From positions 50,120 to 114,119 of the forward strand of contig FLMG01002775.1 of the NCBI GenBank assembly GCA_900088475.1: DNA of 64,000 bases, given 5' to 3'. The notes under the pieces are model-generated. The model was not told where the DNA came from and searched no databases. It saw only the letters and a list, made by a program, of their open reading frames with translations. The translations under genes and the position numbers were made by a program. Shown piece after piece: positions 1-64,000 of this stretch. Source of the stretch: Hyphochytrium catenoides (Eukaryota > Protista > Hyphochytriomycota). The first letter of the stretch is position 1; each line of letters opens with the position of its first letter.

Positions 1-213
1 TCTTTCTTGTCTAGGTAACATGATTTCAGGGAATCAACGCGTAATTGGCAGGCTATCCTGTTCATCATAGAGGACTTTGGAGCTAACACTGGGATTATCG
101 CTATCATGTCCTAAGCTTCCACATACTTGATCCGTCCATTAACTACTCACTTCTTCCAGATACACTATGTACATAAAACGCCGTAAGTTCAAAGACTGCA
201 GCACGGTGGCCCA

Positions 214-2530
214 TCAACTATTATATCTGTGAGCTTGGCCTAGAATATGGACAGTCAGCGTACAGCGTCCCGAAACGCTAACCAGCCCGTCGATGCTTCA
301 AAGTTTAAGTTACGCACTCCTTGCACATTCACCTCTTGGGCTATTGGAGATGTCGGGGATGATCCGGACAATCTTCCCGATTCCTTTGGCCTGTCCATCT
401 CTGAAGACAAACCTAAGAGAGAAAACCCGGTCTTATATAAACCTCTTCTTTACTCCTCATTGAGAAATCTCCAATTAATCCGCTGTTCTTACCTAGTTCG
501 GGGCTTCAGGTATTCTGCATAGCTGACAAACCTGAAGCGGACCAGCGCGTTGTCCCCCGTTCGGATAGTATCTCCGCCATCTGGTGCCTGTATAGAGACA
601 ATCTCCGCCGTTTGTCTGACAGTGCTACAGTTGATAACGGGCTGATAACCCTTCGATATTGTAGTTTGATGATGCAGGATATGTACGCGCGCTTCAAATT
701 CTCGAGACACAAAGGAACTTAGCGGCACGTCAGTGCCTACCAATACCATGCCCTGTGAGCCCATAGGAGATTAAGGTGAGGTGGACAAAGTGAGAGTCTT
801 TAAAGTGTCCTAATTGTTCACCTTTCGAAAGTTTGTCCGACTTATGGGTTCCTTTTTGTTGAGAGAACGAACGGCAAAAGCAGCTGTGTGACCAGCTTTT
901 GCTTGCCGTAGGGAAACGTGCATCGACTCTATTGACCTGACCGTCACAGGCTTGAAACCTCCATTATGATCTGGACCGAGCAACAGCGTATCGTTCACAG
1001 TAATAGTTCCGCTGGCTATCACTCCTGACACAACAAAGCCGACTCCCGGAACCTAGCAAATGGGTTACTAGTGGCAAGAAGAACAAAAGAATCGCAAAGT
1101 CTGCTCGAGTGGCGGTGCGTTCCCTATTCTGTCAATCAAATGCCTCTTGATAATACCAGCGGTCAATCTTTCCTCCTTCGCCCACTTAGTTGCTTCCTCA
1201 TTAAAGCTACCTCTTTCTTTCTTCTCATCTACCATGTAAGTTACTTTACCTGGTAGGTCTCATCAATGGGCACCTCAACCGGTGCCTCCGTAGAGTGAAT
1301 GGGGCCCGCCTTGCCATCGACATTTCCGTCAGCTTCAGGCTGTTGCTGCTTGTCTAAATCCAGCCGGGCGGGCCGGGGGGGAATCAGAGCAAGAAGCTTC
1401 TTTAAGTTTGCTAGGCCCTCTCCCGTGACGTTTGACATTGGAAGGATAGGCGTGACGCGGTTTGAACGTATGCTGTCAGCTGCTTGTGCAGCTTGTGCTT
1501 CGGTCTTTACCAGGATGGGCATCTTTCCAGCTACATACAGAAGACAGTACGGCGTTGTTAGCTTGAACAAGTAACGAAAGTAATGACATTTATAACATTA
1601 GAGAGAATCGCAGGGAAATCGCCGTGTATGTTCTTGCCTTTCTTTAGGAGCTGACGGATAGACTTTAAGGTATCCAGCGCGATATTCTTGGGAGCAATGT
1701 CGATCTTGGTGAGCGCAATGACAAGAGGTATTTCCAGCTGGTTCCCGACCAAAAGGTTAGAAGCCGGAGAGGGTATGAAAGAGAGGCGAACGAGAGACAA
1801 AGGAAACTGAACTTTCAAGCAAAGGCACAGAGCTGACTTGCTACTTGAAGGAACGGAGGACATAGATCACAAGAGAGGAGAAATCATGAGTAGTCAGAGC
1901 CATGCGCTCTCTTACCGCAATAGCGATATGCAGATGCTCCCTGGTCATCTTCTTGACGCCCATGTTAGCTCCCACAAGTACGACTGCGAGGTCCGGGGCC
2001 ATGCCAGTCAGCCCAAAGACCGTAGTTTTTAGATATCTCTCATGTCCTAAGTAGATTGCAGGGTCAGTTTACAGAGCTCCAATGCAGATTAAAATTACTT
2101 TGTCTCACCAGCTAGGTCAATCAATTGCACTCTTCGCTCGCTGGTCTTGGCGATCTCCTCCCATGGCAGCACACGGCCGGGTCGCTTGGATAAAATCTGG
2201 TCACCACTCCCATCAAACCCAATGTAGGTGGTAGCTATCGAGCTCGTGCGGCCACTGTCGCTCTCATGCTTGTGTCGGAATATCGCTTGTCGTGATAGAC
2301 CTAACTCAGAAGAAGGCATCGACGTTGCGATAGGAGAGGGGACAGGGACCAAATGTTACTTGTCCTGCCTCCTGCAATCTTACGGAATTAGCAAGGGCCG
2401 CATTACCTCGGCCGTCGTCCAGCTCCCCTTTGAGTAGGCAGCCGATAAGGCTGGACTTTCCGCTGTCGACATTGCCGACAAACGCTACTCGAATGTAGAC
2501 TTCCTTCTCCATGTGTCTAACCAAAATCAC
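214..2530 (-). CDS. GTPBP1/GTPBP2-like translational GTPase (EF-1A related), multi-exon; start and last exon uncertain
   Basis: Spliced translation gives G1 RVAFVGNVDSGKSS, RHKHESDSGRTSS, G3 IDLAGHERYLKTT, G4 TKID, SNVTGEG, domain II VPGVGFVVSG/LLLGPD and C-terminal RFVFRDGQAKGIGKI. The stop is at 310-312 if the last putative intron is not spliced, or 214-216 if it is. No upstream coding exon could be joined in frame; the start may be MEKEV near 2512. Confidence 0.9.
1531..1637 (-). other. Probable GC-AG intron in the GTPBP gene
   Basis: AAAG|GCAAGA donor and TGTAG acceptor join LKK-A-GKMPILVK in frame; no good GT donor lies nearby. Confidence 0.7.
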
Positions 2531-4540
2531 CTAGCCCTCGCTGTGGTCCGGGGCTCCACTCTACTGGCCGGCGCTTCACCTACAGAAGGCCAACGGGTAA
2601 ATGTGCTCTAGGGCCAGTACCGCGGCTGGCGTTGCCTAGGGAGCCTTTGCCAGCCTTGAAGCTGCCGATTAAGTACCCTCTGAGCCCTGTCTGCGACCAA
2701 GCAGTAATTGCCGACCAAGGACTATCAAGTGCATCCAAGCAACCGGGCAGCTTCAGGACCTTCTTCTAAGATACAGCACTCAGTTCTTTACCACTCTGCA
2801 CCTTCTGTCTCTCACTGCACCTTTCCCAACCCCTCGATCCTTACGATAGATCCCACCTCCACTCCCACTCTTCAGTTCCTTGCTACCTTGCTTCACGTCT
2901 GTCGCCCAGCTCCCTTGTCGTCTCCACCCCCTCCGCGGAGGACAACAATCTATGAGAAACTGCTGTCTGTACGTCAGAATGCCGTTTCACCCCTTCGCTT
3001 TGTTCGAGCGCACCATGTTTGTGGACACCTGACATAACTTTAGGGGCAAGCCAAACGTAGTTGCTGTGTATACAGGGTGGTCATAGTGAGAATACCGTCG
3101 TGGTGTGTCACCGCCCTCCCAAAGCGCACGTTGAAGGTTAAGAAGGTGCGCTAAGTAGTACGAGGCTAAAGCAGAAAGATGCCTAAGAAATTTTAAAGAA
3201 AGTGAGAAGAGCTTCTTCTTGCTCCTCCTCGTTGCCTTGCGCTGCTCTACTATGGATTGTCTCGACAAACAGGCACCTTCCTCCTTCCACGAGCCACACT
3301 CTTCTACTTTCTCGTGGTTGCCAGGAGCTAGTCGCCTTTCTTCTTGCGGCCAGCGAGCAGGCATTGGCATGAGCTTTATTTCTTCGGTTATAAGCAGTGA
3401 AGCAAGAAGCAGCCCGAGATAAGTAGTAGATCAACACAGGCATTCGTCTGGAGGTTGTTTCTTTTTAATGAATAGGAAGATGTACCGCGTAGGACGGTTT
3501 GTGCTGACAGCGAAGGTCGTTCCCTGCTGGCTTTTGGTATGAGTGATAGCTTCGCCACCTTGCTGGGAGCAATGGGACACACTCCTGTCAAGCGAACTTT
3601 CCGGCGAGCCAGGAGGCATAGGACATCATCATCATCACCATAACTGCCACAAAGGGCCCATAAAGTATGAAGGAAAAGTCAGGACTTTATGGAGGGGTTT
3701 CTTCCACATTGCGAGCTCTGGAGGCGTTTGAAGTGGATGTAGCTCCCTTGTCGCCCAGGCGGCAATGACCAAGTAAAGCTCCTTGAGAGCTTAGAAAGGT
3801 GCCATCTTCACACAGCATGTCCAATAAAATCTATGGAGTGAAATTCTGGTTAGTGCTCTGGCCAATAGCAAAGGTCGTCTCTATAATAATGCGTGGGCTA
3901 CGTTGAGAGCCACACACTACGGACAGTAAGAAGGGTCTGTAAGACTTGTCGTCCTCTCTTTCCCTTATGCATGTCATGGCTCCGCCTTGCCTAGTAGTCT
4001 TGGTTGGACTGAGCGGCTCCTTGCCAGCACTCAGCCGCATCTCCCGGTGGCTCTAGAAGTCATGGCGGCAAAAGCGGGCCGACAGCTAGCTATTATACAT
4101 CTTGCTTCTTGAACTCAGCGGTTCCTTTCATGGTGGCGCCAGAGTTATGGCCGTAACGCGGTAACAGAGGACAGAGTTAGCTATTATGCAACAACACTGC
4201 ACATGCAGATGAGGAGAGGGTAATATGGAAGTAGGCATGATGAGTTTTAGCCATAACCGGCAGTCAGGAGACTTCCACCTTCGCTCAAGACGTATGCTTC
4301 GGACAAGTCACTGTCAGGGAAGAAGCAGAACACCACCCCTGTCACCGGCTGTGCGCGGTCCCTAGCAACCCTTTGAAGGTTGAACGCTGCGATTATGTTA
4401 ACCACCTCTGCTATTCGCATGAGAAGGCATTATCTCTGTCTGCCCTGTGTCTGTCAGGTCCTTGGTGTCGTGTCTCCTAAAGCCGTACAGACACAGCACG
4501 GTGCTGATAGGTGCAGCAGGAGTGCTGCGACGTGCGTGGA

Positions 4541-4650
4541 TTGATGGGCCGGTTCCTTGCTGCGCCTGCGGCTGCGGCTGCGGCTGCGGCTGCTGCCCTA
4601 CAAGCTTATTAGTCCTTGGCTTGATGGGCTGGTTCTTGCTGCTGCTGCTC
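4541..4650. repeat. 80-bp-period direct repeat (TTGATGGGCyGGTTC(C)TTGCTGC at 4541 and 4621) enclosing a (GCTGCG)n microsatellite
   Basis: Read directly from the sequence; lies in the divergent intergenic region. Confidence 0.8.
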
Positions 4651-5123
4651 GAGGATTAGAGCGCACTCCTATGTTAGTATGAGCCCGTCACCTACAAAAA
4701 GAGAGAGTTGGCGGGAAAGCCTTTTCAATGCGCTAATATCAGGAGGGTTAGAGTCCTTCCTGCTTCAAAGCAGGTTACCTAGAATCGTTGTATTTGAGAC
4801 TAAATATATGTTGGGTACCTTGAAATGCTTTATAAGTCTTTCATCCGTTCTATGCGACAAAGCTAGATTTCATTGTAGACAAGAGTTTGGCGCCAGCTCT
4901 TGAAGTTGATGGCACCTGCTGGAGCCACGATGAGGCTTCTGACCTTGATGGAGCTGCAGCCTCGTCGCTTGGCAGGCTCCCTTCACAGACTCTTCCTTCT
5001 CTCTAGCAAGGTGGCCGCTGTCCTAGCCTCCTAAACAGTCGAGACGGAAGTGATCTGTGGGTAGACTACATACGCCTGAGAGGAGGGGCAGCACCAGGCC
5101 CGGAAAGGGCACGGACAAAGGCA

Positions 5124-8100
5124 ATGGCAGGGTTGTTGTCAACAGCTGGCTCTCTGCAAGGCGCGTCTGCCATTGTTGAAGCAGATGATGAAGAAAGGCT
5201 AGGAAGTCTACTGTCGACGGTAGGAGGAGGTGAGGCTCAAAGCGCAACTGGGGAGAGCGGAGAGGGCGAGGTACGAGAGACTGCTGAGTCTGCAAGCTCC
5301 TACAGGTCGTCTGTGTGCCGCTCTGTCCGTGATATCTTATTATGAGCAACTAGCTTTCCCTCTTCTCAGTCTCCTGCCCTCTCGCTATATCTGCGCCTCT
5401 CCTCTCTGAACCGCATACAGTCAGAGGAGTGAACACAACTCTCTAGGGCGAATCGTATTCTTCTGAAGGCCGTGTAAGTAGTCCAAAGAGAAGGAAGTTG
5501 TCAAACCTCAATCCAGACGATGAAGTGAAGGAGCAACTTACTGTCGAAGAGGGGGAGGCGGAGAACAAGGTAGATGGACCAAGAACGGAAGCAACAGCAG
5601 CAGGAGAGTCGGAGACCAGGAATAACCTCGTGCAATGCTCGGACTGCTCAACTTGGCGACCCTTGCCTCCAGATGCCAATCTGGATTTTCTTCCGGTGAT
5701 GTAGGTTTGCAACTCCCCTTTCGACGGCTCCTCTTACTCTATCAAGATATCGCTTACTCTCTCGCTCCACTAATACCTACTACGATCCTCTACTTCGTAC
5801 CCGTCACTAGTTGGCAATGCGCTATGATGGGCTACGCTTGCAAAGAAGGGCGGCGTAGGAAGGTTTCTGTATCTTCCCCCTCGATCTCCCAAGATATCAG
5901 CGAATCGCGGCCAAAGATCTCACAAGTGAGGTTCGATGTCCTCCAGGAGGAGCTTACCTGTGCAGTCTGCTGTGAGATCCTATACAAGGTTCGCAGATAA
6001 GAGAGGATGTGGAGAAAGACAAGAGGAGTTCCTCATAATGCTAGCCATGAAGGGTGAATAGGCTCTGGGGAGTAGAAAGAACAAGAGGGAGAGAGGGAGA
6101 ATGAGAGAGGGAGAGGAAGAGAGAGGCGAACTGCAGACAAAATGTATGAGGTAGACCGGCCAAGTAGCCCAGCGACTCAGTGAAGACGCTTACCATGGCC
6201 CGAAACAGCCTATATGCGCACCTTGCGGTCACTTCTACTGCCGCGTTTGCTTCATGCGGAGCGTCATCGCCAACGATGGAGACTCTGTACCCTGCTGCCC
6301 TACTTGTCGGACGTCCCTTGGCAGCTCTCTTGGCCAGCTCTCAGTGAATGTTCCTCTATGGAACGTAATTCAGGTAGCGCATGCTTGCCAGGTCTCATTC
6401 AACCCTCCAGACTCTAAGGCATTCATGCAGTTGCTGGTTTTGCACTTCCATGCTCGCCTTGAATAGACCCCTTACCCTTTGAACCTAACTGCCTTAGTTG
6501 GTCCACACTTGCCTGATTCAGAGCTAATCGCTTGCTCCAGCTTCAACCTTATGCCCCTTGGCACACCTTTCATTGGTCTCTGGTGATGTATGCGCCTCTC
6601 TCTCTGTTCGAGGACCGATCGGTTTTGCTTCCTTTTAGTTCGTCTTTCGCAGCCTTGGCACTAAATAATGTGTCATCATTCTCACTATCTACAGCTGCTA
6701 TTCTCAGAGGTTTGTTCAGCGAGGCAGGAGACACAGGAGCGGCAATATAAGAAATACCAGTCCGAGTATGAAGAGAAGGTGGATATGATCAATGAGAGAG
6801 AAAGGGAGTCGAATATGGTAGTCGAGAGCGTCCTTGACTCTGAAGAAGAGATGGTATGTGTATTCCTTGCCACAGCCTAGTACGCTTTCTTCTCCATCAG
6901 GGGATCTTGGGCCACAAACGAAGTTTCCTGCTGGCGGCATGCAACGATTCACTTCCCAAAAGATCTCATTGTGACCACCATGCTAAATTCACTTGCCTTG
7001 CGCCGTCCGCATTCGAAGGTCGATGAGGCGAATGCAGACGGTCGCTTAGGTTTTGAATATCCGGAGCTCGAAGTGCAAGAGCAGGTAACAGCGAGAGAGG
7101 GCAACTGCGAATCTTACACAGAAGTCAGGAGGAGAATCCTCTGTTGCTGTGCTACCCGTTTTAAATAGTTCGTTGCCACTTCGGTACTGCCAATCTCCAG
7201 AACTGAGAACATTCCTCCTTGCTTTTTGTCCACTTCCTTGTTTAGGGAGGAAGCCTGCCCATCAAACGAAATGTGGTTCTGGACACAGACCAAGTAACTG
7301 TGGATGGTGGAGCTCATCAGAGGTGGATAAAATAGATAAAAATATAGCTGCTGAGATAGAGCGGGAGGCTTGTTTCCTCCGACGGACTGAAGAGACGGTC
7401 TACCTATTATTTAATCTTCTTTAGGTTATGGTCTCCTCGTCGTCCGCTCGCTAATCAGCAAGTATACGGACCCTTTGGGTCTGAACCTTAAATATCTGCC
7501 GTTCTCTCAGGTTGGCCTTGTGCCTGATGGAGTATCCACCGCTGTTCCAGGTGTCTACAGAGTTCGAAATGGTGGTCGGGCTCTTGAGGATGGAGGAAGA
7601 TGAAGACGAGGAGGTCGGAGCAGTCCAACCTTCTAGTCTCCTACTTTGAGCCTATTATTTCACGGCTGAGTGTCGCTCACCCATGCTTTAACTGCTTCAG
7701 GGGTCTTGTCGTGCCTTTTGGCCCCGTTGGCAATCAACCCCTCCACTCTCTTTGTCTTGTCATACCTTAAGTTAAAGCCGCACTTCAGATTCTGATGTTG
7801 CCTTCCTTGCTAATGCTTTAAACCTCTGCTGTGGCTCTCTATTTAGGACGGATTCCCCTTCATCTTTGATGAGGATAATGGGGACGACGCTTTCATTGCG
7901 TCCGAGAGCTTTGGCGACGTGACTATGACTGTCCGATCAGAGAGGGATGGCCGACTAGTGGTAAATACCCTTGCGCCCCAATAATTTCTAGTGTTTGTCA
8001 TCTATGCTGTCGCTGAAGGTGCTCTCACCCTAATTGGCCTCTCTATCTGATGCACGAGCCCGGTATTTCCACTGTTGACAGCTTGTCCCTAAGATTGTCC

Positions 8101-9340
8101 GTTATACACTCCCCCATGCCCCTCCCTGGTCATCGTCCACGCACTCATATACCGATGTCTCCCTCATTCCTCTTAAAACATCTTCGTGACAGCTCAAAAG
8201 AAAGAGAAGCATGGAAGGTGGCATCGTTACTTTCCCAGACATCCTCCTTCATGTGCCCGTGGGAGGTTATTACATAGGATTCAAAGACGAGCGTTACGGC
8301 GTCTCCTTGGAGGCACAGATAGAGCTCAGAGCGTTGCGAGAGGATGGAGAAGGACTTGCGGAGCGTGGGATGCTCCGAAGAAGAGACAGGTCTTCCCGTG
8401 GAGCTGTGGAAGAAGAGGCGAAAGAGCGAATGTATGTCTGTCTAAACACACTTTGAATATTTTGATCGTTCCTCTTGCCGCTCTATCTGGTGTGCAATCT
8501 CACGTTTGTCCCATCTCGCCATTCGCCCAGATCTGACGTAAGGGCCAGAGAGAGGGAGATGGAGGACGCTGAGGATCTGTCAATGGAGGGCGAGGGATAT
8601 TTTAGCGAAGATGAGGTGGACGTTTCCTCCGAAGTCTCTGCCTGTCAGGTAATGACTCAGGAAGTTCAGGTCTCTACTGAACGATGTGACTGGCCAATTG
8701 AAGAGGCTGTCCTATGATGGAAAACCGTAGCGGGCTCTTCAGTACTTCATGACACTGTTTCCTATCGGCCTCTTGACCCTCCGACTACGAACTCAACCAT
8801 TGTCTCTATCTTAGATCTGCGAGGGGGAGACATCAATTGAAGGCGATCAGCTGGTCCTATGCGACGGCTGTGACAAAGCCTACCACCAGGAGTGTGCCAA
8901 TATATCGGAGAAACAATTGGAAGAACCAACCTGGTAAGCCCTGAGCTTCATTGTTAAAATTGGCTACAGCGTTATATTCAGCACTGTTGAAGCTGCCTCT
9001 TAGAAGAACAACACATTTTCATTAAACTGACCGGCTCTGATGAACGGCGCGTTATGTGATGGCATGGGAACTTTGTGGGGCGTTGACCAGGTTCTGTGCC
9101 GCTTGTGCAAGCAAGACAGCTCCCACCGGCCAGAGTAGTACCGACACACCTTTCAAGCTTGCATCAAGGAAGAGAAAAGCCATAGTGGATGACGAGGAAG
9201 AGGATGAAGTGCGTGACGACGACGGAAAAAGGGAAGAAGAGGTGGCATCAGCCCCTGAGAGTCTCGCGGCACTAGTCGCATCGCAGAGCGCCGACAATGA
9301 CTGCGATTCACAAGAGGTAGAAAAACGCTCTGAACGGTAG
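5124..9340 (+). CDS. CW-type zinc finger + C3HC4 RING + PHD finger protein (putative chromatin-reading E3 ligase); start uncertain
   Basis: CW: LVQCSDCSTWRPLP...WQCAMMGYAC. RING: LTCAVCCEILYK|PICAPCGHFYCRVC...CPTCR. PHD: CQ|ICEG...LVLCDGCDKAYHQEC...W|FCAAC. The exons carrying these domains join with GT-AG; one junction near 7.3-7.5 kb is unresolved. Confidence 0.85.
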
Positions 9341-9488
9341 AGAGGACACTCGTTTATAAAAAGCTTATCAAGATGCAGCTCAAGATGCCTGTGTGGGCCC
9401 TATGCCTACATTTAAAAAAGCAGCGTCACTAGAAGATAGTGAGATATGAAGCAGAGTCACAGGCAATTTGTGTACGAAAGAAACAACC

Positions 9489-12400
9489 CTAATGATTGCC
9501 GGTCATTCCAAATATACTTTCTCGGCGAAGTAAGAGAAGCATCTCATCGCGGTCAGCATCCGGCAACTTGCTAATCATCGACAGAATGCCCTGAGAGTGG
9601 AAAAGCACACGGGACGTGAGGTGGGAAAAGGTTGATTAGCTCAAGAGGTCGAGCGCTGTTTTCCCTCTTCTCCTCTGCCTCCTCGTAGCAAAATCTCCTT
9701 TCTGTCCTTGGTGGTACTCTCTCTTACTCCCTTTTTCTAGCCTGACCAGCGGCAACCCTAGTCCTCTAGCTATTCCTTGTCGCTTACCTGAACCGCAGCC
9801 TTCGGGTCTTCCGCTGCTAGCTTCTCGACCTCGGTGGTGACTCGCTGCCGACCTAGACCAGCCACTCGCTTCGCAACCTCTTCCGCTTCATCCAGGGTCC
9901 AGTGCAAGACACAGCGATCATCCCGCCAGGCTGCGCCATCTTCCGTCTGAGATGGACCAAAGCGAGTACGGCCCGCTGGTAGAGGGAGGGAAAAAAAAAG
10001 AGAGGTAAAACCATCAGGCCATCAGAAGACGTTACAAGAGATAAGGAGTCATATCAGTAGCTGTTAGACAGCTTTGAGAGCTGTCCGAAAGAGGGCAATC
10101 AGCGCAAGTGACTTCTAACCTGCCACATCCTTCTCGAACCACCCTCTTATAATGCTGGTAGCCTCCTTGTAGCACTGAAGCCCAGCTGCCTTTCTAATCT
10201 TGTCCCTCAAGCTAAACTCGGCCAGCCGTCTCCTTAGCCTCCAATAGAAGAAAGATCGTGCTCTCCTCCAGGCTACAACTCTACCGATGACGCCCTTGGC
10301 CTGCATGCGCCCTGGCGTATCATGCAGATCAGCAAATTGTGTCGCAATTTGCGTGTACAGGCCCAGCAGCTTGGATTCGCGCCTGTGTATGAGCTCCTGT
10401 AGGGCCTTCCGCTGGCCTAGAGTTTTAGGGATCATAAACAAAATAAGACGCAGTAAGTCAATGCGTCTTAGCGTGCATCAAAAGACAGCATACTCAGCCC
10501 AGTAAATGGAGAAAGTGGAGGCCTGAATTAATGTATTGATATATTTTGCCCACTTACCGTCATCTGTCTCCGCAAAGAACTGCTTATCCAGTCGCTGAAG
10601 CTCTGGGTCCAGACGATGGGCGGTGGCCATGATATCCTTCTTCCGGTACTTGATCTCAATCACTGGAGGTAGCAATAGGTAAGTCGGCAGCAAAGAGTGA
10701 AAAATGAATATCTAAACACAGGTAACCTTAGCGAGAAGGCATACAAATAGAGGTTGATGAGAGCAGCAAAGCATTACCTCCGCTAGGCTCCAAAACTCCT
10801 CCTCGTCCTCGATCGTCAGCATACATCTCCATCACCTCACCATTGATTGAAGGATCAACCACCACCCAGGCGCCTCCTCTGTGTACATGGCCACAACAAG
10901 AACGGCGTGAGCGAGGCACATATGAATAGAGGGAAACAGGGCAATGTAAGGGCACTGAAAAGGACACTCACAAGAGAAACATAGGGACAGCAAGAATAAT
11001 ATAAACATTATGAGGGAAGGGTGACAAGAGCCATGAGTTTTCACAAGGCAGAGAAAATGGCACCTGAGTTCCGCATGTGGCGGAATATACACGAAAACTG
11101 GTTGCTTGTACGTCACAAGGCCGTCAACAATGTAGGAGCCAAACTTTAGCACCTCATCGAACATGTCCCTTTGGCCACCGCTAAATTGAAGCAGGCAATA
11201 GTAAGAGTCTGTCTCCCTCATCTTCACCCCTAATCATGAGGCATAACGTCCTTGTCCACCTCACGACTCCAACCTCCCTCCTACAATGCATTAGACGCAC
11301 CTAAAACCCCTCCAGTTGGCGAAGATGAAAAGAGGCAAATCCTCTCCCTGGAAGTCTTTGATAGCTGTGGCGGTTTTGTAAGCAGAGTCCGGGAACCAGA
11401 CTTGTCCAGCCTGCTGCTGGAGGTGCTCCTGAGTGTCGGGACTGGCAGGGTCCGCGGGTGTCACCTTCTCTGCTGACCGAATCTCCGAAACGATTACTCC
11501 CACAGGGCACCCACCGAGCCTTGCGCGGCCAGTGACAACGGTCTGCGAAAGAGAGATAGAGGTAGAACGCGGAACTCAGCAAGAAAACGGATGAGCAATG
11601 CATCTGCTCCTCCGCAAGCCGCTCTCTTGCCTGCTGACCACCTACTAATACCCATTACAGTGGCCCTTCTACTCTCCCATGTCGAAAGCCTTCAGTAAGA
11701 TGAGACGTCAGTTATTACGCAACATACCTTTGCCCAGCCTGCCAAGTATTCCTTGAAGGAATTCCTGTCAAAGAAACCGCTAATCCAATGCCCGTCATGC
11801 TCATCCGTCTTTCCAGCCAGTAGGAACCTTGGATCATAGGGGGTCTTTGGGGGCACGAACTCAATGTCACGCTCGATCATATCCACGCCCGTGATATCTG
11901 TAAGTGGCATCGGTCTTCCCCGAACAGCAGGTACAAAGCTGAGCCACTGAAGGATCTCCTGCACGCCCTGCATGTGATCATGCACTACACAGTGGGATAC
12001 GCCGTTGTTGTGCATGATCTTTATGCCTCCCAGTTGGGCGTTGGAGGAGTAGACTTCTCGTCCCAGAAGTTTATTAAGTGCCTGGTAGCCTGTGAGCAAA
12101 ATTGGTGCATTGCTCTCCTTTTGGATGCACCGGTGGCCCAGACGAACGAGATAGGCGCCAATACCAACCGTGCGGCCACACACGTAGGTCAGCGTAAAGA
12201 TGTCCTGATAGGCGCGAGAGGTCTCTCCCGCGATCTTTCCGCTGCCCTTCAGGTTCTCAACGCCTGGGAGGCAAAAAGCGGCCGACAATTATTTGAGAAT
12301 ACATCTGTCAGTCAGCCTGTTATCTATCCTATCATCACAGCGTGCTATCTAAAGTTTCTCAGTTTGTCCCCTATCTTTCCCTAGACGACGACCCTCCGGC

Positions 12401-15400
12401 CCTCCTCTCCCCTTCCCCTCTCCCCTCTCTTCCACCTCCCCTGGCTCCCCTCCAAACACAGGCACTCCACTCCCCCGCTAGGAGAGAAGTTGCACTACGG
12501 TCTGGACCCCTCCAGCACCCTCTTCACCTCTTTACGTCAGCCTCGAGGGATTGTGGCTGTCCTCGCCTTCAACCATAAGAGAAGGATTGCATATGGAGGT
12601 CTTTTTCCTCTCACCTAGATCTGGCTGTGAGCCTATGACATCCTTGATGACATATCTCTCCTCCCCTTGCTCCAGTTTGAGCTCAGCGTTCACAGAGCCC
12701 TTGATCGCCTTGTGGTCCTCTGGAGTAAGGTACAAATACCTGAATCCTCGGGTAGGGTCCTAACGACGGGGGGCAATGAAGGGCAGAATCAGGGTAACCA
12801 ATCGCGGAGGAGGCAGTGTCGAGTGAGGGAAGCGGACAAACATCAGCATTGGAGGTTAAAATGCTCCTAGGCATACTTGCGCTGGGACTGCGTTCCTGCT
12901 TCTTAGATAGCGAAGAACCATACCTGAGGGTCATTCCACGCCACCTTGAACTTCTCTTTGACCTCCTCTGCCATACCAATCCGAGCGCCGCTATTGGCGG
13001 CTAGGTAGACACGTGGCAGAGCACGTTCTCTGGCAAACCGGCTTGCAAAGTCGAATACCAGATCTTCTCGGGTGCCAAATGAGCCGGCCTGGGATTAAGT
13101 ATAGCGTTAGACAACAGGCAAAATTATATTCAGCAGAACTAGACTAGCACTAGATCACAGCACCATGACACCGCAAGAGAGCATAATAGCCCTACAGAGC
13201 GTCGGCTCTTCGTAAACAACTAAAGCCTGGAAAAGTATCGGTTCGGCGTGTCTTCTTACCTTGTGAGTGATGTCGTTGGCTATGATGACAACCTGTCGCC
13301 CACCCTCCTTCTCAGGAAACTCTGGAGTGTACATAGTGGCCAACCAGGCAACCATCCCCACGTCATTCTGGCCAGCCGAGCGCGTCATTGGAATTAACTC
13401 CAGATCTTCCGACTCTTCGGCCCGCCAAGGGCTAGACGTGTCCCCATTCTTTCGGCGAACGACCAACTCAACAGCCTATTTCAGGAATAATTCAGAGGAT
13501 CTGTCAAAGATGGGGAGAACTTCCGCGGAATATTCGATGCATAAAGATAATGGGACAAACCATAAACGTGGCGGTGGATAGGTAAGGCAGAGAATTAGAC
13601 GTTAGGTAAAAGTTAGGAAGCAGTGCCACACTTCACAGCAGTGGTTGTAACTCCTGAACTTACGTGTAGAGGTCTTCTAGGTAGCTGCACTGCCCTAATG
13701 TGCTTTCGAGGTTTGGTGTGCTCCTTCCACAGGTGCAATAACGCACGCTCGAATAACTCCAAGAAGTCGTAACAATAGAGGGTGTCCGACATGCGGGCTA
13801 TAGAGATGAAATGGGAACCCAGGTGCAAGAGGCGGTAGTGAGATGGCTTTTACAACGATACAGCCAAAGCAAGCCGTCACCACCACGGACACGTAAGGTG
13901 CGAAGGTTTCGTACCTGCCAGCTCTCTCAGACGTTGAAGTGGGTCGACAACTGGGTACGGAGTAGTGAGAGGAAGCCCATCCAATTCGCCAGTATGAAAA
14001 TCCTCGCCAACGGATGTGAAGATAGGCTGAGTGGAAGCAACAGCGATTAGAATTCGAGTCCGCCGCCAAACAGAAATAGGCCACAATATCAAGTTCTATC
14101 TGACCTGATTGGTCTGCGGATCAACTGAAGCTTCAACGTATGCTTCGACTCTGAGGACATAACTGCATGTTCAGGAGGAAGAGAAGTAAGTGCCGGGATT
14201 GTATTTAACCAGAGTCGTAGTAACGCCATTTATTTTATGCCTTACCCTGTCGGGTTGGTTGCGATAAGCCTCATAGGAATCCGAGCAGACTCTGGCTTAA
14301 ACTTTGCATTGATCTTGAACTCCACCTCGGACACATTTAAGCGTCGGATGGCTTCCTCGTATCTGCAGGATAACAATACAGCTTAGACTTCTAAGAAGAA
14401 GATGGCCAAGAAGTATTTTTAGGGAGTCAAGCCTTCTCTATGCTTTGGCAAATCAGAGGTCCACAACAGTACCTCGTCGTTAAAATCTTGACGAACGCCT
14501 CAACGTAGGCAGGGTTAACCACTGCATCCGGGATGACTGATAGGAAGATGTGGTTGTTGCTATACTGTTGATATAAGATTCGTGCGTGCGCAAGGATAAG
14601 AAAGAAGGGTTAGAGTTAGTCCATTATTGAGCACTGGAGCAGTCAGCTTGTGTAAGCAGGTCCTCTAGTCAACAATCAGACTCCAACAGTACCACGCACC
14701 GCCAGAACAAACTTAATAGAGTAGCTGATCAAGCGGCAAAAACATTGAGCAACCGCTAGCTACTTGGCAACTTACTTCGCTGCTCTGTGCGCCATCACGC
14801 TGCGCCTCACCCAGAGCAATCTCCAGTGCATTGAGAGCTTCCACGAACATTCGCTCTGGTCCAGGATGTGAGTCGAGAGCTGCTTGACTCTCAGCATCGT
14901 CGACTCTAAGAAGAAGGGAAAGGTCATGGTTGAAGCACGAATTTTGTAAGAGGACTCGTAAGGATTGACAATCTCAGAAGTGACCGGCTCTAATGGTCCT
15001 TCTTACCTCTCTGCACTCCTCACTATGGCTCTGACGAAGAATCGTTTTTTGGTCGCTGCTGGGCCAGCAAGTCCCGCTTTTTGAGCGACATTTTTTTTTG
15101 GTCTGGCCTCGTAGATATGGATGGAGCGATCTTTGGTGGGGACCATTCTCACATTATAGTTGCTGAGCCGCTTTAGCTCAAGCTGATATGCGTGAGGAGC
15201 TTCCATGTGACGCACTATGGGGTCTTCCCTGTACTCCAGACGCTATATGGATACGATATATGGAGGAAGACAGTAAGTGTAAGTCAACGGAATCACGAGT
15301 GGAAAGGGAATAGGAGAGACTGTGATTATATAGGAAGTTGGATAGAAAATGCGAGGATGGCATAAGACGATGCTCAAGGTTCAGAGTGGACTGCGACAGC

Positions 15401-18400
15401 TTGCACTTGCCTGCCTAAAGGTATAAATGCTCGGATACTTGTAGGTCGTGACGTTCCTCCAGCCATCAATGGGCTTGCGTGTGGCTGGCACTGAGACCGT
15501 GAAGGTCACCCGGCGGATCCCCGCGGCTTCTAGTGAGGAAGTATTATCCTGTTGGTGTAGGGATCGTGGGTTACCAAACACAAGCACCGAGAAGGTAGAC
15601 CACTACGAGGTGATGGTCCTTACCTGCAGTACGCCTTCAATAACTTTAATGAGGCGGTCCTCCTCCCCTTCGCATTCTCCTGTGAGCGCAATATGCAGCG
15701 TATTAACCTTGCCAGCTGCCTGCTGACGAGGTTGCTTTCCGGTGGATCTTGGAGCCTAGTAGGAGATCGGGTCAGACACCATCGACCGGAGTGTTACAAA
15801 TTGCCACCGCAACATTCCCTCATCCAGTCGGCAGAGCAAATGCTACTTACGGTTTTAAGCACTGCGAGAAGTTTGGGAAGATGGTGCTCGAAATCCTTTA
15901 AAGTGCCCATTGATGCCATCAGTCCCCTGCATTCTGATACCTGAGCTGGCTGCAAAGGATACATCGTAATCCGTAGTTTAGCTCGTTCTTACCTGCGCAG
16001 GGTTTTAGCAGGAATGGGTGCTACCCATTCAGATGTCTCAGAGTCACTGCCGCTTAGCCGAGTGAGATCGGTCTTGGAAGCTCTGCGTCATAGTGCAAAT
16101 CGTTAACCTCCTGAAGCAGCAATGGAAAAGAAGATGCCCATCTTACCTTGTCGCTTGAAGAGAGCCACGTGTGAGGAGAGAGGACAGATCATCCGAAGAG
16201 TCTGCCGCCGTAAGAGCCGAAGATTCACTAGCGGTGAAGTCGAATACAGACCAAAGGACTCCATCCGAAATGTCAACAGTAAGCTACAAAGCCAAAGGAA
16301 GGAATTTTTATGAGCCCAAGCCAGAAGAAAAGTCATTTAGGTAACTTCTCAACAGCCACTTGTTCTACCTTATCAATGACATATGCCCTGTAAACTCGTC
16401 TGACGTAAGTCTCGATAGCGAGCTGGCGAAGGACCGGCTCTGGATGCTGAAACATCTCCAGGAGGAGGTCAAAGACAGGTTGGGACTCGTTGACGAGCTC
16501 ATCCACTTTGTAAGTCCGCAGCACAGGGTCTTGGCGGGCGAGAGATGACAGAGTTGTTAGACGGGGTAGAAAAGGTTAAGGTAAGCAGGGATATATGAAA
16601 CGGAGTGAGTACGATGGGCAGAGACCATCAGGCTGAAGAGGACGATGCAACGCGAATAAACCATACCTGAATCGGGTACTGAGGCAGCACTTTTTAGGAC
16701 GCCTTCGACCATGGATCTGCGGTGAGAGTAGGATGGTATCCTTTCATTGAGGAGCATCTGCCGAGCTTCCAGGGCAACCAACGAATAGCTTTTCCCATGG
16801 AGTTGAGAGAGCTTCTTCAGGGTGGTGAGGTAGGGGCTTATAGCAGAATTCGCGCGCTTGTCGTCGCCTATCAAAAGCAGTGTGTGTGTGTGTGTTAGTC
16901 ACAGGCTGGGCATCACTTTAGGGGATCTCAGTGTCCATTTTTTTTTGTAATGCCAACACTCCCCGTTGGAAGAAGAAGATAGGCCATTACTGCACTCTGT
17001 GATACAAACCACACCTCTCTGAGTAGGTATCTCACCTGCCGAGTCGCTGCTTGAAACCTTGCTTTGGATTCTTCTCAGCAGCGCGAGGCACAATGCATTC
17101 TTTTCCTTCAGCTTCTGATGACTCTGCGCTATGGTGAAGACCTGAGAGAGATCATTTCGATAGGTAGCTCGAAGGGCGGTAATCATGTCCTCATCATGCC
17201 TCAGGTCCTCTGGCATTCAAAGGAAAGGAAGAGGGAAGTGGGTCAGATGAGGCAAACTAACAAACCTGCTTCCGCTTGAAGGGACAGCACTTCCTCTCTT
17301 TTCTGTCTAGGGCAATATTCGGTTTTGGACTAAAGCACGATATCTTGCTTCCATACCGTTTGCAAAGAAGCTCTCGGCCTTGAGATATTCGGTGACAATG
17401 CTTATGATAACACTGGCGGTGTAGCTCTGCACACCTCCACAGTGGTTCTGAATCACCTGCCGGAGAGATTGACAGGTGTTTCTGTATGCTGCTGCATTCC
17501 TTGCTGACATGCCAGCGGCGCCAGAGTCAAGAACCTCCAGGGCCTGTCACAAGTATTGACTATCAGGAACTCGTCTCCTCTACACACAAAGCGATGTACT
17601 ACTCACCTTGCAGGCATCAAAGTCAACGGTGTTGGTAGAGTTTTCACGATAGATAGAGACCATGTGCAGTAACTCATCGTAGACCTCTGCGGGAATTCGA
17701 CCAGCCAGGGCTGATAGGGCTTCCTCCACCTCGAATGGTGCAACCATCCGGGAGAGGGATGACTCTTCACTTAGTAGAGCATCCAAGTCCGTGAGCGCTT
17801 CTTCCTCCATCTCCTTAGGCATCATATAGCCACTCATGATGCTCTTCAGTACATTCACTGCGCCTCTGACGATCATGTGTGGCTTCAGCTTGGACCGACT
17901 ATTCATGGTCGGGGCGGGAAGTGTGCCGTCAAAGACCTAGATAACGAAGACACGTAAGAGTATGAACTAGGTACAAAGGCAGAGACGGTCCACCATCAAG
18001 ACCAAGTGCCACTTCAGGACCACGAGAGCGAACAAATTGTATAGTCAAAGCTACCTTGCTTTTTTGCACACATGAAGGGTCATCCAAAACGACTGTTGCT
18101 AAGCAATCCCCAGGAGAGATATTGGCGCCTTCTGACATGAGCAGAGTGATGGTACCACTTTCTTGGACGACGAGAGGCATGTACATCTTCATGACCTGAG
18201 GCAAAAAGATGGTAGATGGAGTGTTCAATGAGGATTGTAAGCGATCAGAAAAGTATGCTGATGTTTTTAGCGACTTTAAGTATAAATAGTAGGAACTGTG
18301 CCGAGCATATGGAACTTCACGACAGGTTCTCTTACCTCCACCTCCACGAAAGGTGTTCCTTTGGCTACCCAAGCCCCATCTTCTACAAGATACCGGGCAA

Positions 18401-21400
18401 TCTTTCCGGTTGCATCAGTAGTGAGCCGAGTAGGGTCGTACTCGTTCGTGAACTGACTTGTCTGACCGTCCAGGACCAACCGAAGGCCTGCTGCTTCCTT
18501 ATGTAGGTAGGCTACATGGGACTTTCCATCGTAAAGGACCAGAAACCTGCATAAGGCCATGATATAAAAATGTGACTTCCAAGAAGGTATGCGCTGAAGG
18601 AGAATGGACGAAAAGATTGGACCCCAACACCGACACTAGTGGAGACATTACCCGCCGTCGCTTAGCATGCGGACATCCGCCTGCACGAAGGATCCATTGC
18701 ACTCAATGCTAAACGTGCTGGGACCGCTCTCGTGGGCTGTCATCATGTACTTGGCCCCTTGATATATAATCTCAATGCTTTGAGATTGACGAAGCAACTC
18801 CAAGGGAGGCACTTGTCCACGCTGGATAGTGAGAATAGCGGAGAGGGCATAAAACTGTTAGTCAAACGGCCGCCATCCCTTCGCTCATATTCTGAACATC
18901 CCTCACTCTTCCCCGTCTACTCTAACCTGAAGAAGACCATTGAACTCCTGTCTGCGCGCCATGGCTGATTTAAAGGCTTGCACTAGAGCTCCAACCGTGA
19001 CAACAAGTAGAGCACTTTGTCCCGTTTCCTCCTTTTCAAACTCCCTGTAGCGCGCGATGCGCTGGTCCAGCCAAGACGTATCGATGTTGTTCTTGATGAA
19101 GTCATCAGACTCCATCATCTTTGCGATGTACTCTACGGTCGTGCGGATATCGCCGCGAATTGACAGTTCCTGTTTCCGTTTGGAAGTTGTGAGAGTTAGG
19201 AACTAAGTCGATTACACTCGTGCTTCTAAGTGATCGCGATTGAGTGTCGCCTCCGTTGCACTTCAGTTATCCCCTTAGAACTGATTCTTCTCGTTAACTA
19301 CTCTATACTGACCTTCAGGGCAAGAATGATGTTCTTCCTTGCGCGCTCTCTGCTAGCTCCCCAGGCGAACAGATGCCCAATTTGGCTGGCAGATGCAGGA
19401 CCATTAGGAGAGGGTAAATCAATCAGAGATCGGTATGGTGAGCACCTGGAAGGTCCTATAAATGCCGTCAATAAATGCAAAGTCACGGTACCTGTCTGCA
19501 AATTCATGGACTCTTCCCGACGAATCCACTGAGAAATATCCCCAGACATCTGGAGTACTGCGGAAGTTCAGCTCCTCGATCGCGCCACTCGTAGGCTTAA
19601 ATCCAGCATCAGGATTCTCTAAAAATTTACGGAGAAGTACAATCAAAGGAATGCGCTACGAGGGGTAGTAAAGATAACACGGATACCACAGAGAAGCAAT
19701 GTGCGGTCTGGGTAACATCGTTCTCAGCAACAGACCAGCGATAACATGGTTAACACATTCATCAAGCGCTGAAGAACCTTGCAGTTAAAAATAACAAACA
19801 GGAACAAAAAGAAAGTCCGCGTGGAAGGCAAAGTGAGGCAAAGGACCCTTTACCGGCTGTAATGCGTGCAGCAATGACGTGTCCCTCCGGGGGCTTTTGT
19901 GGCTCGGTATCAAAGTCGATCATGCTGGACGAGAAAGGATCGTGAAGGTACAACCGCCGAATGTCTGTCGCCATCCATGCTCTCTTAGTCACGATCTATA
20001 ATCTAGCAATATGAGATCACCTTAGCAACGTGAAGCTGCTTACCTGGGATTCTGTATAATGGAATCCCCATCGCCACTTGGAGCTGCGCTGCTGGAAGGT
20101 TGACGCCAGTGATCATTTCTGTCACGGGATGCTCCACCTATGGCACAATTCTCGGTGATTAGATATACAACGAGGGCTTCTCATTGGTTTCCTTTTGAAA
20201 GGAGATTACCTGAAGTCGTGGGTTGAGTTCTAAGAAGAAGAATTCTTTCTTGTCACCATCGTCTGTATAGAGGTATTCCACAGTTCCCGCATTGACGTAC
20301 TGGACTTCTTTAGCTAGACGGACGGCGGCGCGTTCCATGCTGGCCCAAATATCATCAGGCGCAGCAACAACAGGCCCTGAAGACGGGCGATGGTGAGACA
20401 AATTGGGGACTGACAGAAGGGAAACTCAGAGAAAGGGACCATGATTATACTCCATAACAAAGCGGTAATATTTCGCAAAAGCAATCCTAGGGACGGCCCA
20501 AGCTCACCTTCCTCAACAATCTTCTGGTGGCGACGCTGCACAGAGCAGTCACGGCCCCGAAGGGCCACGGCATTGCCATAGGCATCGGCCAGCAGCTGCA
20601 CCTCAAGATGCCGAGACCGCGGACAAAGCTTCATGACAAAGATCGGAGAGCCGGGGATCTCACCCTGAACGGCAGTGAATGCCGCCGCGATGTCTTTTTC
20701 AGCGGTCACTTTGCGAATTCCTTTTCCGCCTGAAAGAGAGTTATTAGGTCGCTAGGAAGTAGCTTCGCCGCAAGCGTGACAGAGGGTAGGTAATTTCGCC
20801 TTACCTCCACCTTCGCTAGCTTTTATCATGACGGGTAGCCCCACTCTCTCGCAAGCCGAGATGGCCTCTTCCACAGTCTTCACGTTGGCTTGATCATAGA
20901 TGGAGTCTGGTATACAACCCGCGGACGAGTAATCCACAGTGATCCCATCTCCATTCCAAGCGATAGTTGGCACTCTGGCAGACTGAGCAATGATTGTTGA
21001 CCCGATCTTATCTCCAAGGGCTCTCATAGGCTTGCCTGGTGGCCCGATAAAGACGATGCCTCGCTCTGTGTGCTTTAATGTATCGGGGAGAAGGGGATTT
21101 TCGCTCGCATGGCCCCAGCCAGCCCAAACGGCATCCACTTCAAACCTTTCCGCTATCTCAACAATCAACATGACGTTGGCATAGTTGTTGTTGTTAGACC
21201 CTCCAGGCACTTCTACAACTTGATCGGCCATGCGGATATATTCCGCGTTAGCCCGCAGGTCCTCAGGCGTGGCCATTACAAGGAACTCAACCTAGTCAAA
21301 CGATGGATAAAGCAGTCAGAAGGGAGACAGAGGTTTGTGAACGAGGACTACCCACCATCCTCTCGTTGCCAAACATCTCGTACGACCATCTTCGGATCGA

Positions 21401-21688
21401 TCGGATGCACTTGACAGCTGAGATTCCATTATTTGCTATCAGGATCTTGTTAATAGACCGATTGCCTCCAAGCTGCGTGACATAGTCATCGACAGACAAG
21501 AAAGTAAATCCTAGCAAGATGCGGTCAAGGTTACTCTCACATTATGAGACGATGATTGGGAAGAACCTACCGCCACTGCTGCTTCTGTTGCGAACCTCTA
21601 CATGGTCCTGTTGCACCTCATCTTCACCAATCTTCCCAAGTTTCTGCAGAGCAACTCCGCTCATGCTGCGGGAGGGAGCGGCCGGCAT
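9489..21688 (-). CDS. ACC: Multidomain (eukaryotic-type) acetyl-CoA carboxylase, probably cytosolic, about 40 introns
   Basis: BC domain [27 protein letters not shown]|[23 protein letters not shown]|VEHP; biotin-attachment E|VMKM; CT domain ANDITHK|[33 protein letters not shown]|[19 protein letters not shown] at 21688, TAG at 9489-9491. The N-terminus is short and hydrophilic with no signal peptide. Confidence 0.98.
15243..15410 (-). other. GC-AG intron in ACC
   Basis: CAG|GCAAGT donor and ATATAG acceptor restore YPSIYTFRQ|[12 protein letters not shown], which matches the conserved ACC central-domain motif. Confidence 0.85.
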
Positions 21689-22967
21689 GGTTCTTGCTTT
21701 GACTTCAGTGTCTAGGCCTCGGGATCATGAATTTCTCGCGTGTGCTCTGGATAACGTTATTAAAAAGCACTTCTATCCTTTCTTAGTGCCTGGCACCAGA
21801 AGACTGCGATCTCCAGGTTAGCTGGGGAATGCGTTTCATAGACTGTCGCCAAGAAGACAGCGCTGGATTGAAGATGAAGATGATGCCACCAGCTTGAGAA
21901 GGTAAGTTCCCTTGTGGGTAGTTACCCCGTTAGCACTGCCTGCACTTGGACGAAGCAGAGCAACTGCAAGGGGAGGTCCAGGCTAATCCTCTCTCTTCTC
22001 CCGTCAGGTTTTCCTCCTCCGGCTTGCTAGAACTAGTTCTTTTCCCGTCAGCCCAGGAATAGTTCGAAAGGACCATCAGCTCTTTGACTTGACACTTGAG
22101 CTCTCTCCCTTGACTTGAGGATGGGGAGGACCGAGACCAAGGCTTCAGGACACAGGTTGACCATCGTAACACCGACAGCCCTTCGTCGTAAAAGGTAATG
22201 TAGTTCTTACCTACCTGAAGATATGCCGACCAAGCTAACTCCACAGTTCTGTCCCGGTACTTCTTGCCCTGTAGGTGTACCGCCAGCAATCTAGAGGACG
22301 TAGGAAGGAAGGGGGAGGACAGGGAAGCCCTTCCCCAGCCTCTGATTCGCTCAATCTTGCAATAGTCTACCTCTCCACTTCGCCCCTTCATCTTGTGCGG
22401 CTGTTGCTAAGGACTTTGTACACATACCTTGACTCTATCTTACTTGACTTGACTCTGACTGTTGACAGATATCTCTGGTGTTTCCTCTCTCTGTGGGGGT
22501 TGTTATCCTTGATCCTTGCTACTTGCTACTTTGCACCTTGACTAGGATCTACCCCCAGTCTCCTCGAAAGCACCGAAAAACGTCAATTTGGGGCCTCTCA
22601 CCTCCATGTGCCCAGTGGTTCCCCCATGTCAGAAGTTAGAATTATTTGAGGTCAGAACCGTCGGCCTCCCTGTTTCGACTCATGTTGTGGGTTACGACGC
22701 TACTTTGTCGAACTACATGTTCCAACACAGGAATTCCAAATCGTGAGTATGGGAGTTCTAGGATATAATCAAGGTAGGTCTTCTAGATTCGTAATGTGAA
22801 GAAGTGAGTTTGAGATGAGGATGTAACATGCTGTTGATAGCCTACGTGGGTGGGATATGTGCTAACCTCTGTGAAAGCCTGGGACGGGTGTGTACAATCT
22901 TGTAGATCTAGGTCTGGAATGTGAAGTCATCCAGTGCTTGGTGACTACCTCATCAATCCCTGAAACC

Positions 22968-23027
22968 TGATTGGCTGTGATGCACGACGTCGTGACATTT
23001 GGGCTTTTTCACGGCCTATGATTGGCT
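22968..23027 (-). promoter_or_regulatory. Two AGCCAATCA (NF-Y/CCAAT-type) boxes flanking a perfect 12-bp palindrome CACGACGTCGTG
   Basis: TGATTGGCT at 22968-22976 and 23019-23027; palindrome at 22983-22994; about 1.3 kb upstream of the ACC start codon. Confidence 0.5.
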
Positions 23028-26000
23028 AGATTCCTGTTGAATGGCCTTGAGCGACCAGCGGTACCATCATCAGATCATCCGCTGCCTTGATTGAGTGAGA
23101 TCTTCATTACGAAGATGTGATAAAGCAGCAATAATTGTACTTGTCAGTGGCCTTAGGAAGCCTTTCATCGGCAGCTCGAGTTTGCCCAGCTGTTTGACCT
23201 GACCCTTCTCCTTCGTTTTCGTAGAAGTGGCCAATCCTGATGCTCAGGCTCTGCTCCACAAAGATGCGCTCTATCTTTTATAAAAACTACGCAATGGGTA
23301 AGTCTCCGTCTCGCATTACTTCTATGTCTACGTGTAGAGGTGTACCAGCTAGCACCATCACCACCGGGCCGATTGAAGGTCATAAACAAAGGTATCAAGG
23401 AGGAACAAGTAAACCATCGCCAACTTAGCTACGGCATTGCACTCTGGGATACATTGTACCGTCCTAATCCTCCCAGTAAGCGGGAGGGGAGCTACTTGTT
23501 ATTGGACAAGAGGTTGATCCTGGTCGTGAGGTAACCCTTTTTGACAGAGATATTCGTCTGTTAACGACGGGTAGCCTCAAGTAAAATAGGACATCGGCAT
23601 TCATCTCCCTCTGACCATCTGTCATTCTTAACCGCACCACAAAGCTAGTCCAGGGTTCTTGACTGAAATCAAGGGCGTTTGCTAATGATAGATACAAGCG
23701 TAATGAAGGTGACACTCGACAGTAGATTAAGAAAAAAACAGTCACCTTTATAAAGCTGATATCACATAAGCACTTGAGTTGCCAAAAGATTCGTGAAGTG
23801 ATCCACGCCTTCGCCGGCCTACGTGGCATGCAGAAGACGAACCGGTTATGCGCAAAGAATAGCTCCACCTCGCTTTCTGGCCATTTATGCTATGAGGTAG
23901 TTGTGTACTCAAAAGAGGCATTAGAATAATGCGCTCAACATTCCCAGCGACTGTGCTCTGGTAGCTAGGGTCTACGAGAACTACAATGTGGACTTACTAC
24001 TCAGCAGGCACCTAGCAAAGACGCTGTCTCGGCTGGGTTAGAGGTATGTGCATCCAGCTGGATAAGGCGTGGAGGAAGGTTGAGTCCATGTAACCGACCC
24101 CCGCAACTTTCCTTCGTGGAGATGAGTTTATCTGCTTGAGACTGGGACCGCTCATAGTGGCACTCTTGACTGAACTTCGAGCACTTTACCCACTTTAAGC
24201 TGACCCTTAATACTCCGTAGTATCAGAACTGTAGCCATTGAGGATGGTGATACGAAAGTAGACTTACTTAGGTCACAGAGACGTGAACGCAACTATTGTG
24301 CCCGGAATATAACTCACAAAAGCTGGAGTAATATAATTGCCTGGTCAAGAGTAGCCTTAAGGTGGTACCCTCGTGAAGGGCTAAAGAAGCTTTCCTGAGA
24401 CCATCACTGTGAAAGCAAGTGGAGGTACGTGCGGTTGTCTGACATACCCAGATAAATGGTCTACGCGCCAGGCTTATGGGTTGGGTATGCGACTTGAGCG
24501 ATCAGAGCGCCAGTGGCTCTATGGTAATGAAATGGTCGCTTGATAAGGGTAGGAACAGCTTTTGATCCCAAAACAATGTTAGAAAGCTCGGCGCGGCCTT
24601 GAAGTGTATGGGCTGAAGTTCGTCCTTAGTAAACCCAGACCACCCGTCCTATCCAGTCTCACCTAATCACATACAATCAATGAGGATGGATAAGCAAAGA
24701 CCAAGAAGACCACGGACAAGCGGGTAAGCGTTCATGCCGCTAATAGTCGCCGACCTAAGCGGAACTGAGTGGTAGACCTTTCTCATTTCCTCGGCACCTG
24801 TATGCTGTTCTTCGCACGGTTATGCATGTGCAACAACTAACTCCATATCTAGCTGACATTCATGGAGGTGACAGATATCACAGTCATCGGCTTCGATGAG
24901 CTTGTCACTGAACTTGTCGCTGAGAGCCATGTTGGCGTGAGAAAACTCTTTAGGACTAGCAGAATAGTAGTGCCTTCCTCAGAGTTGCTGAAAGGGTGTT
25001 ATACTTTCAAAATTAACACGCGATCTCTGTAACAACCTATATATTTTTGATGATTATTGCTGGCAACGCTACCTCCTCAATTTTGCGGCTTTGGTCCAAA
25101 CTCAATGAAACTTGCACCAGCCCTCATCGTGCATATAGATAGTTCTCCAAGCACCGGCAATAGAGTTGTGAACGTAATAGCCTGCAGAAGCGTGGCAAAA
25201 GGTGTTGTGATTGGCGCTGAAGACGGTGATTTGGGGTCGCCCTCGACATACAAAATCTTCAATAGGGACTATCGTGAAGCTGGGCACAGATTTTTGATCC
25301 TGAATAAGAGATCTATAATCCTAGATTAATACCACCCTTGCCATAATTCCGCATTTCCTCACTTGGGCAACGCCATACTGCCATACAACAAGGTTGCTAT
25401 TGTACAGAGATTAGGTCAAACGAAGAGTGTACTCCTGGGGGAGGCTTGATAGTATAGTAGGGTGTCAGATGTCAGACAATGGATTATTGACTTTTGCTCT
25501 TATCATGGGTCCCGACTATTATTGCAACAACCGGCGAAATGGGAGGGTATCCGGCTAGTATTATTAATCGGTGGCATTTCTTGTTTGCCCTGAAGAGAGC
25601 GTAGGGTCTCTTAGATAGGGGGTGGCGGCGGTAGGATACCAAGGCCCTCTCTCCTCTCTTTACCTATGCTCGGCCAGGCGGGGCTGCGGGGGAGCTGATT
25701 GAGGTCCCAAGCCACCAGTAGTGAAAGGGCGGACTCCGCAGGAAAGAAGAAGGGGAAGCCCTAACACCTTCTTCAGCTTTTGGCAATCTTTCATTCCTTG
25801 AGCAGTGTGGAGGTTTCGAGGTGATGAGCGCTTATTGATCGGGGTCGGGTTCTGGAGATCCTCTAGTTCTAATGTCTGTCAGTTTTTAACGGTGATAAGC
25901 TTTCTGAGATCGAAAGTCTATCGCCTGGGCTGTCTACGTGACCACACCTCGAGAAGCTTAAGGGGAGTCTTACCAGGCACAAACTCGCTATCGTAACAAG

Positions 26001-26111
26001 ACCTAGCAGCAATTACCATTGGCCTAGTCTAACGCAGCTGAAGCTTACTCCTATCTTTGGATCCGTTCGTATCCCAGGGCCAAGAAGTCGCACATTTGCT
26101 TCTCTAGTAAT

Positions 26112-26687
26112 ATGGGAAAGTTGGGAAAGTCCAACGATGTGTCTTATATCTCCGTCATTTTTGACCAAGAACCACACAACGATGAGTTCGCACGCTACAG
26201 TGAGTCACCTCACGAAGTTATTGCACCTCTCAAATCTCTACGTGGGGATTACTATGGGCTAGTTTCGAGGCTTAGCACAAACCAGCTATTGAATAACGAC
26301 GGGGAGGGTGTCCTCGCCGGGAGAGGGTCTCACGAACTGGTTAAATTGAAGGTGGAGCAACAGGGACTGGCTGGAGAGCAGGGCAACCCGCCCTCTCCGC
26401 AGCTGGTGCCGATTATAGAACATCCCTTCACGGCACCTGCAGTTCTTTGGGATGTCAGAAGGCAGAGTAAAGCTGGCGCACCAGACAACTTCGGGTATAG
26501 ACTATTGTTTGCTAAGGGCCTTTCGCAGCTTACCGTATTAACCATGTTTCTTTTGATAGGTGGACATGGACACCAGCTTCTGCTGTGCCCGTGTTTTACA
26601 GTCTGGATAACCGAAGAACGTTCGAATGCTGAGATAGCAGACGGCGAGCTCCTTTTCATGGGCACAGCCCACGTTTCTAAGCACTGA
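26112..26687 (+). other. Intronless 191-aa ORF of unknown status
   Basis: ATG-initiated and the longest ORF in an otherwise unexplained ~6-kb interval; no recognisable motif. Confidence 0.2.
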
Positions 26688-28422
26688 CTCGAGTCAAGAT
26701 TGCTGTTCACCCATGTACACTACTACTACGTCCCATATAGCTTATGGGGCTGTGCGTACCTTAGCCACGCTGTAAACTTGTGCAATAAAATCTGTTCCAT
26801 TATTCTATTCTTAGGCGCTACTGCGGGCAGGATTTGGTCGAATCGGTCGTATTGCTGCCGCGGTAAGGAATGACTGAAAGGGTCTGGTTTGCTTCCGGAT
26901 CTGATAAGGGTTGCTACCTTCCTGTCTATCTCTTTCTGCTGTCACTAGTGGATCAGCACAGAAAGTCTCTACCGCTCATGTTCGTATAATAGGCCCACTA
27001 TTTCCTTTTGAGTCTACTCCCCGCCTTCGTAGTGAAAGCGTGCCGATGTCTTTGGCCTGGAAATGCCTTGACGCACGGAGGTTTCTTTTTCCTCTTTCGG
27101 TTTGTGCTTCAATGACAAGCTTCAGGTAGTGCAAGGAAGCCCTTTCGACCCGAGACCATCCCTTTGAAATGAGAGTCTAGCCCGAGTACTCTTGGCCCTT
27201 CTATTGAAAGGTTCTGGTAAGCACCTTTACGTCACCTCGCCCCCAAGATCTCTCGGCATCCTTACAGTCCTTTCGGTAACGGGACACCGTGCCCTTCTGA
27301 TAGAACAAAACAGAACTAGGCCCAACTCCGAAACAGATGGTAACAAGCATTCCATTCTGTTCCTTGCGCCGCCACGAATATGCGGTGGTGCGGTACTGAG
27401 TTTTTCTTATCCTCAATGATGTCTTCCAACGAAAAAAACAAGAAATGGGAGAACTGATCATCTGCCTAAAACGTATGCATTTCAGAAGTTGGCAGGCCTT
27501 ATAGCGTGGGTTGCCGCACCCTACTACTGTACCCGTGATATAAGCTTATAACATCTTAACAGCCACTGCCCTAGTGTACCATCCGAGGAGTCTCGCATTT
27601 GTTTTCCTCTCGACTGTGATACCTCACACTGGTGACAGCGGGCTTCTGCTAACGTCCTCATGGCCGGAGATGGATATTTCAACCCTTAGCTCAATTATCG
27701 GGACACGAGGATCAAGTTGACAATCACAGGGTGATCAAGATGTTAACTGACTAGGAGAACACTTAAAACCATGGCCTACGCGCGCGGGACTGCGCTGATG
27801 TTATCCCGCTCGTTCAGCGCGGACGGCTCTGAGGTCTTCGAAGTGGGGCAACATAGTCACTTATAGTCACTGAAAGCAGTGGGGCGAGCGATGGTCTAGT
27901 GCTCCGAGGTCAAAGCTAGCTAGACCAGCTTCCCACTCTTGATGATAAGTTCTGATGGAAGAAACCACAAAGACGTTTCTCCAGATGTCATTGGGATTCG
28001 GACGGTCATCAGGCGTCCCCCGTGACCCCTTTAAGAAGGACCCGCCCCTTCAAGACAGGTGGTAGTGTGGTAGAGTACTGTAACTCTCTTTCTTCTCTTT
28101 TCCCTTGCTTTCCTTTGGGGAGGGTGTCAGAACTCAATTCCCCTTCCCGTCTTTTTGTCCGTTCCAGGAGCACAATAAGAATCTCTGGAAAATCTTGGCA
28201 CTGTTCTCACTTCTGAAAGCTCATTCTTGGCTCCAACTACTCAAGTTCTAGCGTACTCGCGGTCTGACATCAAAGCATTTGGGTCATCGACTGGAGCGGC
28301 GGATTGAGACAAGCGCCCCCACTTACCCTAGCCTTGATTTACATCGGCGGGCTTGTTTGACGGAAGTGGATTTATATTATTACCAGAGACACGAATAGTC
28401 CCTCTCCGGGACAGAAAACGAT

Positions 28423-31400
28423 ATGGCTGAAGAGCAGAAAGATGAAGTTCCGGAGTTATCCTTAGTAGTTCATAACAATCCAGACCTATCCCCGTATCGA
28501 GCGCACCAATCGGAGGACCAGAGTGACGCCGTCCCTCCCCCTCCGTCCCGCGGACAGAAGTTCTGCGGGTCTGCGGTGGAGGAAGAAGATGTGAGCAACT
28601 GCCTTTTCGCCTGTCGGGCGATAACGAGTCCCGATCCAAAGGCTTTACTCGAAAGTGAACACCAGCGGCATACGCTCCAACTCCCTTCCATCGAAGTAGA
28701 TGAGGAGCGGGGAGTTCTGATGGCAGAAGGTCCTACAGCCATTTATGTAGCCTTCAAGCCCTCAACAGATTTGCGTGGAGTCTTGGAGCACACTAACCTT
28801 CTGCCTACATTTCGATATGGAGGTAAGTACGACCATATGAAGACGATTGAGACATTTGATTCACCAACGACCGGCGCAGGATGCCTGCACTCGGGCTTTT
28901 GGAGCCGGGCGAAGGCATTTTTGGAAAGTAGCGTCCTCACAGAGGCCAAGGAGAAAGCTTCACAGAATTCAAGAACAATCTTTTTCACAGGCTATTCTAC
29001 GGGAGGGGCTGTTGCATTTCTTTGTGGAGCAGATCTTCTTCACCGTCACTTTCCGGAAGACGTTCAGAGGGATCTAAGCACTCAAGACAGGAGAAACGAA
29101 GCCGTATCGAAAGAGGTACTTGGCTCAACATTCAACCTTTCTTTTAATGATCAGAGGTTATCCAGGTGCTAAGTTTTGGCTGAATTAGAAACGTGGCGAG
29201 TGGAAACTTCAGCCATCTACATTATCCCCAGATCGATTCAGGATCCCGCCAGAGGCGTTCAGCAGTTCAGTCGTGACTTTTGGGGCACCTTCTCCAGCCA
29301 CAAGAGAGATTCATGCCCTCCTTATGCATGCTGGAGTTTCAAGGAGGTAAGAGACAGGATACTTGTAGTATTGGTACGGAATGCATGGTTACTGACTCCT
29401 GTGCAGATTCCTATCGATTGTGAATGAGGGTGACTATATACCAGGGATTCTTAATGTATCAAACACTTCCGCGCTCCTCGCCAACTCCTCCGAGAAGGTT
29501 GCGGCAATCCATGCAGCCACCAGACTTCTTGCCAGACAAATTGTGCCTAACTCTTGGCATCGAGCTGTTTACACCGGGCGTGGTGGTGGGGCCGCTGGTG
29601 CTTACATGAGGCGCTCTCTTTTTGGTAGGTCTTCCTTACTTTACATGATGCCAAAGGAGTTTTGTTGTTGAACGTAGCTTTCACCATCTCTTCAGGGTTA
29701 AGCAACATATTTAGGAAGCTGGGCGATGAGGTTGACAGACTAGCGCCAAATTATTCTCCCTGTGGCGAGTACTGCTTTCTGTCGGAGGGATACCTTGGTA
29801 GCTGGACGGTGGACTCTTTGGAGAAGGTAGAACCTTTCTTTTTTGGTTTATCAATCATTGTGACCAGAAAATGAAGCTGCGCTTGTTCTAGATCGAGAAG
29901 CAGCTCAGCATGGAGAACAAGGCACTAGCTGGGAAAAACATCGTCCGACATCTTCTGAGCACCTACACTGAGAACGTCTTGAGTCGTATGTCATCGGCAG
30001 GGCTGACAATTGAAATGAACTACTATGAGCGCCTTAAGGTGAGATGCAAGCTTGACGCTGAGTTATTGAACAGCGATTGAGCCTAGAACACGATATAGCT
30101 CTTCACACTCAGGAGTAATCTATTGCTGGGAGCAGACCAAATAGCTAAGTCATTTCTGATCAGGTACCCAGGAACGCTTCGACCAAGACGATTACGAGAG
30201 GGTATAGGAAGGTAGCTCTACGGTGGCATCCAGACCGTTGGTCGAATGCGAGCCCTGCAGAAAAGGTGCGGCATGTCGCGCTTGTGCGTGGAGAACCTTC
30301 TAGGGGAGGCCTTGTGGCTGATGTTGAGTGACATGACAGGACTATGCTGAAAAGTGCTTCAAACTAGCGGCTGAGGCCTATGAGACGTTGTCCGACCCAG
30401 TGGCGCGAAAGGAGTATGATGCAAGGCTCAAGGTGATATCGCCGAGTAGTGTGGTTTAATAGAGCCTCATATCGCTTGCGCAACAAGGCCCAGCCCTTCC
30501 TCCCTTCTTCGAATTCCACCAATTTATTATCACTTCTAGGCATTCCATCAAAAGTTGTCACTGGATGGACCCCTCTCATGTCTGTTTACGGCTTTATGTC
30601 CTACTTCTAGCTGCCTAAGTCACTTCTGATATCCATCTTCGTACTCTAGCAAGGACAAGGCGTATTGCAAGAGTTCGTCAAAGAAGGTACAATAGGCGGT
30701 ATGACTCTGGACAGGGCAGTTGCCCTCTTTGCAGAAGTGGTGGAGTCGATGTCATCCGTTTCTGGAGATGTTATCTCTACTTCTCAATCATCCCTCGTGG
30801 CACACAGCCACCGTCTCGCTTCCTCGGCAGCTACCTCGACGGGTGGGCCTGCACTTTCTGGAGGGGAGGCTAACTTTATCCCAGATAATCACTCCAATAT
30901 CTTCGCTCCCCATAAGATGAAGATCATCCGGCCGGACCCGTCGGGCGGTGGTGCACAGAAAGTGCTCTACGTAGAGCCTGACGAGCTGCTCCCAGGCGAT
31001 ATTGCCGCATCTGGTGGTAGCGCGCAGGGTGTTGACGGTATGTATTCGGAGCTTTCTAATTGCAGTCAACCTATGTTTACTCTCGGTTTCCTTCTAATCG
31101 AGCGTACCCTGTACCACTTCAAAATCGGCGCGTATTTCTCCTGAGCACGTGTTGATGTTGACGATTCGTTTTGTTGACAATGCGTGGCACTAGGCACCGC
31201 TTCGCAACCAGGAATTCGGGGCATGGCCCTTTTAGGAGGAGCTGTGGCAGTAGGTAAGTAACAATAGAATACATTTGTCTCTTGAAGAAGCTCACACTGT
31301 TTCCAGGGGCTGGCGTTTCGTTGGCGGTATCAGCATGGTCCAACTTATCGGCCGCTCAGAAGAAGCGATCTCAGGCAGAAGTGATTCGCACCATGCCTGA

Positions 31401-34400
31401 CGGCTATTTGCCGCAGCTATTGCTCGAATCAGAAGCGCAAGTAAGGCCAGTAGAGAGGGATACCAAACTCCTGACCAGCGACGGCTCCAAGCTCCTGACC
31501 GACCAAGCAGTCCCAGACGAGAAGCATAAAAACCAAGGAGCAGTATTGATAGCGGACCAAGGTAGTTCGCAGGCGTTAATTTTAGCGAAGCAAAGTATAG
31601 AGGAAGATGATGCTGCCGATATCGCCGAGTTTCAAGATGCTCTTGAGGAGTTTGGTGCGGCAGAGCTTGAGGCTAATGCTGAGGAGGAATTCTACGAGTG
31701 CTTAGAAGCAGAAGCCATCCTGGACCAAATTGAACAACAGGCTAAGCAGGAAATGCAAGATGGTGAACAGTCGACAGAAGTCAGCGTCCAGATGGCATTG
31801 AGCTTAGCAGACTACGATGATGAAGGAACAGCTAGCGCCCCGCTGCTTGTCAGAAATATGAGGCGAGAGATTGAGCGCGGCGAGGGTAGATCTGAGGAGA
31901 GTATGCGGGAAAACAGAGCTGACATAGAGGCTGAGGTAGATAGTGGTCAAGAGACGGATCAGAGACAGATGGACGTTTACCAAGATCAGCCACTCAGCCA
32001 GACTGCTGCATCGGATGAGCTTAACGGCATTAGTATAGATGAGGGGGCATTCGTCTCTGAAGAAATCGATGGCATTGACGATGAAAGTCTGAGTCGCATT
32101 TTATCGGGAAAACTATCGGCCAAGGAAAAGGCTCAACTGAAACTGGGCTCTCTTTTACCACTATTACCTCCTGGAGTCACTGTCTCCACTCCTTTTGGGG
32201 TCGGAACACTGCTTCGGACAAGGAAGGGAAGCGATGATGCTCCCATGGTTTGCATCGTTCGTCTAGGAAGGCCCAAGATCCAATCTCCGCCATTAGACAT
32301 GGTAAGCTGAAAAGAAAGTGATGTGCGAATGGCGCCTTAATGAAGTTGGAGCCAAGACCGGCTCGGTGTAACGATTCATTTTCTCTTTCTCACTTGTCTT
32401 CTGCTTGTCGTTCAGGTAGGGGCGGAAGAAACCAGTGAGTACTCTGGGCTAGAAGTCAACAGTGCAGAGTTCCCTATTGCTTACCTCCAAGAGGATGTGG
32501 TTAATACAGGGACATCCTTGGTTTTGACCCATGCGACGTCTAAGTTGCAAAAAAAGAGAGAGGAGATTCTCTCTAAGGTTCTGCAGCGTTATCGTCTGGA
32601 TGACCATCAAATATCGGCGGATGGCCTGTGGGATACGATGCGGGCGACGGGTGCGGGTGCAATGGATAGTGGCATCAAGGCAGCAGGAGGCGTTGTCCTA
32701 GCGAAGGTTTGTATAATATGTGCTTACCCCTACAATTCTAGTTCTATCGCTCCTATGTTTAGTGTGTCTACATTGTCCTTTGCTGAGTTTGACTGACCTG
32801 CGATTGTAGGGTGCAGCTCGGGTTTCGACGCGTCTGGCAGGATCTGCAGCTGCGCCTTTGACTGTCGCGTCCATGCTAGTGGACGTAGGTAAAGAATACT
32901 GGTCTTATAGAGCGAAAAGGTTAGAGAAGACTCAGCAGGTAAACTGGAGACTCACACCCTATACTTTGCCTTGTTCTTGACTCGCTCCTCCGAGGTCAAG
33001 GGGCCTATCTTGCTATCTTTTATCCTTCCCGGTTGCCCACCACAAGGAAGTCATTTGACCAACGACGTTAACGTGATAGGGTGCTCTTTCAGCTGCGAAT
33101 GATCGGGTGATGATGACAGAGTTTAGGCACAAAGCAGGGCATCACCTTTTCACGGGCATTTCTGCTGCTGTGGGTAGGTCATGGGGTTCAATTCTATTGC
33201 TCCCTCCTTCTGTGCATGGGTGAATGTATGGGTGCCGCTGTAGGTTCTCTGACTACATCAACTGCAATCCCTTATGCTTTGAGCTAATTCAGAGCTAGTC
33301 CCGAACGTCGCGTGGCTCTGCCCTTTTTGCTATTTCCCGCATCTATTAACCTTCTGACCTTCTGATCCTCTTGACCCATCCACCGCAGGCGCCTATGCAG
33401 GCACTTCCCTGGTTGCTGCCTCCATGGCCGGGCCTGTCGGCCTAGCCACTCTTGCCATTGCTGGTGGATTAGCTGGTTACTATATGGGACACAAGTACTA
33501 TCAAACTGTGACCGTCCAGCATTTTAACATGCTGTCCAAGGCGAAGGAGGAGGTAGAAGCTCTAGAGGTTGGAGCTAGAGTGCTGTTTGATGAATTTGAT
33601 CAACAAGGACAAGGTATAATAAGCATGAAGGACTGCCGTGAAATCCTTCGAAGACTGCAAGAAGCGACCAAAGGCGAAGATAAGGAGGAGGTAAGACAAA
33701 TGGAGTATGCACAGTGCCTTAATATCATCAGCGGCCGTTGGAAGACCTCATTCTGCACTCTTCTCAAAGCACCATCCCTTCGAGATGAGATGTTGGCTTT
33801 CGTTTGTGTACTGAGGTGTAAAGTCGGTCTCGAAAACTGATGAAGACAGTTGCGTATCATAGCGGGGAAATCAGCACAAATTCTTCACTCCCGGTCGATG
33901 AGGGCCTTTGGTCATTTCCTCGCTCTCAGCGGGCTGATGGTTGCTTGTACTTTTCTAGGTTTTGCATACTTTGCACGAGCTGGAAGAAAGACCCGATGAG
34001 GAGGATGTCTCGTGGCCGCAGTTCTTTCAGTGGGTGAGCTCGGAAGCCGTCAAGAAGCTTGATGAACTAGAAGTCGAGGCTACAGAGAAGCAAATGGAAG
34101 AAGCGGCGAAAGTAAGGGCCGACTTTGCTTCATGGAGCGCTAGCATTGGCACCGCCTTCTTGCCTTCATCGTGGGGGTGGAGGAAGAGGGGCGAACAGAT
34201 AACTTCAGGAGGTTCCGTCCAAGATAACCCCACTTCCGGAACTGCAACAATGTATCCCGGGGTTTTTAATTCTTTGGGATACAGAAAAGCCGAAGACAGA
34301 ACTGCATGCGTCGTGGATGCCGACGAAGTGAGCAGTAGTCTGCCAGACCCCTTTGACCAGCTTGGTGAGCACGAAGGACAAGCCTCACGGGAAGTAGCTG

Positions 34401-34591
34401 CGTCAAGAAAGAAACGACTCTCAGTAATAGAGGCAGCGCAGATTGACACGTTAGTTGAGCAAGAGATTATCACCGAGGCGGACGCGGATAGCCTTAGGCT
34501 TATGATGTTAGAAGATGAGGAGAAACGACGGCTGGCTCGTTTGACTGTGGAAAATCTTCTCAAAGCACAGGAAAGAGATGTATTTTTATAG
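28423..34591 (+). CDS. Lipase class-3 domain + DnaJ (J) domain + Gly/Ala-rich hydrophobic helices + EF-hand fusion protein, about 13 exons
   Basis: Lipase: LHSGFW, FTGYSTGGAVA, VVTFGAP, IVNEGDYIP, RHLLSTY. J domain: NYYERLK|VPRNAS...YRKVALRWHPDR...FKLAAEAYETLSDP..RKEYD. EF-hand: LFDEFDQQGQGIISMKDCREIL. All exons join in one frame via GT-AG introns up to TAG at 34591. Confidence 0.8.
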
Positions 34592-34749
34592 AGAGAGCAA
34601 GAATCAGCGAGTTGAAAGACTGTAAATTGGTCCGGAAAAGACCTGATGTGCAAACGATGGGTGTTGCTTGATTAGCATCAGCTGGGGCAATGAGCACACA
34701 TAACTATAATACAGGTCCAACATTCCCTCCACCCCCAACTCTAATATCC

Positions 34750-37700
34750 CTAGAAGTCCTGCAGCCATGTCCCAGCTCCTTGATATTGATCTAGAGGAGG
34801 CTCTTCCTCCCTCATCGACTTCATTCCATTGAACCTCTCGGTCATAAAGCTCTTCAAGTCTGATTGCAAGCTTCTAGACGCAAGCTTTGACCAGTCCAGA
34901 CCCTTGAATAGCACGTGACTCCGCAGCTCATTTCCTCCTGTAGTCCTATCAATATTGCCTCTGCAGCCTAGTCTCCCTGCAACATCTGGGACTAGCAGCT
35001 GCTCGACGAGGTCCCGACTGTCTGCGCTAACATACTCAGAGAATGTCAGTTTGCCGGTGTGGGAGCAAATACGACGGAATAGAACTAGCTCGTTCTCTTC
35101 ATCTCCTGGTTGCTGAAATGGCGTATGACCCATAAGGAGGTAGTAGTAGAGCACGCCCAAAGCCCACCAGTCAACGCTAATGCCGTAGCCTGAGGGTAGA
35201 ATAAACGAGAAGTCGACCAATGTTAGACCCGCTCAACACGCAGACAGCTCAGGGAGCATCATCAAAACGTCTGGGTCCAGTCTTATTCGGAAAGTTAGAA
35301 GGAGGATGACAGCTTTACCTTGGCCGGAGATCAGCTCTGGGGCAAAGAACTCTGGATCTCCGCATAGAGTGTAGGTCCTTCCCCCTTCAAAGTCCAACCG
35401 TTTGCAAAACCTGCGTGCGCCACAATGTAGAAAGGTAGTCAGCACCATTGGAGGAACATACATCTGGTAAGAACCGAAAATGTGGATCTTGAAGACCGAC
35501 TATGGGCACTAGAACGAGGAGAGACGCTCCAATCCGTCTACTCTGCAGGGACTCTCACGACTGGCGTTAAGGTACTCTAGCGATTCAAGACAGTGACATC
35601 ACGACGGTCCTCGTTAGAACCTTGTTTCCCACCTGTAGTCTAGGAACTGAAGCTGTCCGTCCGCGTCTATGAACATCATGGAATCTGATATGCCGCGAAA
35701 GATGCAAGGTTGTGAGTGGATCGCTTCCAAGCCCAGAACACCTGAAGCGAGCAGAAGCTTGCTCTTTGACTCATCAAAGAAGCCTACATTGAATATGAAT
35801 AAGTAATGTCGGGTTAGCGAACGGTACTATCGACCAAATCGAAGCAAGAAGATGAAGAGGTCTTAGGCGCGTATCTCATTGCGCTGTGCGATACAGATAT
35901 TGCATCCAAGCTGAATATTCTATTCGGACCTTCCAGAGGACGAAAAAGAGAATCGCTCTTGAGGAGAGGAGGGCCACAGGATGGCTCACCTGCTTCAGAT
36001 TCTTTGACCAGGGACTCCACGCTGCAGACCAGATTGGTCTTCAGAATAGAGTATACCGCATCCTTCTGTGTCTGCACGCCCACTAGCCAAGGGATTTGAC
36101 ACGCAGGCGAGCGGATCTGGCGATGATGCTTGATATCATTCTTGATTGCATTTTCCTGGCCGGTAGACTCTGCTAAAGCCTTGGAAATGACCTACGAACG
36201 CCCAATGGGTCACTTAATTGTCTGATGCAGAATAATTCAACCATCTTGTCAAGCTTGCTTGTGATCTTGCTGTCTCGGTCTAAATGTTACTATTTTTCTT
36301 TCGAGCTTCCTCTCATTAGTTCCGCCCTGTGCTCATTTATTACCTTGACAGTCACCAGCTGGGGCTGCGAAGCACGACGATCCGATAGCTTAGCCTCGTA
36401 GAGGCCGACAAAGCCATAGCCTGTGCCTCCGACCTCCGTAATGAAGGTAAGCTTGTCATTAGACTGAACCTTCGGCGTCAGCAGCCAGCAACGGGAGGTC
36501 ATGAAACGTCGGATAGCCACTGAAGAAAGGTGATGAACGGAAGGAGCAGCATCACCATGAGTGAGATTGCCAAGCGAGAACAGGGGGAAGTTGAGTAGAT
36601 GGACCAAATAGATGCTGAAGGATAGCTTTGAGGAAGAGAATGGCCGTGAACAGAGAGAGGCAATCACAGGGTTGAAATAGCCGGTAGAGGTTCTTTGGTC
36701 TTGGCTCTCAGGTCAGTGCATTTTCATCAGCTCCCTCTTCTCCCCGCACAACCACTCCCTGTCGTGTGTGTCGAAGCTCTACGTTATCGTCATTCTCTCC
36801 TCATCCTCCCCCCCTTATCCCCTTATTTCTTACAGAGCCAACCTCTGCAACTCACTAACCTTTCCAGCGCTTGGCAATCCTCTTTCTTCGCTGTTGCTGC
36901 TCTACAAGCGTGTTCAGAGCTCCAAATTTTGACTCGAAGCTCTGCCTATCAATCTGGTATAGACGCACTGGGCCGCTAGCCACCATCGTAGAGTTCAATG
37001 GAACTATGGGGTTATCTACGAGAGATTCAACATTGAACGCTTCTTTTGGTTTTAACCGACTGATGACTATTCCTGTGTCCGATCGCACTTCTACCTCCCC
37101 CTAAATGAGAAAAAGCAGAGTTAAGGACCAAACTGGCCGTGGTGCGCAGCCAAGGCAGGCGTCTTAAGTAGCCCTGAGAGATTAGATGGACCAATGATGA
37201 CGTGGTCGACATAAAAAGAACTATAGAGACTGAGATGCAGTCATCAATCTTAGACACGGAAGCAAAAGCAGCTGGGAGCTATTGTGGGGCCCTTCACAGC
37301 GTGAGAGACAGGTTGGAAGTTTGGGAAAGAGGGAATGCCAAGCCAGGAGGAGCAAGCCTAACCTGCTTTATCAGGAAGAGAGTATCTGACACCGTGCCAG
37401 CCTTCACAATCTCCTGTCCATCTTCATAGTTCTGTTCCTTCATCAAATCCGCAAGGGTGGAGACCTCCTCCGATGTTAGAGACTTAAGAATCTTGACTTT
37501 TCTAAGCGCTCCAGTTAGTTCCTGCACGGGGAGGGGGCCATTGAGACAGAGTTCAATATAAGGTCTCATGACGGCAGCATATTGGCTGTGGAAGTGAGCG
37601 GGCCGAAGAGAACAAAAGCACTGACACCGGCCAGACTTTCAAAATAATAGCAGCACTATCTCCACGGAAAAGAGTGAAGCACTCCGTGATGAAGTTTGTC

Positions 37701-40700
37701 GCTTAGTGGAAGGTGAGGCTGTCCTAGGTTTTACTCCCATCAAGATCTATGGCAAGGGGAACTACCTGTTTAGGATTGTGCATAAGAAGGCTTCTAAACG
37801 CTAGACGGTCCAGCACCCAGAGGGTGCCGTCTGTGACTGCAACTACTGATGCAGCACGAGGTTTGCCTACAAGGAAGAGAGCGAGCCTGTCACCATTATA
37901 CTACGAGATTCCTTTCGCGTCTCAGCTCCCGCGAACTTCAACAGCCATTAGTTTTACACCCAGATTCTCGTCTTTCGTCGCCTTTACCCACTACTTTCAA
38001 CCAATGCGCTGTGCCATCTTACTTACCAAACATCAGCGCCAGTTCTCCAAAACTAGGATGCAGCACTCCCTTGTACTTGTGGACAGTGTCTTCTCGAGAT
38101 GTTTCTCCTGGGTTCTCTACCTTCACTCTGACATCAAAGTCTCCAGACTCAACAACATAGAACTATAGAGGGGGAACAAAGAAAAGTTACTAGAGAGCAC
38201 TCGACGTGACCAGAGAAAGAAGATGGTAACTGTTGAGTTTGAGGTACGTAGTGTCGAAGGAACTGGACGGTAAGAGAACGCCAAGATTAAACTCTCAGCA
38301 CTAGGTAAGTACATGCTCAAAACAGCAAAGCAAAGTTCCAGTCAGAGTGTCAATACCTTATCACCATCCTCTCCCTGTGTAATGACTCTATCTCCTGGCC
38401 TAACATGTTTCTTGAACATCACATCAAAGATATCTTGCCGCTGATAAGAAAGGAAACGTACAAATTTTAAACTCAGCAACCTCTATAAAGGGTGCTGACT
38501 TCAACCTTCGTATTGATGACTAGATGGTTCTTTCCGACCGAGAGATTAGGAGGACTAGACTACGACAACGAACCTGTTCGGCCTTGAGATGCTGAAACAA
38601 AAAGTTATTCTTGACCGCGTCTGAGATGCTCGCAATCTCCCCTGGAGTTTTCGGCACAAAGTGCTCTTTGGCATTGTATTTATCGTCCCCAGCGGCTGAT
38701 GCATCTCCCATAATCACTGCTTTCTTCTTCTCTTTGCTCATGCCAACTCTCACGGGTTTGGCGGCTCCTCCCTTTGTTAGCATTTGCTCCAATTGTTTCA
38801 TCTCGCCAGCAGCAGGCGCGTCAGAGACTGGAAGGTCGCTCTCCTGAAGAGTTGGCAGAGATAGATCAATGGGTAACGTGCGATAGATGCATAGTCAGAA
38901 GGGTATAACCACAAACACGGTGTTAATGGGCCACTATGGACATCATCACTCGTACGGCGGACCAGTCCCTCTATGGCGTACCTTATCCACATCAATTCTG
39001 ATGCAGATCATGGTGATGTCATCAGTTCTGACATCGAATCGCAGCCAGAGTTCGTATGCCTGATCTATCACGGCATTGCAGGCCTCGAGAGGGTCGAGAC
39101 TCTTATCAACCACTTCCAAGACCGCCTGATTGGTCAAAAACTCCCAGACTCCATCGCTTGCTATAATAATGTACTTGTCTGACTTGGTCAGCTGCTTAAC
39201 GTACAGCTCTGGATCTGCAACGACACCCAGAGTCTCTGCAACCTATGCAGAGTTCAAGAAAGGAATGATAGCAATTCGGTCAGACAGCCATAGGAAGAGA
39301 TAGAAGTGCCAGGAGAAAATCTTAACCTTTTGAAGTAATGACCAAAGACATAGGATATGAATACCGAGAGGACGTAGCTCTGACCACCTAACACGCAGAA
39401 TACTTACTGCATCTCCTAGCGAACGGGTGAAAGCCGATCCCGGGTAGTTCCCATCTGGTGCCCAGATTCTAGGAGGATCGCCTTCATCATCCACCTCGTC
39501 CACCTTATCTTGGCCCCAATTCTAGTAGAGCAAGAGCTTTAGATTGGTCCTAATCGCTGCAATTTTGTGCTTCCTTACATCGTGTATGGGGGCGTTTCCC
39601 TCAAGCTGGTCCATAGAGAGGATCCGAGCGCCATATTTTTTTACTCTATCACGTTCGTCCTACATTCTCCCGCGAGTTAACTCTTATGCCAAAGCTCGCC
39701 GGCTTGGATAAAAGTGACTACCCACCTTCCTAAAAGGAGTCTGGTCAAAGGAGAGAGGTTTGGCCTCAAGCTTGCCCTCAGCGTTCATGACCCCAATGAT
39801 GGCCCTGGAATCACCTGCGTTCGCTGTGGTGATCACTGCGTGGTCGAAGAGCACGCAGATTGCCGTTGTCCCACTCAGAGAGTCGTCAAAAGTGGCCCGA
39901 TGCATCTATAGAAAATTTCGTTAGTACCCGTTGGAACCATCTAGATTTCCTCCTCCACATATTCTCTGTCCACCCCAGTTTTTCCTCTCATCTATCCACT
40001 CTTGTGGGCACGTGCGTGCCTCTCTCTCTCTCTCTCTCCCTTTCTTTCTCTCTCTCATCTCTCTCTCTTTCGCCTGCCTAAGCTCGGTCAGTGCCGGAAT
40101 ATATTAAACTTCTCCCTCCACTTCTCACATGTCTCCGAGAACTCATCTCACCTCATCGTTTGCCTCTCTGTAGCTGATCGTGAATGAGTCAGTGACCGAG
40201 TTTGTCTGCAGCAGCCTCTGGAGCTTCTCTGTCACTTTATCCCTGGCAAACTGCGCACAATCGTGACCTGTACCTCCGTGCCCATCAAAGACGCCAAAGA
40301 AGTGGCGGTTGGGGTCTGAGCCAAACTCTGTCTTCACGATGAAAGTGTCTTGGTTTGGTTTCGCGAGGGCTACAGGGTAAGAGGAATGTTAGGTGACTCT
40401 CTGTTCTTAGAGAGGTCGTCTCTGTCTCCTTATCTCTCCCATTGTTATATCTTCTATTTTTTCTGTGCGTATCTTCTCCCTCTCGCTGATCCTTTCTCTA
40501 GTCACCACGGATTAACGCTCTCCTATGGGCTAACTCTTCTGCAGCCAGGCTAAATCTTACATTCAGGGTAGTAGCCCTTCTGCGACATGTACGCATATGT
40601 CAGCGTGATGCCATGGTCAAGTTTGGCTAGAATAGGCCTCTCTGACGTTAGAAGTGGCTCATTCTGCTCGCTGGGGCCCGTAACAACCGGGGTGGCAGTT

Positions 40701-40735
40701 GGTGCCGTCTTCGTGGTCGACGCGCCACAGCCCAT
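34750..40735 (-). CDS. Protein phosphatase 2C / cyclic-nucleotide-binding / (pseudo)kinase fusion protein
   Basis: N-terminal MGCGAS; PP2C motifs [38 protein letters not shown]; cNMP-A FGELALM...PRAASV; degenerate cNMP-B; kinase C-lobe [20 protein letters not shown]. The domain order matches the PP2C-cNMP-kinase proteins known from plants. Confidence 0.92.
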
Positions 40736-41399
40736 AATGTTTCACTAGAGAGCAGCCTGGTTGCTCGAACTGTCGGCTGTACGTTTGAACCCCTAGCAAC
40801 GCTTGTAGACTGCAGGCATTGCTCTTCTATAGGTAAGCTACTCAAGCGGTTATCTGCTGATTGTTTGCCTGTCACTGATTGGCATAGGTCATTCCACTGG
40901 CATTGTGGCCGCTGATAGAGCAATGATGCAGACCCCCAATGCCCCTATACTGATCGGACAAATTCAGTCAGTCAACTCAGGCGTCTTCAAACCTAGCCCA
41001 GTTGAAGGTGAAGCCTCAGAGTGCCTAAGTCCACTAGCACTCAGCGTCACGGGCCCCTTAACAGAGATGATGGGTAGCACTTATAACCATGGGGAAAGGC
41101 AGAGACGAAGAGCAGGAAGGGAGATTGGGAGAGGACTCTCAATTATACGTCGCAAGGAGTCCACAAGCTATGGGTGAGATGGAAGCTCGACCAACCGAGG
41201 AGAGAAAGGAAGAGACCATAAAGGGTAGGAGAAAAAAAGCCACAGAGCAAAGAGAAACTTGGAACTTGACAGACGAGAAAGAGAGACGGGGAGAACAATG
41301 ACGAAAGGTAGACTCGGAGGCGAAGGAAGTAGCTTGAAGACAAAGACGGCAGTCTTCAGGGAGAGGGGATGGTGGTGATTGCAAAGGGAGGATTAGGAC

Positions 41400-41575
41400 A
41401 GAGAGAGGGGGACAAGGAAAGAAAGAGTGAGAGTGAGAGGAGAGAAAGAGAGGACAAAGGACACAGAACAACTGAAGAGCAGCCAGAAAGAGAGGCGCGA
41501 GAGAGAGAGAGAATGCAAGGGAGAAGAGAGACAGAGAGAGAGAGTGAGAGAGAGGAGAGAGAGAGAAATGGGAGG
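41400..41575. repeat. GA-rich low-complexity / (GA)n tract
   Basis: Runs such as GAGAGAGAGAGA upstream of the PP2C gene; a similar (CT)n tract lies in an intron at ~40020-40070. Confidence 0.85.
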
Positions 41576-41759
41576 CAATAGACAGAGGAAGTCCGTCACG
41601 AAGCAGCCTAAAAAATAATAAGCCAAACACTGGGCAAGAATCAAAAGCGAAAGAAAAGTCTGAAACGGACAGAGGTTACAGTACGATCCCAGAACTGTAT
41701 TATACGGATCTAGCCCGCAATATCACGGCAAGTGATGGGTGACGGTGAAACGGAAGGAT

Positions 41760-41791
<32 letters not shown>

Positions 41792-41980
41792 GGAGGGGGA
41801 GGAGGAGCAGCAGGAGGAGCAGCAGGAGGAGGAGGAGCAGCAGGAGGAGGAGCAGCAGCAGCAGGAGGAGGAGGAGCAGCAGCAGCAGGAGGAGCAGCAA
41901 CAGCAGCAGGAGGAGGAGCAGCAACAGCAGCAGGAGGAGGAGGAGGAGTAGCAGGATCAGTAGCAGGAGGAGGAGCAGGA
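41760..41980. repeat. Compound (GCA)n/(GGA)n trinucleotide microsatellite
   Basis: About 220 bp of alternating GCA and GGA blocks with almost no codon-level variation; produces poly-Q/E, poly-A/G and poly-L pseudo-ORFs. Confidence 0.95.
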
Positions 41981-43757
41981 GACAAGAAGATTTGAGACGG
42001 AGGTAGAAAAGCCCATGATGAGGAGGGCAGAAAGCGAAGAGAGAGGAGCAATTGAGAAGAGAGAGTAGAGGAAGGCATAGGAAGGGACGAGAGAGGGGAA
42101 GGGATAGGGAGAGAGAGGGCATGAAGCGCATAAAGGCAAAGAGAGTGTGGAAAGCGGCTGCTTTATAAGTGAGCCAGTCCGTGGTTAGAGGTGGAAGCGG
42201 AGACTAGAACAATCATATTAGTTAGAAGAACGGCAGGAGCGGAGAGCAGAGATACGACGAAGCTAGAAGCGGTGAATCAGAAGGAGAGACGCAACAGCGA
42301 GCGTCTGCTTCGTTACATGAATAAGAGGCAAGGGGCGGAGTTAGTGAGATAGGAGAAGAGCGAAGGCATCAGAAGTTACACCGCTCAACCGTTAGCCTTA
42401 TTGTCTATTTTCTTCGATATCATAGGGAGCGGAGTTAGCCAGTAACATGTGTGCTCCCACTTTATACCATCAACAGCAAACTGGCCATCGTGCTGGTGCC
42501 TGGCGCTAAGAATCCATTCGAGCGCTGGCAAACCTTTGCCTCGGGGAAGCCTCGATCTCTTCTCTTTCTTCCAAGGATACTTGTAGCTCCTACTCTATCA
42601 GCCACAATTTTCAGGCTCTTTGGAGGAACTTCAGGCAACCTGTGTCCGTACCCTAGGCTTCCGGGTACACTCCGTCCTTAGTCCAGTTAATCCCCATTCA
42701 CGATCTCTTCCGCTGCCCTACAACTCACTCATTTTTACTAGACAGTCGTTCCGTCTGTCATCAGTTTTCCAAACAGCGGCGTACTGACGGGATGACTCAG
42801 TCCCAGTAGAGCCACGGAGTGACATTTCCATTTAGAGGTTTGCGATGAGTGCGTGCCTGGTATCCAGTACATAATAGGTAAAACGGAGTGACGTGACGAG
42901 CTAGCTCACAAGGCATGAGCCAGATTGTTATCTTATGGTTAGGTTATTATCTTACCTGACGTCTCAATCCTAATTGCTAAGACCTCTCAGTGGTCGGCTT
43001 CACCCTATCCTTTCTGTGGTCCGTGGAGGATGTCGCCCTCGTGTTTAGGCGCTATAAGTAACTCTTGCGGCAGATGGGTATTGGTGCGCATTCATTGCTC
43101 CGTCCATCTAGTCCTGAGCATATAATACGGACAATATAGCTGGGTTGACCACGCATTGCCGTGGCACCCAGGTCAAGACCATGGCCTTGCGAATGCGTTC
43201 ACATAAGCACCGTCTCAAGGACCTCATCAGAGGCTGAGTCAGATTATAATAAACGCATATGTATGAAGCAATCGTATGTGGTCATGCAAGGTAATTCCTA
43301 CGTCTTCCTCCTACCATCTTCCCCCTTAATGATTACGGCAGCATCCAGCCCGGATGTCTTCTTATAAGTACCTCTGGAAAGCAAAGAAACTCAAAGTTGA
43401 TGAACTCTTACGCTTTCAAGGAGCTCTGACAGTCGGCAAACTCTTCCTCTGAGCGTAATAGATTTCTGAGAGCCCACATGATAAGCACTAGACCTGCGGG
43501 GTAGAGAGATGGACCCTTACCCATCTCAAGATATTCGAGGGACAACTTTCCTCCGCGTGGTTTGTGATGGGTTAAGGTGACGGACCCTGCTCATCAGTGG
43601 CATAATCAGAGTTATCGGAAATTGGTGTTATCATCAGCTCAGTCAGAGCGAGTTAAATGGGTTATGAAATGGCCTTTATGTTGGTCTAGTGATTTGCCTC
43701 CACCGCTCTCCTTCCCCGTCTCCTATGTGTTTCCTGTTTACATGTGAACTCCGTCCT

Positions 43758-46700
43758 CTACCATGCGAGAAGCTTCATGATCCTACTAGGTCCTTCTCTC
43801 CTCCTGGTATGAAGCTTATTCACCTCGTTGAACGTCCACAGTACGGCTCCCACACCCAAAGAAATCAACCAAGGAAGGTATCCAGCGCTCCCTGCTCCCA
43901 TCACATCCTGCACTCCCGGGACATAGACGAAGATGATTAGCAGACAAATCTCAATGATGACGCCATACAACATCACCGCATTGTCGAAGATGCCGTGCTT
44001 AAAGATAGAGACCCGCCGTGTCTTGCACATCCAGACGTGGAAGAACTGGCTCATGACCAGTGTGATGTACCAGGAAGACGCCGCTTCGCCTAAAATTTTC
44101 ACCTGCTCTTCGCCCGAAAAGCACCTCGTACCATTGTCCACGCAGAATGGATCCGAGTCATCCGTCCAGTAAGCGTCGTTGGAAAGAAAGAGATCGCTTA
44201 GAGAGATGCCGTGCTGCCAGAAGACAGCACAATAAGCTAGGAAGCATCCGACGGTCTCAATAATCCCTGCCACTATATACGAGTAGACGAGGAGGGCCGT
44301 AGACACGAGCTTATCCTTCTGAGGATTCCTTGGTCTTCTATTCATGATGTCTTTCTCGGGGCCCTCATACGCAAGAGAGACGGCGGGGCCCAACTCTGTG
44401 GCAAGATCTATACTTAAGATCTGAAGAGAGGTAAGCCCTGGAGGAAGCCCAAAAGAGAGAGTGAGGAGCACGGGTACAATCTCTGGAAGAAGATGGGTGA
44501 GAGTGTAGGCTATCGTCTTCTTTAGGTTGTCAAAGATCAACCTTCCCTGGCTCACTCCTATGACAATAGAGGAGAAGTTGTCGTCCATCAGCACAATGTC
44601 CGCCGCATCTCGGGCTACGTCGCTTCCGTTCTTCCCCATAGCAACGCCCACATCAGCCTGTTTTAGCGCTGGAGCGTCGTTGACTCCGTCACCAGTAACC
44701 GCAACGCACTCCCCTCTCTCCTGGCAGCGCCGCACGATCTCTAGCTTGTGTTGAGGTGTAGTTCTCGCAAACACAATCGCGGGCTTAGAAAGAACCTCCT
44801 GCCATTGCTCCTCTGAGAGAAGATCGAGGACCGAGCCATGCAGTACCGCACCTTCGTAAGTCTCCCATCCCTCTGTCCCATTGTTTCCGCGCGAAAGTGC
44901 AGAAAGTGAGGCCGGGTCTTTGATATCTAGCACTGGTTCCTCATCATCTAAAAGTCCGATTTCTTCCGCTATTGCCCTAGCAGTGAGGGGATGATCTCCC
45001 GTTACCATAAAGACCTTGATCCCCGCTGTCTTGCACTTAGCGATGGCCTCCGGAACGTCATCTCTAGGCGGGTCCATAATTGCCATCAACCCGACGAAGC
45101 AAAGCTTCTGTGTGGGAAAATTCTCTGACTCCTTGGTAAATATAGTACCTCCCGGTGAGGAGAACCGGCGGGTAGAGAGTGCTAAGACGCGCCGACCGCT
45201 ACCGCCAAAGGTCTCGTATGCTTCCCAAAACTCGGCGAGGAAGTGTTGGTCGATGTCTTGCTCAGTACCGTCCATGGTAAGGAAGGTGCTGCAGCGCTTG
45301 ATAATTACCTCAGGAGCGCCCTTCATGAAGACATCATAATGTTGCTCTTCTCTCGGAACACTCTGTCCATCTATGCCGTCCACATTCTTGACAGGAGATG
45401 TCTCCTTTCCTCCATTAGCATTTTGAGCTTCGCTTTCTTGCTGATCTTCTGGTCCCTTGTCCTCAGCTGGCAATGCAGGTACAACGACGAGCTGCCACTT
45501 ATTTGTCGAGTTAAAGGGGACCTCAAAGATGACTGGTAAGGCTTGCCTGGCGATGTCTGTTGGAAACTGCATCTCACAGCACCGAAGAAGAGCGACGTCT
45601 GATGGATTCCCTGTATAACTCCTGGTGTTCAAGTCGCGAAGGATTTTCCTGGAGGAAAGAGTGCGAGAATTCTGCGCCCTCATTGAACGCCTTCCTTCAA
45701 CCGTCGAGGATGCGCCGGTGAAAGAAGAGGTTCTTGCCAAGGGAGAGACAACGGCTCCTCCGTCCTCGGCAGGAGAGATGACAGCTCGATTGCAGATGCA
45801 GGAACAACGGTAGGAGAGAGCTAAGGGGTGGAAGGACCGAAGAAAGTCAATGGAAGCCAGCAGTGCGCGGTCGGCGTAGTACGTAGAGGGGTCCATTTGC
45901 TGTCGAACAAAATCTCTGCCATACCAGGCGTCGGTCACCGTCATCACATTTTTCGTCAGGGTTCCTGTTTTATCCGAGCAGATGAGGCTGGTGCTCCCAA
46001 GGCTGGATAATGATTGATCGGTGGAAAGCGGAGAGCAGTGGGGCATATTCCAGGTTAGTCAATTTGCAGATTTCTGAGTATAGACGCATACACCTAAGCA
46101 TCCAACATCAGCAGACCAAAAAAAAAAAGGGGATGGTATCATCTGAGAAAGAAGAGTTGCCGAGCCAAGGTTAACAGAGACAACCAGGGGCATAGGCGCA
46201 TAAAGCAAAGAGACAATATACAAATAAGAGAGGTCTCACCTCTCCACACAGTCAAGCCTTTTGACGAAAATGTTCATGCTAGCCATTCTCTTAGCTGTGA
46301 TAGTAAGGAGAGAGGTCACCGTGGCAGGCAGACCCTGAGGAACATTCGCGACAATGATCACCAAGAAGCCTGTAACGAAGGTATTGAGAACGTCATCTCC
46401 CTCCATCCTGGCTACGCCAATGACAAAGAAGATGGTCGCCATAAGGATCGCTAGCACTGCGATAAATCGTACAAAGTAGCGGATTTCTCTCTGCATGTTC
46501 GTCTCTCTCACTGTCGTAGCGGTGGCTAGTGCGGCAATCTGTCCTATCATGGTCTTGTCTCCTGTGCTTAGGACCAAGCCGAGAGCTGCGCCATCAAAGC
46601 AAAGAGAGCCGTTAAAAGCGATATTGCGGCATTCCAGGACAGGAACTGCTCTTGGCTGGGTTGATACCACACAGGGAATGGGCTCACTCTCTCCTGTAAG

Positions 46701-47420
46701 AGAAGAGTTCTCTACCTTTAGACCTCGGCAAGTCAAGAGACGGAGATCTGCAGGCACTTTATCTCCATCCCTTATCCAAACCAAGTCCCCGACCACTAGT
46801 TCCTCAGCGGCCAGGAGCTGCGTAGCTCCATCTCTGACCACGTTGCACTGAGGAGGCAGCATGTTTCTGAAGGCATCCATAACCTGCGTTGTCTTTCTCT
46901 CCTCTAGAAAAGACATGACACAGCTGAAAAGAACAATGCCAAAGAGAACGAGACCCAGATAAAGATTCAGCATGACATCGGTGTCAAGAAAAAAAGCGAC
47001 AAGAGAGAGTGCTCCTGCGACCATGAGAAGGACCATAAAGAGATTTAGGAACTGACGAAAGAAGAGCACAAGAGATGATACTTTCTTGGGAGGTGTAAGA
47101 GCATTCTTCCCATAGAGTCTCTGTCTATTCAGAACTTCGTCTATTGTCAATCCCCTGCTCCTCTCCGGGTCCTTCGGGCTAATGCGGGTGGCCTCGTGCT
47201 TGGCACTGATGGCCTCCAAGTCCATGTAGGGCTCCTCATAGGCGGTAATCATCCCTCGGGCCTTCTTAGGCGCAAGTCTTTCATTAGAGCCAACTCGTCC
47301 TCTTGGAGAAGGAGTTGGGTCGTTCTTGACGGGTGATCCGTTGCTTTGATCATTGCTATTCTCCTCATGGACCTTTTTCACGTCATTGACTCCCACAAAG
47401 TTCTGAGTGATTTCGTCCAT
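43758..47420 (-). CDS. Divergent P-type ATPase, type IIC-like (Na+/K+- and H+/K+-ATPase alpha family); exons 47420-46240 and 46002-43758
   Basis: VENSSLTGES, VANVPQGL, CVE-S-LGSTSLICSDKTGTLT, PFNSTNKWQ, MKGAPE, DPPR, MVTGDHPLTA, VTGDGVNDAPALKQAD, GRLIFDNLKKTIAY, SLAYE, CKTRR. A single coding intron at 46003-46239. Confidence 0.95.
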
Positions 47421-48476
47421 GAAAGTGCGAGCTGAAAGTGAACTCCTGTTCTCCTTCTATCTAACCTCGTTCAAAGATTTGAACCACCAAAATCCGAAGC
47501 AAAGGACGGACGCGGTAAACTCGGCGATGAATATTAGGAAGGTAATAACACTCCCCGGTGGATATTAGCTTAGTGTTGGCAAATAGCTGAATGAACTTAA
47601 CGAGGAGCGAGGAGAACGGTAGGTTGGCAGCAACACCTACAGATTGAGAGAGGAAGGATGAAGGAAAGGTAGAGACCACAGGGGAAAAGTGAATAATTTC
47701 CAACTTGTTTTTTTAGGCAGGACTCCCTGGCTACGGACCAACAACCGCTTCTGCCACATTGCGTCGCACTGCTACTAAACTGGGGTCAAGGTTAAAGGAC
47801 AGTGTGACGTTTCCTTCCTCACTCAGGCCGATGATGCCCAAAGAAGGGATAGATAGAAGAGTTGCGCTGTAGCCCAAGCAATCTCCGTCCGGAGGAAGCA
47901 ATAATGAATCTGTGGACCTGGGCGCTGGATCTTTGGACCTGACACACACACCACCCTCCCTCCCAACCATCAGCACTGGACGCAAAAAGTAACACCCAAG
48001 CACCGGCCACCTGCTCCCTGCCTCGGAGTGATGAGGACTAATTTAGGACTACAGATGACTACAGTACGTTAGTTGGGAAGAGTTTGGCTTACCTTATCAT
48101 CAAACGTTATTCTCGGTAGTGCAAGAATATCTGTCACTAATCTAGGTCTAGCTCGTTAGTCTAAGAGTCAGAGTCGTTTTTTCCACTTAACAGTCTAGTT
48201 TTGAATAGTACTGAATTTCCTTCGGAATATAATGCAAGTTGGCCTTAATGTTCTGAATCCCAAGTGTGAGCCTTTGCAACAAGTCGCTGACCACAATGGT
48301 CCTGAGCAGCATGAGTCCAGAAACTAAGATGGAGGACCAGGTGCTTGCATAGAGCAGGAGTTGGGGCCTCTCACTTTAGTTATCATAGATAGATCACCGA
48401 TCTCAAGTTATCTAGTTTGGGAGTTTCTCTAGCTCCATCGATCGCAGCCGCTAACGGCCGGTAACAGAGCCAGAAG

Positions 48477-48506
48477 GGGTTAGGGTTAGGGTTAGGGTTA
48501 GGGTTA
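48477..48506 (+). repeat. Interstitial telomere-type repeat (GGGTTA)5
   Basis: Five perfect copies in the divergent intergenic region between the ATPase and IQ genes. Confidence 0.9.
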
Positions 48507-49093
48507 TTAGTTTCTTACTAAATAACTATCGGACAGTATTCGTCCTCCCATCCTCCTCACACCCAAGCAGCCAGTGAATGAGGCGGAGACGGAAGGCAGA
48601 CGCGGAGTACCATCTATCGCTTCTTCAATAAGCTCTACCCCGCCTCCCGTCTAAGGTCCTCCGCAGGGAATCTCTATGCCGTCTACCGTTCCTTCAGCTC
48701 TTCACTGACCTCCTGGGCTGTTCCTTTCCTCGAAGCCTGGCTCTCTACACGGATACTCTGTTAGGGAAGTTGCGGAATGAAGTTCCATCAAAGTGGGTCC
48801 TTTGAAGCGACGATAGAAAACTGGCCTAGGTTTTAGCCTGTGCCTGGTAGAAAGGGTCGCGGGTTCCCGCATCTATGTTCTGCTGGTAGGGGATCGTCAC
48901 CCCTTGTTCCGGTCCTCCGGATATACTTGGGATGTGTGACGGTTGCTTAGCTCTAAGAAGTATATCCTAAAGAAGCTATGGCATTTATTGCCTTAGGGCT
49001 GCGGGAGATCAATACCTTCCTTGTCCAGGCTCCTGGCATAGGCTGGTAGCTCTCTGGTTTCTTTTTACACAGGGTTCACACACTCTACCTAGG

Positions 49094-51293
49094 ATGAGTA
49101 GTAAGGGTGCGGCCCAGCAGTTCAAACTGCTGAATGGGCACTCTAGCTACTTTGCTAAACCTGGAGGAGTGCTTCCTCCCAAGACTCCTCAATCGAATAA
49201 CTCTCCCATGCCTCCTCCCAAGCACACAGATGGAAAGGCAGCTTCCATCAACCCTCAGAGTCACCAGCTAAAGCCCCTATATAAACCCACGGCTCTAGAA
49301 ATGGGCAAGGACGAAAGTGCTTTAATGGAACTTGAAGAGGCGCTCGCGAATATGTACCTAGCCAATGCAAAATCCCCATTTGCGCGTAGCTCCCGCTTTA
49401 CTAAGGATTTTACCGAGATGTACTCAGACTCTAGGTAAGAAGAGGTCAATACTTGATCGCAGTATTCCCGGAGAGAGAGAACGATCCCGGTGGATGACGT
49501 GTGCTCTCAAGCCGAGACATCAAAGACAGCTCAGGATCGACAAGGGTCACTAACTACCTTCGCCTTCTAGTCTGGACTCTCTCCGTAGACGAAAACAGCA
49601 ATTGGAAGAGAGTCTGGCCAAGAGGAAGCAGGAAGAGGAATCCAGAGCAGCACTGAAGGTCAAGCTTGCAGAAGACGAGGAGGAAAAGATCCGACTGCGA
49701 AAGGAGAAGCGAGAACAGCGCCGCTTGGAGGCTGTTAGGCAGAACTCCGCGGCAATGGAGATACAAAGAGTATTGAGAGGGTACTTTGGTCGCAAGCAAT
49801 ATAAACGGTATCAACCTCTCGCTGGCCCTAAAAATGTACATCCTAATGTCGCTCTTTACCAGCGCATCTATGCTATCTCACTCTATACCATGAAAATCCT
49901 AGCCTTCATCTGAATCCTACTAATAACACCTTCGATTTTCCTCCCGCAGGTTGAAAGAAGAGAAGATGATAGCAGCCGCGAATATCATCAAGTCAAGCAT
50001 GAAGTCCCATCTGCAAATTCAGAGAGCCAAGCGGGAGTTGGACGACCTTAAGCTTAACAAGCGGAGATTGGACAGCGGACGATATATCAACTTCAAGATT
50101 GTGACATTTATGAAGATCAAGCAAGCCAAGAAGATTCTTCTGGAGAAGAAGAGAGAGAGGGATGAGGTACTGCAAAAGGAAGCGGAGAAAAAGATGGGTA
50201 TCGCCGCAGTGCAAATTCAGCGAATAATCCGAGGAGCTCAAGGAAGGAAGAAGAGCCGACAAGCTTTTGAGGAGAGAGAAAAGAAGAGGGAAGAGAGAAG
50301 GAAAGAGACCCAAAAGAAGTCTCGCTCTCCGGAATCAAAGAAGACCAAAGGCGCAGACTCCAAATATAACCGGGGAGCGACCTCAAGGTGTGAACCAATC
50401 CGCATCATAAGTTGAAGGAATATTTAGTATCAGTTACCTCCCTTCAGGTGGATGCCCTCTCCTCTCTCTTTCCCTTCTCATGTATGCTCTACTCCGTCCC
50501 ATGGAACCCTGCTAACTCCCCTTCTTTCTTCCTTTGCAGAGAAGCATCGACCTCACCTAAGGGGGCGACATCCGCTCCACGACGGCCACCAAACAAGGCA
50601 GTGACTAACCGAATGGCGTCAAAAAAGAGCTTAATATTGCACAAAGATAAGGAAAGTGACGTTAATCGAAGAAAGAGTAAAGATCAGCTCTTAGCAAAAG
50701 ACGAGACCTCATCGCAAGGGAAAGAGGAAGTTGTCGGAACGGGTAACGAAGCTAGCAGCGCACCATATATAGAAGCGGGATCGTCATCAAGCTCTACACG
50801 ACCTGGTAGCAATGGGGGCTCCCAGCAATCCTCTCATTCCCGTCCCATCACTGCAAGTGGGGGTAGGGGACCTCGCACTCAGACAAACAGCAGTACTGAC
50901 ACGGATGGGGCTGCTCATCTCTCATTGAGACCTGGAAGTCAAGATAAGCCAGAAAGGTTGCCTGCTGCTGACTCTCCAACAGAAGGCCGAGGTTCCGAGA
51001 GGCCGTCGGAGTCCGAATGGGAACAGGATGAGCTAGAGGAAGATCGAGAGGAAAGTTCAGACTATCCTTTGACAGACATCTCGGCCAACGACCTAGAGCA
51101 AGATGATAAGCTTGGGAGGGCAATGGCAGAACAGGGAAGCCAGCAATACCTTGAAACAGCCAAGGCAGCGACGGAAAAAGGCAAAACCTCGGCAGAGTTC
51201 GCGGAGAACGCAGGGACACAGGATGCCCCTTTTCAGAAGCCAATCGTCCCGCAGAGTGAAAGTAGACCAGCGGTACTAGCGGATGAACATTAA
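49094..51293 (+). CDS. IQ-motif / coiled-coil protein (putative calmodulin binder), 4 coding exons
   Basis: IQ motifs AAMEIQRVLRGYFGRKQY and AAVQIQRIIRGAQGRKKS plus degenerate copies; E/K/R-rich coiled coil; disordered C-terminus. Exons (~49094-49434, 49571-49808, 49950-50387, 50540-51293) join in frame. Confidence 0.8.
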
Positions 51294-51383
51294 CTTGAGA
51301 AGAGAGTAAGAAAAGGAGAGACAACTACTGAGAGACACACCCAGTTCTTTTGAAATATTTAAGCTAGGGTAAGCAAGCTATAT

Positions 51384-54300
51384 CTACCACGAAGAATAGT
51401 TGCCGGAATCCCATCGGGATGCAAGTTTTTTCCTTTCTTCAGTAGCCACTTGGGCCGCCTCATCTCGCGACCGAATAGAAGGCTGGTAGGCCGTGCCCCC
51501 TACATTTTCCTCCAAACTGTTGCTGTTGGACGCGACAGTGATCTGGGTTTCCAACTGATTTAAGTCCCTCGCTGGAACCTTTAGAGGCGGGCTTGCTAGC
51601 GACCGTAGGTGTCCCATCCCACCCTGTGCTGCACGAGGCTGAGGTTCTTCTTTCTCCTCGGCAAACGTTTCGTCACGTTGCCTAAAAGATCGCTTCTTGG
51701 CGAGGAAGTTTCCACGTCTAATCCTCATTTGGATGGGCTTGGGCACCGCTCCAAGATAGCGGTACATAAGCTTTCAAGAGATTAGGAAGGTTAAAAACTC
51801 AGGGAAGTCCCAAGACGGATAACGACAACAATATCAACATCAGTTCAAAGGTGAAACTCCAGAGACGAGAGGTGGGGCAGTCCTAGCAAGAACACACTCC
51901 ATAGGAGGAGCAGAAATGACTTGTAGCCACTCAAAACGCATCAAGAGAAAGGCAAGCTAGTAATAACGGTTAAAGACTCTGTAGCCCTTACCCAACAAAT
52001 CAGTAAGAGTGCATGTTCCGCGACCACAGCATCAATAACCCTTGTGGTTGCATTTATACAACCAAAGTCTGGAGTGAGCTTGAAAGCTCTGGCAGTACCC
52101 GAAAGTTGCAAATGGTAGAGAACAAGGGGCAAGCTGTTAGGGACCCAAGAGCAGAGCCAGGATTGTGCGGCGAGCTGGTTGATGAACAGGGATGAGTTGC
52201 CCCAATAACCTCAAGTTAAGCCCTACCGCAAATCAGGCCCAAACCGCTGCCGGAAGGTATCCCTACAGCTTTGGAAGAACATCTCATATGCTCCTACAAA
52301 TAGATATCCCAGAGACACGGCCAGTAGAGGGAACAGAAGACTGATTAAGGGCTACCAAGGCCTTGACCAAGGACGCAATCAGGGGAATTGATGTGAAGGG
52401 AACACTGAGAAGGACAAGGGATGGTAAAACAGGCACTCGACTCAAAGCGTTGAGCTAGATATACAACCACGTGCTACCACCTGTAGATACGAAGACGAGC
52501 GCAACCTGTCACAAGCGCTCCGTTAGTCATGTTCACGGACTTTAGGAGTCAAGACCAGCCTTCCTCTTACATTTATAAGCAAACCGGAGATGGCAAGAAA
52601 GTAGAGGACTCTCTCCCACTCTCCAATGCCCCGAGCTCGTCTTGGACAGGGCCTCTAATTTTTTTATGCAATCAGTGTCAGTGTCGTCCACCGAGACTCT
52701 TAAATAGCTCTTCGAAGGCATATTGGTTGTGATTTGTCTTACCTTGCCCGTCTGGCAAAGTCTGAAGACATCTCCACGTAGTTTGAAGGCATTGATGATG
52801 AAACACACGAAAGGCATGGGAGGCCACAGCATTCCAAACCTAGGGACCACGGTAGTAGAGACAATGTGAGACGAAAGAGATGGTAAAGTTGTCACTGGAA
52901 TGGAAGCGCCAGGAAGAGGAGCTAGACAGGAGTATCACCCTTACATGACTACAAAGCCATACTGAACGATAGCTGCGTGATAGTCTTCATAGGGATCATA
53001 GTTCACTTGACTATGTTGGAACAAAAGGTCTCGGGCCTATCATGGTTGGTTAACCGGTAAGTGAACCGTCTCTGCGTATCTTCTCTACGTCCGCTTTATT
53101 TTAGTGTTGATTCCATTCACTGCCCACATCGTGACTCTGTATGCCCTTTGCCCCATCTGACTAGGGAACTCATCCACCCCTGCCGCTGATCAAATTATTA
53201 CCTTAGTGTTTAGTAGCTCCAAGTCATCTGCATTGTTCTCAATGAATTTCTGTCTTTCCATGTTTAAAAACGGATCCCTAAGCACAGATGAAGGCAAGAA
53301 CCAAGTAAGCTCGGACGTGTAAAAATGGTCAACGGCATTTCCTTTAGATTCAGTTGGCCAGACGCCGTTACGAACCTATCTGTTTCAAAGTCCAGCTCTC
53401 CCAAAAGCTTCTTCTCTCCTTTTGCTCTCGCTGCACGCATGAGCTAAGGGAATGCGGCAGTGAAGAGGAGTTCAGTCAAACCCGGCGAAACTTCCTGTCC
53501 TTCTCCAGCCTCAGGGGATCCTACCTCTCTGTCAGCTCTCCGTCTCCAAAACTCTTGACGCTTCTTGAGAACCCATGGGACAAGTATTGCCACTAAGAGA
53601 TTGAGTCCTGAAAGCCTGTTAGACTTTCCCCCAACAGAGATCGAGCGATACAATTCCCGCAAGAATTACAACAGCGAGAAAGCGAAGAAAAGGGGCCACG
53701 AACGGTGGCTGAAGAAGAAGCATCAAGACGACAGTTAGTGCAGAAATGCAGGGGAGCCCTATAAGCTCGTCATTCAAAATTGTTGGGAGGATAGTTAAAT
53801 GTAGATGGGCGGCGAAGAGTGAAGTAGCATTGAGCGCCGAATACCACCTTGGGTGATTATTATGGGAGTGATGAACAGCTGCTGAAGGTCCAAGTTCTCT
53901 CGATCAAATGTGATGAGCCCTCGGCAGGGACGACAGGAATCTGGGGATCGGGGACAGGACGCGCAGGAGGAGCCACCCTCCTTAAGATATGGTCCGAAAC
54001 AGCAGTTCATAGGGTCGCGCCACAGGGCTGGAGGTAGTCGGTCAGACAGAGCATATTGGATGACAAGGCGACTTGCACCATCGATAATGTAGCACGAGAG
54101 CAGAACCCATTAGAGGGCAATAACAAAGAAGGAAGAAAGCGTGGAAGGGCATCACACGTACCACTATTTAGCAGATTGGTGACGAGATCACCTTGCCCTG
54201 GTATGACATACACAAAAGCCAACTGCCAAGGGTTAACGTCAAGAAAGCGGTTAAGCGTCCGAAAAGCATGGAGGGGTGGTCCCGGCTTTATGATGTGGAG

Positions 54301-57300
54301 TCTATGGGAAAGAAGACATTCGACGGCGCGAGAGCCCGGACGATCTACTTCTTGATACACTGCAACAGTCACCTTACCAGTAAGAACCACATATAGTAGT
54401 TGATGAAGTCCAAGAGAAACAGCTTCCGAATTAAGGACTTTTCAAATTGCTATTGGAGAGAGGAGAATGATTGATGAAGAAGACAATCTCAGTCGTAAGA
54501 TTTGGGATAGCAGCATTTGACATGAGTAAGGGTGAACCTCTTCTGTTCTCCAGTTCTCCCAACTGGTGAATAACCGTGCGGCGTTGCTGACGATAACATT
54601 CCACTGACATGAGTGAAGCATCCGAACGGTGAGTACGACTGATCAATACAACCCCTCCAGTCGGCCAGACACTTATCGTACCTGAAAGATATCAACGAAG
54701 AGGCCAAAGATGATGCCTCCAACCAGTATTAAAGACCACTAAGGAACAAACAGGGTGCAAGCTTAATTAGATAAGAATATGGTGTAAGGGAGACTGGCAT
54801 GCAACAGAAGAGAACAGCTCTAGAGTAAAGAGTGCCTGAGCAACCAGAAGTCGTCAACAACGAAGCAAAGATGATGCCTCCAACCCCATTTAGGGCCTAC
54901 TGAGGTACAAACAAGGTTGACAAACGTAAAGGATGTAATGTGGAGAGACTGGGATGCCACAAAAGAGAATAGGCGTATTGGCTCATAAGCTCAAGAGTAA
55001 AGAGTGACCGCGCACCGAAAGTCATAGCGAGCAGTAAGTACGGCGACACAATGTGAGCAAAATACGGCGACAAGAGATGAGAACTACAGCGTGCAGCGGC
55101 CGAACGTAGGAAAGACCTCAAGTGTAAACAAAGAAGACATCGACTTTGCGATACCTGGATGGTGAAGAGGCCCGATTGTGGAAAGTGCACCTTGAGAGCC
55201 TCAAAGGCAGTAATCCAGATCCCAATGAAAGCAATCATCACAACCATTTGAACCAGTAGAAATAGCCCCGAACAGATGAACTGAGGCACATGAAGGGAGC
55301 AAGAATAGGACTGTCAACGTCGATGTCCAGGAGGACCGCTGCGGAGTCATCTATGCTGAATTCACGAATACAAGGCCTATGGCAGTTCTAAACTCAAAAT
55401 AGCCAGAGACAATCGTGCCTCACCTTGGGCACTCTTTTCCACGAAGCATAAGCAACGGTTATCTCGCCAGTCACAGGCGAAACGACGCTAGATCCATAAA
55501 ATCTAGGGTTATGATATTCGAAACCCTGACAAGTTATGTTAGAGCTTAGCTATCAGGGTTACATCTTCCGAGCTGGCAGCTATGACTGCCATACGTATGC
55601 CAGCATACCTGCGAGTTTTCACCTCGAGCTTCACTCCAAGAGTATCGAAGCTCGGCTTCAAGCAGCGCGACAGGATGGAACAACGGGATAACCGGATAGC
55701 AAAGCTGAGAGGGTCCAAGAAGACAATTTGGCAACCAGAAACGGCCTACCATTTCTTCTCTGCCAGTGCTTCAAGAACAAAAAGGACCAGAAGACACAAA
55801 TAGTTGCGCCCCAAAAAGGTAGGATCTAGGAGGAACACGACAGGCCACAGGAAGTGAGGAACAGGGAGAAATCGAAAAGTAACATTTCGATTACCAGCAC
55901 GTAAGTCTGCTTGGAGATAGATCCTGACTCTTGGACTATAGTGAGCAACATTCCCAGCAAAGCTAAAGGAAGCAGCCACGTGCTGAATGAAGAAGCATTA
56001 GGCATAAGGAGCACCAAGCAATTTTTTTATACGGGGTCAAATAGATGAAGTTTGGAGAGAGATAGGTGCGCAGAGCTTCCATGCTTCCTCCCAGAAAGAG
56101 TATGATGCCTAACTGACTTGTAATGGCTCATGAAGGCGAAGTAATACGCCACTTTCTCCCCAAAATTGAACCTCACAGTCTCTATGAACGCATTCCTACG
56201 GCAAAGAGAAGTTCTGAAGGTTACCGCTATTATGGAATGAAAAACGCGGCCGCATCCGAGACATATTCAGTAAGAGGGTAGCGTGCACAGGGAAGAACGT
56301 AGAGGCAACCAGCGCTAAGTAGTCAAATAGAGATAAAAAGAGCCACAAAGCTCAATGCGGATAACAGTAAGCTCACGCTTTCAGCTCCAGTTGAGACCCC
56401 GAGTACTTCGCCAAAAGGAAGAGGTTGATCTCCTCGTCATGTACAGGGAACACGTCCGCGATATAGCTGCTTTTCTCTGGTGAAACACTGCACTGTTCCC
56501 GCACCACATAGTCCAATATCTGCACCCTTTCAGCCTATGGACGAGCCCAGAGATATGTGAATCGTCCCTAATCATCTCCGGTAACGCAGCACCACGCCTT
56601 CACATGTTGGGCAGTTTTGCACTCCATCCCTTCGTTCTATTCACTGCCATTGTATTAGTGCCGTCTTCTCCCATCCTCCTACGTACCGGAGTGATAAGGA
56701 AGTTCCGGGCGGTATCGAGCACGTTGATTTCCAACCCATGGCGCTCTTAAGGTGGTGAAAGGACCCCCACAGCATGAGGATGTTTGATGACAAGCAGGAC
56801 AGGACTTAGCGGAGTGGTGCAACTTGTTCTCATCCTTTCCGCTTTACTTCATCTTGCCAATTTCCGCACTCATCTCCAACTGTGCAAGGCCCAACATTCC
56901 TCCTGGTTCCTCTCTCATCTTCGTCTATTCTACCTAAACTACACGGGCTTGGCAACAAACGTACCGTCCTCCAACCATTGCTTCTGCTGGAGCTGGAGCC
57001 AAATGTGCTTTACGACATCAACCTCGGCCCTTATGAGCAGGAGGTAATACTTGCTCAACTGCATGCAGGTTGTGAGTTCTTCGATTCGTGAAAAGTTGCA
57101 GCTGCGTCGCCAGCACCGTCCCTCGAATCCCTCCACCTAGCTATCTACCCTCTCTCTTATGTCCAATGTACGTATACGCTGGTCGCTTGGTTAGCAGCAG
57201 AAGTTCAACTCACCAGGGTGTCCGTGTCACCCCCGCTAGTGATAATGTCGACAGAGAGGCCGCTTTGGCAGAGTTTCTCCACAATCTGCCTATCAGTCCA

Positions 57301-58164
57301 ACACCAAACGCCAAACAGTTCAACAAGAAGAATAAGGAAGAGATAATTTGCTATATGACAATAGCAAGATGCCGAGTGCCACAATTCACGAACGTTAAAT
57401 TTGCAGTCAAACAGTCAGGCAAGCCGTAGACCAGAGTGGTAGCACTGGACAAAGCACGAGCTTAACGACGAGAGAGAAAGTGGCAGCTTCAAACCTACTC
57501 AATGCAAGCAAAGGCTTGGTCATCTTTCCAGTCCGTCTCCGCGACCCTAGTGACTGCAAAGATTCCTTTTCGTCTCTTAAGCCTGATTAGGATTATGAGT
57601 TAGGCGTATTGCAAACTATTCAACGTCTTCCTCACGATAACGCGAAGGAAAGGAGGGACCTAGAGCTGGATATTGCCCTCAGCCGAGAAGCCTCCAGAGA
57701 ACTAGCTAGGAAGGTACGGAACTCAACAGAGTTAGGAGGAGCTCCAACATCAAGCTGCATATATACAAAACGCAATGCGAGGCTTGGATAATAAAGACAT
57801 GGGCTGAGCGGGGCACACACCGCTTTTTGATTACAATGGCGAGATCGTAGACAAGTTGCTCCTCTCTTAAGTGTGCGCCTTTGAGGTACCGGCTGCGCCC
57901 TACCCCTCTTTCCTTTGCCTTGTCGAGCTCTCTAGAAACACTAGACTCTTCGGTGCTCTCCCGCTGATCCTCAGAAAGCATGATGGGTTGAGCAGTTGAC
58001 ACTAGACCCCGTCGACGGGCTGAGCTCTGAGTCCCATATGATGGTGGAGGTGGTCTCTTCCTCGAGTAAAGCTGCTGCGTTTCCGCCGTAAGACGAGTTG
58101 GACCGAAAGCACTTGCCATAGGTGCCAAAGGTGGGGTCCCTTGCCTTGAGGGTGGACGATCCAT
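51384..58164 (-). CDS. Anoctamin/TMEM16 family channel or scramblase, multi-exon; start uncertain
   Basis: VRFNFGEKVAYYFAFM, FLKHWQRRN-AELRYSW, FTSWENWRTEE|QFEKSLIRKLF..DFIN, YDPYEDY...QYGFVVMF..LWP, LRGDVFRLC...RPCPRRARGIGEW, AEHALLL. Confidence 0.92.
54693..55025. repeat. Diverged ~165-bp tandem duplication covering an anoctamin 3' splice site and part of an exon
   Basis: CAAAGATGATGCCTCCAACC is identical at 54705-54724 and 54866-54885; further matching blocks (GAGACTGG.ATGC.ACA.AAGAGAA; AGAGTAAAGAGTG) occur in both copies. Confidence 0.85.
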
Positions 58165-58906
58165 TCTTCCGAATCTGACCTCAACCAGCTAAGAAGGTGG
58201 TTAACCGTCTTCCATTGCACTTACCCGTATGACTAAGTGATTCAATCGCAGTGCTCTATCGTCACTATATTAGATGCAGCTCCACGACCTGCTGGGTGAT
58301 GCACAGCGATAGTTCTATGTGCATCAGCGATCTGTGAGAGATCATCGGGCTGAGCTGCAGATCCGGGCAAAGCTTCAGAATACGGAAGTGAAGCAGGTGG
58401 AGGAAGTGTGATGCTTCTTACTTGTCAGTTCATAGTAATCACGCGCAACGGCTCTTTGATAATCGGATCCCTCCGAGTAACGGATCTATTGTTGGTACCG
58501 TCCTCAAATGCTCAACCACGCACCAGTGCCTTTCCATACAATGAGGACACTTTGAAGCCTCTGCCTCTCATCAGCCTTAGAACATCGAGTAGGCTAGATC
58601 TGCAGATCAGGTCTCTGCCAGTCTCCGTGAAGTTGAAGTTAGGTATGAAGCCTGCGGGCGCAAAGGTATGTCGGGACGGCCAGCAAGCTTAATGTTGTCC
58701 ATCCTGGGATGCTCCAGAGGTCTCCATATCGGCTAGCACACTAATTTCTCTTCGCAATCTAACATCAGTGAGAAAGCGGGACCACGCCACCTCATGGCAT
58801 CAGAAAGGCTGCTTTGCCATAACCGGAGAGTGGTTTGGCTATCTGTCATACGAAATGTAAAGTAATTGCTTTTCCTTTAAATATTATCAGCACCATGATC
58901 GGCGCG

Positions 58907-61826
58907 CTATTGGGAGCTCGCTTGATACTCCTCCCAGACCTCTTCCAACACATCTCTACAGCTCACCACTGCTTTCAGCTTGATGCACGCCAAATAGGCA
59001 CCTGAGAGCTTTCTATGCAGTGAGTAGGCCTCCTGGGGTGGTGGAGTGAGCCTATCCTTCATGAAGATCTCGCCGTACTCTGCTAGCCTCGTCACCATCC
59101 TGCTGCCGGAGAAGTCGAATGGCTGATGAGAGCGAAAGGGCTCACCAACCACAAGACCTGCCAACTCATGTGCTCTTTTCATGGTGGGTGATTCGTCGCC
59201 TACGTGCACATAGTGAGAAGCATGTTTGGCGAAGAAGCAGAAGATTCTGCAAATGTCATTGACGATCACCTCACCTGTGAGAAACCCTAGCTTGATGGAT
59301 GACTCCATTAGCATCTTCGTATCCCTCTCCGCAGCACCCCACACAATCCTGGACAATAGATCGAGTTAGCCTACTACTGTTACCTCCAGTCGCAGACCCA
59401 CGTCAGCCTCTTGGGCAGGGCCGCAGAGCAAATAGTCAAGAAGCGGCCGAAAGAGAGGCCCCAATGTGGGCACAGCAGTCAGACACGGATGACTCACTTC
59501 AGGTACTCCTCGACGAAATCCTTGCTATAGTCCCTCGCGGCCCCGAAGTCAATGAGCGATAGAACCTTCGACTCCGGGCAATAGAGGAAGTTGCCCCAGT
59601 TGGGGTCCGTTTGCATGAAACGCCAGTGGAAGAGCTCTTTGATGGTCACCTCCAGGACGGTCCTTGCTATCCTGTTTCGTTCCTATACCGATAGCCGAGG
59701 AAAGAGGAAGGTGGTCGGCCAGTGCAATGGATTTTGGAGCAATGAGGGAAAAGAGATAGATAGCCCAACCGACGACCGGGATATGAGCTACTTTTATGGA
59801 AGACAGAGCTACAACGTAAGCACTGAAGTGTATAGAGTCTGAGAGAGAGTTGTACCTCTTGCGATAAGCTATCGCACTTATCTATCGATTCGCCGTCAAC
59901 CAGCTCGGTTGTGAGCACCTTCTTCGTTGTGAGCTCTGGAATGACTTGTGGCACATTCACTGCCGAGGAAAAGTGTGCATCCTGGATCAGGTCACGATAC
60001 CGCACCTGATTAGCAGCCTCGCGCTCGTAGTCGCACTCCGCCTTTAACTCCTCCCTTCCCACCCTGTGATTCAAGCAAGTCATATTTATAACGCAAACAC
60101 TAGATACGACACTATCCTCTTCTCTCTCTCATCAGTAGATTGAGGTGATACAACTAGCAACCATAAGCCCTCTACAGGATACCAGAAGACAAAGAGCAAG
60201 CTTTCAAATCGAAGCAAACAGAGCTACAGAATTAGATAAGGAACGAACCCAGAAGAGGAGCGACTAGATCTGAAGATGTACCTGATGATCTCATCAACGT
60301 ATAGACCCTTAGGAAGAAGGTTGGTATACGTAAAAAGACGCTTGAGGTTCTTAAGGTCGCTATCGATGCTATTGGCAACTCCAGGATATTGGACTTTCAG
60401 AGCCACCTCTCTGCCGTCCTCAAGAACAGCCCGATGGACCTTGTTTGAGCAAAGAGATCGTGAGGAGAGGAGCCTTAGAGAGATCCAAACGAAGGTCTAG
60501 CTGATTTTATGAGTTGCACTAGAGAAAGTCGCATCAGAGGGCCAAAAGCACCAACCTGCCCAATAGACGCCGCGGCGAGAGGCCGTTCCTCAAAGTCCCG
60601 GAAATTCTTTCTCCAATCGTCCCCGAGCTCCGTAGCTAGCATCTCGAATAGCTGCGCTTTTGGCATCACATCAGCCCTGAGGATAGCAGGCGCGAATGAG
60701 TCAACGGAGGAAGAGTTGGGTACATGTAATCCTCGCTTACCCCTGTCTAACCCTCTCAAGGGCAACTCTAAGTGTTGGAGGAAGTATGGATTCGTCCTGA
60801 ATGCTTAGAAGCTGGCCCAGCTTCAGAGCGGCGCCCCTCATCTCACAAAGAGTTTTCGCGAGTGCTTCCGCATTCGCATCTGATGCCAGTGCTGATCTGA
60901 CGGGGGATCCGCCCTCTTTACCTATTATGGGAAGAACAGGGTCAGCTTCGAGTTGGGCACTGCTTTAGGATCAACAGAGGATATGGGGGACTTTAAACGG
61001 AGAGCGCCATACCTATGTTTTTTATACTCTCTGAGACTGTTCCTGCGACGAGCTTTGCCGCCAAGGTCCCAAATCCAAGGACTCGCTCCAAAGGAGTTGA
61101 AGGGACGTGCGTCTCGTTCCACTGCATGCGTACTGGCTTTACATTCCTAGGCTTAGGCCTGATAGTTGGCTCCCTCAGGCCCGCCACGTTCTCTAACCCA
61201 CCTACAGGTGGACTTGAGAAGGTAGCAGGGGAGGGAGTTGAGGCTTGAAATGTCTCCTGCTTGTCTAGTTTTATCCGAGGCGTAGGTGCAGGTTCCTCGG
61301 CCTTTGGCGGTGGCAGAGGCTGTACGCTAGGACGAACTACTGACCCATCATTTTCTTTAGCTAACGTCCCAGATGGAGCAGTAGGAGCTTCAAAGACGAC
61401 TGGTGCTGTCTTCTGAGTTGCATCGGGTCCGGCGGTCTTTAGAGCCACTTTGGTATCTAAGGCCGGGTTGACCGGTACGTCCTCCCTCCCCCATTCCAGC
61501 GCCTGGGCAGGCACTTCCAACTCAAAGTCTATGCCAATTGGCTGTGCTGGAGATGTTGAGTCCTCAGATTGTCCTCTTGTGAACACATCCTCCTCCACCA
61601 GTACTGACGATGATGGCGGAGGAGTCCTAGAGGCAGATCTGGCTGCATTTGCCGCCTGCTGCTGGACCTGGCTAATGACCGATGGGATAACTTGCGCGAC
61701 TTCGGTGGAATGTTTGAGTACACGATCAGCGGCATATTTGGCCTGCGGTTGCGAGATGCGAACCGCCTGTTCCGCTACCAGGCCCACGCCCTGCAACACT
61801 CTCGAGGCGCTTGTGAGCCAGTTCAT
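58907..61826 (-). CDS. COQ8: COQ8/ABC1 (ADCK3/4-like) atypical kinase, ubiquinone biosynthesis
   Basis: [29 protein letters not shown] (KxGQ), AAASIGQ|[68 protein letters not shown]. Confidence 0.95.
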
Positions 61827-64000
61827 GGTTCAATCATATTCCAGCTTCTATCTGTCTTGCTCCTGCCCAATAGAGAAGAAAACTAATGCTGACTCTGCCA
61901 CCTTCATCAGTCACAGCTTGGAGAAGAAGAGCGGAAGCCGAGAAGCCGATCCCATCAAGCGATCTGTACACCTGTCACATACGGCGGTGACCTTGGTTCT
62001 GACGCTCTCTATATATAAGAAGGAGAAGAGCGACTGTCCCCAGTGGCCAAGCCAAGGAATGACATCACACCACCATCATCCATATAGCCGGTAACCGCCA
62101 GAAATAACCGCTAACGGCAAGAGCCGTGTTTGTCATTGGTGATGGAAATGAGAAGGCACGACGGCGCTTTTCCTTTGTTATTTTATTGACGCGCCTTCTT
62201 CAGTTGGTGGTAGACCGATGAGAATCTTCTTCTTCTCCTCCTCCAACAGCCTACTCTCGTCATCCCTCTTGGATATAATACTCTTTCTTATCTGCTAACT
62301 GTCTGAGCCATAACCGGGGTGCCCGGTGAGGTTGTGCTGTTGCTGATGAGATAGCAGGCGTCACTAGGAGTCAAGCCACATGGAGATTGATCAAGAGCCC
62401 GCAGTAAGAAGGCAGCTTTATTGAAGAGCAGAACAGGCCCCTTCTCCCTTGTTCTCAAACCGTGCCGCACCAGCAGGGGACAGTGAGTGACACCTATGGC
62501 GTCCGAAGTCTGCTCATCGCTTTATCTCTATAGATTGAATCTCTGCTCCTACACTTCCCTTTATAGTCTACTGCCACACACAAGCACTTGTTGCGCGGTG
62601 TGAGAGATCTGATAGAATCCTGACCCAAAGGAGAGGAGATAACTGTCGGGACGGAGGAAAATATTGCCTGTTGGAAGCTTGACGCAAAAGTATAAGCCAT
62701 TTTGCTCTCCGGAGTCTTGATGTAGGAGGATGAGTGTCACCATCGAGCCTTACTCTCAATGCGAGTAGCGACCAGCAGTATCAACGTTTCATTGCTGTTA
62801 TCTTGTTAGTTATTACTCAGAGATCGCATAGACTCTCAGGATATCTGCACGCGGTGATCGAGCCTCCTGGCGGATAAATAACATTCGCATCCTGGTGGAC
62901 AAGATCACTATAGCGTCGTGAACTCTGTTAGGGTGGCGGCGGGTTCTCTCCATCTCCCTTCCTTTGCTCTTGCGCGCCTGGCCGGCCCTCCTCTGGTTGG
63001 GGGCCACACCGGAGGACGAGATCGAAAGTGGTTAGAAAGACACCCAAAGCAAACCCGTCAACTTAGTTGAGCAATCTCCCCCATGCCACAAGGAGGTAGC
63101 AACAGCCTGGTGTAAATAAAGACTGTCAAGATCAAATGCGATCATTCGCTGATCCCCGTGGATTGCTTCAGGCCGTCGTCACTGAAGAGCGTCCTAGTGA
63201 TGGTTCACTGTGGCTCCTATTCGTCAACATTCCAGCATGTAGTGCTTATACTTTCTGTTCCTGAGACAGCCGCCCGGTCTTCCATCTGGGGTGCGGGTCT
63301 TGTGGGCTTGGTAGTAGAGATTGGTTTACCATCCCAGTAACTGAGCCTAGCCTAGCGCATGCCGACCGAACTCCACCACTACTGCTTCCCTTAGTAGGGG
63401 TAGGTAGATCGAGAGGTGAATAATAACGGCGCGGAGTTCGCAAGGGGTTGGCGTCAATGTAACCTCACTAGTAGAAGAGGTCTCACCACCACCCGATACA
63501 GCCATCAACATAAACACCCTTGTGGCCAATGACAAGAGGAGGATGCTCTCTTTCTGAGAGAAGGCAAGGTTGCTGAACATCTCTTTATTAAATTAAATAT
63601 AGAACTATCATGTATGTACTATACATGCATGATACTGTAGGTGGAGGAGGAGGCAGCAGCAGCATGATGACGCTTCGGGATCTGGGAATAAACTTGGAGA
63701 AGAAGCATCAATGAAGCAGAGGCGTCACGCTCCGTTACCTGACCTCGGCACTTCTTGCTACATGGTCGCTACTACACCTCGATGATCGATGACGTTACAC
63801 GGACTTTAAAGTGCGAGGGCTTGAAGGCGTCTTGCTGATAAATCTGGATCATCTTCTTCAGGCAACAGGCAGCTCCTATATATGACTGCCGGAGTCCGCT
63901 GCCACTTGAGGAGACGGAACAAACTTTCACTTCATATGGTGAAGTATGGGACTGCTAAATCTTTGGCTACACATGGCACATGACCAAATGGCCGAGCCAG

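Follow-up and report, generated by a model that had tools for sequence, protein, structure and literature searches.

Proteins of the TMEM16 family are generally regarded as Ca2+-gated. Their helices 6-8 carry five acidic residues that coordinate two Ca2+ ions and hold helix 6 clamped (PMC12618243). In mouse TMEM16A, which was our reference, these ligands are E654, E702, E705, E734 and D738. TMEM16A, TMEM16F and TMEM16K bind an additional Ca2+ between TM2 and TM10 by means of E425, D879 and D884 ('a' isoform numbering), and these acids are required for Ca2+ sensing at this third site; in TMEM16A, double alanine mutants lose it (PMC7786149). In yeast IST2, the structure of which became available in 2025 (PDB 9HHE), three of the five ligands of helices 6-8 are replaced and lipid scrambling is constitutive, without Ca2+ (PMC12618243). 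There, K443 substitutes for Ca2+, bridging E379 in helix 6 and D476 in helix 8 (PMC12618243). The alignment with TMEM16A, which gives an offset of 58 for the IST2 chain, places K443 at the E705 position and D476 at the D738 position.

Here we describe a gene on the minus strand of the window (the whole 64,000-nt stretch of DNA that was analyzed) that very probably, judging from its sequence, is an intact anoctamin gene with dismantled Ca2+ sites. Six-frame translation and reading of the strand gave a model running from 58164 to 51384, with 28 GT-AG exons in a single open frame of 1013 codons. Its elements are as follows.

51384..58164, minus strand: whole gene model, 3042 nt of coding sequence (ATG at 58164, TAG at 51386-51384), all introns GT-AG
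57817..58164, minus strand: exon 1, 116-aa N-terminal low-complexity region, without a Pfam domain
56687..57754, minus strand: exons 2-6 (57754-57636, 57582-57499, 57289-57214, 57058-56965 and 56745-56687), cytosolic N-terminal domain, no Pfam match, boundaries set by splice phase alone
56377..56534, minus strand: exon with the FPVHDEE motif, ahead of TM1
56118..56195, minus strand: exon with the FGEKVAYYFAF motif, where the match to Pfam Anoctamin begins (profile 1-20, 20.6 bits)
55895..55982, minus strand: TM1 exon, from hydropathy
55750..55825, minus strand: TM2 exon, profile 51-69, bearing a position of the third Ca2+ site
55609..55655, minus strand: short exon after TM2, which completes the W-x(10)-W motif
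55424..55525, minus strand: exon GFEYH...WKRVPK, cytosolic loop between TM2 and TM3
55155..55280, minus strand: TM3 exon, from hydropathy
54682..54738, minus strand: TM4 exon, from hydropathy
54538..54603, minus strand: exon with the WENWRTEE motif
54378..54449, minus strand: TM5 exon, profile 198-222, 21.3 bits
54162..54222, minus strand: exon for the second half of TM5, from hydropathy
53848..54027, minus strand: exon for the Cys-rich loop linking TM5 to TM6, followed by the first half of TM6 (ending ...IIITQ), from hydropathy
53525..53607, minus strand: exon that completes TM6 (LNLLVAILVPWVLKK...) and in which a basic helix starts
53202..53443, minus strand: two exons (53443-53376 and 53277-53202) of the long charged linker between helices 6 and 7
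52945..53036, minus strand: TM7 exon, profile 317-341
52743..52839, minus strand: TM8 exon, profile 342-371, ungapped, 22.1 bits, E 8e-5
52571..52654, minus strand: exon RPCPRRARGIGEW... with the first half of TM9, profile 374-401, 19.8 bits
51992..52473, minus strand: provisional exons (52473-52442, 52404-52356 and 52174-51992) that finish TM9 and cover TM10 and the loop leading to it
51384..51770, minus strand: last exon, which finishes TM10 (LMYRYLGAVPKPIQ...) and adds a tail of about 100 aa before the stop codon

The coding sequence of this 28-exon model contains neither frameshifts nor in-frame stops, and the introns carry stop codons, counted in all three frames, at about 1.6 times the density of the exons. 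Introns measure between 53 and 416 nt with a single exception: the TM9-TM10 part includes a provisional one of 37 nt, which makes the exon model uncertain there; at least two further models keep the frame in this part, and the finding on the Ca2+ pocket is the same with any of them. All the critical residues of the pocket are located inside exons, none of them at a splice edge. Neither the N-terminal exons nor the C-terminal tail, which ends ...GNYSSW, showed any further Pfam domain. One intron of the gene harbors a decayed duplicate of the TM4 exon. A pseudogene was considered as the main explanation for the locus and rejected, given that the frame and the splice sites are intact throughout.

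Membership in the family was established with the Pfam Anoctamin profile (PF04547), which six exon pieces match collinearly (profile 1-20, 51-69, 198-222, 317-341, 342-371 and 374-401). The pieces were scanned separately and score between 11.9 and 22.1 bits, each of them under the whole-protein cut-off of 28 bits, with a rough sum of about 108 bits. These six collinear matches, along with the 28 canonically spliced exons in frame, take the identification beyond chance. From the TM7 exon to those of TM8 and TM9 the match is contiguous, with no insertion or deletion over two exon joints, and therefore provides independent support for these splice sites. Hydropathy along the exon chain showed ten hydrophobic segments, corresponding to ten membrane helices in the order of the family, and family motifs could be read in the exon translations: FGEK.A.YFAF before TM1, W.RR after TM2, WEN.RT before TM5 and Q[FY]GF in TM7. 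The first-pass annotation had described the gene as otherwise intact and unlike a case of general decay, a view that the single frame, the GT-AG introns and the contiguous Pfam match support.

The same profile was used as a common ruler for residue numbering, calibrated with pieces of mouse TMEM16A that were checked against PDB chains; three of the pieces matched at 100% and the other showed two mismatches outside the key residues. Piece 702-743, identical to the PDB chains of the 5oyb group, lies ungapped on profile positions 328-369 and aligns without gaps to TMEM16F, TMEM16K, nhTMEM16, afTMEM16 and IST2. Residues 1-30 of the TM8 exon also lie ungapped on the profile, at 342-371, and the TM7 piece ends at 341. 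In addition, local alignment placed TMEM16A 702-713 on residues 18-29 of the TM7 exon, DYHAAIVQYGFV, with a z of 5.8 (one in 2000 shuffles reached the score). Exon-sized phmmer searches of PDB sequences with the TM6, TM7 and TM8 pieces returned chance matches only. The three peptides on which the first-pass annotation had based its proposal were all found in the exon translations of the minus strand: that of TM7, YEDYHAAIVQYGF, in exon 53036-52945, that of TM8, IINAFKLRGDVFRL, in exon 52839-52743, and that of TM6, ...TQ/G/LNLLVAILVPW, spliced from exon 54027-53848 to exon 53607-53525. The positions of the main pocket read as follows.

53588..53590, minus strand: E654 position (helix 6 ligand), Ala, codon GCA, from local alignment
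52983..52985, minus strand: E702 position, Asp, codon GAC, from the Pfam ruler and local alignment
52979-52977, minus strand: 704 position, His, codon CAC
52976-52974, minus strand: E705 position, Ala, codon GCA, from the Pfam ruler and local alignment
52782..52784, minus strand: E734 position, Lys, codon AAA, Pfam position 360 in both proteins
52770..52772, minus strand: D738 position, Asp, codon GAT, Pfam position 364 in both proteins

Thus, of the five acidic ligands, the protein keeps only two, both as Asp and located on helices 7 and 8 (positions 702 and 738), while those of E654, E705 and E734 are replaced by Ala, Ala and Lys. This is the pattern that had been read by manual alignment in the first-pass annotation, and it holds here at all five positions, with the proviso that the TM6 register is non-significant taken by itself. 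The codons concerned all lie within the span 52770-53610 given in that annotation. Around the TM8 ligands, N731 (52793-52791) and R736 are kept and the N730 position is Ile. The register of TM6 corresponds to the best local alignment to TMEM16A 630-671 (verified against the PDB), the score of which is no better than those of shuffled sequences; it keeps N650 (53602-53600) and P658 (53578-53576) and has Leu at the N651 position. TM5 and TM7 are separated by a single hydrophobic segment, and the Asp or Glu residues nearest to the Ala at the E654 position are found 20 residues upstream and 12 downstream, with none from -19 to +11, so that the loss of the helix 6 acid holds in any TM6 register. 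As for the His that had been pointed out next to the site, it is indeed present, at position 704, between the ligand positions 702 and 705; helix geometry suggests, however, that it should not face the pocket as these two do.

We also analyzed the third Ca2+ site. TMEM16A 418-447 (LWAATFMEHWKRK... in the PDB chain) maps to profile positions 56-85, the piece used being mismatched at two non-key positions, and TMEM16A 864-908 matches the PDB at 100%, with D879 and D884 appearing as Asp 883 and 888 owing to a shift by a four-residue insert.

55769..55771, minus strand: E425 position, Lys, codon AAG, Pfam position 63 in both proteins

Gln stands at the K428 position (55762-55760). In TM10, the register for both aspartates is set by local alignment of VPKPIQMRIRRGNFL, in the last exon, to TMEM16A 889-903 (z 3.0), and the D879 and D884 positions (883 and 888 in the PDB chain) then read Tyr and Ala. 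After the TM10 Glu, in AEH, no Asp or Glu appears for 40 residues. As read from the sequence, this allosteric site is stripped of its three acids, replaced by Lys, Tyr and Ala. Since the two-ion pocket and the third site are both degenerate, no known Ca2+ site is intact in this protein.

A form of the protein with acidic residues at these positions, which would have changed the picture, did not emerge either from the alignments or from splicing. A tblastn search with all the exon peptides against the whole 64,000-nt window revealed no second copy of the exons for the second half of TM6, TM7 or TM8. Two alternatives would keep the frame: the exon for the second half of TM6 could use an acceptor 15 nt downstream, or the 180-nt exon for the first half could be skipped. 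Neither of them introduces an acidic residue.

Taken together, these data make loss of canonical Ca2+ gating the most likely consequence, so that binding of Ca2+ would probably not open the protein as it does in canonical members; the fact that the acids of the third site are gone too adds to this likelihood. Our main reading, to which we give a probability of roughly 0.6, is that of an intact TMEM16 in which a Lys fills the emptied pocket and which would function independently of Ca2+. The ammonium group of the Lys at the E734 position would occupy the vacated cation pocket, and could pair with the Asp residues at positions 702 and 738. The net charge of the pocket would be about -1, which equals that of the Ca2+-loaded canonical site and that of yeast IST2. 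The protein would then act without Ca2+, probably as a constitutive lipid scramblase or a leak pathway, in an internal membrane, as IST2 and TMEM16K do. Helix 6 contains no acid for the Lys to clamp, so its control must lie outside the pocket, and it may be held or moved from elsewhere, for example by the long basic helix that follows it. The parts of this reading are more tentative than the whole: that the pocket Lys acts as a resident cation is a possibility to which we would give somewhat less than even odds, and the assignment as a constitutive scramblase of an internal membrane is less likely than not. With helix 6 uncoupled, an apo-like resting state of low activity could equally be the outcome. 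A built-in positive charge had been proposed for this site before our analysis; the precedent of IST2 makes it plausible for the Lys, but the idea is not new, because K443 of IST2 has already been solved as a replacement for Ca2+. The accompanying proposal of gating by pH, tension or lipid found nothing in its support, and the His at 704 probably does not face the pocket as the neighboring ligand positions do.

Other explanations have to be weighed against this one. Regulation by Ca2+ or another cation might persist, either at a reduced single site formed by Asp702, Asp738, Asn650, Asn731 and the backbone, or through an indirect sensor, for instance calmodulin bound to the basic amphipathic stretch after helix 6 (KKRQEFWRRRADRELMRAARAKGEKKLL). 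The two aspartates and two asparagines that the pocket retains would be compatible with the former and the unusual length and basic character of the linker between helices 6 and 7 with the latter, but a Lys in the pocket should repel cations, three of the five acids are missing there, and the third site, where alanine replacement of two acids suffices to abolish sensing in TMEM16A (PMC7786149), is lost too, so that we regard residual regulation in either form as unlikely. Transport itself could also have been lost, leaving a structural or tethering membrane protein, or a regulator of other anoctamins. The uncoupling of helix 6 from the pocket would fit with this, as in fungal TMEM16s it accompanies a collapsed groove (PMC12618243); these same proteins, however, still scramble slowly without Ca2+ (PMC12618243), and the gene discussed here has kept ten helices and the family motifs in frame across 28 exons. 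A tethering role is further disfavored by the short C-terminal tail, which lacks both the length and the polybasic end of the IST2 tether. We therefore consider a loss of transport improbable.

The remaining explanation is that the gene copy is decaying or unexpressed, or that the critical exons have been modeled wrongly. The decayed TM4-exon duplicate in an intron, the 37-nt intron of the model, a search for RNA runs that listed none and the failure to find relatives with exon-sized queries could be taken in its favor. Regarding this last point, a search of the whole library with HMMER and the 53-aa FPVHDEE exon retrieved only two proteins, both with low-complexity repeats and neither of them an anoctamin (a TM exon might reach further), metagenome scans with the stop-free segment spanning the TM8 exon and with the exon for the first half of TM6 yielded no matches, and neither did a word search with the TM8 segment, which at that query length covers proteins of 72-227 aa only. 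Queries of exon size reach relatives only above roughly 45% identity, and these empty searches thus do not show that relatives are absent. Against decay or a wrong model stand the 3042 nt free of frameshifts and in-frame stops with all introns GT-AG, the Pfam match that crosses the TM7, TM8 and TM9 joints without indels, and the location of the critical residues within exons, away from their edges, all of which make this explanation very improbable.

Going beyond the main reading of a Ca2+-independent TMEM16 with a Lys in its pocket, the loss of all known Ca2+ sites, the appearance of Lys at both the E734 and E425 positions and the release of helix 6 might represent a second way to arrive at a Ca2+-free TMEM16, with a different structural basis. 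On the sequence, we think there is a small chance that this is the case; if true, the gate would be set outside the pocket, by the basic helix after helix 6, by lipids or by pH. Taken alone, the gene adds one more uncharacterized member to the TMEM16 family.

Comparison with the described systems helps to place this protein. It belongs to the same family as TMEM16A/ANO1, a Ca2+-activated Cl- channel, in which E654/E702/E705/E734/D738 correspond to A/D/A/K/D here, and the third-site residues E425/D879/D884 to K/Y/A. OSCA/TMEM63 and TMC proteins are part of the same superfamily, have a related fold and function without the Ca2+ pocket of helices 6-8; they constitute separate Pfam families, whereas the protein described here matches Anoctamin itself. 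Like TMEM16K/ANO10 and the fungal nhTMEM16 and afTMEM16, this protein has the ten-helix Anoctamin core and a cytosolic N-terminal domain, its outer loops are short and its TM7-TM8 region aligns without gaps. Those proteins, however, are Ca2+-activated scramblases that keep the five acids of the pocket, which is dismantled here, and TMEM16K also retains the E259/D615 pair of the third site (PMC7786149), likewise dismantled in this case.

The closest parallel is with IST2, through which a Ca2+-free TMEM16 is already known; the five-acid ligand set defines the Ca2+-gated members and not the TMEM16 fold, IST2 being also without the full set. IST2 has the TMEM16 fold, a homodimeric butterfly with a lipid-facing groove in this family, and the same fold is predicted here. 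Both proteins have three of five acids replaced, one Lys in the pocket, two acids kept and a net pocket charge of about -1, and both keep the helix 8 Asp (D476 in IST2, the D738 position). The arrangement of residues is nevertheless different. IST2 carries its Lys at the helix 7 position E705/E506, which is Ala here, while the Lys of the present protein occupies the E734 position of helix 8. IST2 conserves the helix 6 Glu E379, whereas the protein described here has Ala and no acid nearby, and a Lys bridge to helix 6 like that of IST2 is impossible because of this Ala. Finally, the very long disordered tether of IST2, with its basic end, contrasts with a tail of about 100 aa lacking a basic cluster at its end. 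A natural variant with the Lys on another helix is therefore a useful comparison to IST2, and one that combines a Lys on helix 8 with the absence of a helix 6 anchor and of the third site would help to show which contacts hold the scrambling groove open.

Two splice alternatives that keep the reading frame are possible around helix 6 of the anoctamin gene (window 53607-53593 and 54027-53848), involving the exons for the second (TM6b) and first (TM6a) halves of this helix:

53607-53593, minus strand: alternative TM6b acceptor, at an AG lying 15 nt inside the exon, use of which would drop GLNLL
54027-53848, minus strand: 180-nt TM6a exon, phase 1 on both flanks, that could be skipped

No acidic residue is gained through either the internal AG or the skipping of TM6a. 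Further downstream, at least three exon models keep the frame in the TM9-TM10 region (window 52473-51992, minus strand), one of which includes a micro-exon of 32 nt as well as an intron of 37 nt, while a different one has an exon encoding a Cys-rich loop.

A second copy of part of the TM4 exon was found within a 416-nt intron of the gene, in two segment pairs:

54866-54917 versus 54705-54756: first pair, 79% over 52 nt
54988-55014 versus 54816-54842: second pair, 85% over 27 nt

The duplicated part comprises the 5' half of the exon and the acceptor region, with the copies approximately 161-172 nt apart. The intronic copy translates as ..GVGGIIFASLL.., but its acceptor contains a TAG stop in frame and it has no phase-compatible donor. 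It appears to be the decayed product of a tandem exon duplication.

At the 3' side, a convergent gene is present:

49951-51293, plus strand: ORFs encoding a basic segment that is IQ-like and a tail rich in Ser and Glu

Around 90 nt separate the end of these ORFs from the stop codon of the anoctamin gene, and the 3' ends of both genes probably abut or overlap.

In the HMMER search of the whole library with the 53-aa FPVHDEE exon as query, the only matches were P0001 and P0002 (E 4e-5 and 1.5e-4). Both were rejected as anoctamins, being junk translations of tandem repeats that matched in several stretches, which calls for caution on E-values when short queries meet repeats.

The linker between helices 6 and 7 is unusually long and contains the following feature:

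53570-53390, minus strand: long, strongly basic stretch directly after helix 6, with KKRQEFWRRRADRE followed by LMRAARAKGEKKLL

This stretch could be a calmodulin-type binding site or, alternatively, could correspond to an additional cytoplasmic helix by which helix 6 is stabilised in IST2, the yeast TMEM16 homologue and Ca2+-independent scramblase.
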